The translations under genes and the position numbers were made by a program. Source: Bacteroidales bacterium (lineage in GTDB: Bacteria; Bacteroidota; Bacteroidia; Bacteroidales; WCHB1-69). From it: 64,000 bases of DNA. The notes under the pieces are model-generated. The model ran no database searches and was not told the origin of the DNA. It saw only the letters and a program-made list of their open reading frames with translations. The stretch spans positions 5,760 to 69,759 of the forward strand of contig JAFZIP010000010.1 in NCBI GenBank assembly GCA_017554325.1, read 5' to 3'. This document shows, piece after piece, positions 1 through 64,000 of the stretch. Position 1 is the first letter of the stretch. Each line of letters begins with the position of its first letter.

Positions 1-1453
1 GTGCTCCGGCTGGCAGTGTCACCGTATAGGAGTAGCACTCGTCAGTGGGCGTCACGGCCACGGGATGGGTGCGGTTGGGAGAGATGGAGGCCGCGCGCAG
101 GCTGCAGCCGTAGGGGCAGTCCGAGATGCGCACCTGGCCATAGCCGTTGCTGAGTTTCTCCGCCTTCGCAGACACGGCCGTGCCAAAAGTCAGGTACGTG
201 CGTGCCCGCGGCGAGTTGACCTCCGAAGAACGCACCGTGCAATCGGTCTTGTACCCATCGCCATCAGCAGAAACCGCGAAATCGGCTTCCATCACGATCT
301 TGATGGGCTGCGCATTCCAATCGGCCACCTCGTCGGTAAAGGCGATGAACTTGTCGCCTGACTTGCGGGCATCGAAGGCCACTTTTCCGGCATCCACCGC
401 CGACACATAGCAGGGCTTGCCATTCACCATCACTCTGACGGCACTCTCAGGATCTGTAAGCAGACTGTTGTTGCACACGCCGATGACCGCCCGGAAGCCA
501 GCCTCTTGCAACATGGCTTGCAGCAGCAGGTTTTTCTCGAAGCTATTGCCACAATTGGTATTCCATACCGTGGCCGGCGAGGCCACCAGATAGTTCATGT
601 AGCGCAGCGGCACCTTGTTCTCACGGATGTTGGTGCGCACGTAGTCGCGGATGGCCAGCACTTGCTCCATGGCCGGTTTGGATGCATCCACCAACTCGCT
701 GACCGCCGGAGCGAACGGCTTCTCGCGGCTCACCAGGGCATTCTGCATAGACATGCGCATCAAGAACTCGCTAGGACTACTAAGGGTAGTGAATTGAATA
801 TACGGAAGATAATTCTCCGGAAGATAGGATTCGGAGGTATTAGGGATAAGATTGTAGAACACCCACGATTTTCCTGATCCTCCATCAATCTCGGATTCCT
901 CTTTCTGTCCGCCTCTGGCATTCAAAATGGTATAAAGATGCCTTCCCTCCGGGATAGCAACTGTCACTTTATATTGTTCAATCGGTTCATTCTCATATAA
1001 ATTCACCCGCTCCATCAACTCTTTCATAAACGGCTGCTCGGTATGGATGGTATAGTCAAGCACAATCGTGGCCTCATATTCCAGCGCCGTGTGCGTCACC
1101 ACCATTTCGCGGATTCCGTTGAATCGCTGGCAGTTTTCACAGGCGTAAGGCAGACTGGGATTGAACGCATTGGCAGGTGTCTGCACCTTGCAGCCATCTT
1201 TGCGGATAGTATAGGCCTCATTGATGGTAAGCGTCTGATATTCCGGATTGTACCAGATAAAAGTTTCGCCGTATGTATCAAAAGCCGACTTCGAGAAGAG
1301 CTGCAACTCTTTCCGGAAATGATAATCCATACTCCCGTCCGCGTTCAGCGTATAGGATTTGGAAATCAGATGATAAGTGGCATCGTACTTGGGACCGGCG
1401 AGGGCAGCCATGCCGATGACGAGGAGATACGTGAGGAATGTAATTCTTTTCAT
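1..1453 (-). CDS. DUF3857/transglutaminase-like domain protein (secreted); the C-terminal part runs off the window. Paralog of the next gene.
   Basis: My own translation of the minus strand from the ATG (complement of 1451-1453) gives MKRITFLTYLLVIGMAALAGPKYDATYHLISKSYTLNADGSMDYHFRKELQLFS... It stays open to the window edge. It is absent from the supplied ORF track because it has no stop codon in the window. It has a signal-peptide-like N-terminus. The motif NTNCGNSFEKNLLLQAMLQEAGFRA parallels CGVCKDKAGMLIAMLRAAGFKA in the neighbouring gene. Confidence 0.6.
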   Translation of the reverse strand, partial: MKRITFLTYLLVIGMAALAGPKYDATYHLISKSYTLNADGSMDYHFRKELQLFSKSAFDTYGETFIWYNPEYQTLTINEAYTIRKDGCKVQTPANAFNPSLPYACENCQRFNGIREMVVTHTALEYEATIVLDYTIHTEQPFMKELMERVNLYENEPIEQYKVTVAIPEGRHLYTILNARGGQKEESEIDGGSGKSWVFYNLIPNTSESYLPENYLPYIQFTTLSSPSEFLMRMSMQNALVSREKPFAPAVSELVDASKPAMEQVLAIRDYVRTNIRENKVPLRYMNYLVASPATVWNTNCGNSFEKNLLLQAMLQEAGFRAVIGVCNNSLLTDPESAVRVMVNGKPCYVSAVDAGKVAFDARKSGDKFIAFTDEVADWNAQPIKIVMEADFAVSADGDGYKTDCTVRSSEVNSPRARTYLTFGTAVSAKAEKLSNGYGQVRISDCPYGCSLRAASISPNRTHPVAVTPTDECYSYTVTLPAGA

Positions 1454-1604
1454 ACTTTGGGTAAATGGGGTGAATGAGGGGAATGGGGTGAATGAGGGGA
1501 ATGGGGAATTATTAATTGAGAATTGGTATTTGAACTATGAGCTATGAACCATGAACTATGAACTTTGGATTTCGATAATCGCTTAATCGATAATCGATAA
1601 TCGA
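1454..1604. repeat. Composite micro-repeat spacer: (GGGGTGAATGAGGGGAAT)x2, GAACTATGA-type repeats, and CGATAAT repeats.
   Basis: Read directly from the sequence. There is no C between 1456 and 1534. Five G4 runs lie at 1467-1506, separated by 3-7 nt. The CGATAATCGATAATCGAT repeat runs into the stop codon of the next gene. Confidence 0.8.
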
Positions 1605-3554
1605 TTATCGCATAAGAATTACGGGTGTGTCCATGAAGAATTGTTGGTTTTGGACAGCTTGGCGGAAGGCGGGCCAATCGGCGGCCTCATACACGCGCTT
1701 GCCGAGGCGAATGTTTTCCTTGAATTCAATTTTGGAGTTTTCAAGTTTGTAGTTGCCTTGGAAAGACACCACTTCGCCCTGCAAGTTCCGGTCGTTGGGC
1801 ACTTGGGCAGAGGTGTAGCCCGTGGGCACGGTCATGGTCTCCGAAATCTGCACCAGCCGTGAACATCTGTCCTTGAAGGGATAGTCACGTTTCTCCTGCG
1901 ACACATCATAGCGCAGGTGCGGCATCGTGAACTTGTAAAAGCCCTTGGCCAGGAACGGCGTGACGACCAGTTCTTTGTCGCTCACCGTGGCATAGTTGGG
2001 AATCGCAAACTTGTATGTGATTTTTACCGGATGTTCCAGATAGGTATCCTCATCGGTGTGCTTTACCGATTTCAATTTGGCGTTAGGATAGAGACTGTAG
2101 AGCTGGTATTCGAGATTGTCTTGCCACTCCAAGCGGTTTCCGTGGAAGACGCCACGCACGGAGCGGTCGGACTGTCCTTCGGCGGTAATGGTCACCGTGC
2201 CAGTGAGCGTCCCTTTCTTATTCACTTTGGTTTTGGCCTCCATGCGGATGTAGTGGTTCTCGGCCTTGGACACGGGAGTAAGACCAAGTTTGGCACCCTG
2301 GGGCAGGCCCATGAGATAGTTCTGTTGCTGTTCTGCGCTGGACCAGAGCTCGCGCACGCCGGGCACCCAGGTGGGATCCAGCAGCTGGTAGTTGCCATTG
2401 CGCCGCTGCACCACTGTGACGCAGTGGTTGAACTGGTCGGCGGGGATATCATCGATGCGCTCGCCCGCCATGGTCATGGCCGCGTAGGCTTTGAAACCGG
2501 CGGCACGCAACATGGCGATGAGCATGCCGGCCTTGTCCTTGCACACGCCGCAGCGGTCGGTGTAGTTCATCTCGCACTTGTGCAGCGTGAAGCCCTCGCC
2601 CTCCCCCATCGAGATGCCAGAGTAGCGCATATTGTCGGCCACCCAGTGCGTCAGGATGGAGATACTGTCGTTTTCGGTCTTGGCTTTTTTCAACAATTCG
2701 TTCACTTTCTGCTTCACCTCATCGGTGGGCACGAAGCTGCCGTAGTCCTCGTTCACGCCGTAAAACCAAGTGGATTTGGCTTCCCAGTTTTGTGCAGTAG
2801 AAAGCAGCAATTTGGTCTGGATATCGTTGTTGGCCAATGTATTGGCAGGTACGCTGATGGGAAAATAGTTTTTCTGAGTGAAGGTATAGATAGTGCGATT
2901 GGCATCCTCACGGGTATCCACTTTCAGGGTGCCGTGATAAACAGCGTAGCGCAGGTTCTTGGCGGTAAGCACGCTCACGCGGTACACCTTCTCCATCACG
3001 GGCTGGTCGCTCCAAAAGGGCACAATGTCGTAGAAGTGGCCGCGCATCGGCGGGATGTACTTCGCATCGGGGTCGTCGCCTTGGAGCAAGGCATAGGTGA
3101 AGCCTTTTTTGTAGGTGGTCACCTCCACGGCATCGCCGGGATCAAGGCGGCCGATGGCTACCATCTTCTGGCGCGCGCCCCAGTAGATCATGTAGGCCGG
3201 TGCGGGATAGTCGAGCACCGGAGCATCGAGCGTGTCCACATCGCCATTTTTGCGATACACGACCACCGAGCGGATCTCGACGTATGCGGAAAGCGGGTCA
3301 TAGTCCATCTTCACGGTGTTGAAGTCGCGCCCGCCGGCCAGCGTAAGAATCTTGTAGAGTTTATGGCCATACACATGGCTGAGGCCGCTCTCCTCCATCA
3401 GCACATCAGTGCTGTCGAAAACGGTCACGATGTCGTAGTTGTTGAACTGCGCATCCTTCACGGCGGCGAGTCTCTCTTGGGAAGTCTGGGCGCTCGCCGC
3501 GCCGAAGAGCAGGAGGAAGGCGAAAAACGATAGTGTAAGGGGTTTGAAGTTCAT
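1605..3554 (-). CDS. DUF3857 + transglutaminase-like core + DUF3858-type protein, secreted.
   Basis: This is the ORF 1605..3626. The internal ATG at 3554 gives MNFKPLTLSFFAFLLLFGAASAQ, a signal peptide. The motif TDRCGVCKDKAGMLIAMLRAAGF is a transglutaminase-like Cys motif. The size and layout are typical of the Bacteroidetes DUF3857/DUF3858 family. Confidence 0.7.
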   Translation of the reverse strand: MNFKPLTLSFFAFLLLFGAASAQTSQERLAAVKDAQFNNYDIVTVFDSTDVLMEESGLSHVYGHKLYKILTLAGGRDFNTVKMDYDPLSAYVEIRSVVVYRKNGDVDTLDAPVLDYPAPAYMIYWGARQKMVAIGRLDPGDAVEVTTYKKGFTYALLQGDDPDAKYIPPMRGHFYDIVPFWSDQPVMEKVYRVSVLTAKNLRYAVYHGTLKVDTREDANRTIYTFTQKNYFPISVPANTLANNDIQTKLLLSTAQNWEAKSTWFYGVNEDYGSFVPTDEVKQKVNELLKKAKTENDSISILTHWVADNMRYSGISMGEGEGFTLHKCEMNYTDRCGVCKDKAGMLIAMLRAAGFKAYAAMTMAGERIDDIPADQFNHCVTVVQRRNGNYQLLDPTWVPGVRELWSSAEQQQNYLMGLPQGAKLGLTPVSKAENHYIRMEAKTKVNKKGTLTGTVTITAEGQSDRSVRGVFHGNRLEWQDNLEYQLYSLYPNAKLKSVKHTDEDTYLEHPVKITYKFAIPNYATVSDKELVVTPFLAKGFYKFTMPHLRYDVSQEKRDYPFKDRCSRLVQISETMTVPTGYTSAQVPNDRNLQGEVVSFQGNYKLENSKIEFKENIRLGKRVYEAADWPAFRQAVQNQQFFMDTPVILMR

Positions 3555-3789
3555 ATTTAAGGTATTGTATTGGAGTTGCAAAGGTAAGAAAATTTCAATT
3601 TGGCAAGAAATGCGTGATTCACCCACGGCTTGTTTATTAAGAAACGTTTGATTATCTTATAAAATTTTCAAAATTACACATTTACATTTAATAATTAATT
3701 ATCAAATTTCCACATTAAAAATTTTCAACCAATTGATTATCAATACAAAATAAAAATTGAAAATAGCAACGACTATAGGAATAATATTG

Positions 3790-3797
3790 TATCTTTG
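3790..3797 (+). promoter_or_regulatory. Bacteroidetes sigma-A -7 box, TAtcTTTG.
   Basis: Exact TAnnTTTG match 26 nt upstream of the ATG at 3823, in an AT-rich 180-bp intergenic region. Confidence 0.55.
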
Positions 3798-3822
3798 CGA
3801 CATCAACTAAAAAGCAAAAATA

Positions 3823-4224
3823 ATGGAAAAGATTAACCCTATTGAAGAAGCACGCCGATATGTGGCCAACGCGGAAGAAATCATTAAGAAGTCCACGTAT
3901 GACCCTGAAACAAAACTTTACAAAGACAAAAAGTACATCCGCATTGCGGGGGACACCTTGTGGAAGGGCTGCCTGATCGCCCTTGATGCAGTGCTGCAAA
4001 TACGCAAAGGCAAAGGTCGCCCGTCAATCGAGAAATACAAGGAGGCAGCTGGCAAGCGTGACCGCACGTTGCTGAAATTCGTGAATGCAGGTTATGAAAC
4101 CATGCACCTTGTCATGGGATATGATGGCAGCAAAGTGAAAAAAGTCTGTGACGCCGGTTTCGAAGTCGCCAACGATATCATAGACCTCTGTGCTATACTA
4201 TACCCAAAGCAAATGTCGGCTTAA
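3823..4224 (+). CDS. Small helical hypothetical protein (DUF5618-like by recollection).
   Basis: A 133-aa ORF with a promoter box upstream and no signal peptide. The family assignment is from memory only. Confidence 0.4.
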   Translation: MEKINPIEEARRYVANAEEIIKKSTYDPETKLYKDKKYIRIAGDTLWKGCLIALDAVLQIRKGKGRPSIEKYKEAAGKRDRTLLKFVNAGYETMHLVMGYDGSKVKKVCDAGFEVANDIIDLCAILYPKQMSA

Positions 4225-4536
4225 TTATTTGAAACGAATCGCAGTGCCATAGACCAGCACCTCGGCGGCCTGTGCCACAATGGCAGATGTAGCATAACGA
4301 ACCCCGATAATGGCGTCCGCGTGCATCTCCTCCGCTTGGGCAATCATGCGGTCAGTGGCCATTTTGCGCGCCTTGTCCATCATTTGGGTGTAGGATCTAA
4401 GTTCACCACCCACAATGTTTTTCAACGACTGACCGAGATCGCTGAACACATTCTTGGATTGGATAGTACTGCCTGTTACCACGCCCAACACTTCATAGTC
4501 TATGCCGGGCAAATTCTCTACTGTGAAGATTTTCAT
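4225..4536 (-). CDS. ybjQ: YbjQ/UPF0145 family protein (putative heavy-metal-binding domain).
   Basis: 103 aa. The sequence MKIFTVENLPG..YEVLGVVTGSTIQSKNVFSDLGQSLKNIVGGELRSYTQMMDKAR...A..RM...A...GADAIIGVRY is the typical YbjQ pattern. Its stop codon directly abuts the stop of the convergent gene. Confidence 0.85.
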   Translation of the reverse strand: MKIFTVENLPGIDYEVLGVVTGSTIQSKNVFSDLGQSLKNIVGGELRSYTQMMDKARKMATDRMIAQAEEMHADAIIGVRYATSAIVAQAAEVLVYGTAIRFK

Positions 4537-4582
4537 ATTTGTGAATTTTATTGTTTGTACTTGTGAATAAATAGCCAGAAAA

Positions 4583-5182
4583 CTAGATTATATCCTTCTC
4601 ATCAATCAAATTATTCAAGATTGCATACACCGTGAGGGCGGCGACAGACTTGATGCCCGTTTTCTTCACGATGTTCTTGCGGTGCGTGATGACCGTGTGC
4701 ACCGAAATGCTGAGTTCGTCGGCAATCTCGCTGTTTTTCTTGCCCTTGGCCATGCACACCAGAACCTCTTTCTCGCGGTCGGAAAGCTGGGCAGAGTCGG
4801 CGTCTTCCTCGCCACCACCCCCTTGCTCCAGCACCAAATTCAGCGTGGACTTGATACGGTGAGCGTCATCGGTAATCTCAATCACGCCGTGGTACTGCTT
4901 CAGCTGCTGGGCATCGAAAAACGCCGAAGCGAGGGCCACAATCTTCATGTTGGGCAGGTCCTCGAACAGATGGCGTACCATCATCCGTTTGGAGTAGTCC
5001 ATCATCACCGGATTGACAATCAGCACATCGGGGCTCACCACGTGCAGGCGCGCCGCGAGGGTCTGCACATCGTTGGTTTTCAACACCACATCATAATCCG
5101 CCAACTCCTTGATGATGACGGACATGCCCGTGAGTATGATGGGTGACGGGTCGGCTATTGCAATTCTATAGTTTTTCATCAT
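4583..5182 (-). CDS. LuxR/GerE-type transcriptional regulator with an atypical (pseudo-)receiver domain.
   Basis: The C-terminal LSDREKEVLVCMAKGKKNSEIADELSISVHTVITHRKNIVKKTGIKS is a LuxR HTH. The N-terminus has a CheY-like layout, but the expected phospho-acceptor position reads DVLIVNPVMMD (Asn instead of Asp). Confidence 0.75.
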   Translation of the reverse strand: MMKNYRIAIADPSPIILTGMSVIIKELADYDVVLKTNDVQTLAARLHVVSPDVLIVNPVMMDYSKRMMVRHLFEDLPNMKIVALASAFFDAQQLKQYHGVIEITDDAHRIKSTLNLVLEQGGGGEEDADSAQLSDREKEVLVCMAKGKKNSEIADELSISVHTVITHRKNIVKKTGIKSVAALTVYAILNNLIDEKDII

Positions 5183-5879
5183 CCATCAAGATTTTAATGT
5201 ACGGTAACAGTATCTTCTCCTCGATAATGGCATGTTTTTCAATGTCATCCGAAAGGGAAAAAATATTATTCAGCATGTTGATGCGCTCGCGCTGCGACAC
5301 ATCCTCGGGTACATACTTGACCAGCAGACTGGTGAAATCGCGCAGCTTGTCTTCGATGTTGCTGTGCTGCTTTTCAAATTGCCACACCTTGGAAGCATCT
5401 TTCGAAGTGGCCGTGTGTTTGAGCAGATTCTGCACGAAGGGAAACACATGCTTCTCCTCATATTTGAAATGGTGATCCACCTCTTTTTTGTATTCCTCAA
5501 AGAACATGGTGATGGAAGTCCTGTATTTCACGTTCCAGTCCTGCACCACGCCGCGCAAGTGGTTTTCAATGTGAGGAAACGAATACTCCAAATAGTCTTT
5601 ATGGGAAGCCTTCAGGTAATCGACAATCTCCTCGATAGGGCATTGCCTGAGGTCATCTACATCGGGCACGAAGTCGGGGCGCACATAGACATTGAACACG
5701 AGCAGCAGCAGCGGGAGCGACACATGGTTCTCCTCACACACCTGCCCCACGGTCTTCTCGCCGAATCCCAACGGAACGCCGAGTCGCGGCAGCAGGTTGA
5801 TGAGGTGGTTATGATGCGACAGCACATCGGCCATCTTGGCGTTGGCGGTCACGAAGGAGAAAGAGGGAGAGGATTGCAT
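5166..5879 (-). CDS. Hemerythrin (HHE cation-binding) domain protein, ScdA/YtfE-like.
   Basis: 237 aa. It has an N-terminal KMADVL..N..LI.LLPRLGV.LGFGEKTV..VC segment and repeated H..E / H...E helices (HFKYEEKHVFPF, EKHAIIEEKILLPYI). It overlaps the downstream regulator gene by 17 nt. Confidence 0.65.
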   Translation of the reverse strand: MQSSPSFSFVTANAKMADVLSHHNHLINLLPRLGVPLGFGEKTVGQVCEENHVSLPLLLLVFNVYVRPDFVPDVDDLRQCPIEEIVDYLKASHKDYLEYSFPHIENHLRGVVQDWNVKYRTSITMFFEEYKKEVDHHFKYEEKHVFPFVQNLLKHTATSKDASKVWQFEKQHSNIEDKLRDFTSLLVKYVPEDVSQRERINMLNNIFSLSDDIEKHAIIEEKILLPYIKILMDDEKL

Positions 5880-5890
5880 AAAAGGGTGAA

Positions 5891-5922
5891 GGGGGTTAAA
5901 GGGGTTAATGGGGTGAATGGGG
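5891..5922 (+). repeat. G-quadruplex-type motif G5-N5-G4-N5-G4-N5-G4, inside a C-free spacer.
   Basis: The sequence is gggggttaaaggggttaatggggtgaatgggg. There is no C from 5878 to 5931. It sits in the divergent intergenic region between the hemerythrin gene and dsbD. Confidence 0.75.
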
Positions 5923-6138
5923 TGAATAATTCCCCTTCTAAAATAGAATGGGTGGCCGTAGGCCAGGGTAGTAATATGAAGAGGGTTAAAGAGGTAAAGG
6001 TGTTAAAAGAGGAATAGTTCGTCAAAAATTTTAAAGTTTTGCAGGTGCAAAAATACTTAAAAAATACATTTGCAACACGAATCGGAACTTGATGTTTTGA
6101 ATTATTTTCATACCTTGTCAACATCCCCTATTTTTTTA

Positions 6139-6146
6139 TATTTTTG
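6139..6146 (+). promoter_or_regulatory. -7 box, TAttTTTG.
   Basis: Exact TAnnTTTG match 44 nt upstream of the dsbD ATG at 6190. Confidence 0.5.
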
Positions 6147-6189
6147 CACTTTAATTTATAAGCATTTTTCATCACTAATCATAATCAAA

Positions 6190-8250
6190 ATGAAAAGCAC
6201 CCGAAACCTCATTCTTTCGTTTTTTCTGTTAATCGTTTGCACCTGCCTCAACGCCCAGGAGTCGCCTGTAAAATGGACCTTCAAGAGCGTCAAGATCAAC
6301 GATTCCGTGGCGGAATTGCAATTCAAGGCGGACATCAAGAAAGACTGGCACCTGTATGCCCAGTCGCACAACAACGGCGTAGAGTTGCCGTTAGTCTTCT
6401 CTTTCGACAAGAACGAGCACTACAAACGTATCGGCAAGGTCAGCGAGCCCAAGCCGACGGAGGAGAATGATGAAATTTTCGGATTGTCCAAGTATTTTAC
6501 CAACAGTGTGACTTTCAAGCAACGTGTGCAAGTGCTGGACAACCAGCCTTTCACCATCAAAGGCAAAGTGGAAGGACAAGCCTGCATTGAGGGCCGGTGC
6601 ACGCAAGCCGACAGCAAGTTTGCGTTCGACATCAAGGGGTTTGACAAGGTGGCCATGAGCGATGACAATGACCTTGACAATGACGATGAACAAAATGATG
6701 ATACCCTAACGGGAAGTAGTGCCGCCAAGGCACAGATCACTCCTGCGAAGGACACACTCGCAGAGAACAATGCCGAGAAAGAGGAATCTTTGTGGAAATA
6801 CTTCCTCGGTGCCGTATTGGGCGGATTGGTGGGCTTGTTGATGCCTTGCGTGTTCCCGATGATTCCAATGACAGTTTCCTTCTTCTCTAAGGAGGGCCAC
6901 AAGGGCAAACGCGATGCACTGCTCTACGGTTTGTTCATCGTCTTGATATTCCTCGTCTTCGGACTCGTCTTATCGGCCATCTTCGGCGCCGACCTGGGCA
7001 ATATCATGAGCACGCACTGGATTCCGAACCTGCTGTTTGCGGTCATTTTCCTGATATTCGCATTCTCCCTGTTGGGCTATTTTGAAATCACGCTGCCCAG
7101 CTCGTGGGTCAACGGCTCCGCCAAGCGCCAGCGCCAGGGCGGCATCGCCGGCATCTTCTTCATGGCTTTGACCTTGGTATTGGTCTCCTTCTCGTGCACA
7201 CTGCCCATCGCAGGTGCGGTGGCCCTGAACGCCGCTGGCGGCTCGTTCCTGAAACCCATCATCGGTATGCTGGGATTCTCGCTGGGCATTGCCGTACCGT
7301 TCACCATCTTCGCCCTCTTCCCGGGTCTCTTGAAGAAACTGCCCAAGTCGGGCGGTTGGATGAACACCTTGAAGGTGATCCTCGCTTTCGTGGAGTTGGC
7401 CTTCGCGCTGAAATTCATCAACGTGCCCGACCAAACGTACCACTGGGGCATCCTCGACCGCGAGGTGTATCTCGCCTTCTGGATCGTGCTGTTCTCCCTG
7501 CTGGGTCTGTACCTGTTGGGCAAAATCCGCTTCCCGCTCGATGATGAATATCCCGTGCAGAAGAGTTGGTTCCGCTTCACGCTCGCCGTGTTCGTCTTCA
7601 CTTTCGTCGTCTATATGATTCCGGGCATGTTCGGTGCGCCGCTGAAAGCCATCTCGGGTTGGCTGCCGCCGATGACCACCCAGGACTTCGACGTCTCTGC
7701 CATCGTGCGCAACGAGAGCGGAAACGGTGGTGGCAATGCCAGCACCTACCAGTGGACCGAGGAGCCGATGTACGCCGACAAACTGGAAATTCCGTTCGGC
7801 ATCAAGGGCTACTTCGACTATGACCAAGCGCTGCGCGTGGCCAAGAAAGAGGGCAAGCCTGTATTTTTGGATTTCACGGGCCACGGCTGCACCAACTGCC
7901 GCAACGTGGAAAACGCCGTCTGGATCGACCCGGAGGTGCGCCGCATCTTCGCCGAGGAGGTCATCGTGTGCACCATGTACGCCGATGACAAGGTCATCCC
8001 GCTGCCGGATGAGGAGAAAGGCAAGCTCAAAGACGCCGACGGCGACCCCATCACCATGCTGGGAGGCAAAAACCGCTATATCGAGCAGACTATCTATCAC
8101 GAAAACTCCCAGCCGTGCTACTTCATCGTGGATCCCGACGGCAACATCCTGTCCGGTCCCACCTACTACGAGCGCGACAAAGACAACTACATCAAGTTCT
8201 TGCGCGAAGGAATTGACAAATTTAATTCAGAATTGAGAATTGAGAATTGA
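6190..8250 (+). CDS. dsbD: Thiol:disulfide interchange protein DsbD (N-terminal DsbD-alpha-like domain, cytochrome c biogenesis TM core, C-terminal thioredoxin domain).
   Basis: The internal ATG at 6190 gives the signal peptide MKSTRNLILSFFLLIVCTCLNAQ. The protein has a multi-pass TM core containing LLMPCVFPMIP and a C-terminal FTGHGCTNCRN CxxC thioredoxin motif. Confidence 0.85.
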   Translation: MKSTRNLILSFFLLIVCTCLNAQESPVKWTFKSVKINDSVAELQFKADIKKDWHLYAQSHNNGVELPLVFSFDKNEHYKRIGKVSEPKPTEENDEIFGLSKYFTNSVTFKQRVQVLDNQPFTIKGKVEGQACIEGRCTQADSKFAFDIKGFDKVAMSDDNDLDNDDEQNDDTLTGSSAAKAQITPAKDTLAENNAEKEESLWKYFLGAVLGGLVGLLMPCVFPMIPMTVSFFSKEGHKGKRDALLYGLFIVLIFLVFGLVLSAIFGADLGNIMSTHWIPNLLFAVIFLIFAFSLLGYFEITLPSSWVNGSAKRQRQGGIAGIFFMALTLVLVSFSCTLPIAGAVALNAAGGSFLKPIIGMLGFSLGIAVPFTIFALFPGLLKKLPKSGGWMNTLKVILAFVELAFALKFINVPDQTYHWGILDREVYLAFWIVLFSLLGLYLLGKIRFPLDDEYPVQKSWFRFTLAVFVFTFVVYMIPGMFGAPLKAISGWLPPMTTQDFDVSAIVRNESGNGGGNASTYQWTEEPMYADKLEIPFGIKGYFDYDQALRVAKKEGKPVFLDFTGHGCTNCRNVENAVWIDPEVRRIFAEEVIVCTMYADDKVIPLPDEEKGKLKDADGDPITMLGGKNRYIEQTIYHENSQPCYFIVDPDGNILSGPTYYERDKDNYIKFLREGIDKFNSELRIEN

Positions 8251-8291
8251 AAATTATAATACTGAACCCTGTTCACTGATCACTACTCACT

Positions 8292-18898: not shown

Positions 18899-18906
18899 TA
18901 TCTTTG
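18899..18906 (+). promoter_or_regulatory. -7 box, TAtcTTTG.
   Basis: Exact match 25 nt upstream of the ATG at 18931. This argues against the longer ORF-track start at 18895. Confidence 0.55.
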
Positions 18907-18930
18907 CAGCCTAAAAAAACAACCCCTTAT

Positions 18931-21900
18931 ATGATTGCTGATTACATTTTTGAAACCGCCTGGGAAATTTGTAACAAAGTGGGCGGCATCCATACTGTTT
19001 TATCCACCAAAGCAGCCACAGTGGTGGAAAACCTGCACGACAATTATATCTGTATTGGTCCCGATTTATCCAAAGAACATAGTGATGACTTCATTGAAGA
19101 CGTCAATTTATATAAAAACTGGCGGGAAGTGGTACAACGCGAAGGGCTGAAAGTCCGTATCGGACGCTGGCGCATTTGCGGTTCTCCCGTGGTTTTCCTG
19201 GTTGATTTCACCCCGTTTTTTGAAAAAAAGAACGAGATTCTGACCAAATTCTGGCTCAACTACAAGCTGGATTCCATCTCCGGGCAGTGGGATTACATCG
19301 AGCCTGCCCTGTTCGGCTACGCCGCCGGACGCGTGATCGAGAGTTTCTACAACTTCCACTGCAACTCCATGGACCAGATCATCGCCCATTTCCATGAGTG
19401 GATGACGGGCACCGGCATTTTGTACCTGAAGACCAACACGCCGCAAATTGCCACCGTGTTCACCACGCACGCCACCGTGCTGGGACGCTGCATCGCTGGC
19501 AACGGTCTGCCCTTGTACGGCAATATCCGTCAATATCAGCCGCTGGAGACTGCCACCCGTTTCGGTGTGCAATCCAAATATTCTCTGGAATCCCTCTCCG
19601 CGCAACACGCGGATGCCTATACGACCGTGAGCGAGATCACCAACAAGGAGTGCGACGCCTTCTTCTGCAAGCCAGCAGATGTTATCACCATCAATGGTTT
19701 TGAGGACGACTTCGTGCCCAAGGGCGAAGAATTTGATACCAAGCGTGCCGCAGCACGCAAAACGCTGTTGCACGTAGCCTCTTCCTTGATGCAACAAGAA
19801 CTTCCGGAAGACGCCATGCTGGTCATCAACAGCGGCCGTTTCGAGTTCAAGAACAAGGGCATTGACGTGTTTATCAAGAGTTTGGCTAAGCTGTCGCAGC
19901 AGCAGCCCGACCGCAAGATTGTGGCCTTCCTCACGGTGCCTGCCGGCAACAGCGGCAAGCGCGTGGAGCTGATCAACCGCATGCAGCAACCCATCGGCAA
20001 CACGCCCATCACCAGCGACTACGCCACGCACGTACTGCACGATCCCTACAACGACCCCATCATGAAAGCCCTGGCCGAAAACGGGCTTACCAATAAACCC
20101 GAAGATAACGTCAAGGTGGTCTATGTGCCCGTCTATCTCGACGGCAACGACGGCATCTTCAACCTCAGCTACTACGACCTCCTCATCGGCTTCGACCTCA
20201 GCGTGTTCCCATCCTACTACGAGCCCTGGGGCTACACGCCGCTGGAGAGCATCGCCTTTGGCGTGCCCACCGTCACTACCACATTGGCCGGCTTCGGCCT
20301 GTGGGTCCGCGACCAGTTCGGCGAGCAACAGAGTGTAACCGTCATCGAACGTACCGACGACAACGACGCGGAAGTGGTCGATAACATCGCCAAGGCCATC
20401 ACCTTCTACAGCCAATGCAACAAGCAGACCAAGGACAACCTCAACCAGACGGCCATGCAGATTGCCCAGAAGGCCTTGTGGACCAATCTTTACGAGAATT
20501 ACAAGCAAGCATACACCATCGCGCTGAGCAAGAGCGAACTGCGCTTTGAACAATATCAGACCAAAACCGCCAACATCGGGCAAATCGTGGAGCACATCAG
20601 CTCCGAAGGTCCCGAATGGCACCGCATCGCCATTAAATCCCATCTTCCGGAATCTCTCGAAAAGTTAGAGAAACTGTCCGAAAACCTTTGGTGGAGTTGG
20701 AACTATGAAGCCCGCGAGTTGTTCGAGGAAATCGCCGGAGCCACCTTGTGGCGCGATTGTGCCGAGAATCCTGTACACCTCATCCAGATTCTCCCGTTGG
20801 AAAGAATCGAGAATTTTGCCAACAACGAGGCCTATTTGAAAAAACTGGACAAGGTCTATAGCGATTTCCGCGCCTACATGGAGACGCCCTGTACACGTCC
20901 CGAGAAGAAAATCGCCTACTTCAGCATGGAGTTCGGCATCAGCAACGAGCTGAAGATTTTCTCAGGCGGTTTGGGCATGCTGGCCGGCGACTATTTGAAA
21001 GAGGCCTCCGACAGCAATGTCAACATGATCGGCATCGGCTTGTTGTATCGATACGGTTATTTCACCCAGCAGATTTCCGCGCACGGCGCGCAGGTAAACC
21101 TCTATCCGCCGCAAAGTTTCTCCAAACTGCCCATCACGCCGCTGAAAGATGAAAACGGCGAGTGGAAGAAGGTGAGTCTCGCCCTGCCCGGACGTACCCT
21201 GTACGCCCGCATCTGGCGCGTGGACGTGGGCCGAATCCCCTTGTATCTGATGGACACCGACTTTGACGAGAACTGGAACGAGGACCGCGGTGTCACCGCC
21301 ACCCTCTACGGCGGCGATGTGGAGAACCGCTTGAAGCAGGAGATCCTGCTCGGCATCGGCGGCATGCGCATGCTGAACATCTTGGGCGAGAAGCCTACCC
21401 TGTTCCACCTCAACGAAGGCCACGCCGCTTTCCTGAGCCTGGAGCGCCTGTATCAGATCATGCAGGAGGAGCACGTGAACCTGTCCATAGCCACCGAGTT
21501 GGTACGTGCCTCGTCGCTTTACACCACCCACACACCCGTACCCGCGGGTCACGATGCATTCCACGAGGACCTCATGCGCACCTATTTCGCACAATATCCC
21601 GAGCGTTTCGACATTTCCTGGGAGACCTTCATGGGACTGGGCCGCAAACGCGACAATTATACCAACGACAAGTTCTCAATGAGCATTCTGGCTTGCCGTT
21701 TCTCGCAGGAGATCAACGGTGTAAGCCGCATCCACGGCCGCGTGTCGCGCGAGATGTTCGCCGACCTCTACGAAGGCCGCTTCGCCGAAGAGTCGCACAT
21801 CGGCTATGTGACCAACGGCGTGCACTACCCCACCTGGGCGCACAAGAAGTGGCAACAGCTCCACGCAGAAGTGTTCGGCCCGGCATTTGCCGCCGACCGT

Positions 21901-23148
21901 TCCAATCCCCAACATTGGAACAAGATCAACAGCGTGTTTGACAGCAAGATATGGCAGCTCAAACAGGAACTCCGCAAGGAGATGTTCGATGCCATCAAGC
22001 CGATGCTGAACGAGCAGATGCGCCGCCGCAACGAGTCGCCCGCACTCATCGCACAAACATTGAAAGCTATCCGCGACGACGTGCTCACCATCGGATTCGC
22101 ACGCCGCTTTGCAACCTATAAACGCGCCCACCTGCTGTTCACCAATGAAGAACGGCTCAAGGCGCTGCTCAGCAACCCCGAGCGTCCTGTGCAGTTCGTG
22201 TTCGCCGGCAAGGCACACCCGCACGACAAGGCTGGTCAAGACCTCATCACCCGCATTATCGAGCTGGCACGCAAACCGGAGTTCGTGGGCAAAATCATCT
22301 TCGTGGAGAACTACGATATGATCCTGGCCAAGAAACTGGTCTCCGGCTGCGATGTATGGCTCAACACGCCGACGCGCCCGTTGGAAGCATCCGGCACCTC
22401 CGGCGAGAAGGCCGTGATGAACGGCGTACTCAACTTCAGCGTGCTTGACGGCTGGTGGGCAGAGGGCTACGTGCCAGGCGCCGGCTGGGCCATCAAAGAG
22501 CAGATTACCTATCAGGACAACCACCTGCAAGATGAGCTGGACGCCGCCACGCTCTACTCCACCATCGATGAGGAAATCGCACCGGCGTTCTATGTTCGCG
22601 ACAACCAAGGCATCCCGACCACATGGGTCGCCATGATGAAGAAATGCTTTGCCAAGATATCTCCGCATTTCACCATGAAACGGCAGCTGGACGACTACTA
22701 CGACAAGTTCTACCATAAACTGGAGAATCGCCATGCGCAATTGGTCATCGACAACATGATGCCCGTGCGTACGCTGTTGCGCTGGAAAGAAAAAGTGCTG
22801 GCGAATTGGAGCTTGCTCAAATGCGTGGCACTGAACTATCAGAACCGTATCAACAACACCTTCTATGTGGGCGAGAATCTCTCAATGACACTTACCATCA
22901 AGAAGGGTTCGCTCTCTGCCGACGATCTGAAAGTGGAAATGATTTTCACAGAACAGAACGAGCAACACCGCACTGTTTTGCACGCCAAATACCCGCTCGT
23001 TCCCGTCAAAGAGGAAGGCGACTCGTTGATCTACCAGTTTGACATGGATGCCAAGGATGTGGGGCTCTGGAACTGCGCTATCCGCATCATTCCGAGCAAC
23101 CCGCTGCTGCCGCACGATTTCGACTTCAACTTGGTAAAATGGATGTAG
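18931..23148 (+). CDS. Fusion protein: GT3 (eukaryote-type, UDP-glucose) glycogen synthase N-terminal half plus GT35 alpha-glucan phosphorylase C-terminal half.
   Basis: The N-terminus reads YIFETAWEICNKVGGIHTVLSTKA, the hallmark GT3 glycogen synthase motif. From about aa 590 the sequence has LWWSWNYEARELFEEI (DUF3417-type leader of alpha-glucan phosphorylases), IAYFSMEFGI..GGLGMLAGDYLKEASD and EASGTSGEKAVMNGVLNFSVLDGWW (PLP-Lys region). It is one uninterrupted 1405-aa frame. Confidence 0.85.
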   Translation: MIADYIFETAWEICNKVGGIHTVLSTKAATVVENLHDNYICIGPDLSKEHSDDFIEDVNLYKNWREVVQREGLKVRIGRWRICGSPVVFLVDFTPFFEKKNEILTKFWLNYKLDSISGQWDYIEPALFGYAAGRVIESFYNFHCNSMDQIIAHFHEWMTGTGILYLKTNTPQIATVFTTHATVLGRCIAGNGLPLYGNIRQYQPLETATRFGVQSKYSLESLSAQHADAYTTVSEITNKECDAFFCKPADVITINGFEDDFVPKGEEFDTKRAAARKTLLHVASSLMQQELPEDAMLVINSGRFEFKNKGIDVFIKSLAKLSQQQPDRKIVAFLTVPAGNSGKRVELINRMQQPIGNTPITSDYATHVLHDPYNDPIMKALAENGLTNKPEDNVKVVYVPVYLDGNDGIFNLSYYDLLIGFDLSVFPSYYEPWGYTPLESIAFGVPTVTTTLAGFGLWVRDQFGEQQSVTVIERTDDNDAEVVDNIAKAITFYSQCNKQTKDNLNQTAMQIAQKALWTNLYENYKQAYTIALSKSELRFEQYQTKTANIGQIVEHISSEGPEWHRIAIKSHLPESLEKLEKLSENLWWSWNYEARELFEEIAGATLWRDCAENPVHLIQILPLERIENFANNEAYLKKLDKVYSDFRAYMETPCTRPEKKIAYFSMEFGISNELKIFSGGLGMLAGDYLKEASDSNVNMIGIGLLYRYGYFTQQISAHGAQVNLYPPQSFSKLPITPLKDENGEWKKVSLALPGRTLYARIWRVDVGRIPLYLMDTDFDENWNEDRGVTATLYGGDVENRLKQEILLGIGGMRMLNILGEKPTLFHLNEGHAAFLSLERLYQIMQEEHVNLSIATELVRASSLYTTHTPVPAGHDAFHEDLMRTYFAQYPERFDISWETFMGLGRKRDNYTNDKFSMSILACRFSQEINGVSRIHGRVSREMFADLYEGRFAEESHIGYVTNGVHYPTWAHKKWQQLHAEVFGPAFAADRSNPQHWNKINSVFDSKIWQLKQELRKEMFDAIKPMLNEQMRRRNESPALIAQTLKAIRDDVLTIGFARRFATYKRAHLLFTNEERLKALLSNPERPVQFVFAGKAHPHDKAGQDLITRIIELARKPEFVGKIIFVENYDMILAKKLVSGCDVWLNTPTRPLEASGTSGEKAVMNGVLNFSVLDGWWAEGYVPGAGWAIKEQITYQDNHLQDELDAATLYSTIDEEIAPAFYVRDNQGIPTTWVAMMKKCFAKISPHFTMKRQLDDYYDKFYHKLENRHAQLVIDNMMPVRTLLRWKEKVLANWSLLKCVALNYQNRINNTFYVGENLSMTLTIKKGSLSADDLKVEMIFTEQNEQHRTVLHAKYPLVPVKEEGDSLIYQFDMDAKDVGLWNCAIRIIPSNPLLPHDFDFNLVKWM

Positions 23149-23188
23149 AAGAGTTTAGAGTTTAGGGTTAAGAGATTACGGAATAGAG

Positions 23189-23824
23189 ATGAGTGAGGGG
23201 GCATACAGCATAGTGATTTTGGCCAATGGGCAATTTCCTTGCAGTAACACTGCTTTGGAATGTCTGCGGCAGGCGGAGCAGATAATCTGCTGCGACGGGG
23301 CGTTGGACACGCTGGTAGCTGCCGGCTACGAGCCCACCGCCATTGTGGGTGATATGGACTCCGCGCAGACAGCAAGTCTCCAACGTTGGAACGACCGCCT
23401 TCATCCCGACAAGAGTGAAGAGTACAACGACTTGCAGAAAGCCCTCAAATACTGCATTTCTAACGAACTGAACTATGTTACATTGCTCGGGTGCGGCGGC
23501 CTGCGCGAGGACCATTTCATCGCCAATCTCAGCATCATGGCCACCTACAGCGAGCAGCTGGACCTGAAGATGGTAACTGACCACGGCACCTTCATCGCGA
23601 TACGGCAAACCTCTACCCTGCCCTCGTTTGCAGGACAGCAAATTTCAATATTCTGCAAAGACGAGCAACTCCCGCTGACCTTCCACAATCTCAAGTATCC
23701 AGTGCAGAATCGTTGTTTTCAACATCTCTGGGAAGGCAGCCTGAACGAAGCATTAGGAGACTCTTTTACCATCGAGTTGCACGGCGAAGGTGTGGTGGTG
23801 GTGTATCTGGGAAACTGCCAATAA
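23189..23824 (+). CDS. thiN: Thiamine pyrophosphokinase.
   Basis: 211 aa. The motifs are IVILANG, IICCDGA, AIVGDMDS and YVTLLGCGGLREDH, followed by a C-terminal thiamin-binding beta domain. Confidence 0.8.
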   Translation: MSEGAYSIVILANGQFPCSNTALECLRQAEQIICCDGALDTLVAAGYEPTAIVGDMDSAQTASLQRWNDRLHPDKSEEYNDLQKALKYCISNELNYVTLLGCGGLREDHFIANLSIMATYSEQLDLKMVTDHGTFIAIRQTSTLPSFAGQQISIFCKDEQLPLTFHNLKYPVQNRCFQHLWEGSLNEALGDSFTIELHGEGVVVVYLGNCQ

Positions 23825-23902
23825 AAAAACAAAATAACAGACAAAAACAGTTGGCAAAACAGGATATAGACCTCTATGCAACAATAAAACACAGCCACTT
23901 TG

Positions 23903-26020
23903 ATGAAAACCTTTTTCAATCAACACAAGTACATCTTCTTTCTGCTGATTATCAGCATCGTGGCTTATTCCGGCACACTGTTTTTTGCACCCATCTTTGA
24001 CTTTGCCAACGAGTTTTTCCCAGCTCGCTGGTCGATGATGAACGCCCTGAACAATGGGGCGTGGCCCTTATGGTGCCCTTACCGCTCAATGGGTATTCCG
24101 GCCCATGCGGATCCTCAATCTTCCATTTTCTATATTCCCTTCTGGCTGATGGCATTATTAGGAAACTACAGCCCCTATTTCTGGGGCGTGGAGTTTATTT
24201 TCCACGTATTCATGGCCGGATGGGGCTTCTACAAATTAGCTCAATGCTTTTCCAAACAGCAGGTTGTCTGCTTTATGATAGCTTGTGCGTACATGATGTC
24301 CGGACCTTTCACGGGCAACGCCCAGCATTATTCCTGGATCATAGCCCTGGCCTGGCTGCCCTGGGCACTGAACTACATGATCAGAATCTTCGAGTCGCCC
24401 TCCCTGAAAAATGCCTTGGGCATGGCTTTGGCCTTGTCGCTGATGTTTACAGGAGGATATTCCGGGTTCTGCTTCATCCTGTTTTATTTCTTCATCGTGT
24501 TTGCCCTTACACATTTCATCAGGATGATGGTTAAGAGAGAGAGCAAACAACTAAAACAGACATGCCTGTTTCTGTGCATTTCCGGCATCGTATTGGTGGT
24601 ACTGTCCCTTCCATCCTTGATTTCCTACTTTGAAGCCTTGCAGTATGTTACCCGGGGTGACGGTTTGACATACGAGCAGGCCACGGCCACACCCTTCAGG
24701 GTCAAAGCATTGCTATCCCTGTTTTTCCCCTGGATGACCAGTTACTGTCGGGAATGGATATTCATGGATATCTCCATGAGGTCGGTATTTGTGGGGCTTT
24801 TCACCGTATTCTTCTTTATCGTCGGCTTGCCTCAGCGGAAAAACACAAACATCTGGATATTCTTAGGATGGGGTGTTTTGTGTTTTCTCTTGTCATTGGG
24901 GAGCCAACTGTCGCTTTACAAATTGGCTTACCATGTGCCGCTAATCAACCTATTGCGGCACCAGACCATCTTCCGGTGTTTTGTGGTAGTTTCATTGCTG
25001 GTCATAGCGACCAAAGGCTGTGAAGCCGTGTGTTTGGATTTCAAACGGCACAAGACGTTCTTCATGGCATTTTTATGCTCCCTCGGTGTGATGTATTCGA
25101 TCGTGATGATTCTTCATTTCATCAAGGTGGATTTTCATCATGCGAAAGATTATCAAAACAGCCTATTTTGGGGATTGCAATCCCTGTTTTATGTAGTATT
25201 GATACTGGTTGTGGATATCATCCTATGGCGAAGCACAAAACATGCTCCGGCCATACTGGCTACCGGATTGGTCCTGGACCTGGTGATCATGACTTTTTTG
25301 AGCATGTCTTCCACTGGATACCAAAAAGAGTTTACCAATGCACACTATGCCAAGATCTTGGCACACACACCTCAGAGTTTCCCACCACCCCAGGAAGTGA
25401 CCTCTTCCGAAAGAATGAAACATGAACAGGATTATGGATTCATGTATCAAAACATTGGCTGTTTCGCCAAGAAAATCGAATGGGCGAGCCGGGATCCTTT
25501 CAAGTTGAAGAATCATCAGGAAATGCTGAAGCCCTATCTGGAAAAGGATGTACTGTTATATCTGCCGAAAGCAGCTTTCTTTCCTTCTGAAATTGTGTAT
25601 TCCGAAGATCCGTTGATGTTGTCTGTGGACACTGCATACGCATCGGATGCAACCAGAGCAGCCCATTATGAGAAAGACACCGAGGTGGAGTTTATGACCT
25701 TCAAGCCCGGGGAGGCGGTGTTGCATACCGTCACAGGAGAAAAACGTCCCTTGGTGCTTGCCCAAAATTGGTATCCAGGATGGAAAGCCGTGATGGATGA
25801 TAACATTCCGCTTACAATCAAACCTTTGAATACGGCCATGATTTCAGTGGATGTGCCAGAAGGGAAACATCAGATCAGATTGTATTATGACCGTAGGGAT
25901 TGCAAGATCGCCTTTGTTATTGAATGCGTAATGGCGTTGATTTCATTCATATATTTGATGTTCGGCGCAAATAATAGATCAGCAACACTAGCGAGGAAAC
26001 CACGTAGGAGACCGTATTGA
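23903..26020 (+). CDS. YfhO-like polytopic membrane protein (putative glycosyl/lipid-linked sugar transferase).
   Basis: About 705 aa. It has more than 12 predicted TM helices in the first two thirds and a C-terminal soluble part ending in one TM helix. This is the YfhO family layout. The ATG at 23903 directly follows the TTG at 23900. Confidence 0.6.
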   Translation: MKTFFNQHKYIFFLLIISIVAYSGTLFFAPIFDFANEFFPARWSMMNALNNGAWPLWCPYRSMGIPAHADPQSSIFYIPFWLMALLGNYSPYFWGVEFIFHVFMAGWGFYKLAQCFSKQQVVCFMIACAYMMSGPFTGNAQHYSWIIALAWLPWALNYMIRIFESPSLKNALGMALALSLMFTGGYSGFCFILFYFFIVFALTHFIRMMVKRESKQLKQTCLFLCISGIVLVVLSLPSLISYFEALQYVTRGDGLTYEQATATPFRVKALLSLFFPWMTSYCREWIFMDISMRSVFVGLFTVFFFIVGLPQRKNTNIWIFLGWGVLCFLLSLGSQLSLYKLAYHVPLINLLRHQTIFRCFVVVSLLVIATKGCEAVCLDFKRHKTFFMAFLCSLGVMYSIVMILHFIKVDFHHAKDYQNSLFWGLQSLFYVVLILVVDIILWRSTKHAPAILATGLVLDLVIMTFLSMSSTGYQKEFTNAHYAKILAHTPQSFPPPQEVTSSERMKHEQDYGFMYQNIGCFAKKIEWASRDPFKLKNHQEMLKPYLEKDVLLYLPKAAFFPSEIVYSEDPLMLSVDTAYASDATRAAHYEKDTEVEFMTFKPGEAVLHTVTGEKRPLVLAQNWYPGWKAVMDDNIPLTIKPLNTAMISVDVPEGKHQIRLYYDRRDCKIAFVIECVMALISFIYLMFGANNRSATLARKPRRRPY

Positions 26021-27149
26021 CCACACAGGCACCGTCAACCTGCCACTTCGGGACCAGCCAGAAGGACAATGCCAGCGTAAACAGAAGGCCTATAGCCGAC
26101 TTGATGATGAGAATATTGAGTTGACGTATGGCGGAAAAATAGTGACCAATCACATTGGAAAAAGCGATGGCCAAAATGCCGGGTGCAAGCAACAGCACCA
26201 CTTGCTTCACACTGCCGAACTCCGGACCGAAGATAAAAGAGAACAGCGTTTTCGGCAACAACAGGATAACGCCTACGCATACGGCTGAGACCAGCAGACT
26301 CACCAAGGCCAGCGACATGGTCTCATCCCTTGACTGCTTTGTATCGCCTTGCTTGAGCACATTGGAAAACTGCACCGTCGAAATGCTGCGGCTCACAATC
26401 CAGATGGCTTCTGCGATAGTTACGCCAATGGAGAACACACCCACAGAACCTATGCCGATGAAAAAATCGAGCACGTAATAGGTCAGTCGGTAGTTGAAAA
26501 ACTGGAGCAGACTGCTCAGCTCGGTCTTCCAGCCAAACGCCAGCATCTGGCGGTTGCAATCCCGATCATAGTCCCACTGCAAGCGAATGCCCATCTTGCG
26601 CCGCAGAATCCGGCAAACCAGCAGCATCAGGCATAAGGAGACAATCTGGCCGTAGAAATAGCAATAGTAACCCTGTTGCGGAAAGATGAAATGGAAGAGC
26701 AGCATGAACAGCAACAGCGACGCGGGCTGCAAGACCGTCATCAGATTATAATGCCCTATTTTCTGGCCGCCCACAAACAGGGAATTGTGAAACGCGATAA
26801 GGCCCATGAGCGCGGAGGCGGCAAACACAAACGGCACTACGATGGTACGGCCAAAGCACAGCAAAACCAACGCTCCAACAGCGGAGACAATAAACGACCA
26901 CAGATATGCCGCAGTAGATAGTTTTGATGTACCCAGTCTGGAAAAGAAGTAGGAGACACTGCTGCCGGTGAACACATTGGCGAAAATGGAAATCAGTCCC
27001 AAATCGGCCACAAACAACGCAATCGCCCCACGACCGTCCGCACCCCACAGTTGAGTAGTGAGCACCACGACAGCAAAATTCAGCAAGAGAATCAACGTTT
27101 TGCTGAGAATAGTGGCTAAAATATTGGTCTTCAGATTCAGGCTACTCAT
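25947..27149 (-). CDS. Polysaccharide/oligosaccharide flippase (Wzx/MOP superfamily).
   Basis: A 400-aa polytopic protein with the typical Wzx-like N-terminus (NILATILSKTLILLLNFAVVVLTTQLWGADGRG). Its 3' end overlaps the convergent yfhO-like gene by 74 nt. Confidence 0.65.
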   Translation of the reverse strand: MSSLNLKTNILATILSKTLILLLNFAVVVLTTQLWGADGRGAIALFVADLGLISIFANVFTGSSVSYFFSRLGTSKLSTAAYLWSFIVSAVGALVLLCFGRTIVVPFVFAASALMGLIAFHNSLFVGGQKIGHYNLMTVLQPASLLLFMLLFHFIFPQQGYYCYFYGQIVSLCLMLLVCRILRRKMGIRLQWDYDRDCNRQMLAFGWKTELSSLLQFFNYRLTYYVLDFFIGIGSVGVFSIGVTIAEAIWIVSRSISTVQFSNVLKQGDTKQSRDETMSLALVSLLVSAVCVGVILLLPKTLFSFIFGPEFGSVKQVVLLLAPGILAIAFSNVIGHYFSAIRQLNILIIKSAIGLLFTLALSFWLVPKWQVDGACVVNTVSYVVSSLVLLIYYLRRTSNI

Positions 27150-28263
27150 GTTGCAGGATAAAACGGATGAAGTCGTCTTCTATTGCCCTCCAGTTGTATT
27201 TTTGCTCGGCAAAGCGACGTGCATTCTCGCAATGTTGGCGGTATAGTCCTGGGACTTTCAAATACTGTTCAATGATGTCTGCCACCCTGTTTTCATCTCG
27301 CGGGTCCACAAGATAACCCACCTGCGAAATCTCAGGGCAACCCTCTTCAATGGCATCCAAATTGGAATAGATGACAGGCTTACCTGTCGCCATATAATAG
27401 AAAAGTTTGATGGGCAGACATTTTCGATTTTCCTTGTCTGTGCTTCTTAAATCCAGAAACAGATCTTGATCCGCCAGTGTTTCACAGTATCGTTCAAAAG
27501 GAAGATAAGACGAGAAGTCCAGCGAAAGGTTTCCGGGCAGGTCAGCGGGGACATGAGGCAACAGAACATCCGTGCGCACTTGCAGTCTTATTTTCCAATC
27601 GGGAAGCCTGTCGGCCACCATGACCGCCGAAGCGAGCACGTGCGGAAAGCCCTTCTCTTCCGTCAATGGTCCACTGTAAAACAAACGTACCTCATCCTTC
27701 AAATCCCTAGGCTGTGAAGAAACGATATAATTCAACTCCGGATAATATGAGACATACACATAGGGTTTACGCGGAAACAATCTCCTGAAAGGCAGCGATT
27801 TATATTTCTCTCCGAAAATAAATCCATCCGTATGACAATTCACATAGATATTAAACAGATGGAGAATGATTCTTTTGAAGAAATTGCGGACAGGTCCGAG
27901 ATTCCTAACATTCTTTTTGGAAGGATACCATTCGGTCACATCGTACAAAATACGGCAAGAAGAATGCGTTTTCCGTCTGTAGATCAAAGCACCACGCAGG
28001 GCCATGGGCGTGTCACCGATCACCACATCGGGATGCTGTTCTGCCAACAAGTCCGCCAGGTAACGCATCAGCTGCCGGCGCGACATGCTTTCCGGACTAT
28101 AGACTTGCACCAAAGGAGTGGTAAGAGTTCCTGCACGCGGGGCAATGATCACCACCTCACAATCGTGATGCATCAGGCTCTGTGCCTGATGAAACCATAC
28201 TCTGTCATCATCAGCGGCATGCGCGGTTAGCAGAAAAACAACTTTCATCTTTCTCTTTGGCAT
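27142..28263 (-). CDS. Glycosyltransferase (GT4/GT1-like, GT-B fold).
   Basis: 373 aa. It begins with an N-terminal Rossmann-like MKVVFLLTAHAADDDRV and has C-terminal E..G.P..E-like elements. It overlaps the flippase gene start by 8 nt, so the two form an operon. Confidence 0.65.
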   Translation of the reverse strand: MPKRKMKVVFLLTAHAADDDRVWFHQAQSLMHHDCEVVIIAPRAGTLTTPLVQVYSPESMSRRQLMRYLADLLAEQHPDVVIGDTPMALRGALIYRRKTHSSCRILYDVTEWYPSKKNVRNLGPVRNFFKRIILHLFNIYVNCHTDGFIFGEKYKSLPFRRLFPRKPYVYVSYYPELNYIVSSQPRDLKDEVRLFYSGPLTEEKGFPHVLASAVMVADRLPDWKIRLQVRTDVLLPHVPADLPGNLSLDFSSYLPFERYCETLADQDLFLDLRSTDKENRKCLPIKLFYYMATGKPVIYSNLDAIEEGCPEISQVGYLVDPRDENRVADIIEQYLKVPGLYRQHCENARRFAEQKYNWRAIEDDFIRFILQHE

Positions 28264-28300
28264 TATAGTACGTGAAGATAATCCTGAAAAAGGATGGATG

Positions 28301-28308
28301 CAAAAATA
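28301..28308 (-). promoter_or_regulatory. -7 box TAttTTTG (minus strand).
   Basis: The reverse complement of caaaaata lies 38 nt upstream of the glycosyltransferase ATG at 28263. Confidence 0.5.
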
Positions 28309-28314
28309 GCAAAA

Positions 28315-29733
28315 TTACCGCTCAAACCACCTCAATATCTTCTGTTTCCGCTCCCCGGCCTTGCCGCTATACGGGTGTTCGCGCAGGGAAAGGTTGAATT
28401 TGGTCTTTCCTTTGAGGACAGTCTGCGGGTGCGTGAACTCGCGGAAGCCCCACTCGCCGTGGTAGGCGCCCATGCCGGAATGGCCCGTGCCGTTGAAAGG
28501 CACGCCCTTCACCATCAGGTGGATGCACACCTCGTTGATACAGCCGCCGCCGTATTGCTGGGTCTGCATGATCCGTTTCGCCCATCGCATATCTTTGGTA
28601 AACAGGTACATCGCCAGCGGATGCTCACGCTCGGCAATCATTTCCATCAAGGCATCAATCTCAGCGTCCGCAAAGGGCACCACGGGCAACAGTGGACAGA
28701 AAAGTTCGTGCTGCACGATATGCTCATCCTGATTCACAGGATAGATGATCGTGGGCGAATATTTGCAACTCTCCCTGTTGCCTACCCCGCCGTAGATGAT
28801 GCGGTCGCGGTACTCGTCCGCCAAATTCGCACACTTGTCGTAAGCGGCTTCCGTGATGAGCTTGGGGTATTCTTCGTTTGCAATCGGATTATCGCCAATT
28901 TGCGTCGTGAAAGCCTTTTTCAGTTCCTCCAAGAAGGGTTCCGCAACCTCCTTCGCTACGGCAATCTGGTTGATATTGATGCAGATCTGTCCGGCATTGC
29001 AGAGCTTGAAGAAGGCAATCTTGCGGGCCGCGTCCTTGAGGTCGGCATCCTTGCGCACCACGCACCAGTTGCCGGTTTCGCCACCCAACTCCAACGCCAC
29101 GGGCGTGAGGTTCTTGGCCGCCTCCGCCATCACATGCTTGCCTACGGAGGGCGAGCCGGTGTAGAAGATCTTGTCGAAGCGCTGCGCGAGGCACATATCC
29201 GCCACATCGTGACCGCCATCGATAAGGGTGACATACTCAGGCGGGAATACCTCCGCGAAGAAGCGCTTCATCACGGTAGTGCACGCCTCTGACTTGCTGC
29301 TGGTCTTGATGACCACGGTGTTGCCACCGCACATGGCCGCCGCCACCACACCTATGGTCAGCAGGATCGGGAAGTTGAACGGGCTGATGACCAACGACAC
29401 TCCGTAGGGCATCTTATAGACTTTGGTAATGATGCTCGGGAAGCACATCAGTCCGCTGAAGTGCGTCTCGGGCCGCGCCCAACGGCGCAAGCCCCGGATC
29501 ATCTCATTGATTTCAACAATGATAGGGCCCACATCGCAGAGGAAGGCCTCTACTCTGCTGCGCCCGAGGTCCGCGGCAAGAGCATCCTCAAATTCGGTAG
29601 CGTGTACTATAACGGCAGCTTTCAGCTTCTTGAGTTGCTCTATTCTCCATTTCACTGGCAGTGTCGCGCCCGTGTGGAAGTATTTCCGCTGCGTGGCGAC
29701 GATATTAGCGATTTGTTCGTTGGTATATGACAT
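28315..29733 (-). CDS. Aldehyde dehydrogenase family protein (ALDH3-like).
   Basis: The ATG at 29733 gives MSYTNEQIANIVATQRKYFHTGATLPVKWRIEQLKKLK, a typical ALDH3 N-terminus. The active-site motifs are ELGGETG (Glu) and LCNAGQICI (Cys). The 68-aa N-terminal extension in the ORF track would read through the REP-like array and is rejected. Confidence 0.85.
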   Translation of the reverse strand: MSYTNEQIANIVATQRKYFHTGATLPVKWRIEQLKKLKAAVIVHATEFEDALAADLGRSRVEAFLCDVGPIIVEINEMIRGLRRWARPETHFSGLMCFPSIITKVYKMPYGVSLVISPFNFPILLTIGVVAAAMCGGNTVVIKTSSKSEACTTVMKRFFAEVFPPEYVTLIDGGHDVADMCLAQRFDKIFYTGSPSVGKHVMAEAAKNLTPVALELGGETGNWCVVRKDADLKDAARKIAFFKLCNAGQICININQIAVAKEVAEPFLEELKKAFTTQIGDNPIANEEYPKLITEAAYDKCANLADEYRDRIIYGGVGNRESCKYSPTIIYPVNQDEHIVQHELFCPLLPVVPFADAEIDALMEMIAEREHPLAMYLFTKDMRWAKRIMQTQQYGGGCINEVCIHLMVKGVPFNGTGHSGMGAYHGEWGFREFTHPQTVLKGKTKFNLSLREHPYSGKAGERKQKILRWFER

Positions 29734-29750
29734 AGTTTTTGTGTTTAGTT

Positions 29751-29916
29751 CCCACATTGCGTAGGTGTTTGTTAGATTCCACACACTGCGCGCTATCGCG
29801 CTTGTGCGGGACTGATTGGCTTTTTCCCCACACTGCGCGACTTCGTCGCTTGTGCGGGGTTGGGTCCCACACACTACGGCTACGCCTTGTGTGGGGTTAA
29901 TTGCACTTCGTGCGGG
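29751..29916 (-). repeat. Array of 3 full and 2 degenerate REP-like GC-rich hairpins, between the ADH and ALDH genes.
   Basis: The full hairpins lie at 29779-29810, 29826-29859 and 29866-29896. The plus-strand consensus is CCCACACACTGCG..loop..CGCTTGTGCGGGG. The plus-strand mismatches are A/C, and they become G-U pairs in the minus-strand (mRNA-sense) transcript. Confidence 0.75.
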
Positions 29917-29962
29917 TCGTCTCTCCGAGACTCTCAAGGTATAAGCTGCAACTAGCCAGTCA

Positions 29963-31192
29963 CTACTCTCTAATCTCTACTCTCTCATCTTTTATCGTCA
30001 CCGCTTCCAGCACCCTCGCGATGTCCTCGTTGCTGAACGTCATCGGGGCAGAGTAGTTGATGGAGTCGGCGGCAATCATGTGCGTGAGCTCCTCGTAATC
30101 TTCGGGTTTTACTGGCATTTCAAGCTTGTCCAAGCCGCAGGTGGCAATCAGCTCTCGAATGGCTTGGAGGAAGCTTTCAGCGGCCTCGTTATCAGAGGTG
30201 GATTCCTCAACAAGGTGGCAATAGCGGGCCATAATCGCATATTTCTCCATGCAAGCCTCCTTCTGGTACTCCAGCACGGGCATCATCATCAGGGTGATGG
30301 CCGGGCCGTGCGGGATATGGTACTTGGCCCCGATGCTGTGGGCAAAGGCGTGTATGTAGCCGGCCAACTGCGTATTGATGGCATTACCGCCATACATCGC
30401 AGCGCGGCACATCGCCAATCGCGACTCGATGTTCTCGGGCTCGCGCATCACCACGGGCAAGTGGCGCAAAATCAGGCGTACGCCCTCCAATGAATGGTAG
30501 GCATCCTCCACATAAACCGCCACGTCACTAAGCGTACCTTCCACTACATGGCTCAGGGCATCCATGCCGCAGGCGGCAGTAACCAGTTGCGGCGCGTGGA
30601 TGGTAAGTTCGCTGTCGAGAATCACGTGCGTCACGTCCAAACCGACAATCACGGTGGAGCCCTTCGCACCGCGCGCGTTGGTCACAACAGCTCCTACGGT
30701 CACCTCAGCGCCCGTGCCCGCCGTGGAAGGCACCGTAATCATGGGCAAGGTCTTGCTCCGCACCACCAGAAACTTGAGCAGCAGGGATTTTGTTTTGAGG
30801 CGTGGCAGTTTAGCACCCGCCGCTATCATCTTGCAGGTATCCATCACGGAGCCTCCGCCAAGAGCTATCACACACTCAGCATCACACTTCATGGCCGCCT
30901 CACGTCCCGCAGTGATAAGATCAATGGTCGGCTCAGAATTAATGTCCGCAAAGAGGGTGCAGCCCACCCCGGCTTCTTCCAGCGATTGCACGATTTTTTG
31001 CTCATAGCCGAGCTTTTGGAGCGTCTGATCTGTCACCAATAGCACCTGTTTATAGCCGCATTCCCGGCATATTTCTCCAATCTGCGTCCGGGCGCCGTGG
31101 CCATCCACAACCTGCGGTTCGGGCAACGGTACGTAACTAATCACCTTGCCGGGCAGCTTATGTATCTGTTTTCTAAAACGGTATGTATCCAT
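29963..31192 (-). CDS. Iron-containing alcohol dehydrogenase.
   Basis: The ATG is at 31192. The motifs are VIALGGGSVMDTCK and GTGAEVT, plus the His cluster HAFAHSIGAKYHIPHG typical of the Fe-ADH family. Confidence 0.85.
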   Translation of the reverse strand: MDTYRFRKQIHKLPGKVISYVPLPEPQVVDGHGARTQIGEICRECGYKQVLLVTDQTLQKLGYEQKIVQSLEEAGVGCTLFADINSEPTIDLITAGREAAMKCDAECVIALGGGSVMDTCKMIAAGAKLPRLKTKSLLLKFLVVRSKTLPMITVPSTAGTGAEVTVGAVVTNARGAKGSTVIVGLDVTHVILDSELTIHAPQLVTAACGMDALSHVVEGTLSDVAVYVEDAYHSLEGVRLILRHLPVVMREPENIESRLAMCRAAMYGGNAINTQLAGYIHAFAHSIGAKYHIPHGPAITLMMMPVLEYQKEACMEKYAIMARYCHLVEESTSDNEAAESFLQAIRELIATCGLDKLEMPVKPEDYEELTHMIAADSINYSAPMTFSNEDIARVLEAVTIKDERVEIRE

Positions 31193-31282
31193 ATTTCTTA
31201 AACTAACAATTGAAAATCCAACCAACAGACAGATAAAAATTCAAGTCATCAAAACGACTTGCCTACCTCACCAACCCTGTTT

Positions 31283-32200
31283 TTAAGTCATATACAATCC
31301 AAACACCACCAAAAAGACGAGCAAAAACAGTAGTGCAAACATAATCAAGAAAGCGGCAACGGCCTTCAAGGTGGTGCGCAGCCAACTATAGCCACTCATC
31401 TGTTTGAGCGGAATCAAGGTGAGGAAAATGGCCAGTGAGGAAAGCTTTGTGAGACAGAAAAAATCAAACACGATGCTATAGATGGTGTACATATTGTCGG
31501 TATAGACTAGCGCCATGAAGAACTCTGGATAGCGTAAATCCGGAATCTTCGGGCAATGCCGGAAGAAAAGATAGAGAAATCCCGACACAAACATCAGCAA
31601 AAACAACATATTGATGCTGGGGAAACGTTTTTCGAAGTATTCTATGCCACTGAGAATCTTATCGAATATAACTATGGCACGCTCGGAAACCGTATGCTCA
31701 TTGTCCTTAGCATTAATACCATCCGTCTCCTCAATGACAGATTTTTCAGCCGCCAATTTCTCATCCAATTGCTGCGTGGTAGTTACAGATTGGGAATCTT
31801 TATCAAAACGCTGTCCTTTGACATTCAACCCGTGGGTCACAAAGGTGGAGATGGCGAAGAGCAAGAAGAACATCTTAAAGGGGCCACAATAGGACACCCT
31901 CATGCCTCGGAGATAATCGAGTATCATATAACCGGGACGCAGGATTAGGTTGAGCATGGTACGGAACATACCGCGGTCGCCCATCCCGTAAGCATCCGCA
32001 AAGTTCTCTGCCGCCACCTTTATCGAGAATCGGCCGGTCGTAGCCGCCTGCCCGCAGCGAGGACAGAATCTGCCGATATAATGATCGTGACAGTTCAGGC
32101 ATTCGTGCTCTTCCTGAGACATTGGAGCAACCTGGCGCGGCTGCTCACGCCATGCACGGAAATTCCTGAATCTTTCTCTGAAATGGTTTGCTTTCTTCAT
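31283..32200 (-). CDS. DUF3667-type membrane protein with an N-terminal zinc ribbon.
   Basis: CLNCHDHYIGRFCPRCGQ is followed by several TM helices. Confidence 0.55.
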   Translation of the reverse strand: MKKANHFRERFRNFRAWREQPRQVAPMSQEEHECLNCHDHYIGRFCPRCGQAATTGRFSIKVAAENFADAYGMGDRGMFRTMLNLILRPGYMILDYLRGMRVSYCGPFKMFFLLFAISTFVTHGLNVKGQRFDKDSQSVTTTQQLDEKLAAEKSVIEETDGINAKDNEHTVSERAIVIFDKILSGIEYFEKRFPSINMLFLLMFVSGFLYLFFRHCPKIPDLRYPEFFMALVYTDNMYTIYSIVFDFFCLTKLSSLAIFLTLIPLKQMSGYSWLRTTLKAVAAFLIMFALLFLLVFLVVFGLYMT

Positions 32201-32242
32201 TTATCAAATAACGATTGGCTATAATGGACTCTATTCTTCAGA

Positions 32243-33442
32243 TTAATTTAGATTATCCCACCACTCCCCTATCACATCCTTCACGTGACCGGGAATTACC
32301 ACATGATGATTGCCGATGGGATTCTGTAGAAAATACTGGGCATCGGCGGCATCGGCAAGGCGTATCACCTGCTGAGTACGGCAAAGGTCGGGCTCACTTT
32401 GGTTGCGAATCAGCTCGCCTTCGGCCACGAAACTGCGGGAGAGGTCGCCCGACAGCTTGAACACAGTAACGGGACCTTCCTGCATGTAGCCGCGAATTCC
32501 AACCCCGATGCCGGATTCATAGTGTGTGTCGAGCTCGTATCGATGCACCATGTTCAGCGGAATTGTACAATGGGCAAAGAGGATTTCGCCGGTCTCCACA
32601 TTCACGGAGGCGGGGTTGGCCTGAAAACCTGAGCACCCAAACAAAACGCGGGCCACCATCATGGTGAGCATGGTCGGCACATCGCCCTCGCAACCCGCCA
32701 CATAGCCTTCTGCGTTGAGTTTGGCCAAAGCCAGACAACCCGTGTTATGTACAGCATCCAGCAAATCAAAACAACGGAGCGTGAAACCATCCAACTGGTA
32801 TTTTTCCACTAACGATTTCAGGGCAGAGTAGATGCACTGGGCACCTGGCAAGGCTTCCTGAACGGATGGATTATCAGCGGTTAATGACGGTTTTTCCACA
32901 GGCATGGTCTTCACCAATGCTATCAATTCCGACATGGGGATATCCAGCAGATTCACCCCCAGTTTCTCGCGCACCAGCGCATAGTCGGCGTGGCTGGCAA
33001 TGAGCCAATCGGAAGGCTGCCCAATGACCGCAAGGCGAGCCTGGGAGAGACGCAGCATAGCCTGAGACACTTGCACCAGATGTCGGATTCGCGAGGAAAT
33101 ATAAGGAGCTTGGCCGTGCAAGATTTCCCCTTGCAGGCCATTTATCTGGAGATAGGAAAGTATCTCTATCGAAGCAGGCAGTGCATTGCTCTTATTGGAA
33201 GCCAAGAGATAAAAGGGTTTCTGCGATTTTTCGCGCAACATGGGCAGCAAACGCTTGAAGACACCTTCCGTGCCGCCCGTACACACCATGATGATATCGA
33301 GGTCGTGCGCGCCATAGCTTTGAAAGTCGTCCCCACAGAAGATATAATCCACCGAAAGAGCGGAGAGCGTTTCGTGCGTAACGGCCTCCACCGCCTGCGG
33401 ATCATGCAGTTCAGAGACTATTGAAAAAATAGCGATGTTCAT
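32243..33442 (-). CDS. L-fucose/L-arabinose isomerase superfamily-like protein.
   Basis: 399 aa. The motifs GCEGDVPTMLTMMVARVLFG and FQANP...VETGEILFAHCTIP resemble the C-terminal catalytic region of sugar isomerases. A TAccTTTG box (complement of 33460-33467) lies upstream. Confidence 0.45.
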   Translation of the reverse strand: MNIAIFSIVSELHDPQAVEAVTHETLSALSVDYIFCGDDFQSYGAHDLDIIMVCTGGTEGVFKRLLPMLREKSQKPFYLLASNKSNALPASIEILSYLQINGLQGEILHGQAPYISSRIRHLVQVSQAMLRLSQARLAVIGQPSDWLIASHADYALVREKLGVNLLDIPMSELIALVKTMPVEKPSLTADNPSVQEALPGAQCIYSALKSLVEKYQLDGFTLRCFDLLDAVHNTGCLALAKLNAEGYVAGCEGDVPTMLTMMVARVLFGCSGFQANPASVNVETGEILFAHCTIPLNMVHRYELDTHYESGIGVGIRGYMQEGPVTVFKLSGDLSRSFVAEGELIRNQSEPDLCRTQQVIRLADAADAQYFLQNPIGNHHVVIPGHVKDVIGEWWDNLN

Positions 33443-33535
33443 ATTCGGAAATATTTGTGCAAAGGTACCAAAAAAATCTCTTTTTCCCGCCGTCTTGCCT
33501 CCATCCGAAAAATCGCCTCGATACTCCCATAGGTT

Positions 33536-36136
33536 TTAAAACGTAATATTCAGCGAAATCCGGATGCCATTCTTCTTCCAACCCTTCAAATCCTTCGCGT
33601 AAGTAAGGCGGCGGACGTAATCAATACGTAGCACATCCAAGATGTTCTCAATGCCGGCAGTTATTTCCATGTACGGCATCTTGCCCATCGGTGAACAGGC
33701 ATCGGGAAATACGTACAAGCCTGGCGTACCCGCAGATGGGATATTCCTAGACGAGAGTCCACCATAAACGCCACTGAACGAAAGCACCTCACGCAATTTC
33801 AGCCTGTTCCAAAGGGGAATGCGGTTGAAAATCCAACCTTTCAGATGGTAAGTGGCATACCAGCCCACGTATTTGTCCATGACAAACTCCATCGGCCGCA
33901 TTAAACAGAAGGTTTTCGGCGTGAGGAATATCGAGCGATTGCTCTGCGGGGTGAACAGCTTCGTGAACGGCACTCTGTTCCACACGATGCCTCCCTGCAA
34001 CTCCGCATCGATATGCCCGAAAGCAGATAGCCAAAACCGCTTCTCTATCGACAATTCCGTACGATTATACCAAGTCCTGCCATCCAAAAAACCTGTGGTG
34101 TGCGTGAGTTGCAGTACCGGCGCGTTTTTGGAGAGCTTGAGGAGGTTGTCTTTCCCCGACTGGTTGTTGTATATTCGTTCCCCGGGAGCCCAGCGAAGCG
34201 TCACCCCCCATTCCCAATTGTGGTAATCTTCCAAGCGGGTGGTTGTCCCGTCCTCATTGATCCGGAAGTAGTTCAGTGCTCCGGCGGCTTCACAGTGCTC
34301 ATATTGCAGCCACGTGTCCACACTCACGCGACACGGCCACTCGCGCACGTAACGCAACTTGCCGCGACGGACATACTGGGCCGCCGAAGCCAACGTGTCC
34401 ACCGTGTATGACATGAAGAAATTGTCACGATCCATGTAAGTGAAACTCTGCCCCAACATCTCCAGATCATAACTGGTTCTGAGATAGAGTGCGTTGCGCG
34501 GAAACTCATTGAAATGGCGTTCTTTCTTCACAAAACTGTGAATCAATGTGGCGTTGTACTTAATCCGCCAATCCGTGCAGCCAAACGCGAAATAGCCCGT
34601 GAAAAACCATCTGTCATTCATATTGGCGGTAGTCATGCCCCCCATCCTGAACCGAAGCCCTTCGATGGAGTTGTGACTGATCATGTCGTACACCGGACCG
34701 ATGTCAAAGAGACTGTTTTTGCGCTCCTTGGTCGTAGATATGTAGCCTGTAGTAACAATCTCCGCCGTTTTCTCCAGTGCCCTGAAAAAAGGCAACCGGC
34801 GCAATTCGGTCGATATGCTGTCCAAAACAGACTCCTGGGCGGTCAAGGGCTCCGGTCTCATCTTCTTCCATTGCCAGTTCCGGTACCGCACATTGGCCGC
34901 CTCTGTTTCTGAGACAACCGATGACAACGAATCCGGAATGGTTGCTCCCATTTCATATTGATACCACAACGTGTTCTGACGGACATAAATCTGCTTCATC
35001 CTCTTTCGCTTAATCAAGGAATACGAAGCGAAAGTTTGCGATTCCTTCGGTGCCCATAAGCCGCTATCAATTTTCATAAAATCCTGTTCAACAATCAATT
35101 GTCTTACAAAATTCATATTGATATTGACGGGCACATTGATGGAATATTTCTTCAGGGCGTATGTGCTGTCATTCACAATATATAAACGCCCGGTAAAGCC
35201 AAAACTCTGGCTGTTCACGGGCGAGAATGATAGTTCGATGCAGGAGATGCTGTCCACATCAACCGTATCAGTGATGAAATAGTGATAATACATCGTGGCT
35301 ATTGTAGATGACAAAGGGCTTACGAACTTGTTGAGCATCAACTCAATGTCATTATCAAAGATGTTCACTTCCGTAAACATGGCATCCAAGTTAGTGCCAA
35401 GCCCTTCATCATCCAAGGATTCATCCACACCTTGCATTCGCCTGGCTATCACATAGTTCACATTCTTACGAGGAGATTTCTGGTAATAGTGGTCTGCCAG
35501 CGATTCCCGCAGCGAAAAAGTCAGCACCGGCATCGTGTCGGTCCTGATGGTATCCACGTATTTTCCCAGGAAAGAGAGTTGCCGATTGAAGTTGTTCTTC
35601 TGGAAGTTCATATCGAACCGCCCGTAAGACATCACCATCTTCTTGTAAATCTTTGATTTGTAAGAATCAACTGATTCAAGACGATTGTCATTTTTGTGTT
35701 CTATCACCTTCTCCACCAGTTCCACGGCCGGATTCCCTTTGCGTGTATATCTCTGTTTCCGTTTTTTGGACACCACCACTTCCTGCAAGGATTGGGCTCG
35801 GCTGATGAAAATGTTCCGTTGCCGCTCATCTTTCTTCACAATCAACGTATCAGACGGATACAATGAATAACTGACAATCAGCGTGTCGGTGTTCGCAAAG
35901 GGCAGTTTATAGTTGCCACGCATATTGGTGTAGGTTCCCATCGTTGTATGAAGCCACTGCAGTCGGGCCATATAGACCACCACAGTGTCGCCTTTCTCAT
36001 CTGTTGAGAACACTCTACCCCTCAGTTCTTGTGCCGAGACATGTCCGATGAGCAACCATGTAAAGAGGAACCACCCGACCATTCCTATCAGAACGGTCAG
36101 AAGCTTGGTTTTCCGAATTCCCCTTACGTTGTGCAA
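33536..36136 (-). CDS. Carboxypeptidase-regulatory-like domain + DUF5686-type outer-membrane protein.
   Basis: About 850-866 aa. It has a signal/TM segment, then LRGRVFSTDEKGDTVVVYMARL (a CarboxypepD_reg-like beta sandwich), then a long beta-rich C-terminus ending in an aromatic residue (ISLNITF). The start is uncertain: TTG at 36136 or ATG at 36082. Confidence 0.55.
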   Translation of the reverse strand: MHNVRGIRKTKLLTVLIGMVGWFLFTWLLIGHVSAQELRGRVFSTDEKGDTVVVYMARLQWLHTTMGTYTNMRGNYKLPFANTDTLIVSYSLYPSDTLIVKKDERQRNIFISRAQSLQEVVVSKKRKQRYTRKGNPAVELVEKVIEHKNDNRLESVDSYKSKIYKKMVMSYGRFDMNFQKNNFNRQLSFLGKYVDTIRTDTMPVLTFSLRESLADHYYQKSPRKNVNYVIARRMQGVDESLDDEGLGTNLDAMFTEVNIFDNDIELMLNKFVSPLSSTIATMYYHYFITDTVDVDSISCIELSFSPVNSQSFGFTGRLYIVNDSTYALKKYSINVPVNINMNFVRQLIVEQDFMKIDSGLWAPKESQTFASYSLIKRKRMKQIYVRQNTLWYQYEMGATIPDSLSSVVSETEAANVRYRNWQWKKMRPEPLTAQESVLDSISTELRRLPFFRALEKTAEIVTTGYISTTKERKNSLFDIGPVYDMISHNSIEGLRFRMGGMTTANMNDRWFFTGYFAFGCTDWRIKYNATLIHSFVKKERHFNEFPRNALYLRTSYDLEMLGQSFTYMDRDNFFMSYTVDTLASAAQYVRRGKLRYVREWPCRVSVDTWLQYEHCEAAGALNYFRINEDGTTTRLEDYHNWEWGVTLRWAPGERIYNNQSGKDNLLKLSKNAPVLQLTHTTGFLDGRTWYNRTELSIEKRFWLSAFGHIDAELQGGIVWNRVPFTKLFTPQSNRSIFLTPKTFCLMRPMEFVMDKYVGWYATYHLKGWIFNRIPLWNRLKLREVLSFSGVYGGLSSRNIPSAGTPGLYVFPDACSPMGKMPYMEITAGIENILDVLRIDYVRRLTYAKDLKGWKKNGIRISLNITF

Positions 36137-36180
36137 AGGATTACAATTTTAAGATTCTTATTTACTTGCAAAAAACATAG

Positions 36181-37356
36181 TTAATATAACAAACCAAAAG
36201 TCCATAACGGAATGGTTCGACCACTTCCATATTCGATATCGTCTTTAACCACATAGCTGTTAGGAATATCCTTGATTTGTTTTCTTTGCTTCCCTTTGCC
36301 TCCCACCTCAAAAGTGCATTCTCCAATCACAAAGTCCGACACTTTGGAGGCAATCACATCGCAGACCTCCCGTGTTTGGTTGTAGAAGAATGTCTCGCGA
36401 ATATTGCCGATTTCTGCTTCGTTGTTTCCAAGAAGATACATCAGGTTGGTATTGTCCACGAACACTTTCTCCACCTTGCCCAAGCTCCGCAGTCCGCCAG
36501 TCTCGTCTCGAAGTTGTCCAACCATACCGGCGCGTTCCATATACAAAAGATAGTCGGGCAGCACATTGCGGCTCACACCCAAGGCATTGGCTATACTTGA
36601 GTAATCTGGCTTGAACGGCGCACTTTGTGCCACAATCGCCATCAGTCGACGTAGTTTTCTGCCCGTCGCAACCGACATGGAGGCAAACTGCGGGATATCC
36701 GACTCCAGTGTTTGAACCACAATCTGATCCAATCTTGACAGAAAAGCACCCTCTTTGCTGAAAGGGTAGTATCCTTTACGTAGATATTGCCGAAATAGGG
36801 GCAGCGGATGTGATAAGATTTTATCATCCACCTTGTTAGCAACAACATCTTCAAGTGAATATACTGGAAATTGTAATCCGTGGAACATTTCCAGATACTC
36901 TCGAAAGGAAAGTCCTTGCATAGAATACATCACGGCTCTACGGCTCAAATCGGCTTGCCCTTTGAGCAAATCCAACACCGACGAGCCAGTGAACATCACC
37001 TGAAGCGAAGGATGACCGTCGTATATCTCTTTCAGTTCGCTTGACCAGTTCTGGTATTTGTGAATTTCGTCAATATAGAGGTGTGTGCCACCCTCCTTCA
37101 CGAAATCAGAAGCAACCTCCACCAGTGTGTGTTGTGCAAAGTAACTACGGTCAGCAGAGATATACAAGGCTTTCTGAGTGTTTTGGCTTTGCAAAATATG
37201 CTGAAGCACAAGGGTGGATTTGCCAACTCCGCGAGGTCCGGTCAGACCAATCATCCGCAACGACCAATCTATGGCTGAATACTTGTACCGTACAAAGTCC
37301 ATATTGACAAGTCTCAGTTGTTCAAGCATATAATCCGTTAGAACCGTGTCTATCAT
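36181..37356 (-). CDS. AAA-family ATPase (COG1373-type, AAA_14 + DUF4143).
   Basis: It has a Walker A motif (GPRGVGKST) and a Walker B motif (HLYIDEIH). The ATG at 37356 lies 28 nt downstream of a -7 box. Confidence 0.8.
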   Translation of the reverse strand: MIDTVLTDYMLEQLRLVNMDFVRYKYSAIDWSLRMIGLTGPRGVGKSTLVLQHILQSQNTQKALYISADRSYFAQHTLVEVASDFVKEGGTHLYIDEIHKYQNWSSELKEIYDGHPSLQVMFTGSSVLDLLKGQADLSRRAVMYSMQGLSFREYLEMFHGLQFPVYSLEDVVANKVDDKILSHPLPLFRQYLRKGYYPFSKEGAFLSRLDQIVVQTLESDIPQFASMSVATGRKLRRLMAIVAQSAPFKPDYSSIANALGVSRNVLPDYLLYMERAGMVGQLRDETGGLRSLGKVEKVFVDNTNLMYLLGNNEAEIGNIRETFFYNQTREVCDVIASKVSDFVIGECTFEVGGKGKQRKQIKDIPNSYVVKDDIEYGSGRTIPLWTFGLLY

Positions 37357-37383
37357 AATCCAACAATCTTTTATTACCGCCTG

Positions 37384-37391
37384 CAAAAATA
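37384..37391 (-). promoter_or_regulatory. -7 box TAttTTTG (minus strand).
   Basis: The reverse complement of caaaaata lies upstream of the ATPase ATG at 37356. Confidence 0.5.
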
Positions 37392-37405
37392 CAAAAAATA
37401 TTTAC

Positions 37406-37457
37406 CTGCACAAAAAAATGTGCAGATATATGCAATAATTGCACTAAAAAAAGTGCA
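37406..37457. promoter_or_regulatory. Two related inverted repeats, TGCAC-N8-GTGCA (candidate operator pair).
   Basis: CTGCACAAAAAAATGTGCAG lies at 37406-37425 and TGCACTAAAAAAAGTGCA at 37440-37457, just upstream of the ATPase promoter. Confidence 0.4.
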
Positions 37458-37567
37458 TAATGATACTAATCCGGGAATAGCGGTAGAATATAAAAATAGA
37501 ATATAAGAACTGTAACTCTATAAAAAATGGGACCATCGCATCGCGACAGCCCCTTATGTTTGGTGTC

Positions 37568-37597
37568 TGTAGAGACGGTGCATGCACCGTCTCTACA
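37568..37597. repeat. 30-bp perfect palindrome of the GTAG type (REP-like), 10 nt after the thrS stop.
   Basis: The sequence is TGTAGAGACGGTGCATGCACCGTCTCTACA. It has the same arms as the copy at 40961-40990 but a different, still self-complementary core. Confidence 0.8.
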
Positions 37598-37606
37598 ATG
37601 GATTGA

Positions 37607-39541
37607 TTATTCCAATTCCGCCTTGATGGCGTTCTGGATGAGCGTGACGAACTCGCCAAGCGGCATGGTACCATCGTTGATGTTACCGTGACGGCGCACA
37701 GAAACAGTGCCTTCTTCCTCTTCCTTCTCGCCCACGATGAGCATGTAAGGGACCTTGGCGGTTTCGGCGTCGCGGATCTTACGGCCGGTCTTCTCGCTGC
37801 GCTCGTCAATGTAGCAGCGGATATCCTGCTCGTCCAAAGCGGCGCGCACCTTCTGGGCGTAGTCCATGTACTTCTCGCTGATGGGCAGGATGACCACTTG
37901 GTCGGAGGTGAGCCACAACGGGAAGTTGCCGCCGGTGTGCTCCAGCAACACGGCCACGAAACGCTCCATGGAGCCGAACGGGGCGCGGTGAATCATCACC
38001 GGACGCTTCTTTTGACCGTCGGCATCCGTGTATTCCAGTTCAAAACGCTCCGGCAGGTTGTAATCGACTTGGACAGTACCCAACTGCCACTCACGGCCGA
38101 TGGCATCCTTCACCATGAAGTCGAGTTTCGGACCGTAGAACGCGGCCTCGCCCTCTACCTCAACGGTGTTCAGGCCCTTCTCAGCTGCAGCCTCAATGAT
38201 GGCGCGTTGTGCTTTCTCCCAGTTTTCGTCGGTACCGATGTACTTCTCCTTGTTGTTGGGATCGCGCAGGGAAACCTGAGCCTTATAGTTTTCGAACTTC
38301 AAAGTCTTGAAGATGTAGAGAATGATGTCGATGACCTTGCAGAATTCTTCCTTGATCTGGTCGGAAGTGCAATAAAGGTGGGCATCATCCTGCGTAAAGC
38401 CACGGACTCTCGTCAAACCGTGCAACTCACCGCTCTGCTCGTAACGATACACGGTACCAAACTCCGCGAGACGGAGAGGCAGCTCTTTGTAGGAGCGCGG
38501 ACGAGCGGCGAAAATCTGGCAGTGGTGCGGGCAGTTCATCGGTTTGAGGAAGAACTCCTCGCCCTCTTGCGGCGTGGTGATCGGGCGGAAGGAGTCCGCA
38601 CCGTATTTTGCATAGTGGCCAGAGGTCTTGTAAAGATTCACATTACCGATATGCGGCGTGATAACCTGCTGATAGCCATACTTTTTCTGCACTTTGCGCA
38701 AGAACTGCTCCAGGCGGTCGCGCAAAGCGGCACCCTTGGGCAGCCACAACGGCAGACCCTGTCCCACCAGCGGTGAGAAGGTGAACAATTCCATTTCACG
38801 ACCCAACTTGCGGTGGTCGCGTTTGGCAGCCTCTTCGAGGAGCGCCAAATATTCGTCCAATTCTTTCTTCTTCGGGAAAGTGACAGCATAGATACGGGTC
38901 AGCTGTTTGCGCTTCTCATCGCCACGCCAGTAGGCACCCGCCGTCTTCAGCAACTTGATGGCTTTGATGACGGAAGTGTCATGCAAGTGCGGACCACGAC
39001 AGAGGTCGGTGAACGGACCGCTCTCGTAGAAGGAGATTTGTCCATCTTCCAAACCGTCAATCAGTTCCAGCTTGTATTCATCGCCTTTCTTGGTGAAATA
39101 ATCCAGAGCATCCTGTTTGCATACTTCCTTGCGAATAAAACGGATCTTCTGGCTGGCGAGTTCTTTCATCTTCTCCTCAATTTTCGGGAAATCGTCGGAG
39201 GAGATGGTATAGTTCATAAAATCGATGTCGTAATAGAAACCAGTCTCGATGTGTGGTCCGATGCCGAACTTCACGCCCGGGTAGAGTGCCTCGATAGCAG
39301 CGGCCATCAAGTGGGCGGAACTGTGCCAGAAGGTGTCTTTACCCTCGCGGTCGTTCCAAGTATAGAGCGTGAGGGAAGCGTCCTCGTTGATGGGTTTGTC
39401 AAGTTCCACCATTTGGTCGTTCACTTTGGCCACCAACACGTTACGGGCCAGACCTTCACTAATGCTTTGGGCCACCTCATACGGAGTTATGCCCTGTTCA
39501 AATTCTTTTACTGAGCCATCAGGCAGTGTGATTTTTATCAT
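37607..39541 (-). CDS. thrS: Threonine--tRNA ligase.
   Basis: The ATG at 39541 gives [28 protein letters not shown] (TGS domain). It also has the editing domain, class II core motifs (FRHSSAH-like [16 protein letters not shown]) and the anticodon-binding C-terminus. Confidence 0.95.
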
Positions 39542-39579
39542 GATAAACAGTTCTTGTAATTCGTTTTGCAAAAAGCCTG

Positions 39580-39587
39580 CAAAAGTA
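39580..39587 (-). promoter_or_regulatory. -7 box TActTTTG (minus strand).
   Basis: The reverse complement of caaaagta lies 39 nt upstream of the thrS ATG. Confidence 0.5.
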
Positions 39588-39621
39588 CAAAAAAAGAAGC
39601 AATGAAACAAGGGTGGAAAAA

Positions 39622-41025
39622 TCAATATCCGGCACCCGTCAATCTCATATAACGGTTATTTTTGATTTGAAGGTCGATCAAGGCATCCGTTTGTTGGTTC
39701 TGCGCTTGGAGAAGGAGGGTCTGCGCCTCAAGAAGTTCGGACACCGGGATGAGTCCGGCATCAAAGTTCGTGCGGGCTGTCTGCAAATTGGCTTGGGCAT
39801 CGCGCACCGTTGTCTCGGCCAACTCCACCTGGCTGCGGGCCTCTCCAATGTTGCACCATGCCTGACGCGTTTCCAACATCATTTTCTCAGTAAGGTCATC
39901 ACGCTCATTTTCCGCTTTCTGAATAGCATAATTCTGCTGTTTGATTTTGTGCGCCGTTTCCCACCAACCGGTGAGCGGCACTTGCAACGTTGCGAAAACC
40001 AGCGCATTGGCGGTATAACGATCGAATACCAGGTTACCGTATGAGGCAGTTGCCCCCACAAGAATATGAGGCGAGCTCTCCCCTATGGCCATTTGTTTCT
40101 TCAGTTTCTCGGCTTTCACTTGCAAATCCAGCAACGCCCTCTCCGTACGACCGTAAACGGCGTTCATTATGTCAGCATCTGTTACGGTATCATAGGTTGG
40201 CATTTCCACCGGAACCGTATCTGCAGGGGTCAGATTCTCTTCATAATCCAACCCGATCATCTGGCAGAGCAACATAGTGGAAAGTGTGATACCGTTCTCC
40301 ACTTTCAGCTGGTTTGAGCGCATTTCATTTTGTTTGAGGGTCACTTTGAGGATGTCATTCCGGGTCACCAGCCCCGCGTCTGCGGCTGCATTGACATCAC
40401 GATAAAGCGTATCCAGAAAAGTTATGGCCTGTTGCAGGGTGTTCCGTTTTTCTGTCAAGGAGACAATCTGCCAGTACGTCTCCTCCACTTGCTGCAAGAC
40501 TTGATCAATGGCAAGTTGGCTTTTCCTGTATGCCGCCGACACTCCAACGTCAGCCAGTTCGTTGCCTTTGACGATTTGTCCGCCCATAAACACGGGTTGT
40601 ACAGCCGTGGCACCCACCACCACACCGTTTTCACAGAGGGACAGGCGGTCGGGCAACCCCATCGCCGCGCCATACTCGAAATAGAGGTTATGGAGCCATT
40701 GCCGTGCAGTCGCATTGCCAATGTCATCAATGCCGTACTCGATGAGCGGCTTAGCTGCGTCATACACGCCCGCCATAGCGCTTACCTGCGGGAAATATTT
40801 CGTCCGTGCCTGCTTTTTCACCTCTTGGGCCGCTCTTACGTCCAGCCGTGCATTCACCACTGCGGCATTATTGCGCCTAGCCAATGCCTTGCAACTGTCT
40901 AACGAAAGGCTTTGGGCCGACAGGCTGCCAATGGCCACAAACAACAACAGAATTACCATTTGTAGAGACGCAATGCATTGCGTCTCTACAGGCATTATAA
41001 TATTTCCATGTTTAAATTTCATCAT
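39622..41025 (-). CDS. TolC-family outer membrane efflux protein.
   Basis: It has two OEP repeats ([24 protein letters not shown]..., ...[29 protein letters not shown]). The ATG ATG at 41025/41022 overlaps the RND stop (ATGATGA). An alternative start at 40959 would place the GTAG palindrome outside the CDS. Confidence 0.8.
40961..40990. repeat. 30-bp perfect GTAG-type palindrome.
   Basis: The sequence is TGTAGAGACGCAATGCATTGCGTCTCTACA. It lies 32 nt downstream of the RND stop, inside the longest TolC reading frame, where it encodes [11 protein letters not shown]. Confidence 0.8.
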
Positions 41026-44000
41026 TTTGCATTTTTGAAAATCTGCCAATAGGCCACGGGAAGGACCGTAACGACCAATGGCAACGAGAAAATGGTTCCG
41101 AAGCAGATCACCACGCCCATCGGCATCCACAAGGATGTATGCGCCACAATCATGGGCACGACACCCAATGCGGTGGTGGCAGAGGTAAGGAAGATGGGCC
41201 GCATACGTCGTTTGCCCGCCTGGAAGCCCGCCTCACGGGAACTCAGATGGTGGTTTTTCCGCAAATCCTCGGCATACTCGAACATGATGATGGCATTGCG
41301 TACAATGATGCCTATGAGGCTCACCACGCCCAGCACTGCCGTGATGCTGAAGTCGAGTTGGAACACCCATAAGCCCAAACAGGCTCCGAACACGCATATC
41401 AGGCTGGCCGACAGCGTAAGGAATACAATATCCAGTTTGCCAAAATGATACAACTGGAAGACGAACAACACCAATACGGCCGCTAAAAAGCTCAAGGCGA
41501 TCTGCGGGATCACCTGCCCATTGACATTGGTAAGGCCGCCATAAGAGACCTCCACGCCCTGCGGGAGGGCAGGTTTCAGTTCTTTTTCAACGTAATTGTC
41601 AATCTTTTTCATCACTTCAGGCTGGCTGAAACCATATTTGAGGTCGGCGCCGACCGTAATGGTGCGGATGCTGTTACGACGATTGATGACGGCATCGTGC
41701 CATTCCGGCCCCACATCGGCCACTTGGCGGAGCGGCACCCATGTCCCGGGGATGGAGGTGGGCACCAGAAAATCTTCCAGACCTTCATAACTGGAGCTAT
41801 CGCCCACGTTCTGCGTGTAAAGCATCACGGGCACCTTGTAGTCGCCCTCCCACACATTGGTCAGGTTCTGACCACCCAGTGCAGATGATAGATAGAGCGA
41901 CAACATGCTCTGCGTCACGCCGAGTCGCGAAGCCTCGTCGCTCTTCAGTGTCACTTTGACATTCTGGGAGGTTTCATCCATGTCTGAATGCACCCAGGTC
42001 AATTCCGGAAGTGTATTCATGAAGTTTTTCAAGGAATCCGCCACCGGCTTCATGTCGCAGAAGTCGTTGCCCGACAGCCGGACCTCAACCGGATTCTTCA
42101 CCGCTTGATAGTCAATCTGCTTGAAACGGATATAGGCATTCGGAAAATGGTTCTCATATTCCGGTCCATATTCCCTAATGATTTTCAGAGTGTTTTCTTC
42201 CGAAGTGGTATTGACAATAAATTGCGCATAGTTCTTATGAGCCATCTGCGGTGCGTAGGTGGCATGGAAACGCGGGGACGAGCAGCCCACAAAAGAAGTC
42301 ACGGATTCCACGCGTGGGTCGGCGCGCAGCACCACCTCCATGCTGTCCGCGATAGCCTCTGTCTGCTCCAGCGTGCTCCCCTCGGCCAGATGCATCTCCA
42401 CAGCGAAGCAGTTGCGGTCGGCTTTTGGCAACATCTGGATTTGTAGCCGGGTAAAAAGAAACGCGCCTAAGGCCACTGCGCCCAAAGCCGTGCATATCAC
42501 CACAGCGGGATGCCGGAAACAATGGGTCAGCACCTTTTCATAAAGATTCTGCAACAAGACAAAGAATCGGTTCTGCGCTGTCTCGAAACGGTTGGGCGCA
42601 ATGCCGTCCTTGTTCCGTTTGATAAACACCGTGGAAAGATAGGGAATCACCCATACGGCATAGAAAATGGAGCACACCAATGCAAAGAGCACCGTCCAGG
42701 GGAAGAGTTGCACAAAATCGCCCAACGGCCCTGTGATGATGCGCGTCATGGGAAAAAACATGCCCGAGATGGCCAGCGTGGCCAGCGACATGGGCACGAA
42801 GAGTATCTTGGTGCTGGTAACGGCAGAGTTCCACCTCGAATAGCCGCGTTGCAACATGTCGGTGTAGCCGTCGATGACAATGACGGAATCATCCACAATC
42901 ATGCCCAACACCACAATGAGGGCGGCAAGGGTGACTGTATTCAGCTCAATGCCACAGATGTACATCAGGCCCATGGTGACAGCCGTACAGACGGGCACGC
43001 TGGACCCAGACACCAAGGCGGTGCGCAGCGGGAACAGCAACAGCATCACGGCTATCACCACCAAGATGGAAAACACCAGGTCGCGCAAGAAGGACATCAC
43101 CGACTTGTTGACCACGCGCGGCTGGTTGGTGATCTTGTGCATGTTCACGTCTGGTGGCAGCGTCTGTTTGCACTTGTCAATCTCCTTTTCCACCTTTTTG
43201 CCAAAGGCCACGATATTGTTACCAGGTGCCATCTCCATGGAGATCAGCACCGTAGGGGTGCCGTTGTACTTGATGAAGTTCTTCGGCGGAGCATAACGGC
43301 GGTCGATGGAAGCTATGTCGCGCAGGCGCACCACATTGCCTGCCGGGTCGGCGAAGACAATCTGCTCGCCCACCTCATACTCCGACTGGTACGGAATGGC
43401 AATATGCACTTGCGCCTCGCCTGCCTCGTTTTCCACGCTGCCGCCCACCGTGCGCAGGCCTTGCGTGGCTAACTCCACCAACAATGCACGCTGGCTGATG
43501 CCATACGCCGCCAGTTTCTCCTGATCCACACGCACAACAATCTCTTCATTCTGCTGCCCTAAGATTTTGATATTGCCCATCTCCGGGATGGAACGCAAAC
43601 GGTCGCACAATTGTTCAGCATACTCCTCCAGCTCGCGCGGCGTGCGCTCGGGCGAGTCCACCGTGAGCAACATGGAAGAGGTGTTGCCGAAGTCGTCCAC
43701 CACCACAATCTCCAACACACCCGCCGGCAGGGAGGTCTTCTTGAACAGCTGAAGTCCGTGCCGTATCTTCGACCACGCACCATCCTTGTCTTTCACCGAC
43801 GTGCGCAACTCGGCATAAACATACACAATGCCGTTCTCGGTCACCGAGTAGGTCTTGTCCTTGTCAATCTCCTCGTAAGTGAACAAAAACCGTTCCAGCG
43901 GCTTGGTCACTTGCTCCTCCACCTCCTGCGAAGACGCGCCGGGGTAAACCGCCGCCACCACGCCCTGACGGATCGTGAACTGGGGAAACTCATCTTTGTT

Positions 44001-44105
44001 CATCTGGGTAAGCCCGAAAATGCCGAACAGCACCAAACAAGCCACCAGAAAGAAGATGATGTTGTGGCTGCGCATGGCGGATAATATGTGGTTGCGGGGA
44101 ATCAA
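41022..44105 (-). CDS. Efflux RND transporter permease subunit (AcrB/HAE family).
   Basis: About 1020 aa, with 12-TM RND topology and two large periplasmic loops. The start is either TTG at 44105 or ATG at 44075. Confidence 0.9.
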   Translation of the reverse strand: MIPRNHILSAMRSHNIIFFLVACLVLFGIFGLTQMNKDEFPQFTIRQGVVAAVYPGASSQEVEEQVTKPLERFLFTYEEIDKDKTYSVTENGIVYVYAELRTSVKDKDGAWSKIRHGLQLFKKTSLPAGVLEIVVVDDFGNTSSMLLTVDSPERTPRELEEYAEQLCDRLRSIPEMGNIKILGQQNEEIVVRVDQEKLAAYGISQRALLVELATQGLRTVGGSVENEAGEAQVHIAIPYQSEYEVGEQIVFADPAGNVVRLRDIASIDRRYAPPKNFIKYNGTPTVLISMEMAPGNNIVAFGKKVEKEIDKCKQTLPPDVNMHKITNQPRVVNKSVMSFLRDLVFSILVVIAVMLLLFPLRTALVSGSSVPVCTAVTMGLMYICGIELNTVTLAALIVVLGMIVDDSVIVIDGYTDMLQRGYSRWNSAVTSTKILFVPMSLATLAISGMFFPMTRIITGPLGDFVQLFPWTVLFALVCSIFYAVWVIPYLSTVFIKRNKDGIAPNRFETAQNRFFVLLQNLYEKVLTHCFRHPAVVICTALGAVALGAFLFTRLQIQMLPKADRNCFAVEMHLAEGSTLEQTEAIADSMEVVLRADPRVESVTSFVGCSSPRFHATYAPQMAHKNYAQFIVNTTSEENTLKIIREYGPEYENHFPNAYIRFKQIDYQAVKNPVEVRLSGNDFCDMKPVADSLKNFMNTLPELTWVHSDMDETSQNVKVTLKSDEASRLGVTQSMLSLYLSSALGGQNLTNVWEGDYKVPVMLYTQNVGDSSSYEGLEDFLVPTSIPGTWVPLRQVADVGPEWHDAVINRRNSIRTITVGADLKYGFSQPEVMKKIDNYVEKELKPALPQGVEVSYGGLTNVNGQVIPQIALSFLAAVLVLFVFQLYHFGKLDIVFLTLSASLICVFGACLGLWVFQLDFSITAVLGVVSLIGIIVRNAIIMFEYAEDLRKNHHLSSREAGFQAGKRRMRPIFLTSATTALGVVPMIVAHTSLWMPMGVVICFGTIFSLPLVVTVLPVAYWQIFKNAK

Positions 44106-44214
44106 AAGAGATTAGAGATTAGAGATTAAAGTTTAGAGTTTTGGATATGGGGTTAGTTGGTTAAGTATTTAAGGAATTAAGAAACTAAGGACTTTTAATA
44201 ATGGTCATCGATCA
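44106..44214. repeat. C-free purine-rich word-repeat spacer, (AGAGATT)n / TTAGAG / TTAAG.
   Basis: There is no C from 44104 to 44184. The sequence begins aaagagattagagattagagattaaagtttagagtt. It lies between the MFP and RND genes. Confidence 0.75.
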
Positions 44215-45249
44215 TCAGTCTTCAGTCTTGATTATGGCTCCTGAGTATAGCTTCTGCATTCCGGCGGTGATGACGGTGTCGCCCGAGGCAAGGCCGGAGG
44301 AGACTAGCACGCCATTGGCCACGAATTCAGTGGAGGTGATAACTCGGCGTTGTGCCCTGCCGTTCCTGACCACCCATACTGACAAGCCTTCGGGGCGCGT
44401 CTGCACGCACTTCGCGGGCACAATGAAGCCCCGGCTGTCAGGTTGTTCCAGCAACACCTTGCACACCATGCCAGGCAACAGGGATTTGTCCGCATTTGGG
44501 AAGGCAATTTTCACCTGATAGCTATGGGACACGCGAGAAGAGGTGACGCTACGCTCGGTAATCCGTCCCGTGAGCATCTTGTTATCCAAAGCTGGTACAT
44601 AAACGTATGCTTCTTTGCCCACTTCCACAGTGGATATTTCACTCTCTGGCACGGAAAAGGTTACCGACACTTTACCCATGTCAAGCAGCGTCATCGCGGG
44701 CTCGCCGGGCAGCATTGTGCCGCCCACCTTGGCATTGCACGTACCTACCACGCCAGATATGGGGGCCGTCATCCGGCACTCGTCGAGCTGTTTCTTGGCG
44801 ATTTGCTCCAGCGCACGGGCCTGATCCAGTTTGGTTTGCATCTCCACCCATTTCACTTCAGCCAGACTGCCCTTGTCGTACACTTTTTTCAAACGCTGAT
44901 AGGCATCTTCTGCCTGTTGCAAGGAGGCCTTGGCCGAGTTGTAAGCATTCTGGGCGTTGCTGTTGTTGATCTCCGCCAGCAACTGACCAGCATGCACGTA
45001 ATCGCCTTCGCGCACATACACGCGATCCACCCTGCCGCCGGCCGGAAAGCTCATCGCCACCGAAAGGTTCTCTTCCACCTCGCCCACGTACGTGCGCGTG
45101 AGTCCGCCCGACACCGTGTCAATAGACAACACCTCCACGGCAACGGGGGTGAGCTCTCGCTTCGGCGCCTCATGCTTGCACGAACCTTGGACGAGCACCA
45201 AAACACCGCACAAGCACAACACAAACGATTGTTTCAATACGTTTTTCAT
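44215..45249 (-). CDS. Efflux RND transporter periplasmic adaptor subunit (MFP).
   Basis: 344 aa. It has a lipoprotein-like signal (LCLCGVLVLVQGSC), a biotinyl-lipoyl-like hairpin and beta-barrel motifs. Confidence 0.85.
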   Translation of the reverse strand: MKNVLKQSFVLCLCGVLVLVQGSCKHEAPKRELTPVAVEVLSIDTVSGGLTRTYVGEVEENLSVAMSFPAGGRVDRVYVREGDYVHAGQLLAEINNSNAQNAYNSAKASLQQAEDAYQRLKKVYDKGSLAEVKWVEMQTKLDQARALEQIAKKQLDECRMTAPISGVVGTCNAKVGGTMLPGEPAMTLLDMGKVSVTFSVPESEISTVEVGKEAYVYVPALDNKMLTGRITERSVTSSRVSHSYQVKIAFPNADKSLLPGMVCKVLLEQPDSRGFIVPAKCVQTRPEGLSVWVVRNGRAQRRVITSTEFVANGVLVSSGLASGDTVITAGMQKLYSGAIIKTED

Positions 45250-45256
45250 CTTACCC

Positions 45257-45766
45257 TCAGTTTCTTTCTGCGATTATCTTCATCTTAGGACCATTCAGCA
45301 ACACCGTGTCGTTGCCACTCTGATGGCCTGTCCACTGTTCGTCAATCATCAGGATGTCGTCATTGAGCTGACCGCCGCCGGAAGCACGAATGGCATACAC
45401 TATGGAGAGCGTGTTGTCGCCAGAAAAGAGATCCGGACTACTATCGGATATCAGGATGTTCGTGCTGAACTCGTAAGGAAGAATCACGATGGAATCGCCC
45501 TCCACGGTTGCCGGAATAGTATAGCAGCCGCCATTCATCTCATTCATGGTGATGATCAGTCTGTTGGCATGAGACTTGTCCTCCAGAATGTTCATCTGCC
45601 CGTTTTTATGGACAAGGCGATAACTTATGTTTCCATCTTCGCCCACGATGGAGACTTCTCCGGAGAGTTTGTAGCTGTAATTTCCTGTAAACTGCTTGAC
45701 CTCGCGGTTGCATGACGTGAAAATCACCACAATCGAAAAGAGAATCCACAATATCTTTCTGTTCAT
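45257..45766 (-). CDS. Hypothetical lipoprotein.
   Basis: MNRKILWILFSIVVIFTSC is a lipobox. The gene ends 7 nt upstream of the MFP gene, so it is probably in the same operon. Confidence 0.5.
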   Translation of the reverse strand: MNRKILWILFSIVVIFTSCNREVKQFTGNYSYKLSGEVSIVGEDGNISYRLVHKNGQMNILEDKSHANRLIITMNEMNGGCYTIPATVEGDSIVILPYEFSTNILISDSSPDLFSGDNTLSIVYAIRASGGGQLNDDILMIDEQWTGHQSGNDTVLLNGPKMKIIAERN

Positions 45767-45780
45767 AGTTTATGAAATTT

Positions 45781-46332
45781 TTAAAAATCAGACTCCACTT
45801 CCTGCAGGTCAATGATGGAGTTTTTTCCGTCGATATAGGACAACACCAACGGGAAATTGGCGCGATAACTGCATTGCGACAGCACCAGACGATTGCACTG
45901 GTGAGTTTCCGCATCCTCGTTCAACCGCCAAACGATATAGTCTGTAGTGAATTTGGCATACTTTTCCTCTTCTTTCAACTTATTGTATTCCTTGTTGTTT
46001 TCGCCATATTTATCCAACAGTGTCTTCTTCAGGTTTTCATACGTATAACTGGTGCTCCGGTTGAAATTCACAACGACAATATACACCAAGTGGGTTTTGG
46101 CTGCGGCACGGATCTCAATCTTCACACGCTCGCCGCCAAACGTGCCTTTCATGAACACCGTATTGGGATGATTGTTGTTGGGCTCCTGCGTAAACCCCTT
46201 GCCTTTCAACTTGTTGACAAACGTGTTCATGGTACAGTTCATGCTGATACCCAAGAATTTCATAGGTTGCTCTTGGGCCGACAAGCCTCCGACCATCAGG
46301 AACATCGTTAAAATGAGAATGATTCTTTTCAT
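45781..46332 (-). CDS. Hypothetical secreted protein.
   Basis: The ATG at 46332 gives the signal peptide MKRIILILTMFLMVGGLSAQ. A TAttTTTG box (complement of 46360-46367) lies 28 nt upstream. Confidence 0.5.
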   Translation of the reverse strand: MKRIILILTMFLMVGGLSAQEQPMKFLGISMNCTMNTFVNKLKGKGFTQEPNNNHPNTVFMKGTFGGERVKIEIRAAAKTHLVYIVVVNFNRSTSYTYENLKKTLLDKYGENNKEYNKLKEEEKYAKFTTDYIVWRLNEDAETHQCNRLVLSQCSYRANFPLVLSYIDGKNSIIDLQEVESDF

Positions 46333-46428
46333 CGAAAACAACATATTGGTTTGACGGGGCAAAAATACAAATTTAGGGGACAGGTAACAGGGGCCAGGGG
46401 ACAGTACAAGTCCTTTTTAATAATTTTG

Positions 46429-46436
46429 TATTTTTG
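46429..46436 (+). promoter_or_regulatory. -7 box, TAttTTTG.
   Basis: Exact match 27 nt upstream of the ATG at 46463. Confidence 0.5.
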
Positions 46437-46462
46437 CACTTGTTTTTGAAATCCATCCGAGT

Positions 46463-47155
46463 ATGAAAAAATCCGACATTCTGGTTATCGCCATCGTCAT
46501 CATCGTGCTGCTTCCATTTTTTATCTTCCAGCCAGTTTATGACGTTTTCTGCACCCTCACCATGCTGTATCCCTTGTGGATGGCCTTTTTGAAATTCGGC
46601 ATTCTGGCCACCTTCGGGGAGATGTTAGGCCAGCGCATCAAGACCGGCCAGTATTACCATAAAGGATTCGGATTGTTCCCGAAGTTCATCGTTTGGGGTC
46701 TGCTCGGCATGTGGATTGCTTTGGCAATGAGTGTCTTCAAAGTCGGCATCCCCGCATTCATGGAAAAAGCCAGCTGCTTTGCCGGCGTATCTGATGCCAT
46801 GAAAGGCGATTTCACCTGGTTGAAACTGGCTGGCGCCTTTTTTGTGAGCGTGATGATGAATACCTCTTTCGCGCCGGTGTTCATGACTGTCCACAAGATT
46901 TGCGATATGCACATTGCAGAATATGACGGCAAGGCTGTCAGTCTGGTCCGCCCCGTGAAGGTAAGCCAACACATCCAGAATTTAAATTGGGACGTGCAAT
47001 GGAATTTCGTTTTCAAGAAGACCATCCCGCTGTTCTGGATTCCCGCGCACACGCTCACGTTCTGCCTGCCCGGCGAGTTCCAGGTGCTCTTCGCCGCCTT
47101 CTGCAGCATCATCCTCGGCCTGTTCCTGTCGATTGCCGCAATGAAGAAGCAATAG
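46463..47155 (+). CDS. Hypothetical polytopic membrane protein.
   Basis: 230 aa with about 6 hydrophobic helices. I recognise no family. Confidence 0.5.
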   Translation: MKKSDILVIAIVIIVLLPFFIFQPVYDVFCTLTMLYPLWMAFLKFGILATFGEMLGQRIKTGQYYHKGFGLFPKFIVWGLLGMWIALAMSVFKVGIPAFMEKASCFAGVSDAMKGDFTWLKLAGAFFVSVMMNTSFAPVFMTVHKICDMHIAEYDGKAVSLVRPVKVSQHIQNLNWDVQWNFVFKKTIPLFWIPAHTLTFCLPGEFQVLFAAFCSIILGLFLSIAAMKKQ

Positions 47156-47193
47156 GGATTCCCCTATCCCACTGTTGTTGAACTTCCGTGCCG

Positions 47194-47667
47194 TTACCGC
47201 AGGGTGTTGACGACCGAAGGTGTCCACGCTTTCAGGAATTCGGACACCTTTGCCTCGCTGTAGCCTTTTCCTTCCTCCAGATAGGCAGAATTCTGAATAT
47301 GGATAGGCTTTCCTGAAGCATCCAAAATCACGAACACAGGAAATCCGAAGCGAGCCGGGTTGCCCAGGTATTTCATCGCTTCAGGGTTCTTGTTCTCCCG
47401 CGACCAGTTGACATGGATATAGACGAAATTCTCCTGGATAATATCATGGACCAGCGTGTCGCTTTCCGCAAACGCCGCAAAGCGCAGGCACCAGGGGCAC
47501 CAGTTGCCACCCACCTGGCAGAGCACGTATTTGTTCTCCGCCGCCGCCTTCTTCACAGCAGTGTTGATCTGCTGCATGGCATCCGCCTTGTCATCGTAAA
47601 TATTCTGCTGCGCCGACAGTTGCAGCATTGCCAGCAGGGTAAAAGTCAATAGGATAATCTTTTTCAT
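47194..47667 (-). CDS. Thioredoxin-fold protein (secreted, CPWC motif).
   Basis: The ATG at 47667 gives the signal peptide MKKIILLTFTLLAMLQLSAQ. The redox motif is VGGNWCPWCLRF. A TAtcTTTG box (complement of 47690-47697) lies upstream. Confidence 0.75.
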   Translation of the reverse strand: MKKIILLTFTLLAMLQLSAQQNIYDDKADAMQQINTAVKKAAAENKYVLCQVGGNWCPWCLRFAAFAESDTLVHDIIQENFVYIHVNWSRENKNPEAMKYLGNPARFGFPVFVILDASGKPIHIQNSAYLEEGKGYSEAKVSEFLKAWTPSVVNTLR

Positions 47668-47744
47668 AATACATAGTATAAACGCGGGGCAAAGATACTT
47701 CTTTTTTATTTTTGCGTCCATTCGGTAATAAGAAGAAAAAAACG

Positions 47745-47752
47745 TATTTTTG
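47745..47752 (+). promoter_or_regulatory. -7 box, TAttTTTG.
   Basis: Exact match 22 nt upstream of the hicB ATG at 47774. Confidence 0.5.
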
Positions 47753-47773
47753 CACAAACAATTACATATAGAA

Positions 47774-47989
47774 ATGGATTATACTATTATTATACAAAAA
47801 AATGAAAGCGGTTGGTACACTGGTCAGTGCGAGCAGGTGCCAGAAGCCATTTCTCAAGGGGAGACACTTGAGGAATTGAAAGAAAACATGGCAGATGCCA
47901 TCAAAATGGTGATTGAATACAAAAAAGAAGAAACCAGAAAACAATATTTTGGGAAAAGATTTTTCCGCCGCCGTGTCGCCGTACTATGA
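47774..47989 (+). CDS. hicB: HicB-family antitoxin (UPF0150).
   Basis: MDYTIIIQKNESGWYTGQCEQVPEAISQGETLEELKENMADAIKMVIE is the classic HicB N-terminal domain pattern. It overlaps the next gene by ATGA. Confidence 0.8.
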   Translation: MDYTIIIQKNESGWYTGQCEQVPEAISQGETLEELKENMADAIKMVIEYKKEETRKQYFGKRFFRRRVAVL

Positions 47990-48180
47990 AACGCATGCTA
48001 TTAATAAAGCATTTAACCGCGAACAACTGTGTATTGCTCCGTGAAGGTAAAAAACACAGTCTGTATAAGAACATGTCTAATGGCAAGTTCACAGCAGTTC
48101 CGAGACATCCAGACATTCAAGAAATTACAGTAAAAAAGATCTGCAATCAATTGGACATTCCAATATCAAAGATTAACTAA
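47986..48180 (+). CDS. hicA: HicA-family mRNA interferase toxin.
   Basis: 64 aa. The pattern L..L...GC.L.REGKKHSLY......KFTAVPRHPDIQEITVKKICNQLDI is the YcfA/HicA pattern. Confidence 0.75.
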   Translation: MKRMLLIKHLTANNCVLLREGKKHSLYKNMSNGKFTAVPRHPDIQEITVKKICNQLDIPISKIN

Positions 48181-48484
48181 TCAACCCGAATTTTTCACCA
48201 AACCCCTATAGCGTATAGAAACAGAATAAACTTTTTAACATATTGACATAAAGCGTTTTCGCTTTTCTTTGCACAACCGGAATCTGGACAATTTCGAATC
48301 ACTACGCAAGAAAGGATAAACGCTCACGAGTAATCGTGGGCTTTCTTGTTTGTAGTGATAGGTCCGTCCAGAACCTTGGTTGTAAACATGAAGTTCACGA
48401 TTCTTTTTATATTTGGAATTGAAAAGCGAAAATGGCTTATAACCAACTGAAATTCAATTAGTACAAATATAAAAATCAAAAAAA

Positions 48485-50600
48485 ATGAAAAAGATCTCCC
48501 TTGTTTTCCTTTTCCTGATGATGCTTTGCGGGATAATGGCGCAAAGTCCCGAACAATTCTCGTATCAAGCAGTGGTTCGCAATGCCAACAACACCTTGGT
48601 CGCTGGCACACAAGTGGGCGTACGTGTGAGCGTGCTACAGGGCACCGCCGCCGGAGCTCCCCGTCTATGTGGAAACCCACGCGGTGACCACGAACAGCAA
48701 CGGCCTGATGATTTTGGCGATAGGGGACGGAACAATCCAGAATGGCATGTTCTCAGACATTGACTGGGCTGATGGACCATATTTCCTCAAAACCGAAATT
48801 GACCCCGATGGCGGCAGCAACTATACCATCACCAGCACCCAGCAGTTGTTGAGTGTGCCTTACGCGTTGTACGCCAAGACTGCAGGTAACGCTTTCAGCG
48901 GCGACTACAACGATTTGACCAACACGCCCGACATCCCTACGGTTCCTACAAACGTCGGTGCTTTCACCAATGACGCAGGTTATCTCACCTCCTACACCGA
49001 AACCGACCCGACGGTACCAGCATGGGCGAAAGAAGCCAACAAACCGGCCTACAGCTATTCGGAAATTGCCAATACCCCCACTATTCCTACCGTTCCTACA
49101 AACGTCAGTGCTTTCACGAACGACGCGGGCTATCTCACCTCCTACACCGAAACCGACCCGACGGTACCGGCTTGGGCGAAAGAAGTCAACAAACCGGCCT
49201 ATAACTATTCAGAAATCGCCAACACTCCGACTATCCCGACAGTGCCCACCAACATAAGTGCTTTCACTAACGATGCCGGATACCTCACCACCTACACCGA
49301 AACCGACCCGCAATTCACTGCTTGGGACAAGGACTATAATGACCTGATAAACAAACCCACAATTCCCACTATTCCTAATAACGTAAGCACGTTTACTAAT
49401 GACGCCGGCTACATCACCGCACAAGACCTCCAGACTATTCCCTCTGTCCCAACCAATGTGAGCGCCTTTGCCAATGATGCCGGATATATCACCTTGGATT
49501 CTATTCCTGCCATTCCCACTGTCCCTACCGAGGTGAGCGTCTTCCATAACGATGCTGGCTACATCACCAGCATTGTTCTCGACAGCATCATGTCCAGTTA
49601 CATCGCCGGGATGCAGGCGCAGATCGACAGTCTGAAAGGAGTGATTGACAGTATGGAAGCAATTCCTGTGCCTGGCGTAAATACGGCGCAACTCCCGACA
49701 GTGACCACCGATGTGGTGACCGTTATTTCCAGTACCACGGCCACCAGCGGCGGAACGGTGACAAGCCCCGACGGCACTCCCGTATTGAGTCGCGGTCTCT
49801 GCTGGAGCCAACACCAGAACCCTACCATCGATGACAATGTGGCAATAGCCGGTTTGGGACAAGGGCAGTTCTCTGCTACTATGACCGGTTTGACCGCTGA
49901 CACATTATACTATGTGCGGGCCTTTGCCGTGACTGCCCAAGGAGTGGCATACGGTCAACCGCGCACCTTTGTCTCCGGTAACCCCAACGCCGTGATGGTG
50001 ACGGTGCATTTTGTTAGTTCCGACACTTCCATTGCTATGGTGAACCAAACGGATACTACGGTCATCTACGGAAGCACCATTTCTTTTCCTGGAATCACTG
50101 GATTATCCGGCTGGATAGTGGATTACTGGGTTGCGGAAAATGACACGACCACCCATATTTCCCCGTTAGATAATGTCACCATTACAAGCGAAATCACCTA
50201 TTATGCCCATTTCAAAGATAACAACGTGTATGTGAGATTCCCTGGAGCAGATGATGAGAATACTTGGAAAAATCTATCTAATAATATCAGTGTAGCAAAG
50301 AACACAAGCTTTGAATACGATAATATAGTATTTAACTGGCAAAATGATGGATCTGCTCAAGATATTTCTGGTACTATTAACTATTATGTACCATATATAA
50401 ATAGTTCAATTGTAACAACTAATATCAAGATACCTTCTGATAAACAAATTACAGGTATATATTCATACGCAAATGGATGGTTACCTGATAATGCAAGAGT
50501 TGAATTTGTACAAACATTAAGTGACGGAAAAGAATATAAAATATTAGTAAATGGTGATAGAAAAACAATCTTTGGAATAAAACTTAGTGATAATGAATGA
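48485..50600 (+). pseudogene. Fibre-like secreted repeat protein, interrupted by a +1 frameshift in a C4 tract (48659-48662).
   Basis: ORF 48485..48763 carries the signal peptide plus FSYQAVVRNANNTLVAGTQVGVRVSVLQGTAAGAP. ORF 48669..50600 continues with VYVETHAVTTNSNGLMILAIGDG...DIDWADGPYFLKTEIDP...LLSVPYALYAK. Removing one C from CCCC joins them in frame. Downstream are SAFTNDAGY(L/I)T repeats, an Fn3-like domain and a Listeria-Bacteroides-type repeat. Confidence 0.75.
48935..49570 (+). repeat. Coding tandem repeats: two 150-bp units, then shorter units of about 75 bp.
   Basis: The 150-bp units start at 48941 and 49091 (PTVPTNV.AFTNDAGYLTSYTETDPTVPAWAKE.NKPAY.YSEIANTPTI). The core P.VPTNVSAFTNDAGY occurs 6 times. 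Confidence 0.8.
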
Positions 50601-50659
50601 TTAATATTAACAACAGCAGCAGTTATTTACCGTATTATTCACATTAAAATTCGATAAAT

Positions 50660-51850
50660 ATGAAAGTGACACGTATTATTCATCCAGTCGGACAAGGCGG
50701 TTTTTACACTGAAACATTCTCCGATGACCAACAGGAAGCGACGTTTGTCTATGATTGCGGAGGATTTGATAATGCCCAAAAGAAGATGAACAGCTATTTG
50801 GATTGCTTTCTGTCCAATAAGAAACCAAAAAAGAAAATAGAGGCCGTCTTTATTTCCCATTTTCATGCAGACCATATCAATGGATTGCAATACCTTCTCG
50901 AGAATGCTGAAGTGAAATATCTGTTTTTACCTCAGTTATCCGAGGATGTTATGTTAGAAGCACTTGTCTATAACTATTGCTTGACAAGGAGCAACAAGTT
51001 AGTCAATGATTTCTTGATAAGCTTGTATAATGGTAAAGTTCGCTTCGGTTCAAACAGAGCAAGAACAAGGATCATACAAATAGAGTCTGTGGATGATCAC
51101 ATTCTCCCAGATGATCTACATTCGGAATCGTTCTATAACAACAACACTGAATTTAATGCATGGGATTGGCGAAAAAAGAAAGTTGTTGATTTGTCAACGG
51201 TTGAAACCCTTTCTGCAAGCACTGTACTTCAATACTGTAGCTGGCTGTACATACCTTATAATTCTAAAGTGCGTCCCGCTAAGGAAACCGATTTGAAGAA
51301 AAAATTAAGTAAAATGTTGGGAACTGAGATTACGGTAGAAAACTTGCCATTATTGATTGAAAAATATACAGTAGAAGCTTGCAGAGAAATCTACAAAAAA
51401 GTATTTGGCTCGAATCAGAACCACACTTCCATGATTTTGTTTTCCGGCACAATAGAAAATGTTAAGATTTTTCATTGTGAGGATATCTCTAATCACCAAG
51501 ATGATGAGAATTGGTTATATTATAAAAACAATAGACATCTGAATCTAAATAATCCAAACATGCTTTATACTGGCGATTATGAGCCAAATCGTAGAGTGGG
51601 TTGCATGTGGTATTACTCTAAGTTGTGGAATACAATCGCTACCATCCAAATTCCGCACCATGGTTCCCAAAACAATTATGATGAAGAACTCTACAAAAAC
51701 CCATCACGAGGCATTGTCTCGGTCGGGAATAATAATTCTCATCATCACCCTAATGTTGACACGTTGATAAAGATTCAAAATCAAGGTTGCTATCCTGTAA
51801 TAGTTACAGAAGACAAAAGCTCCATGAAAATATATCAATATTTGTTATAG
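50660..51850 (+). CDS. MBL-fold metallo-hydrolase, ComEC/Rec2-type beta-lactamase domain (stand-alone, cytoplasmic).
   Basis: The motifs are VYDCGG, ISHFHADHINGL (HxHxDH), and LYTGDYEP...IQIPHHGSQNNYDEELY...IVSVGNNNSHHHPN, which matches the ComEC C-terminal domain pattern. It has no TM segments. It is AT-rich relative to its surroundings. Confidence 0.7.
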   Translation: MKVTRIIHPVGQGGFYTETFSDDQQEATFVYDCGGFDNAQKKMNSYLDCFLSNKKPKKKIEAVFISHFHADHINGLQYLLENAEVKYLFLPQLSEDVMLEALVYNYCLTRSNKLVNDFLISLYNGKVRFGSNRARTRIIQIESVDDHILPDDLHSESFYNNNTEFNAWDWRKKKVVDLSTVETLSASTVLQYCSWLYIPYNSKVRPAKETDLKKKLSKMLGTEITVENLPLLIEKYTVEACREIYKKVFGSNQNHTSMILFSGTIENVKIFHCEDISNHQDDENWLYYKNNRHLNLNNPNMLYTGDYEPNRRVGCMWYYSKLWNTIATIQIPHHGSQNNYDEELYKNPSRGIVSVGNNNSHHHPNVDTLIKIQNQGCYPVIVTEDKSSMKIYQYLL

Positions 51851-51860
51851 AAGACTTGAC

Positions 51861-51885
51861 AGGGCGCGGCCGCGGGCCGCGCCCT
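51861..51885. terminator. GC-rich perfect hairpin after the MBL gene.
   Basis: AGGGCGCGGCC-GCG-GGCCGCGCCCT is followed by TTTGGGTTG. It starts 11 nt after the stop codon. Confidence 0.6.
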
Positions 51886-51909
51886 TTGGGTTGTGTGTGG
51901 ATTAACGCT

Positions 51910-51949
51910 GGGGGTTCCGCCAGCGGTTAGAGACACGGTTCATGTTGGA
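51910..51949. repeat. Junction module J, left-most copy (no leader attached).
   Basis: The sequence is gggggttccgccagcggttagagacacggttcatgttgga. It matches 52751-52790 and 53642-53681. Confidence 0.75.
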
Positions 51950-51989
51950 GGTTCCGCCGCCTGCAAAAATACGGGGTTAATGTTTGGGG

Positions 51990-52012
51990 TTCCGCCGCCA
52001 ATGGCGGCGGAA
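51990..52012 (+). repeat. H hairpin 1.
   Basis: TTCCGCCGCC-AAT-GGCGGCGGAA, with flanks ATGTTTGGGG and TGGTGGG. Confidence 0.8.
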
Positions 52013-52044
52013 TGGTGGGCGTGTGGTGCTGGTTGGGTTGGGGG

Positions 52045-52072
52045 TTCCGAACGATGCGTGCATCGTTCGGAA
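52045..52072 (+). repeat. H hairpin 2.
   Basis: TTCCGAACGATGC-GT-GCATCGTTCGGAA, with flanks GGTTGGGGG and TGGTGCG. Confidence 0.8.
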
Positions 52073-52100
52073 TGGTGCGTGTCTGGAGGGCAATGATAAA

Positions 52101-52156
52101 ATGGGCGGCGGCAGAAGGTGATTGATAATTTGCACGTCCCAACCGCCGCCGCCCAT
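52101..52156. repeat. 12-bp inverted repeat with a 32-nt spacer, followed by a T9 run.
   Basis: ATGGGCGGCGGC ... GCCGCCGCCCAT, followed by ATTTTTTTTT. It lies between H2 and the inverted H3. Confidence 0.7.
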
Positions 52157-52183
52157 ATTTTTTTTTGCGATGATGCTGCACCA

Positions 52184-52207
52184 TTCCGCGCGACATGTCG
52201 CGCGGAA
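52184..52207 (-). repeat. H hairpin 3 (inverted orientation).
   Basis: The plus strand reads CACCATTCCGCGCGACATGTCGCGCGGAACCTCC. It lies 19 nt downstream of the GIY-YIG stop. Confidence 0.8.
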
Positions 52208-52225
52208 CCTCCAGCGTTCCCCGAG

Positions 52226-52582
52226 TCACCTCTTTGTTAGCTCGTCCATCACCCGTTTCACCTGGTCACTCCAGGATTCCGGCTTTTCGCAAAATCCATT
52301 TTCACTAACCAATTCCCTCCATTGCGGATTACGGGCATTGATGAGAGCGAGTTTTTCCGAACGCCGCATGTTTTTCATTTGATTCTCTCTCCGAATCGCG
52401 GAATTGTAGTCAGGGAAAGCCTCGTAATAGACACAATATTCACAATTGTATTTATCGGTGAATGACCCTTTGTAAAAGTGTCTTTTATGTTGCGATACAC
52501 GTTTGATGATATCAACGGTACAACCTACGTAAAGCACATTGTGATGCTTGTTTGTCATGATGTAAGTGAAACCAGATTTCAT
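52226..52582 (-). CDS. GIY-YIG nuclease family protein (small, stand-alone).
   Basis: FTYIMTNKHHNVLYVGCTVDIIKRVSQHK...YYE.F......AI.RENQMKNMRRSEK is the GIY-YIG / UPF0213 pattern. Confidence 0.8.
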   Translation of the reverse strand: MKSGFTYIMTNKHHNVLYVGCTVDIIKRVSQHKRHFYKGSFTDKYNCEYCVYYEAFPDYNSAIRRENQMKNMRRSEKLALINARNPQWRELVSENGFCEKPESWSDQVKRVMDELTKR

Positions 52583-52610
52583 AGTTTAAAAGGTTTTGTT
52601 ATGGTTGCTG

Positions 52611-52618
52611 CAAAGATA
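52611..52618 (-). promoter_or_regulatory. -7 box TAtcTTTG (minus strand).
   Basis: The reverse complement of caaagata lies 29 nt upstream of the GIY-YIG ATG at 52582. Confidence 0.5.
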
Positions 52619-52650
52619 CAACACCCCAACCGTTTTTCAAAGGTTTGGGC

Positions 52651-52750
52651 AAAATTATTTTTATCATAATAATCAGTGTTTTAGAAAATTACTCTGTGTA
52701 AAATTAAGAATTGATTGTTAACGGGTAGTGATTGATTTGGGAAAAATGTT
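52651..52750 (-). repeat. Leader module copy A (pseudo 3' end of mpg plus its downstream region).
   Basis: It is 61/61 identical to copy B over tactctgtgtaaaattaagaattgattgttaacgggtagtgattgatttgggaaaaatgtt. On the minus strand it reads ..NIFPKSITTR-stop. Confidence 0.85.
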
Positions 52751-52792
52751 GGGGGTTCCGCCAGCGGTTAGAGACGCGGTTTGTGTTGGAGG

Positions 52793-52815
52793 TTCCGCCA
52801 GCAGATCTGGCGGAA
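52793..52815 (+). repeat. H hairpin 4.
   Basis: TTCCGCCAG-CAGAT-CTGGCGGAA, with flanks GTGTTGGAGG and TGGTGGGG. It is preceded by J module 52751-52790. Confidence 0.8.
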
Positions 52816-52989
52816 TGGTGGGGATGGGATATTATTTTATCGTAAGTGGCTATAACGGAGAAAATTGATTTTTTTCATGATGACATCCGCCGTCTAAAAA
52901 ATATTTGTACTTTTGCGGTGTCGTTTTACCATACAGAGCAGGTAACGAAGACTGTCAGCGTCGATGTTTTTGACAGTGACGAACAATAT

Positions 52990-53017
52990 AAGACCGAGGT
53001 TTCACTTCGGTCTTTTT
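52990..53017. terminator. Hairpin overlapping the stop codon of the 148-aa gene.
   Basis: AAGACCGAGG-TTTCA-CTTCGGTCTT, followed by TTT on the plus strand. The stop codon (complement of 53002-53004) sits in the loop. Confidence 0.4.
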
Positions 53018-53448
53018 ATTATGTCAAAGGCCGAAAGCAACCACTTTTTCGTTTTCCCATCATCACTTTTTTCCACCGCCACGATAAATCGGAATGTCTT
53101 ACTTTCAAACACTTTTTTTTGACCGTCTGACTTCTTCAAGTTGAAATTGCCGAATTGAACAACAATAGGGATGAAATCCTCCACATTAAATCCCAGTTTG
53201 TTAATATCAATTTCGTGTTTGTCAATAATGTGGGCCAACCCATATCCCCTGTGCTTGATTGGGTCTGAGACCTCACCCCAAACAATGTCAATATCACCAA
53301 TATCACTACGATGCAGCGCCGCAATACATTCGCCATTCATTTTTTCACGAAGAAATCTAATGGCTTCCTTTGGCTTTCCTGCAAATTGCCTGTACACAGG
53401 ACCATATTTTCCAGTTTCAACATTTGTTTCTTCAATAGTTGTTTTCAT
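53002..53448 (-). CDS. Small stand-alone protein resembling the barnase/EndoU/colicin-E5/RelE-like (PBECR-type) nuclease modules of polyvalent conjugative-element proteins.
   Basis: 148 aa. The pattern YGPVYRQFAGKPKEAIRFLREKMNGECIAALHRSDIGDIDIVWGE......GYGLAHIIDKH is one I associate with N-terminal modules of large Bacteroides ICE/phage polyvalent proteins. The assignment is from memory only. Confidence 0.4.
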   Translation of the reverse strand: MKTTIEETNVETGKYGPVYRQFAGKPKEAIRFLREKMNGECIAALHRSDIGDIDIVWGEVSDPIKHRGYGLAHIIDKHEIDINKLGFNVEDFIPIVVQFGNFNLKKSDGQKKVFESKTFRFIVAVEKSDDGKTKKWLLSAFDIIKRPK

Positions 53449-53501
53449 AATTGATTATAATTTGTTTGGAATTATACATATTGTTAATGATACATTAACG
53501 G

Positions 53502-53509
53502 CAAAAATA
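53502..53509 (-). promoter_or_regulatory. -7 box TAttTTTG (minus strand).
   Basis: The reverse complement of caaaaata lies 54 nt upstream of the ATG at 53448. Confidence 0.45.
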
Positions 53510-53540
53510 CATCACAAAAAACTTTTGGCTAGAGTATTGC

Positions 53541-53641
53541 GAAAATAATTTTCAGTGTAATAATCAATGTATTAGCATTTTACTCTGTGTAAAATTAAGA
53601 ATTGATTGTTAACGGGTAGTGATTGATTTGGGAAAAATGTT
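53541..53641 (-). repeat. Leader module copy B.
   Basis: See copy A. It is followed by J module 53642-53681. Confidence 0.85.
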
Positions 53642-53683
53642 GGAGGTTCCGCTGGCGGTTAGAGACGTGGTTTGTTTTGGAGG

Positions 53684-53706
53684 TTCCGCCGCCAAAGGCG
53701 GCGGAA
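53684..53706 (+). repeat. H hairpin 5.
   Basis: TTCCGCCGCC-AAA-GGCGGCGGAA, with flanks GTTTTGGAGG and TGGTGGTG. Confidence 0.8.
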
Positions 53707-53812
53707 TGGTGGTGACACAGCGGTGCGTTTGTGGTGTTTCGCGGCGGGTTGGTTCAGGGACTCGGCGCATGTGTGTCGCGCGCCGCGCCCCATCGCACAG
53801 GCCAGCCCGCAC

Positions 53813-54016
53813 CCAGGGGTTGACACCCCTGGTTACAGATATGTAACGCCTACGGCGTTAGTGCTGACAGCGTTGACGTTGTCGGAGATTGAACCTGTCG
53901 ATGGTGACTGTGCTTGTCGAAGTCACCGGCAATACTAAGCAGGTTTAACCGGTATTCCTGCCACCAGTCCAACGCCGTAGGCGTTGCAGATTATAGCCAG
54001 AGATGTCAATCTCTGG
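53813..54016. repeat. 204-bp nested imperfect palindrome: two inverted double-hairpin modules around a central hairpin.
   Basis: The left module lies at 53813-53860: CCAGGGG-TTGACA-CCCCTGG, then an 11-nt spacer, then TAACGCC-TAC-GGCGTTA. The right module at 53970-54016 is its inverted copy with compensatory stem changes: CAACGCC-GTA-GGCGTTG, then a 10-nt spacer, then CCAGAGAT-GTCA-ATCTCTGG. The central hairpin GGTGACT...AGTCACC lies at 53903-53927. Confidence 0.75.
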
Positions 54017-54130
54017 GATTGTGGTATATGATGGCCCCGTGTGCGTAATCGCGGCGCGGGAGCCGCGTGCACCGAAGCATAATGTTTGCCCGCCGCGAAA
54101 CGCCCATCATTATCCACCAACCCACCACCA

Positions 54131-54149
54131 TTCCGCGCTCCGCGCGGAA
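54131..54149 (-). repeat. H hairpin 7 (inverted orientation).
   Basis: The plus strand reads CCACCACCATTCCGCGC-TCC-GCGCGGAATCTCCACC. Confidence 0.8.
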
Positions 54150-54240
54150 TCTCCACCGATGAATAGTATTCAGAGAACACCCAAGGGCGCGGACGTGGGG
54201 CTGCGCTCTTTTTGTTTTGTGTGGGGGTTCATGCTGGAGG

Positions 54241-54263
54241 TTCCGCCGCCGTTGGCGGCGGAA
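54241..54263 (+). repeat. H hairpin 6.
   Basis: TTCCGCCGCC-GTT-GGCGGCGGAA, with flanks ATGCTGGAGG and TGGTGGGTGG. Confidence 0.8.
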
Positions 54264-54309
54264 TGGTGGGTGGCTTGATAAGGCGAAATAAGCTAAATAA
54301 GCTAAATAG

Positions 54310-55218
54310 TTAGTTTTTTTTTGGTCTAAGCTCCATGATTTCCTCGCTGCTCAGGCCGGAAATGCGTACTATAGTCTCTATTGCGATACGTTCCGCAATC
54401 ATGTTTAGTGCTAGTTGGCGCTTTTCTGCCATTTTCCCTTCATTCATCCCCTTTTCCATACCTTTCTCAAACCCCTCTTCTAGGCCGTCTTCGCGGGCGC
54501 AGATAATGGCACCTTGCACATCTTTGTACTCCAAAACACTCTTCTTGTATTCTTTTCGTTCCATGTTGGTTAGTTTTGTTATCCTGCATTCCTCTATGAA
54601 CTTTCGGAAGATGCCACGCTCCTCTGCGCCGTAGTCTTGATTGGTGCTACTGCCGATGGAGGTGAGCAGTTCGAGCCACCTGCGCATGGGGGCATTGTCC
54701 AAAGTCTTGTCTTTAACGGCTGCAAATTCACACAATTCGATGAAAAAAAAGGTGGTTTTCTCGCTGAAAATTTTGTCGGTCTCATCTTTGAGCATAACCT
54801 TGTGGAAATAATGGTCATTGCCTCTGAACTCCGGTGCGTTGTAGTCCAGCAGGTTGAAGGAATAGACGGAGGGGATGGCGTAGTCGTTTTCGCCTTTTTC
54901 CATCTCCCTGCTGATCACCCTGCTCACGTACGAGATGATTCTGTCGGCGAAGAAGGGCTGGCGGGCCCGCTGCATCTCGATGATGAATCTGTCGCCGTTT
55001 TGGTTTTCGCAATAGATGTCGAAAATCACCCTCTTGTCTTCCGGCCTCTCGCCGAACATCTCTGTCTGCAGGAAGGTGATGTCGGTGATGATACCGACTT
55101 CATCGGAAATGGAGGAATTGAGGAAGTCGATGAGGAGGTCTTTGTTGTTCTCGGAGGCGAAGATCCGCTTGAAGCCGAAATCGGACAGCGGATCGAAAAA
55201 TATCATGTCTTTCTTCAT
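54310..55218 (-). CDS. Rpn-family recombination-promoting nuclease / putative PD-(D/E)XK transposase.
   Basis: The ATG at 55218 gives MKKDMIFFDPLSDFGFKRIFASENNKDLLIDFLN. Further in is ..RVIFDIYCENQNGDRFIIEMQ (the D..E.Q/K core), the typical pattern of this family. The longer ORF-track start would overlap the promoter box. Confidence 0.8.
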   Translation of the reverse strand: MKKDMIFFDPLSDFGFKRIFASENNKDLLIDFLNSSISDEVGIITDITFLQTEMFGERPEDKRVIFDIYCENQNGDRFIIEMQRARQPFFADRIISYVSRVISREMEKGENDYAIPSVYSFNLLDYNAPEFRGNDHYFHKVMLKDETDKIFSEKTTFFFIELCEFAAVKDKTLDNAPMRRWLELLTSIGSSTNQDYGAEERGIFRKFIEECRITKLTNMERKEYKKSVLEYKDVQGAIICAREDGLEEGFEKGMEKGMNEGKMAEKRQLALNMIAERIAIETIVRISGLSSEEIMELRPKKN

Positions 55219-55239
55219 AGTAAAATGTTTTAGGTTGCC

Positions 55240-55247
55240 CAAAGATA
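55240..55247 (-). promoter_or_regulatory. -7 box TAtcTTTG (minus strand).
   Basis: The reverse complement of caaagata lies 22 nt upstream of the ATG at 55218. Confidence 0.5.
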
Positions 55248-55280
55248 CAACCCCAAAACATTCTTGTCAAGAGCTTTTTG

Positions 55281-55380
55281 ATAAATATTTTTAATGTAAT
55301 AATCAGTATGTTAGAAATTTACGAGGTGTAAAATTAAGATTTGATTGTTAACGAGTGGAGGCAGATTTTGGAAAAATGTT
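55281..55380 (-). repeat. Leader module copy C: the genuine 3' end of mpg (last 11 codons) plus about 65 bp downstream.
   Basis: It matches the 61-bp core of copies A and B at about 50/61 positions. Homology ends at the same nucleotide (AAAAATGTT) in all three copies. Confidence 0.85.
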
Positions 55381-55959
55381 CCCGGCTTTTATTAAAAACC
55401 TATACGGCAGCAGGGCATCCTCACCCGCGTAGTCCACGCCGATGCGCGGGGTGATCTCAATTTGATTATCAGGAATCTGGAGGCCGCGGTCTTCGATCCA
55501 AACCGTGTCGCTCGTAAGCGGGCAGCCATTGTCGGCCACCGCAAGACCCAGCAGCTTGCTCACCTTGCCTGGGCCGGAACCGATGTCGTGCGACATCCGG
55601 CTCTTGCCCGTGCGCCGCAACATCAACTCCTCGCCGTGCGTGGGGATGATGCCGCGGATGAGCACCGCGTCAGGGACATCCTCTTCGTTGGTCACGAAGT
55701 TGAGCATGTAGTGCATGCCATAGCAAAGGTACATGTAGGCTACCCCGCCCTCGTGGTACATCATCTCGTTGCGGCGCGTGCGCCTGCCTCCGTAGGCATG
55801 CGAAGCCTTGTCTGTCGTGCCCTTGTACGCCTCCACCTCCGAAATGATGCCACCTGCCAGCTGTCCGTCCTTCATGGTGAACAGATACTTGCCCAACAAG
55901 TCGCGGGCGATGGCCAACACATCATGTCCTAAAAAATACGATTTTTGCAGCCTATTCAT
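55348..55959 (-). CDS. mpg: DNA-3-methyladenine glycosylase (Mpg/AAG family).
   Basis: The ATG at 55959 gives MNRLQKSYFLGHDVLAIARDLLGKYL. The motifs are EVEAYKGTTDKASHAYGGRRTRRNEMMY..GG.AY.YL.YGMHYMLN and LIRGIIP. Confidence 0.85.
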   Translation of the reverse strand: MNRLQKSYFLGHDVLAIARDLLGKYLFTMKDGQLAGGIISEVEAYKGTTDKASHAYGGRRTRRNEMMYHEGGVAYMYLCYGMHYMLNFVTNEEDVPDAVLIRGIIPTHGEELMLRRTGKSRMSHDIGSGPGKVSKLLGLAVADNGCPLTSDTVWIEDRGLQIPDNQIEITPRIGVDYAGEDALLPYRFLIKAGNIFPKSASTR

Positions 55960-56055
55960 CTTTCCGAAAAAGAACCCGCAAAAGAACAAAAAAACCGCCT
56001 ATTTTGCAACAACAAACATAGCCAATTCGTTAGTAAATATTGCAATAAATATCTG

Positions 56056-56610
56056 ATGTCAGAAGAAGAGAAGAAAATCATAAAAGGTTGTATCGCCGGT
56101 GACAAGGCCTGCCAGAAGCGGCTTTATCTGGAGTACGGCCCCATGATCAAGGGTATCTGCGCGCGCTACGCGGCTAACGCCGAGGACGCAGAGGACCTTT
56201 TTCATGACACCTTCCTCTTCATACTCGTGAACTTCCCGAACTACAACAAGATCACCTCGCTCGGTGCGTGGCTCCGGCGCATCACCATCAACAAGGCTAT
56301 CGACTACTACCGGAAGACCGAACGGCAACGGACAACCTCTCTGGAGGACCTGACCCACGAGCCGGGCGCTGACGCCGCCCCGCTGAACGAGCCGCTCACC
56401 ATGCCGCAACTCGTCGGCTTCATCAACGAACTGCCCGACAAGTACCGCACCGCCTTCAACCTGTATGTCATCGACGGCTACGAGCAAGAGGAGATCATGA
56501 GCATCATGGACGAGAGTTCCACCAATGTCCGGACGCTGATTTTCCGCGCCCGCAACATCCTGCAAAAGAAGATACAGCAATATTTGAATCACGAAGAATT
56601 TAGTATATGA
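56056..56610 (+). CDS. RNA polymerase ECF-type sigma-70 factor.
   Basis: The ATG is at 56056. Region 2 reads LYLEYGPMIKGICARYAANAEDAEDLFHDTF. Region 4 reads LPDKYRTAFNLYVIDGYEQEEIMSIMDESSTNVRTLIFRARNIL. Confidence 0.85.
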   Translation: MSEEEKKIIKGCIAGDKACQKRLYLEYGPMIKGICARYAANAEDAEDLFHDTFLFILVNFPNYNKITSLGAWLRRITINKAIDYYRKTERQRTTSLEDLTHEPGADAAPLNEPLTMPQLVGFINELPDKYRTAFNLYVIDGYEQEEIMSIMDESSTNVRTLIFRARNILQKKIQQYLNHEEFSI

Positions 56611-57521
56611 AGACGTTGAAAGAGCAATTTGAAAATTACGAGGTCCCCGTGGACGAGGCCGGATGGGAATCCATCATCCAGGACAAGTCCGTGGTCAAAT
56701 ACAACCGGGGAAGAATGATACGCCGGGGGGCCATGTACGGAGCCGCAACGCTCGCGGTGGCCAGCATTGTCACCGTAGCGGTCTTATTCTCCCGTCCGCA
56801 ACGCATTGAACCTTCACAGACAAGCGAGGCTACAGAAAACGTGCAAGAGCCCGCCCGCCAGGAGGTTGCCGCAGAAAGCGCGCCCGTGACCAGCCAAGCG
56901 CCCGCCCACGCACATCCGCAGGCGGCGCCCGCACGCACCACGAGTGCGACTGCGCCCGTTTCCACCAACGTGCCTGCCGACAACATGACCGCCGTCAGCG
57001 CGACACCGGCCAGCATTCCCGCCCAGACGCCTCCTGCGGCAGCCAAACCTCTTGCACCGCAGCCCGCACCCGCCACTCCGGCCAGCGCGCCCCAACCCAC
57101 GCCCGCGCCCACACCCATCGTACCGCCGAAGCAAGTACCCTCCCCCACTCCCACACACAATGACACGGCCATACCCTCCGCGCCGAAGGCAGAACCTGAC
57201 GAGGCCGAGAACCCGACTCCACAACCCCAATCCACAAACAAGACTTTCTTCGCACCCAACGCATTCTCGCCTAACGGCGACGGCATCAACGACGTCTTCT
57301 ACGTCTTCGCCAATGTGGAATATACCGAATTTGAATTGAACATCTACTCCCGCAACGGCGACCATGTATTCCAGTCCCGTAACATCGAAAACGGATGGAA
57401 CGGCCGACGCAACGGCACTGGCGAACTGCTGCCGCAAGGCGTGTATGTCTATACCATCAAATACAAAACCGTCCAGCATAAGTCCGGTATGGAAAAAGGC
57501 CAGATTCTGCTTCTTCAATAA
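56607..57521 (+). CDS. Anti-sigma-like single-pass membrane protein with a Pro/Ala/Thr-rich linker and a C-terminal T9SS type B (gliding-motility-associated, CHU_C) domain.
   Basis: It overlaps the sigma gene by ATGA. The short cytoplasmic N-terminus is FENYEVPVDEAGWESII, followed by the TM helix GAMYGAATLAVASIVTVAVLF. About 140 aa of low-complexity PAT-rich sequence follow. The C-terminus reads FFAPNAFSPNGDGINDVFYVF...NGWNGR..G..LPQGVYVYTIKY. Confidence 0.7.
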   Translation: MKTLKEQFENYEVPVDEAGWESIIQDKSVVKYNRGRMIRRGAMYGAATLAVASIVTVAVLFSRPQRIEPSQTSEATENVQEPARQEVAAESAPVTSQAPAHAHPQAAPARTTSATAPVSTNVPADNMTAVSATPASIPAQTPPAAAKPLAPQPAPATPASAPQPTPAPTPIVPPKQVPSPTPTHNDTAIPSAPKAEPDEAENPTPQPQSTNKTFFAPNAFSPNGDGINDVFYVFANVEYTEFELNIYSRNGDHVFQSRNIENGWNGRRNGTGELLPQGVYVYTIKYKTVQHKSGMEKGQILLLQ

Positions 57522-57527
57522 CTCTAT

Positions 57528-58838
57528 ATGAAACTGTTAGACCGCAGCATCCCCCCACTGCAAAACCCCGTCGCGGAACTGCAACTGCCAGCCCCCCGCA
57601 TGGAGAAGCTGTACAACGGCATCCCCGTTTATACCTTGCCCAACCCGCAACTCGACCTCATCCATATCCTCATCCACATCCGCAACGGAATCCTGCATGA
57701 AACACAGAAGCACCTCTCTCAGTTCACCTACGCACTGCTCAAGGAGAGCTCGCGCAAGCACTCCGCCACCGAAATCGCTGACCTACTGGACTTCTACGGC
57801 GTACATTACACCACATCCTGCGGAATGGACAAGAATGTCATCACCATCTCGGTGCCCCGCAGCAATGTAAGCAATATCCTGCCCACCATCTACGATTTCA
57901 TCGCCCATCCCCAATACCGGGAGGACAGACTGGACATCTATGCCAATCTGAAAATCAAGGACTTGGAATACAATTCCCAAAAGACAGATGTGCGAAGCAC
58001 GCAACTGATGTTGCACGCCATATTCGGGGACACATGCACCGCCGGCCAGTTTTCCACGCGCGAGAACCTGAAAGCCGTAACGGTAGCGCAGATGCAAGAA
58101 TACCATCAAAACACGTTCTGCGCCGAGAACATCCGCTTATTTGTCACGGGCAACGTGGACAAAGACATGGAACAATGTATCAAGGGGCTTTTCGCACAGA
58201 TACCGCACGGACAGGCCACCAAGGAAATCCACGATCTTCTGCTGCCCGCCGACCCCACCCCGCTCATCTGTGAGGCAATGCCCGACAGTGTACAATCCTC
58301 CATCACTCTGTGCTGTCCGAGCATCGGATACTTGGATGCAGACCGGCGCGGTTTCTCCATCTTGGGCACCATCACAGGCGGCTATTTCGGCTCGCGGCTC
58401 ATGCAAAACCTGCGGGAACGCAACGGTTACACCTACGGCATTTCCGCCGGTTCCGTCTATTTCGGAAACCAGTCGCTGTTCATCATCAACAGCGATGTCA
58501 ACGCCACCCACACACAAGCGGCCGTGGATGCCTGCTTCGAGGAACTGCAACGGCTGCAAGAGGAGCCCGTTGGCGACGAAGAGTTGGAAACCGCCCGCAA
58601 CTACATTTTGGGCGACATGCTGCGCGACGTGGACAACTCCGTCTCCTACCTGAAAAAATATGCCTACTGGAATCAACACGGACTGGACGAGCGCGAGTTC
58701 CAGGATATGATCCAGGCTGTGAAAGAGACCAATGCCGAGGATCTTCTGTCTTTAGCTAAAAAACATTTTGAATATAATAAATTTACCCGGATCATCGTTG
58801 GTGATATTCGGAACATGAAACAGGCGTCCGCACAATGA
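57528..58838 (+). CDS. M16 (pitrilysin/insulinase) family peptidase-like protein.
   Basis: 436 aa with the M16 two-domain layout. I see no clear HxxEH zinc motif, so it may be a non-catalytic subunit. Confidence 0.65.
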   Translation: MKLLDRSIPPLQNPVAELQLPAPRMEKLYNGIPVYTLPNPQLDLIHILIHIRNGILHETQKHLSQFTYALLKESSRKHSATEIADLLDFYGVHYTTSCGMDKNVITISVPRSNVSNILPTIYDFIAHPQYREDRLDIYANLKIKDLEYNSQKTDVRSTQLMLHAIFGDTCTAGQFSTRENLKAVTVAQMQEYHQNTFCAENIRLFVTGNVDKDMEQCIKGLFAQIPHGQATKEIHDLLLPADPTPLICEAMPDSVQSSITLCCPSIGYLDADRRGFSILGTITGGYFGSRLMQNLRERNGYTYGISAGSVYFGNQSLFIINSDVNATHTQAAVDACFEELQRLQEEPVGDEELETARNYILGDMLRDVDNSVSYLKKYAYWNQHGLDEREFQDMIQAVKETNAEDLLSLAKKHFEYNKFTRIIVGDIRNMKQASAQ

Positions 58839-60922
58839 AAAAAATCATATTCTCTTTTCTCAACATCATTATCTGCTTATATGGCTTTGCCATAGAGCCA
58901 CCCACCCTACAATGTATCGAACAACTCGTCGGCAACGGAAGATTACGCATCACATGGTCGTGGAACAACCTCAACAACGTGGCCACTGATGATGTATATA
59001 CTTTTTTCGTGAATGGGGGACAAAATTCACGTACAGTGAGCCCGTACAACAACGGCTACTATGTCACATCCACCGAAATCGAACTTCCCGCCTCTCAAAT
59101 CAGCGACCATTACACCTGTTATATCCAAGCGCATAACGCCACCACCGGCGAGAGCTGCACTTCCAACTCATTAAGCACCATCCAACTCACCGTCACACCG
59201 TACAATCTCCAAGGCGACAGCACGGCCGCCTATTTGGAATGGGGAGAGGTCAGTTCTTCGACCACGGGAGGCTCTTGGGACGGTGATTATCTCATCTACA
59301 AGAAAAGGGCATTTGAAGCCAATTTCGACCCCACCCCCATCGCTTCGGTCCCTATCAACAACAATCGCATATACATCGACCCCTCGGACGTCTGCCACAA
59401 CTACATCTCCTATCAGGTGGGTATCACCAACCAGATCAGCACAGCTGGCGGAAGTTCCTGCATTTTCAAGTCTAACATCCAAACCGTTCTGCTCAACGAC
59501 AGTATTCTTCCTAACGCACCCGTTCTGGACAGCGTTTCCGTTACGGAGGACAACCACATCGTGTTAGGCTTCCACGCACCGGATCCCTTCATGATGTGCT
59601 ACCCTGTGTATTATCTGGACGGTGGTATCAGACTGCTCTTGCACACTGTCTATAACGCCACTTTCTGGAATGACAACAGCATCAACCCCAGCGACGAGAG
59701 CCGTGAATACTTCATCGCCGTGTTGGATTCGTGCAACAACAGTTCCTATCAGACCGACAGCGGCCAGTGCAACATCCGCATTGCCCCACCCACCACCGAC
59801 GCCTGCCACCGCACAGCCCATATCACCTGGAATGCATACAAGAACATGCACGGCGGTGTGAGAGAATACCGTGTTTTCATGCGTCAGAACGGCGAAACCG
59901 ATTACACATTGTTAGGCACAACCACTCAAACCAATTTCGATCTGACCAATCTTGCCCTCAACACCGACTACCGCGTTTATGTGCAAGCCTGCAACAATAA
60001 CAACACCATCACTTCCAGCAGCAACCGTGTCAATTTCAACATCGATGCGGAAGAGTCGGAAGACGAGACCTACATCCGACATGTATCGGTTATGGACAAC
60101 CGCTACATTTCCATTTTGGCACATACCACCGGCGACCTCTATCCATTCAGCACCATCACCCTGCAACGAAGCGAAGACGGACAGAGTTTCGAGAACATCT
60201 CCACCATTCCCTATCACAGCAGCACAGAATATGAGTTTCTGGACAGTACTGCCAAGTTCACCAAAACGGTGTATTACTACCGCACCTACGTCATCGGCGA
60301 CTGCGGCATACCCGCCGGGCATTCCAACATCTCGCACAATATCCTGCTCACCGGCTCCACCAATTCCGCCCATGACTGCAATCTGGAATGGAATGAATAC
60401 GGAACATGGGACGGGGAAGTAGATCGCTACACGATCAGCCGCCGTACCGAATATGACACCATATTTCTGGAACTGACAGGCTCGCTTGTACCGCGTATGC
60501 ACAACACCTTCAGCGACAACGTTTCCGACCTTTTCCAGTTAGGATCGAAATTCACTTACTTCGTCACGGCCCATGAAGGCATCAATTCATACGGTTTTGA
60601 AGATGAAAGCATATCCAACCAGATTACCTTGCAGCAGGAATCCAGCATGCTTATCCCCAACGCCTTCACGCCGAACTTCGACGGGCACAACGATGTCTTC
60701 CTGCCTTCCAACGCTTTCGTGTCTGAAGAGGGATATGAGCTCATCATCATTTCCAGATTTGGGAAAACCGTGTTCAGGACCACTGATCCCACAGCCGGTT
60801 GGGACGGGTTCGACATGAAACGGGAACCCGCGCCCATGGGCGTGTACACGTACATCATCCGTTACATCAACGCACACGGAAAAGCGGACCAGATACGAGG
60901 AAGTGTAACGCTGATCCGCTAA
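58835..60922 (+). CDS. Fn3-like multi-domain protein with a T9SS type B (CHU_C) C-terminal domain.
   Basis: It overlaps the M16 gene by ATGA and has a signal-like N-terminus. The C-terminus reads LIPNAFTPNFDGHNDVFLP...AGWDG.......PMGVYTYIIRY. Confidence 0.7.
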   Translation: MKKIIFSFLNIIICLYGFAIEPPTLQCIEQLVGNGRLRITWSWNNLNNVATDDVYTFFVNGGQNSRTVSPYNNGYYVTSTEIELPASQISDHYTCYIQAHNATTGESCTSNSLSTIQLTVTPYNLQGDSTAAYLEWGEVSSSTTGGSWDGDYLIYKKRAFEANFDPTPIASVPINNNRIYIDPSDVCHNYISYQVGITNQISTAGGSSCIFKSNIQTVLLNDSILPNAPVLDSVSVTEDNHIVLGFHAPDPFMMCYPVYYLDGGIRLLLHTVYNATFWNDNSINPSDESREYFIAVLDSCNNSSYQTDSGQCNIRIAPPTTDACHRTAHITWNAYKNMHGGVREYRVFMRQNGETDYTLLGTTTQTNFDLTNLALNTDYRVYVQACNNNNTITSSSNRVNFNIDAEESEDETYIRHVSVMDNRYISILAHTTGDLYPFSTITLQRSEDGQSFENISTIPYHSSTEYEFLDSTAKFTKTVYYYRTYVIGDCGIPAGHSNISHNILLTGSTNSAHDCNLEWNEYGTWDGEVDRYTISRRTEYDTIFLELTGSLVPRMHNTFSDNVSDLFQLGSKFTYFVTAHEGINSYGFEDESISNQITLQQESSMLIPNAFTPNFDGHNDVFLPSNAFVSEEGYELIIISRFGKTVFRTTDPTAGWDGFDMKREPAPMGVYTYIIRYINAHGKADQIRGSVTLIR

Positions 60923-60951
60923 GACAAGAATCTAAATTTATCTGAAAAAAA

Positions 60952-62379
60952 CTAATCCCGCACACATCTGACGGAATAGGCTTGCGATTTGCTGTTTCCC
61001 GTCTGATAGATGCCGGTATTGTTGAAGAACAAATCCCAGGTATTGGCTTTCTGTGCATTGGTCTGGGTTGCCGACCAGAAACCAGTGGTCTCACCTTTGC
61101 TGATGAAGCCGCCAGATCCGACATAGCCTGTCGGGAGGGCCGAAAAATTGAGTGCATCGTTTGTTGCAGGATTGTTTCCTACGGCACATGACGTGCTATT
61201 ATTGTTCCAGCCTGTTTGGGAGGAAAAGGCCTTGGCTATCTTGTTTGGGGCGTTGTCGCAAGCATAGATACCTTCCGCTTTCACATAATTGACAAAGGCA
61301 GTCCACTCGGCCGCGCTGGGCAGGTGCCAACCTTCGGGGCAAATGCCGCGACGAGGGCCCGAAAATGCAACACTCACCGCATCATTTACACTCGCACTGA
61401 CGCTCAGTTCACCCAGTTCCACATTGAACGTGTCCACAGCGGCATTCCAATTATACAGCAAACCGTAACCTTGCGGTGCATAGGTCGCGCTATCGCTATT
61501 GTACCACTGGGCACTCTTACCGCTATAGGTGCTCAATATTGAATTACTGGGGACAAGACAGGTGCCTGTGGTCGGCGAAGTGGTGGCCCTCATGTTTTCT
61601 CTTGTCCAGCACTGCGCGCCTATCTGCACTGTGTTATATACATTTCCCTCGTGGTCCGTAACCGTGGGCATATCGGAACATGGAATACGATCATGGAAAA
61701 AGACCAAGCCAACGGTGTCATCCTCCATCTGCTCCTGCGTGACTACCACACTCGTACGCATTTCACCGTTAATGGTGGCATATCCCGTATAACGCATCTC
61801 ATCACCCAACACAAAGAGCGCCTCCGAATCGAATCTCATTTTTTTGACATAATACACACCGGATTCCGTTTCAAAACGCCCAATTAACTCTATACGATTG
61901 GCATTCCCATAACCGACACTCACAAGCTTTTCACTCTTAACACCTTGCCCATTATGAACTGTAATAAAATACAACTGGGGTTTCGCCAAGGAGATATGAA
62001 AATTGTTTATTCCTGATGATACAATTCCTGAATACTCAGCACACAAACGGCCCTGCACATCCGTCACGGTCACGCGAACCGGACCACTTTGCATGTTATC
62101 AACTGACATATAGGCATTGCCCCGACAGGGATTCGGGTAAAACAACATGTCAGGACGGAGATAATCTTCAATACCATCCGTGATATCAAGAATCAGTTCG
62201 GTATCCGGATAGATAAGTATTTCCGACCACTCACGGGTCAGATTCTCGACACGCACACTGTCAAGCCGATAATACGTTCCACTCTGGTCCTGCCCCACAA
62301 AGGTAAGAGACAATGAATTCTGGGCGGACACGCCAGCCATGACGGCAATACATGCGACTAATAGGGTAAATTTCTTCAT
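60952..62379 (-). CDS. FISUMP (Fibrobacter succinogenes major paralogous) domain protein, secreted.
   Basis: The signal peptide is MKKFTLLVACIAVMAGVSAQ. The FISUMP pattern is VTDHEGNVYNTVQIGAQCWTRENM...YGLLYNWNAA...ICPEGWHLPSAAEWTAF...GFSALPTGY...FWSAT...AYSVRCVRD. Confidence 0.8.
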   Translation of the reverse strand: MKKFTLLVACIAVMAGVSAQNSLSLTFVGQDQSGTYYRLDSVRVENLTREWSEILIYPDTELILDITDGIEDYLRPDMLFYPNPCRGNAYMSVDNMQSGPVRVTVTDVQGRLCAEYSGIVSSGINNFHISLAKPQLYFITVHNGQGVKSEKLVSVGYGNANRIELIGRFETESGVYYVKKMRFDSEALFVLGDEMRYTGYATINGEMRTSVVVTQEQMEDDTVGLVFFHDRIPCSDMPTVTDHEGNVYNTVQIGAQCWTRENMRATTSPTTGTCLVPSNSILSTYSGKSAQWYNSDSATYAPQGYGLLYNWNAAVDTFNVELGELSVSASVNDAVSVAFSGPRRGICPEGWHLPSAAEWTAFVNYVKAEGIYACDNAPNKIAKAFSSQTGWNNNSTSCAVGNNPATNDALNFSALPTGYVGSGGFISKGETTGFWSATQTNAQKANTWDLFFNNTGIYQTGNSKSQAYSVRCVRD

Positions 62380-62385
62380 ATTTCT

Positions 62386-63474
62386 CTATTTAACTCTGAT
62401 TTTCTGTCCCAAGGACAAAATGCTCGTTTCTTTTATCTTGTTCAATTTGCAAAGTTTGTCCACCGTAGTGTGGTATTTCCTTGAGATGGCATACAGAGTG
62501 TCACCCTTCTTCACGATATGGTACTTGGGGGAAGAAGTTTGTGTAGTCGTCTGGACGGGTTTAGAAGCGGTCGTATCCGCAGAAACCGTGGATGAAGATG
62601 ATGGTGCGTTCGCGACATCCGTGGTATCATTGTTTGTGGAAGTGGTATCATTGGAGACCAGCTTATTCGGGTCCATCACCACAATCTTGTTGGCAGAACG
62701 ATCAATATCCTGATAAGCCTTGTTCATGATGGAGACATTGATAGTTACGTCCTTGTTGAGCTGGCGGTCGGCTTTGTTGTGGCTGAGCAGCCATTCGTAG
62801 GTTTCCGGGATATAGAACATCTTGGCCAGCTGGCTGTGGTTAATACCCGGAAACTTGTCGAACCGGAGCAAGTCGGTTTCGCCGCACGCTTTCATGGCGT
62901 TCACCACCTTCTGCGATTCGCCAACGCCCACAGCCCTGTCCGCCGTACCGTGAATAATCCACAAGGGCACTTTGTTCAGGCCGCAATGGTCGCGCAGGTT
63001 GCTGCCACCGCAGAAAGCCATGGCCGCCGCCACCCTGTCGGGATAGGTTCCCACATACTGGAACGTGCCATAACCACCCATGCTCATGCCGATGACATAA
63101 ACACGATTGGTGTCGAAAACAAACCGTTCCTGCACCCAATCCAAGATATTGTTCAGTTTCAACGCATTCCATGGCCCACCCGGATCCTGCGGCGCCACAA
63201 TGATGGCATTGATATCCCGCCCCATGGAAATGGCATCCAGACAACCATATCTGCGCACCCTGTTCAGGTCAGTGCCGCTCAAACTATGTCCGTGCAAGAA
63301 TAGAATCAAGGGTATCTTTTCCTGCAACGTATCATACGTGTCGGGCACGCTGAGCCAGAAATTGTAGCCATTGGGCACCACATTGCGATGGGCCGAGAAC
63401 TTATATTCACTCTGCGCCGAGAGCCATAAGGGCAGAAACATCAGCAACAGCACAAACCATCTCTTCATATTCAT
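62386..63474 (-). CDS. Secreted alpha/beta-hydrolase (esterase) with a C-terminal LysM domain.
   Basis: It has a signal peptide and the motifs LFLHGHS and GMSMGG (nucleophile elbow). A Thr/Ser-rich linker follows. The C-terminus is YHIVKKGDTLYAISRKYHTTVDKLCKLNKI....LSLGQKIRV (LysM). Confidence 0.75.
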   Translation of the reverse strand: MNMKRWFVLLLMFLPLWLSAQSEYKFSAHRNVVPNGYNFWLSVPDTYDTLQEKIPLILFLHGHSLSGTDLNRVRRYGCLDAISMGRDINAIIVAPQDPGGPWNALKLNNILDWVQERFVFDTNRVYVIGMSMGGYGTFQYVGTYPDRVAAAMAFCGGSNLRDHCGLNKVPLWIIHGTADRAVGVGESQKVVNAMKACGETDLLRFDKFPGINHSQLAKMFYIPETYEWLLSHNKADRQLNKDVTINVSIMNKAYQDIDRSANKIVVMDPNKLVSNDTTSTNNDTTDVANAPSSSSTVSADTTASKPVQTTTQTSSPKYHIVKKGDTLYAISRKYHTTVDKLCKLNKIKETSILSLGQKIRVK

Positions 63475-63491
63475 ATAATTTAGTCAAACTA

Positions 63492-64000
63492 TTATCGTTG
63501 GCCAACGGCTTCGCACAACGCCTCATACCATGCCTCGCCGAACCGCCGCACCAACGGATCTTTCAAAAATTTGTATATGGGCAATCCCATCGCGGCTCCA
63601 TTCTTGCATGCACTGCCGCAAATATCCCAATGATGGTAGTTGAGTGCCCAATACTTGCCCACCTTGCTGACCCTAACCGGATAAAGATAACAGGAGATAG
63701 GCTTGCGGAATGGAATCTCGCCATTCAAAAAGGCCTTTTCAATGGCACACTTGCAAATTCCATCTTCGAAAAAAGCAAACGCACAAGCCTTGGAGCTCTC
63801 CACCAGAGGGGTGCTGAAATCACCCTCACCATCGTACGCGAAGGTCTCCCCATTGCGTTCCACCGCAACTATGCCTTCGGAGGTCATATAGCGACTATAA
63901 ACAGGATAGTGCTCATCCAGGTCGGCGACTTCCTCCGGAGCCAGCGGTGCTCCGGCATCGCCTTCCACACAGCACGTTCCCTTGCATTGCGACAGGTCAC
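63492..64000 (-). CDS. DUF3109-type Cys-rich protein; the N-terminus is off the window.
   Basis: The frame stays open beyond the listed start. Reading upstream gives ..DLSQCKGTCCVEGDAGAPL, the Cys cluster typical of DUF3109. Confidence 0.55.
   Translation of the reverse strand, partial: DLSQCKGTCCVEGDAGAPLAPEEVADLDEHYPVYSRYMTSEGIVAVERNGETFAYDGEGDFSTPLVESSKACAFAFFEDGICKCAIEKAFLNGEIPFRKPISCYLYPVRVSKVGKYWALNYHHWDICGSACKNGAAMGLPIYKFLKDPLVRRFGEAWYEALCEAVGQR

Follow-up and report, generated by a model that had tools for sequence, protein, structure and literature searches.

A variable islet beside mpg in a ruminant-gut Bacteroidales lineage: candidate mobile promoter-gene-hairpin cassettes with nuclease and defence cargo

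Anatomy of the islet

By comparison with related genomes, 47.7–55.4 kb of the window (the whole 64-kb stretch of DNA analysed, from an uncultured bacterium of a ruminant-gut Bacteroidales lineage) was recognised as a 7.7-kb variable islet bordered by mpg on one side and a thioredoxin-like gene (trx) on the other. Its features are listed below with their strands; loci of other genomes carry L numbers.

47194–47667, minus: thioredoxin-like gene, conserved right-hand islet border (tblastn 96%), directly downstream of mpg in L010 and L031
47668–51850, plus: rest of the variable islet, four genes on the strand opposite to the cassettes
47774–47989, plus: HicB-like gene of that part
47986–48180, plus: HicA gene of that part (HicAB common to L007 and L008)
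48485–50600, plus: surface-protein gene, apparently frameshifted
50660–51850, plus: MBL-fold hydrolase, matching LmuA/Avs1a-type models
51851–51909, plus: far-end module AGCGTTAATCCACACAC... with GC hairpin, shared with the MBL terminator
51910–52225, unstranded: 3' end of the GIY cassette, comprising an inverted H doublet (180-nt palindrome, 52037–52216), an H hairpin (51988–52017), a degenerate J and the terminal J (51910–51949)
52226–52582, minus: GIY-YIG nuclease, cargo 3 (PF01541, 2.2e-13)
52583–52750, minus: leader A, 5' module and promoter of the GIY-YIG cassette (-7 box ~52618)
52751–53001, minus: 3' part of the PBECR1 cassette, comprising a conserved 176-nt 3' region (52826–53001), an H hairpin (52791–52820) and J_A (52751–52790)
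53002–53448, minus: PBECR1 nuclease, cargo 2, barnase/EndoU/colicin-E5/RelE-like, 148 aa (PF18809, 1.5e-19)
53449–53641, minus: leader B, 5' module and promoter of the PBECR1 cassette (-7 box ~53509)
53642–53715, plus: J_B (53642–53681) and H hairpin (53682–53711), with the leader junction between 53641 and 53642
53716–54158, unstranded: GC-rich long palindrome (~440 nt, 58% GC, fold z = -9.9), bounded by inverted H hairpins
54183–54230, plus: T module, a GC hairpin then a T/G-rich run, terminator-like on the plus strand
54231–54273, plus: H hairpin, 3' end of the Rpn cassette (stem TTCCGCCGCC/GGCGGCGGAA)
54310–55218, minus: Rpn-family PD-(D/E)XK nuclease, cargo 1 (PF12784, 4.7e-53; TIGR01784)
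55219–55380, minus: leader C, 5' module of the Rpn cassette, with its own promoter (conserved distal part 55254–55380)
55348–55959, minus: mpg, 3-methyladenine DNA glycosylase (PF02245/TIGR00567)

A repeat search of the window returned the leader as a three-copy family of 127 nt (52624–52750, 53515–53641 and 55254–55380), with a 28-nt core present three times in the 64 kb (0 expected). Over a 61-nt core, copies A and B were identical (61/61) and A and C matched at 50/61, as the initial annotation had given; the sequence features that it described were all found in place. A TAnnTTTG -7 box precedes each of the cassette genes on the minus strand (52618, 53509 and 55247; in leader C, TATCTTTG at 55240–55247).

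In the mpg-proximal half of the islet, self-contained gene cassettes of three parts each follow one another head to tail. The first part is a 5' module of ~165 nt, in which an AT-rich distal part of ~95 nt precedes a cargo-specific Bacteroidetes promoter; the distal part always starts with AACATTTYTCC and is common, with an identical first nucleotide, to four unrelated genes. The second is a single small nuclease or defence gene, namely Rpn, PBECR1 or GIY-YIG here and ORF6N (PADLOC PDC-S05) elsewhere, and the third a GC-rich 3' module of one or more H hairpins, often extended by J. Alignment of homologues demonstrated that the Rpn motif D67...E81-x-Q83 is intact and its catalytic D...ExQ pattern invariant, and that the EG-rich C-terminal region varies in length by 4-residue repeats.

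The H hairpins (6–7 copies, GGRGRTTCCG-stem-CGGAATGGTG) all lie within 51988–54268; none was found in the remaining ~61 kb of the window or, outside islets, in ~150 kb of flanking DNA. All fold as perfect 9–12 bp stems (z -4 to -5) with the consensus GGRGR-TTCCG-variable stem-CGGAA-TGGTG: flanks and base are kept, and the stem apex occurs in at least six fully complementary versions. The window has J modules at 51913, 52754 and 53645 only (0 expected). J is a second tandem copy of the outer flank motif of the hairpin; J_B with its H hairpin consists of two tandem copies of the ~37-nt motif GACRYGGTTnnnGTTGGRGGTTCCGCC, and at this position L002 has no J, the hairpin directly abutting the leader. 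The T module is homologous to the far-end module (51861–51909) and to the far end of the L002 islet. The long GC-rich palindrome looks MITE/REPIN-like and contains two inverted Acido-Lenti-1-like motifs (53813–53859, plus strand, by eye; 53971–54016, minus strand, scored), the RF01687 score being 36.3 bits for the minus-strand copy and 38.4 bits in L002 (above gathering).

Pfam scans of 38 of the 45 long ORFs of the window, a set that leaves aside seven including a 2723-aa ORF at 9899–18070, detected no tyrosine or serine recombinase and no DDE transposase domain, and no related islet has a recombinase between mpg and trx.

Variation among relatives, unrelated loci and the end of mpg

The initial annotation had suggested a cassette array without a recombinase, and related genomes (about ten loci, from metagenome assemblies) agreed with this in having empty sites and varied cassette number, cargo and order between the same leader, J and H modules. 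In the empty sites L010 and L031, mpg is followed by trx with nothing between. The islet contains HicAB alone in L007, ORF6N and a leaderless PBECR1 (97% identical to that of the window) in L008, Rpn and PBECR1 (99%) in L002, and ORF6N then Rpn in L013/L015. In L011, Rpn is accompanied by a PBECR1 remnant: a deletion begins midway in the GC palindrome and extends into the terminator of PBECR1, and the PBECR1 3' region is retained without the ORF. The entire 841-nt GIY-YIG cassette is missing in L002, L011 and L008, and its 3'-end block, 91% identical, stands directly after mpg in L013/L015. Cassettes are nearly identical across species (92–100%) between genomes whose backbone genes are 64–75% identical; for the window and L002 (mpg 86%), the values are 99–100% for PBECR1 with its 3' region, 99% for T/H, 95% for the GC palindrome and 92% for Rpn. 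L011 has a backbone 99–100% identical to that of the window, as against 96% identity for Rpn and 91% for leader C. Rpn-type leaders group together, whether Rpn stands first (window, L002 and L011) or second (L013) in the array, and the leader goes along with its cargo; the second leader of L013 has an extra 11–14 nt. The leader was found in one GTDB representative genome only, and leader and J were absent from the viral, phage and plasmid collections searched. The L003 and L005 contigs are each a single cassette in almost complete circular permutation, its own 3' J running into a leader start, and could be assembly-graph cycles.

A leader-Rpn-hairpin unit, the only cassette seen at unrelated loci, was also found at two loci that have no relation to mpg: flanked by an esterase and NAGLU in L033, and by 3HCDH and an HTH gene in L034 (83% and 93% Rpn protein identity). 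The leader C module has the same 5' boundary there, homology to the window beginning at 55378/55380, and an H hairpin stands at the right end. In L033, the unit lies in a structure with inverted J/H ends (TTAACGTT/GGAGG...CCTCC/AACGTTAA, slashes here and below marking junctions), with the GC palindrome upstream of the leader; in L034, it lies between a mini-hairpin and an H hairpin. The initial annotation had set its model against a generic repeat dispersed at loci unrelated to mpg: the module does occur at such loci, which counts against that model, although its copy number is low and it is not generically dispersed.

Leader C overlaps the final 11 codons of the mpg ORF (55348–55380), which are cassette leader sequence and foreign to native mpg. 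The tails of mpg homologues at 91–98% identity diverge past LLPYRF; native or empty-site alleles end in ...RFLWIEKN-stop, ...RFLWIGK-stop or ...RFLIKTGNPIADCR-stop, mpg in L013/L015 ends in ...GNPFL-stop, and the native ends have no similarity to the leader module. Copy C, earlier taken for the genuine mpg end, is thus not the native one. The leader had likewise been regarded as a copied mpg 3' end and its NIFPKSxTTR-stop reading as a pseudo-end, which is contradicted by the two leaders of L013/L015, 0.3 and 1.4 kb off mpg, and by the leaders that precede the Rpn homologues of L033 and L034 with the same reading and no mpg upstream. Nor is there one attachment nucleotide inside mpg: the native tail is joined to the islet after GGGAAC in the window, after GGGAACCCG in L013 and after GGGAAACCGAT in L007, and in L008 the join follows an intact mpg stop. 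The homology boundary that had been noted (AAAAATGTT/) is real and a fixed junction. As the best explanation of the whole, to which we give an evenly balanced probability, the leader, which is no piece of mpg, may be the sequence natively upstream of a mobile Rpn unit; mpg merely reads into it where the Rpn cassette comes first. The foreign tail would have arisen because the Rpn unit was joined inside a small hairpin at the native mpg end. Since the islet meets the mpg tail at three different nucleotides and other non-canonical junctions are mixed in, ordinary illegitimate and homologous events clearly also act.

Proposed recombination beside the hairpins and its alternatives

The junction is fixed at ...CGGAAYCNCC/AAC..., while its many partners vary combinatorially: next to the leader start stands the mpg tail, J, one of three H stem types or the mini-hairpin. 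Terminal J meets the far-end module (window and L004) or the leader (L005), and H meets the leader, J or T. With moderate confidence, we propose that these are mobile promoter-gene-hairpin cassettes with nuclease or defence cargo, which recombination next to the hairpins shuffles. A single fixed point just beyond the hairpin flank would be where recombination adds, removes, duplicates or reorders cassettes and passes them from species to species; because this point adjoins the flank, the hairpin module would act as the recombination site, attC-like in logic. We infer that recombination specific to a site or structure underlies the junction and that its enzyme is supplied in trans; Rpn, a PD-(D/E)XK "recombination-promoting nuclease", is the only cis-encoded candidate.

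A serious rival, possible although we consider it the lesser probability, is an ordinary defence or toxin hot spot without dedicated machinery. DNA would enter by transformation, conjugation or transduction and recombine homologously through conserved flanks and shared modules (mpg, trx, and the promoter and hairpin/terminator modules), repeats would then drive unequal crossing-over, and H, J and the palindrome would be unrelated REPIN/MITE-like parasites or terminators in dispensable intergenic DNA. Two conserved core genes indeed enclose an islet whose content varies as in known defence hotspots, the cargo is defence- or TA-like (Rpn, PBECR1, GIY-YIG, HicAB, MBL and ORF6N), non-canonical breakpoints are present, and H doublets form long hairpins, as in REPINs. 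J direct repeats flank the GIY cassette indel, RecA-dependent unequal crossing-over alone can duplicate or delete between identical leader cores of 62 nt or identical J cores of 26 nt, and the L003/L005 junctions are those expected of it. However, this explanation does not account for the same distal 5' module and first nucleotide in four unrelated genes, for at least five near-unrelated left partners at the same nucleotide (including the mpg tail GCCGGG, the mini-hairpin and different H stems), or for the arrival of the Rpn unit at two unrelated loci with the same boundary, and the confinement of the hairpins is unlike that of genome-wide REPs.

It is improbable, in our estimate, that the Rpn nuclease itself mobilises the cassettes and that leader-Rpn-hairpin is an autonomous element. 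The protein would cut at or near the hairpin flank, the unit being copied or joined into other hairpin-bearing sites, and the PBECR1, GIY-YIG and ORF6N cassettes would be non-autonomous derivatives with the same two ends. The Rpn unit is the sole cassette at the unrelated loci, bounded by J/H ends in L033 and by the mini-hairpin and H in L034, and its catalytic motif is invariant. Over a base of six islets, all arrays with leader-type cassettes contain Rpn (window, L002, L011 and L013), and the Rpn-less L007 and L008 have no leader-bearing cassette. DNA mobilisation was the original proposal for the family, and enterobacterial rpnC has independent insertions at one site (PMC5350276). Characterised Rpn proteins, however, are non-specific nucleases of toxin/antiphage systems with an internal antitoxin, judged by their authors "not autonomously mobile" (PMC10400941), and the 4-residue repeat variation fits a defence role. 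The initial model, in which insertions follow one another site-specifically at a single attachment site within the 3' end of mpg, each bringing or duplicating that end, and A and B are pseudo-ends of another mpg allele, drew on the overlap of copy C with the mpg stop, the open frames of A and B ending in ...PKSITTR-stop and the same end nucleotide in all three copies, and is very improbable, having already been refuted by L013, L033 and L034.

Comparison with known systems

Integron/CALIN arrays and the rAID-1 arrays of Bacteroidales come closest, but their defining recombinases and sites are absent here. As in integrons, small, mostly co-oriented genes form head-to-tail arrays, and behind each gene comes a structured site that forms a hairpin and is conserved in its flanks but variable in its centre; the boundary of the cassette is at a fixed nucleotide beside the site, and cassettes vary one by one in presence, absence and order between strains. 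The lack of an adjacent integrase recalls CALINs (attC clusters without an integrase). Unlike in integrons, IntI, attI and Pc are absent, the hairpins are short, perfect and GC-rich and have neither R''/L''/L'/R' boxes nor extrahelical bases, the junction is CC/AAC rather than G/TTRRRY, every cassette has its own promoter and ~95-nt 5' module, both lacking in integron cassettes, and the host belongs to Bacteroidales. rAID-1 arrays occur in the same bacterial order, consist likewise of short, low-GC, co-directional conflict-related genes, and have repetitive sequences between the genes, described as "reminiscent of integrons" (Ross et al. 2019; bioRxiv 10.1101/471110; PMC12247911). Both have signs of horizontal spread. 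Compared by description, rAID-1 cargo is orphan immunity genes, whereas the cargo here is nucleases and toxins, in an array that starts at mpg with no recombinase found in the window.

REP/REPIN elements, which go with RAYT transposases, and hairpin MITEs likewise consist of single palindromic units whose flanks are conserved, and inverted doublets fold as long hairpins here too (52037–52216, 53716–54158 and a 90-nt version in L007). The hairpins here, in contrast, are islet-confined and coincide exactly with gene-cassette boundaries, and the window has no RAYT/IS200-like gene. The first cassette gene is a full-length Rpn family member (YhgA-like, PF04754/PF12784) with the catalytic motif and the repeat-length variation described for RpnS. 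This family is sporadically distributed and enriched in defence islands, and its mobility has long been suspected; PMC5350276 and PMC10400941 describe no discrete flanking ends of rpn genes, whereas the 5' boundary of the present gene recurs, together with a 3' hairpin, at three unrelated loci. Core-genome defence hotspots share the housekeeping flanks (mpg and trx), the empty allele and defence/TA genes differing among close strains; the islet differs from them in being built of cassettes that have 5' and 3' modules in common and a fixed junction, an organisation that is no general property of hotspots.

Modular anatomy of the array

The array carries three co-directional cargo genes on the minus strand, which encode a GIY-YIG nuclease (GC content 0.42), a PBECR1 (barnase/EndoU/ColE5/RelE-like) nuclease (0.39) and an Rpn-family PD-(D/E)XK nuclease (0.48). 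A direct repeat of ~127 nt, here called the leader, was found by repeat search before each gene, and GC-rich hairpins (H) also occur as inverted doublets that form long hairpins, in the window and in L007, one of the related loci on other contigs (L001-L034).

52624-52750, minus strand: leader copy A, before the GIY-YIG cassette
53515-53641, minus strand: leader copy B, before the PBECR1 cassette
55254-55380, minus strand: leader copy C, before the Rpn cassette
52037-52216: inverted H doublet, long hairpin
53716-54158: inverted H doublet, GC-rich palindrome of ~440 nt folding as one long hairpin (z -9.9)
L007, 10618-10708: inverted H doublet, long hairpin

The leader core identities given in the initial annotation were reproduced on recomputation (A and B, 61/61; A and C, 50/61), and a 28-nt stretch of the core occurs three times in 64 kb versus zero expected. 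Copy C covers the last 11 codons of mpg, the 3-methyladenine DNA glycosylase gene. The promoters proposed for the individual genes were also recovered, with a Bacteroidetes TAnnTTTG box ~25-35 nt before each start codon; because of this position, the leader repeat represents promoter plus upstream DNA and not a transcribed leader. The junction module J is present in three copies and nowhere else in the window. J plus H make up two tandem copies of a ~37-nt motif, GACRYGGTTnnnGTTGGRGGTTCCGCC, an arrangement that resembles, by analogy, the repeated protein-binding sites at element ends. The H family (GGRGR-TTCCG-stem-CGGAA-TGGTG) has six to seven copies, all within 51988-54268, and every copy folds as a perfect 9-12 bp stem; the stems exist in at least six versions, with complementarity perfect in each and the flanks conserved. 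No H was found outside the islets, the variable intervals between mpg and the thioredoxin-like gene trx, in ~150 kb of flanking DNA (the 64-kb window and the flanks of L007, L008 and L010).

The initial claim that the window lacks a recombinase agrees with Pfam scans that covered 38 of its 45 long ORFs (the other seven include one of 2723 aa at 9899-18070) and gave no recombinase or transposase domain save the "putative transposase" label of Rpn. The gene tables of L007-L010 likewise list no recombinase between mpg and trx.

Several further features were observed in and beside the array. Rfam at gathering threshold gave zero matches in the whole window. Two inverted copies of the Acido-Lenti-1 motif lie in the GC palindrome, at 53813-53859 (plus strand, by eye only) and 53971-54016 (minus strand, 36.3 bits); the motif scores 38.4 bits, above the gathering score, in L002 (1931-1976) and was also noted at L033 (~9680-9730). 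It has been described from Acidobacteria/Lentisphaerae only, and in Tannerella a 2026 preprint places it next to KLIKK protease genes. In the present array, it appears to belong to a mobile palindromic element and not to be a free-standing sRNA. On the plus strand at 52908-53014, a TAnnTTTG box (52908) and a strong intrinsic terminator (52990-53014) delimit a possible RNA of ~90 nt, which is convergent with the PBECR1 gene and covers its stop codon; L002 and L011 conserve the region at 99-100%, L011 despite deletion of the PBECR1 ORF. This predicted transcript could be an antisense or antitoxin RNA. A surface-protein gene (48485-50600, plus strand), with a signal peptide and Listeria-Bacteroides repeat and fn3-like matches, starts at the ATG at 48485, but near 48670-48760 its frame changes, and a 92-aa ORF is followed by one of 643 aa; the split is a frameshift, a pseudogene or a sequencing error, and L008 has a 262-aa version. 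Adjoining the array, an AT-rich gene (50660-51850, plus strand) encodes an MBL-fold protein that matches PADLOC LmuA (1e-14), the PADLOC RTasMBL model (described as DRT), NCBIfam Avs1a and, weakly, the Anti-Pycsar Apyc1 Pfam family; this gene is absent from all other islets examined.

The islet between mpg and trx

In L010 and L031, trx starts 0-11 bp after mpg, which defines an empty site. Since trx lies at 47194-47667 in the window, the interval 47.7-55.4 kb represents a 7.7-kb insertion-prone islet. The relatives compared, metagenome contigs throughout, carry the following between the two genes:

L007: H/J hairpins and HicAB, nothing else
L008/L009: ORF6N, PBECR1, a different GIY-YIG and HicAB
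L002 (red-deer MAG): Rpn and PBECR1, without the GIY-YIG cassette
L011: Rpn and the 3' remnant of the PBECR1 cassette alone
L013/L015: hairpin palindrome, then leader-ORF6N, then leader-Rpn

The alignment of mpg-downstream loci that had been proposed initially as a check thus yielded empty sites, together with variation in cassette number, cargo and order (window, L002, L011, L013, L008 and L007).

The mpg proteins that are 91-98% identical to that of the window differ almost only beyond ...LLPYRF, a variation accounted for by their contigs; they end in LWIEKN, LWIGK, LIKTGNPFL, LIKTGKPIQ, LIKTGNPIADCR or LIKAGNISPKSTTTR, and in the window in LIKAGNIFPKSASTR. In L029, from a more distant species, there is no islet and mpg ends ...IKTGNPIADCR-stop, which is therefore taken as the native tail; in the window, foreign DNA starts six codons ahead of the native stop. 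At least eight C-terminal tails, set by the downstream DNA, were counted among near-identical mpg proteins (P0001-P0027). This core DNA-repair enzyme tolerates having its last 5-15 residues replaced time and again. The native mpg 3' end, as seen in L029 and L008, is a small hairpin, ACCGGCAA...TTGCCGGT; the joining point of the islet lies within this hairpin. Co-transfer of the mpg 3' half with the islet was also considered; when the window was compared with L002, the sliding identity had no sharp break and was uninformative.

Cassette and backbone identities were compared between loci. Against L002, the backbone genes of the window are 64-75% identical and mpg 86%, whereas identity is 99-100% for the PBECR1 ORF plus its 3' region, 99% for the terminator-like and hairpin modules, 95% for the GC palindrome and 92% for Rpn. 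Against L011, the backbone is 99-100% identical, yet Rpn is only 96% and its leader 91% identical. The cassettes therefore have their own histories. One sample (ERZ28654131) yielded two contigs, L003 (869 nt) and L005 (794 nt), that correspond to circularly permuted, near-complete copies of the 891-nt PBECR1 and 841-nt GIY cassettes; in each, the cassette's own 3' J runs into a leader start at the canonical CC|AAC, and 22 and 47 nt, respectively, are missing from a closed circle. Excision as circles, tandem duplication or cycles in the assembly may account for them, and they serve as a lead only.

In 185,579 representative genomes, the leader core had a single match, at the same locus of L002, the only GTDB representative with a leader; the leader pattern used for the collection scans is one that diverged variants such as those of L013 and L034 would escape. 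The sole JGI metagenome match, L006, was rejected as a chance match in an unrelated element: this Bacteroidetes-like mobile element (1458-1479, 1560-4440) repeats a motif, GTTTAACAATCAAAATYTTT, before many start codons, and the motif is similar to the TTAACAATCAAATCTTAA stretch of the leader. Leader and J gave 0 matches in IMG/VR viral contigs. The H pattern gave 12 isolated single matches there, which were taken as probable chance matches because the pattern consists of ~17 specified bases plus a variable gap. The only Rpn match in viral contigs was a 34%-identity relative, and the plasmids of PLSDB and phages of INPHARED gave nothing relevant in blastn searches with the complete array.

A fixed junction and the possible movement of cassettes

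The initial annotation derived the leader from the mpg 3' end, and this origin did not hold. The mpg of L013/L015 ends ...GNPFL-stop, with two leaders 0.3 and 1.4 kb downstream, and the leader also precedes Rpn homologues (83% and 93% protein identity in alignment A3) at two loci without mpg:

L033: Rpn unit between an esterase gene and NAGLU
L034: Rpn unit between a 3-hydroxyacyl-CoA dehydrogenase gene and an HTH gene

At both, nucleotide homology to the window starts at 55378/55380, the start nucleotide of copies A, B and C, and an H hairpin follows the Rpn gene; the L033 unit lies inside inverted J/H ends, beside a GC palindrome like that at 53716-54158. The ...PKSxTTR-stop pseudo-frame of the leader is incidental, because it is present at L033 and L034 too; the idea that it marks a real ORF was rejected, since only copy B has an ORF upstream, running through the GC palindrome. 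In the leader alignment, the distal ~95 nt (AACATTTYTCC...CTGATTATT) recur in cassettes whose four cargos are unrelated; the promoter-proximal portion is particular to each cargo and moves with its own gene at any array position.

All H- or J-type flanks end in ...CGGAAYCNCC, followed by A(A/G)C(A/G)T..., and the leader start has these left partners:

mpg tail: window, L011, L002
J: window copies A and B, L013
H hairpin directly: L002
H hairpins with different stems: L033, L013
mini-hairpin: L034

The far-end module is the partner of the GIY cassette's terminal J in the window and L004; in L005, that J meets a leader start instead. A palindromic "full site", with hairpin flanks head-to-head around AACGTT, occurs in none of the loci.

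In the reading we prefer, to which we give evenly balanced confidence, cassettes consisting of 5' module, promoter, gene and hairpin module would be recombined at the hairpin flank, in a manner formally like that of attC sites, by a trans-acting enzyme. The main rival is possible though rather doubtful; in this view, the locus is an ordinary defence hotspot, in which homologous and illegitimate recombination acted on the shared modules. Junctions that depart from the canonical form point to such a history: PBECR1 lacks its leader in L008, L011 carries a deletion, and the mpg tail has three different junctions. Identical stretches of 62 and 26 nt could also drive unequal crossing-over; however, the rival leaves unexplained both the identical 5' boundary with non-homologous partners and how the Rpn unit came to lie at unrelated loci.

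A bolder and improbable alternative is that the units are mobilised by Rpn itself. Rpn matches PF12784 over model positions 1-225 of 229 (E = 4.7e-53) and TIGR01784 at 109.8 bits (cutoff 52.1), and its catalytic D67, E81 and Q83 (D...ExQ motif) are invariant in alignment A3, with the motif intact. Leader-type cassettes were found in four arrays, each of which contains Rpn, and are missing from both Rpn-free islets; in addition, the family was proposed to be DNA-mobilising, with rpnC independently inserted at one site (PMC5350276). Characterised Rpn proteins, however, are non-specific toxic nucleases that have an internal antitoxin and a role in phage defence, and they have been judged not to be mobile on their own (PMC10400941). 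The homologues, 83-96% identical, carry 4- and 16-residue indels in the C-terminal EGxE repeat region (EGFEKGMEKG...), which fit a toxin/antitoxin role in phage defence; a hypervariable 4-residue repeat is a feature of the internal RpnS antitoxin region (PMC10400941). It is a long shot that the leader-gene-hairpin units are an undescribed class of Bacteroidales mobile cassette, with a structure-defined site at CC|AAC, no tyrosine or serine recombinase, and mobilisation by the founding cassette's Rpn; if true, it would be a first on two counts, as an rpn gene whose element ends are defined and as an integron-like platform that a nuclease-family protein runs. An assembly artefact is unlikely, with Rpn followed by PBECR1 in an independent assembly of a different species (L002), GIY-MBL in L004 (100%) and mpg-leader in L001 also independently assembled, and an A/B identical stretch of merely ~62-100 nt.

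If cassettes do move at the hairpin junction, gut Bacteroidales would possess in this array a compact platform for gene capture, by which nuclease and defence genes spread between species, and because it would work without the usual recombinases, integron-, rAID- and integrase-based searches would miss such arrays. The Rpn family gains a concrete unit that has a constant 5' boundary and a hairpin at its 3' end, lies in three independent genomic contexts and has relatives with swapped cargo; to our knowledge, the family has been annotated for years as "putative transposases" without any known ends. At minimum, the locus is a defence hotspot whose modules follow an unusually regular grammar, and a cautionary case of a core gene, mpg, that gains varying C-terminal tails from neighbouring downstream DNA.

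Comparison with known systems

Integrons consist of IntI with adjacent attI and Pc, and CALINs lack IntI by definition. The logic here is alike, with cassette-wise presence, absence and reordering between relatives, but IntI and attI are absent, with no Phage_integrase match among the 38 of 45 window ORFs scanned by Pfam, and each cassette has its own promoter, unlike integron cassettes. attC sites are imperfect palindromes with R'' (RYYYAAC) and R' (GTTRRRY) boxes, extrahelical bases and a G|TT crossover. The initial annotation found no fit to the R-box consensus, and reading the junction sequences agreed: stems are perfect, the flanks are GGRGR/TGGTG, the junction is CC|AAC and no RYYYAAC/GTTRRRY pair brackets the hairpins.

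IS91/ISCR/Helitron-like and IS200/IS605-type elements have an HUH transposase, asymmetric ends, a 3' (sub)terminal hairpin and no target duplication; asymmetric ends and a 3' hairpin are present here, and no HUH protein was found in the scanned window ORFs. REPINs and MITEs share the inverted hairpin doublets, but not the confinement of H to islets or its fit to cassette borders. The many dispersed copies of REP/REPIN-RAYT systems were not seen in the 64-kb window and the flanks of L007, L008 and L010, and no RAYT (IS200-like Y1 transposase) was found in the scanned window ORFs.

The rAID-1 arrays of Bacteroidales carry at their 5' end a XerD-like tyrosine recombinase with >44% identity to BF9343_RS08045, which defines them together with two or more co-directional genes downstream whose GC does not exceed 41% and with conserved intergenic motifs (10.1101/471110). 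By description they are similar, as rows of low-GC co-directional genes with repetitive intergenic sequences "reminiscent of integrons"; the three co-directional genes here have GC of 0.39 (PBECR1), 0.42 (GIY-YIG) and 0.48 (Rpn). However, rAID-1 arrays carry immunity genes, and the present array is headed by mpg, with no recombinase domain in the 38 scanned window ORFs. The Rpn gene, taken by itself, belongs to the Rpn/YhgA-like family by its full-length match, D...ExQ motif and C-terminal variation in 4-residue repeats. Because of its differences from integrons/CALINs, rAID-1 and REPINs/MITEs, we classify the array as a new cassette-array variant outside all these families.
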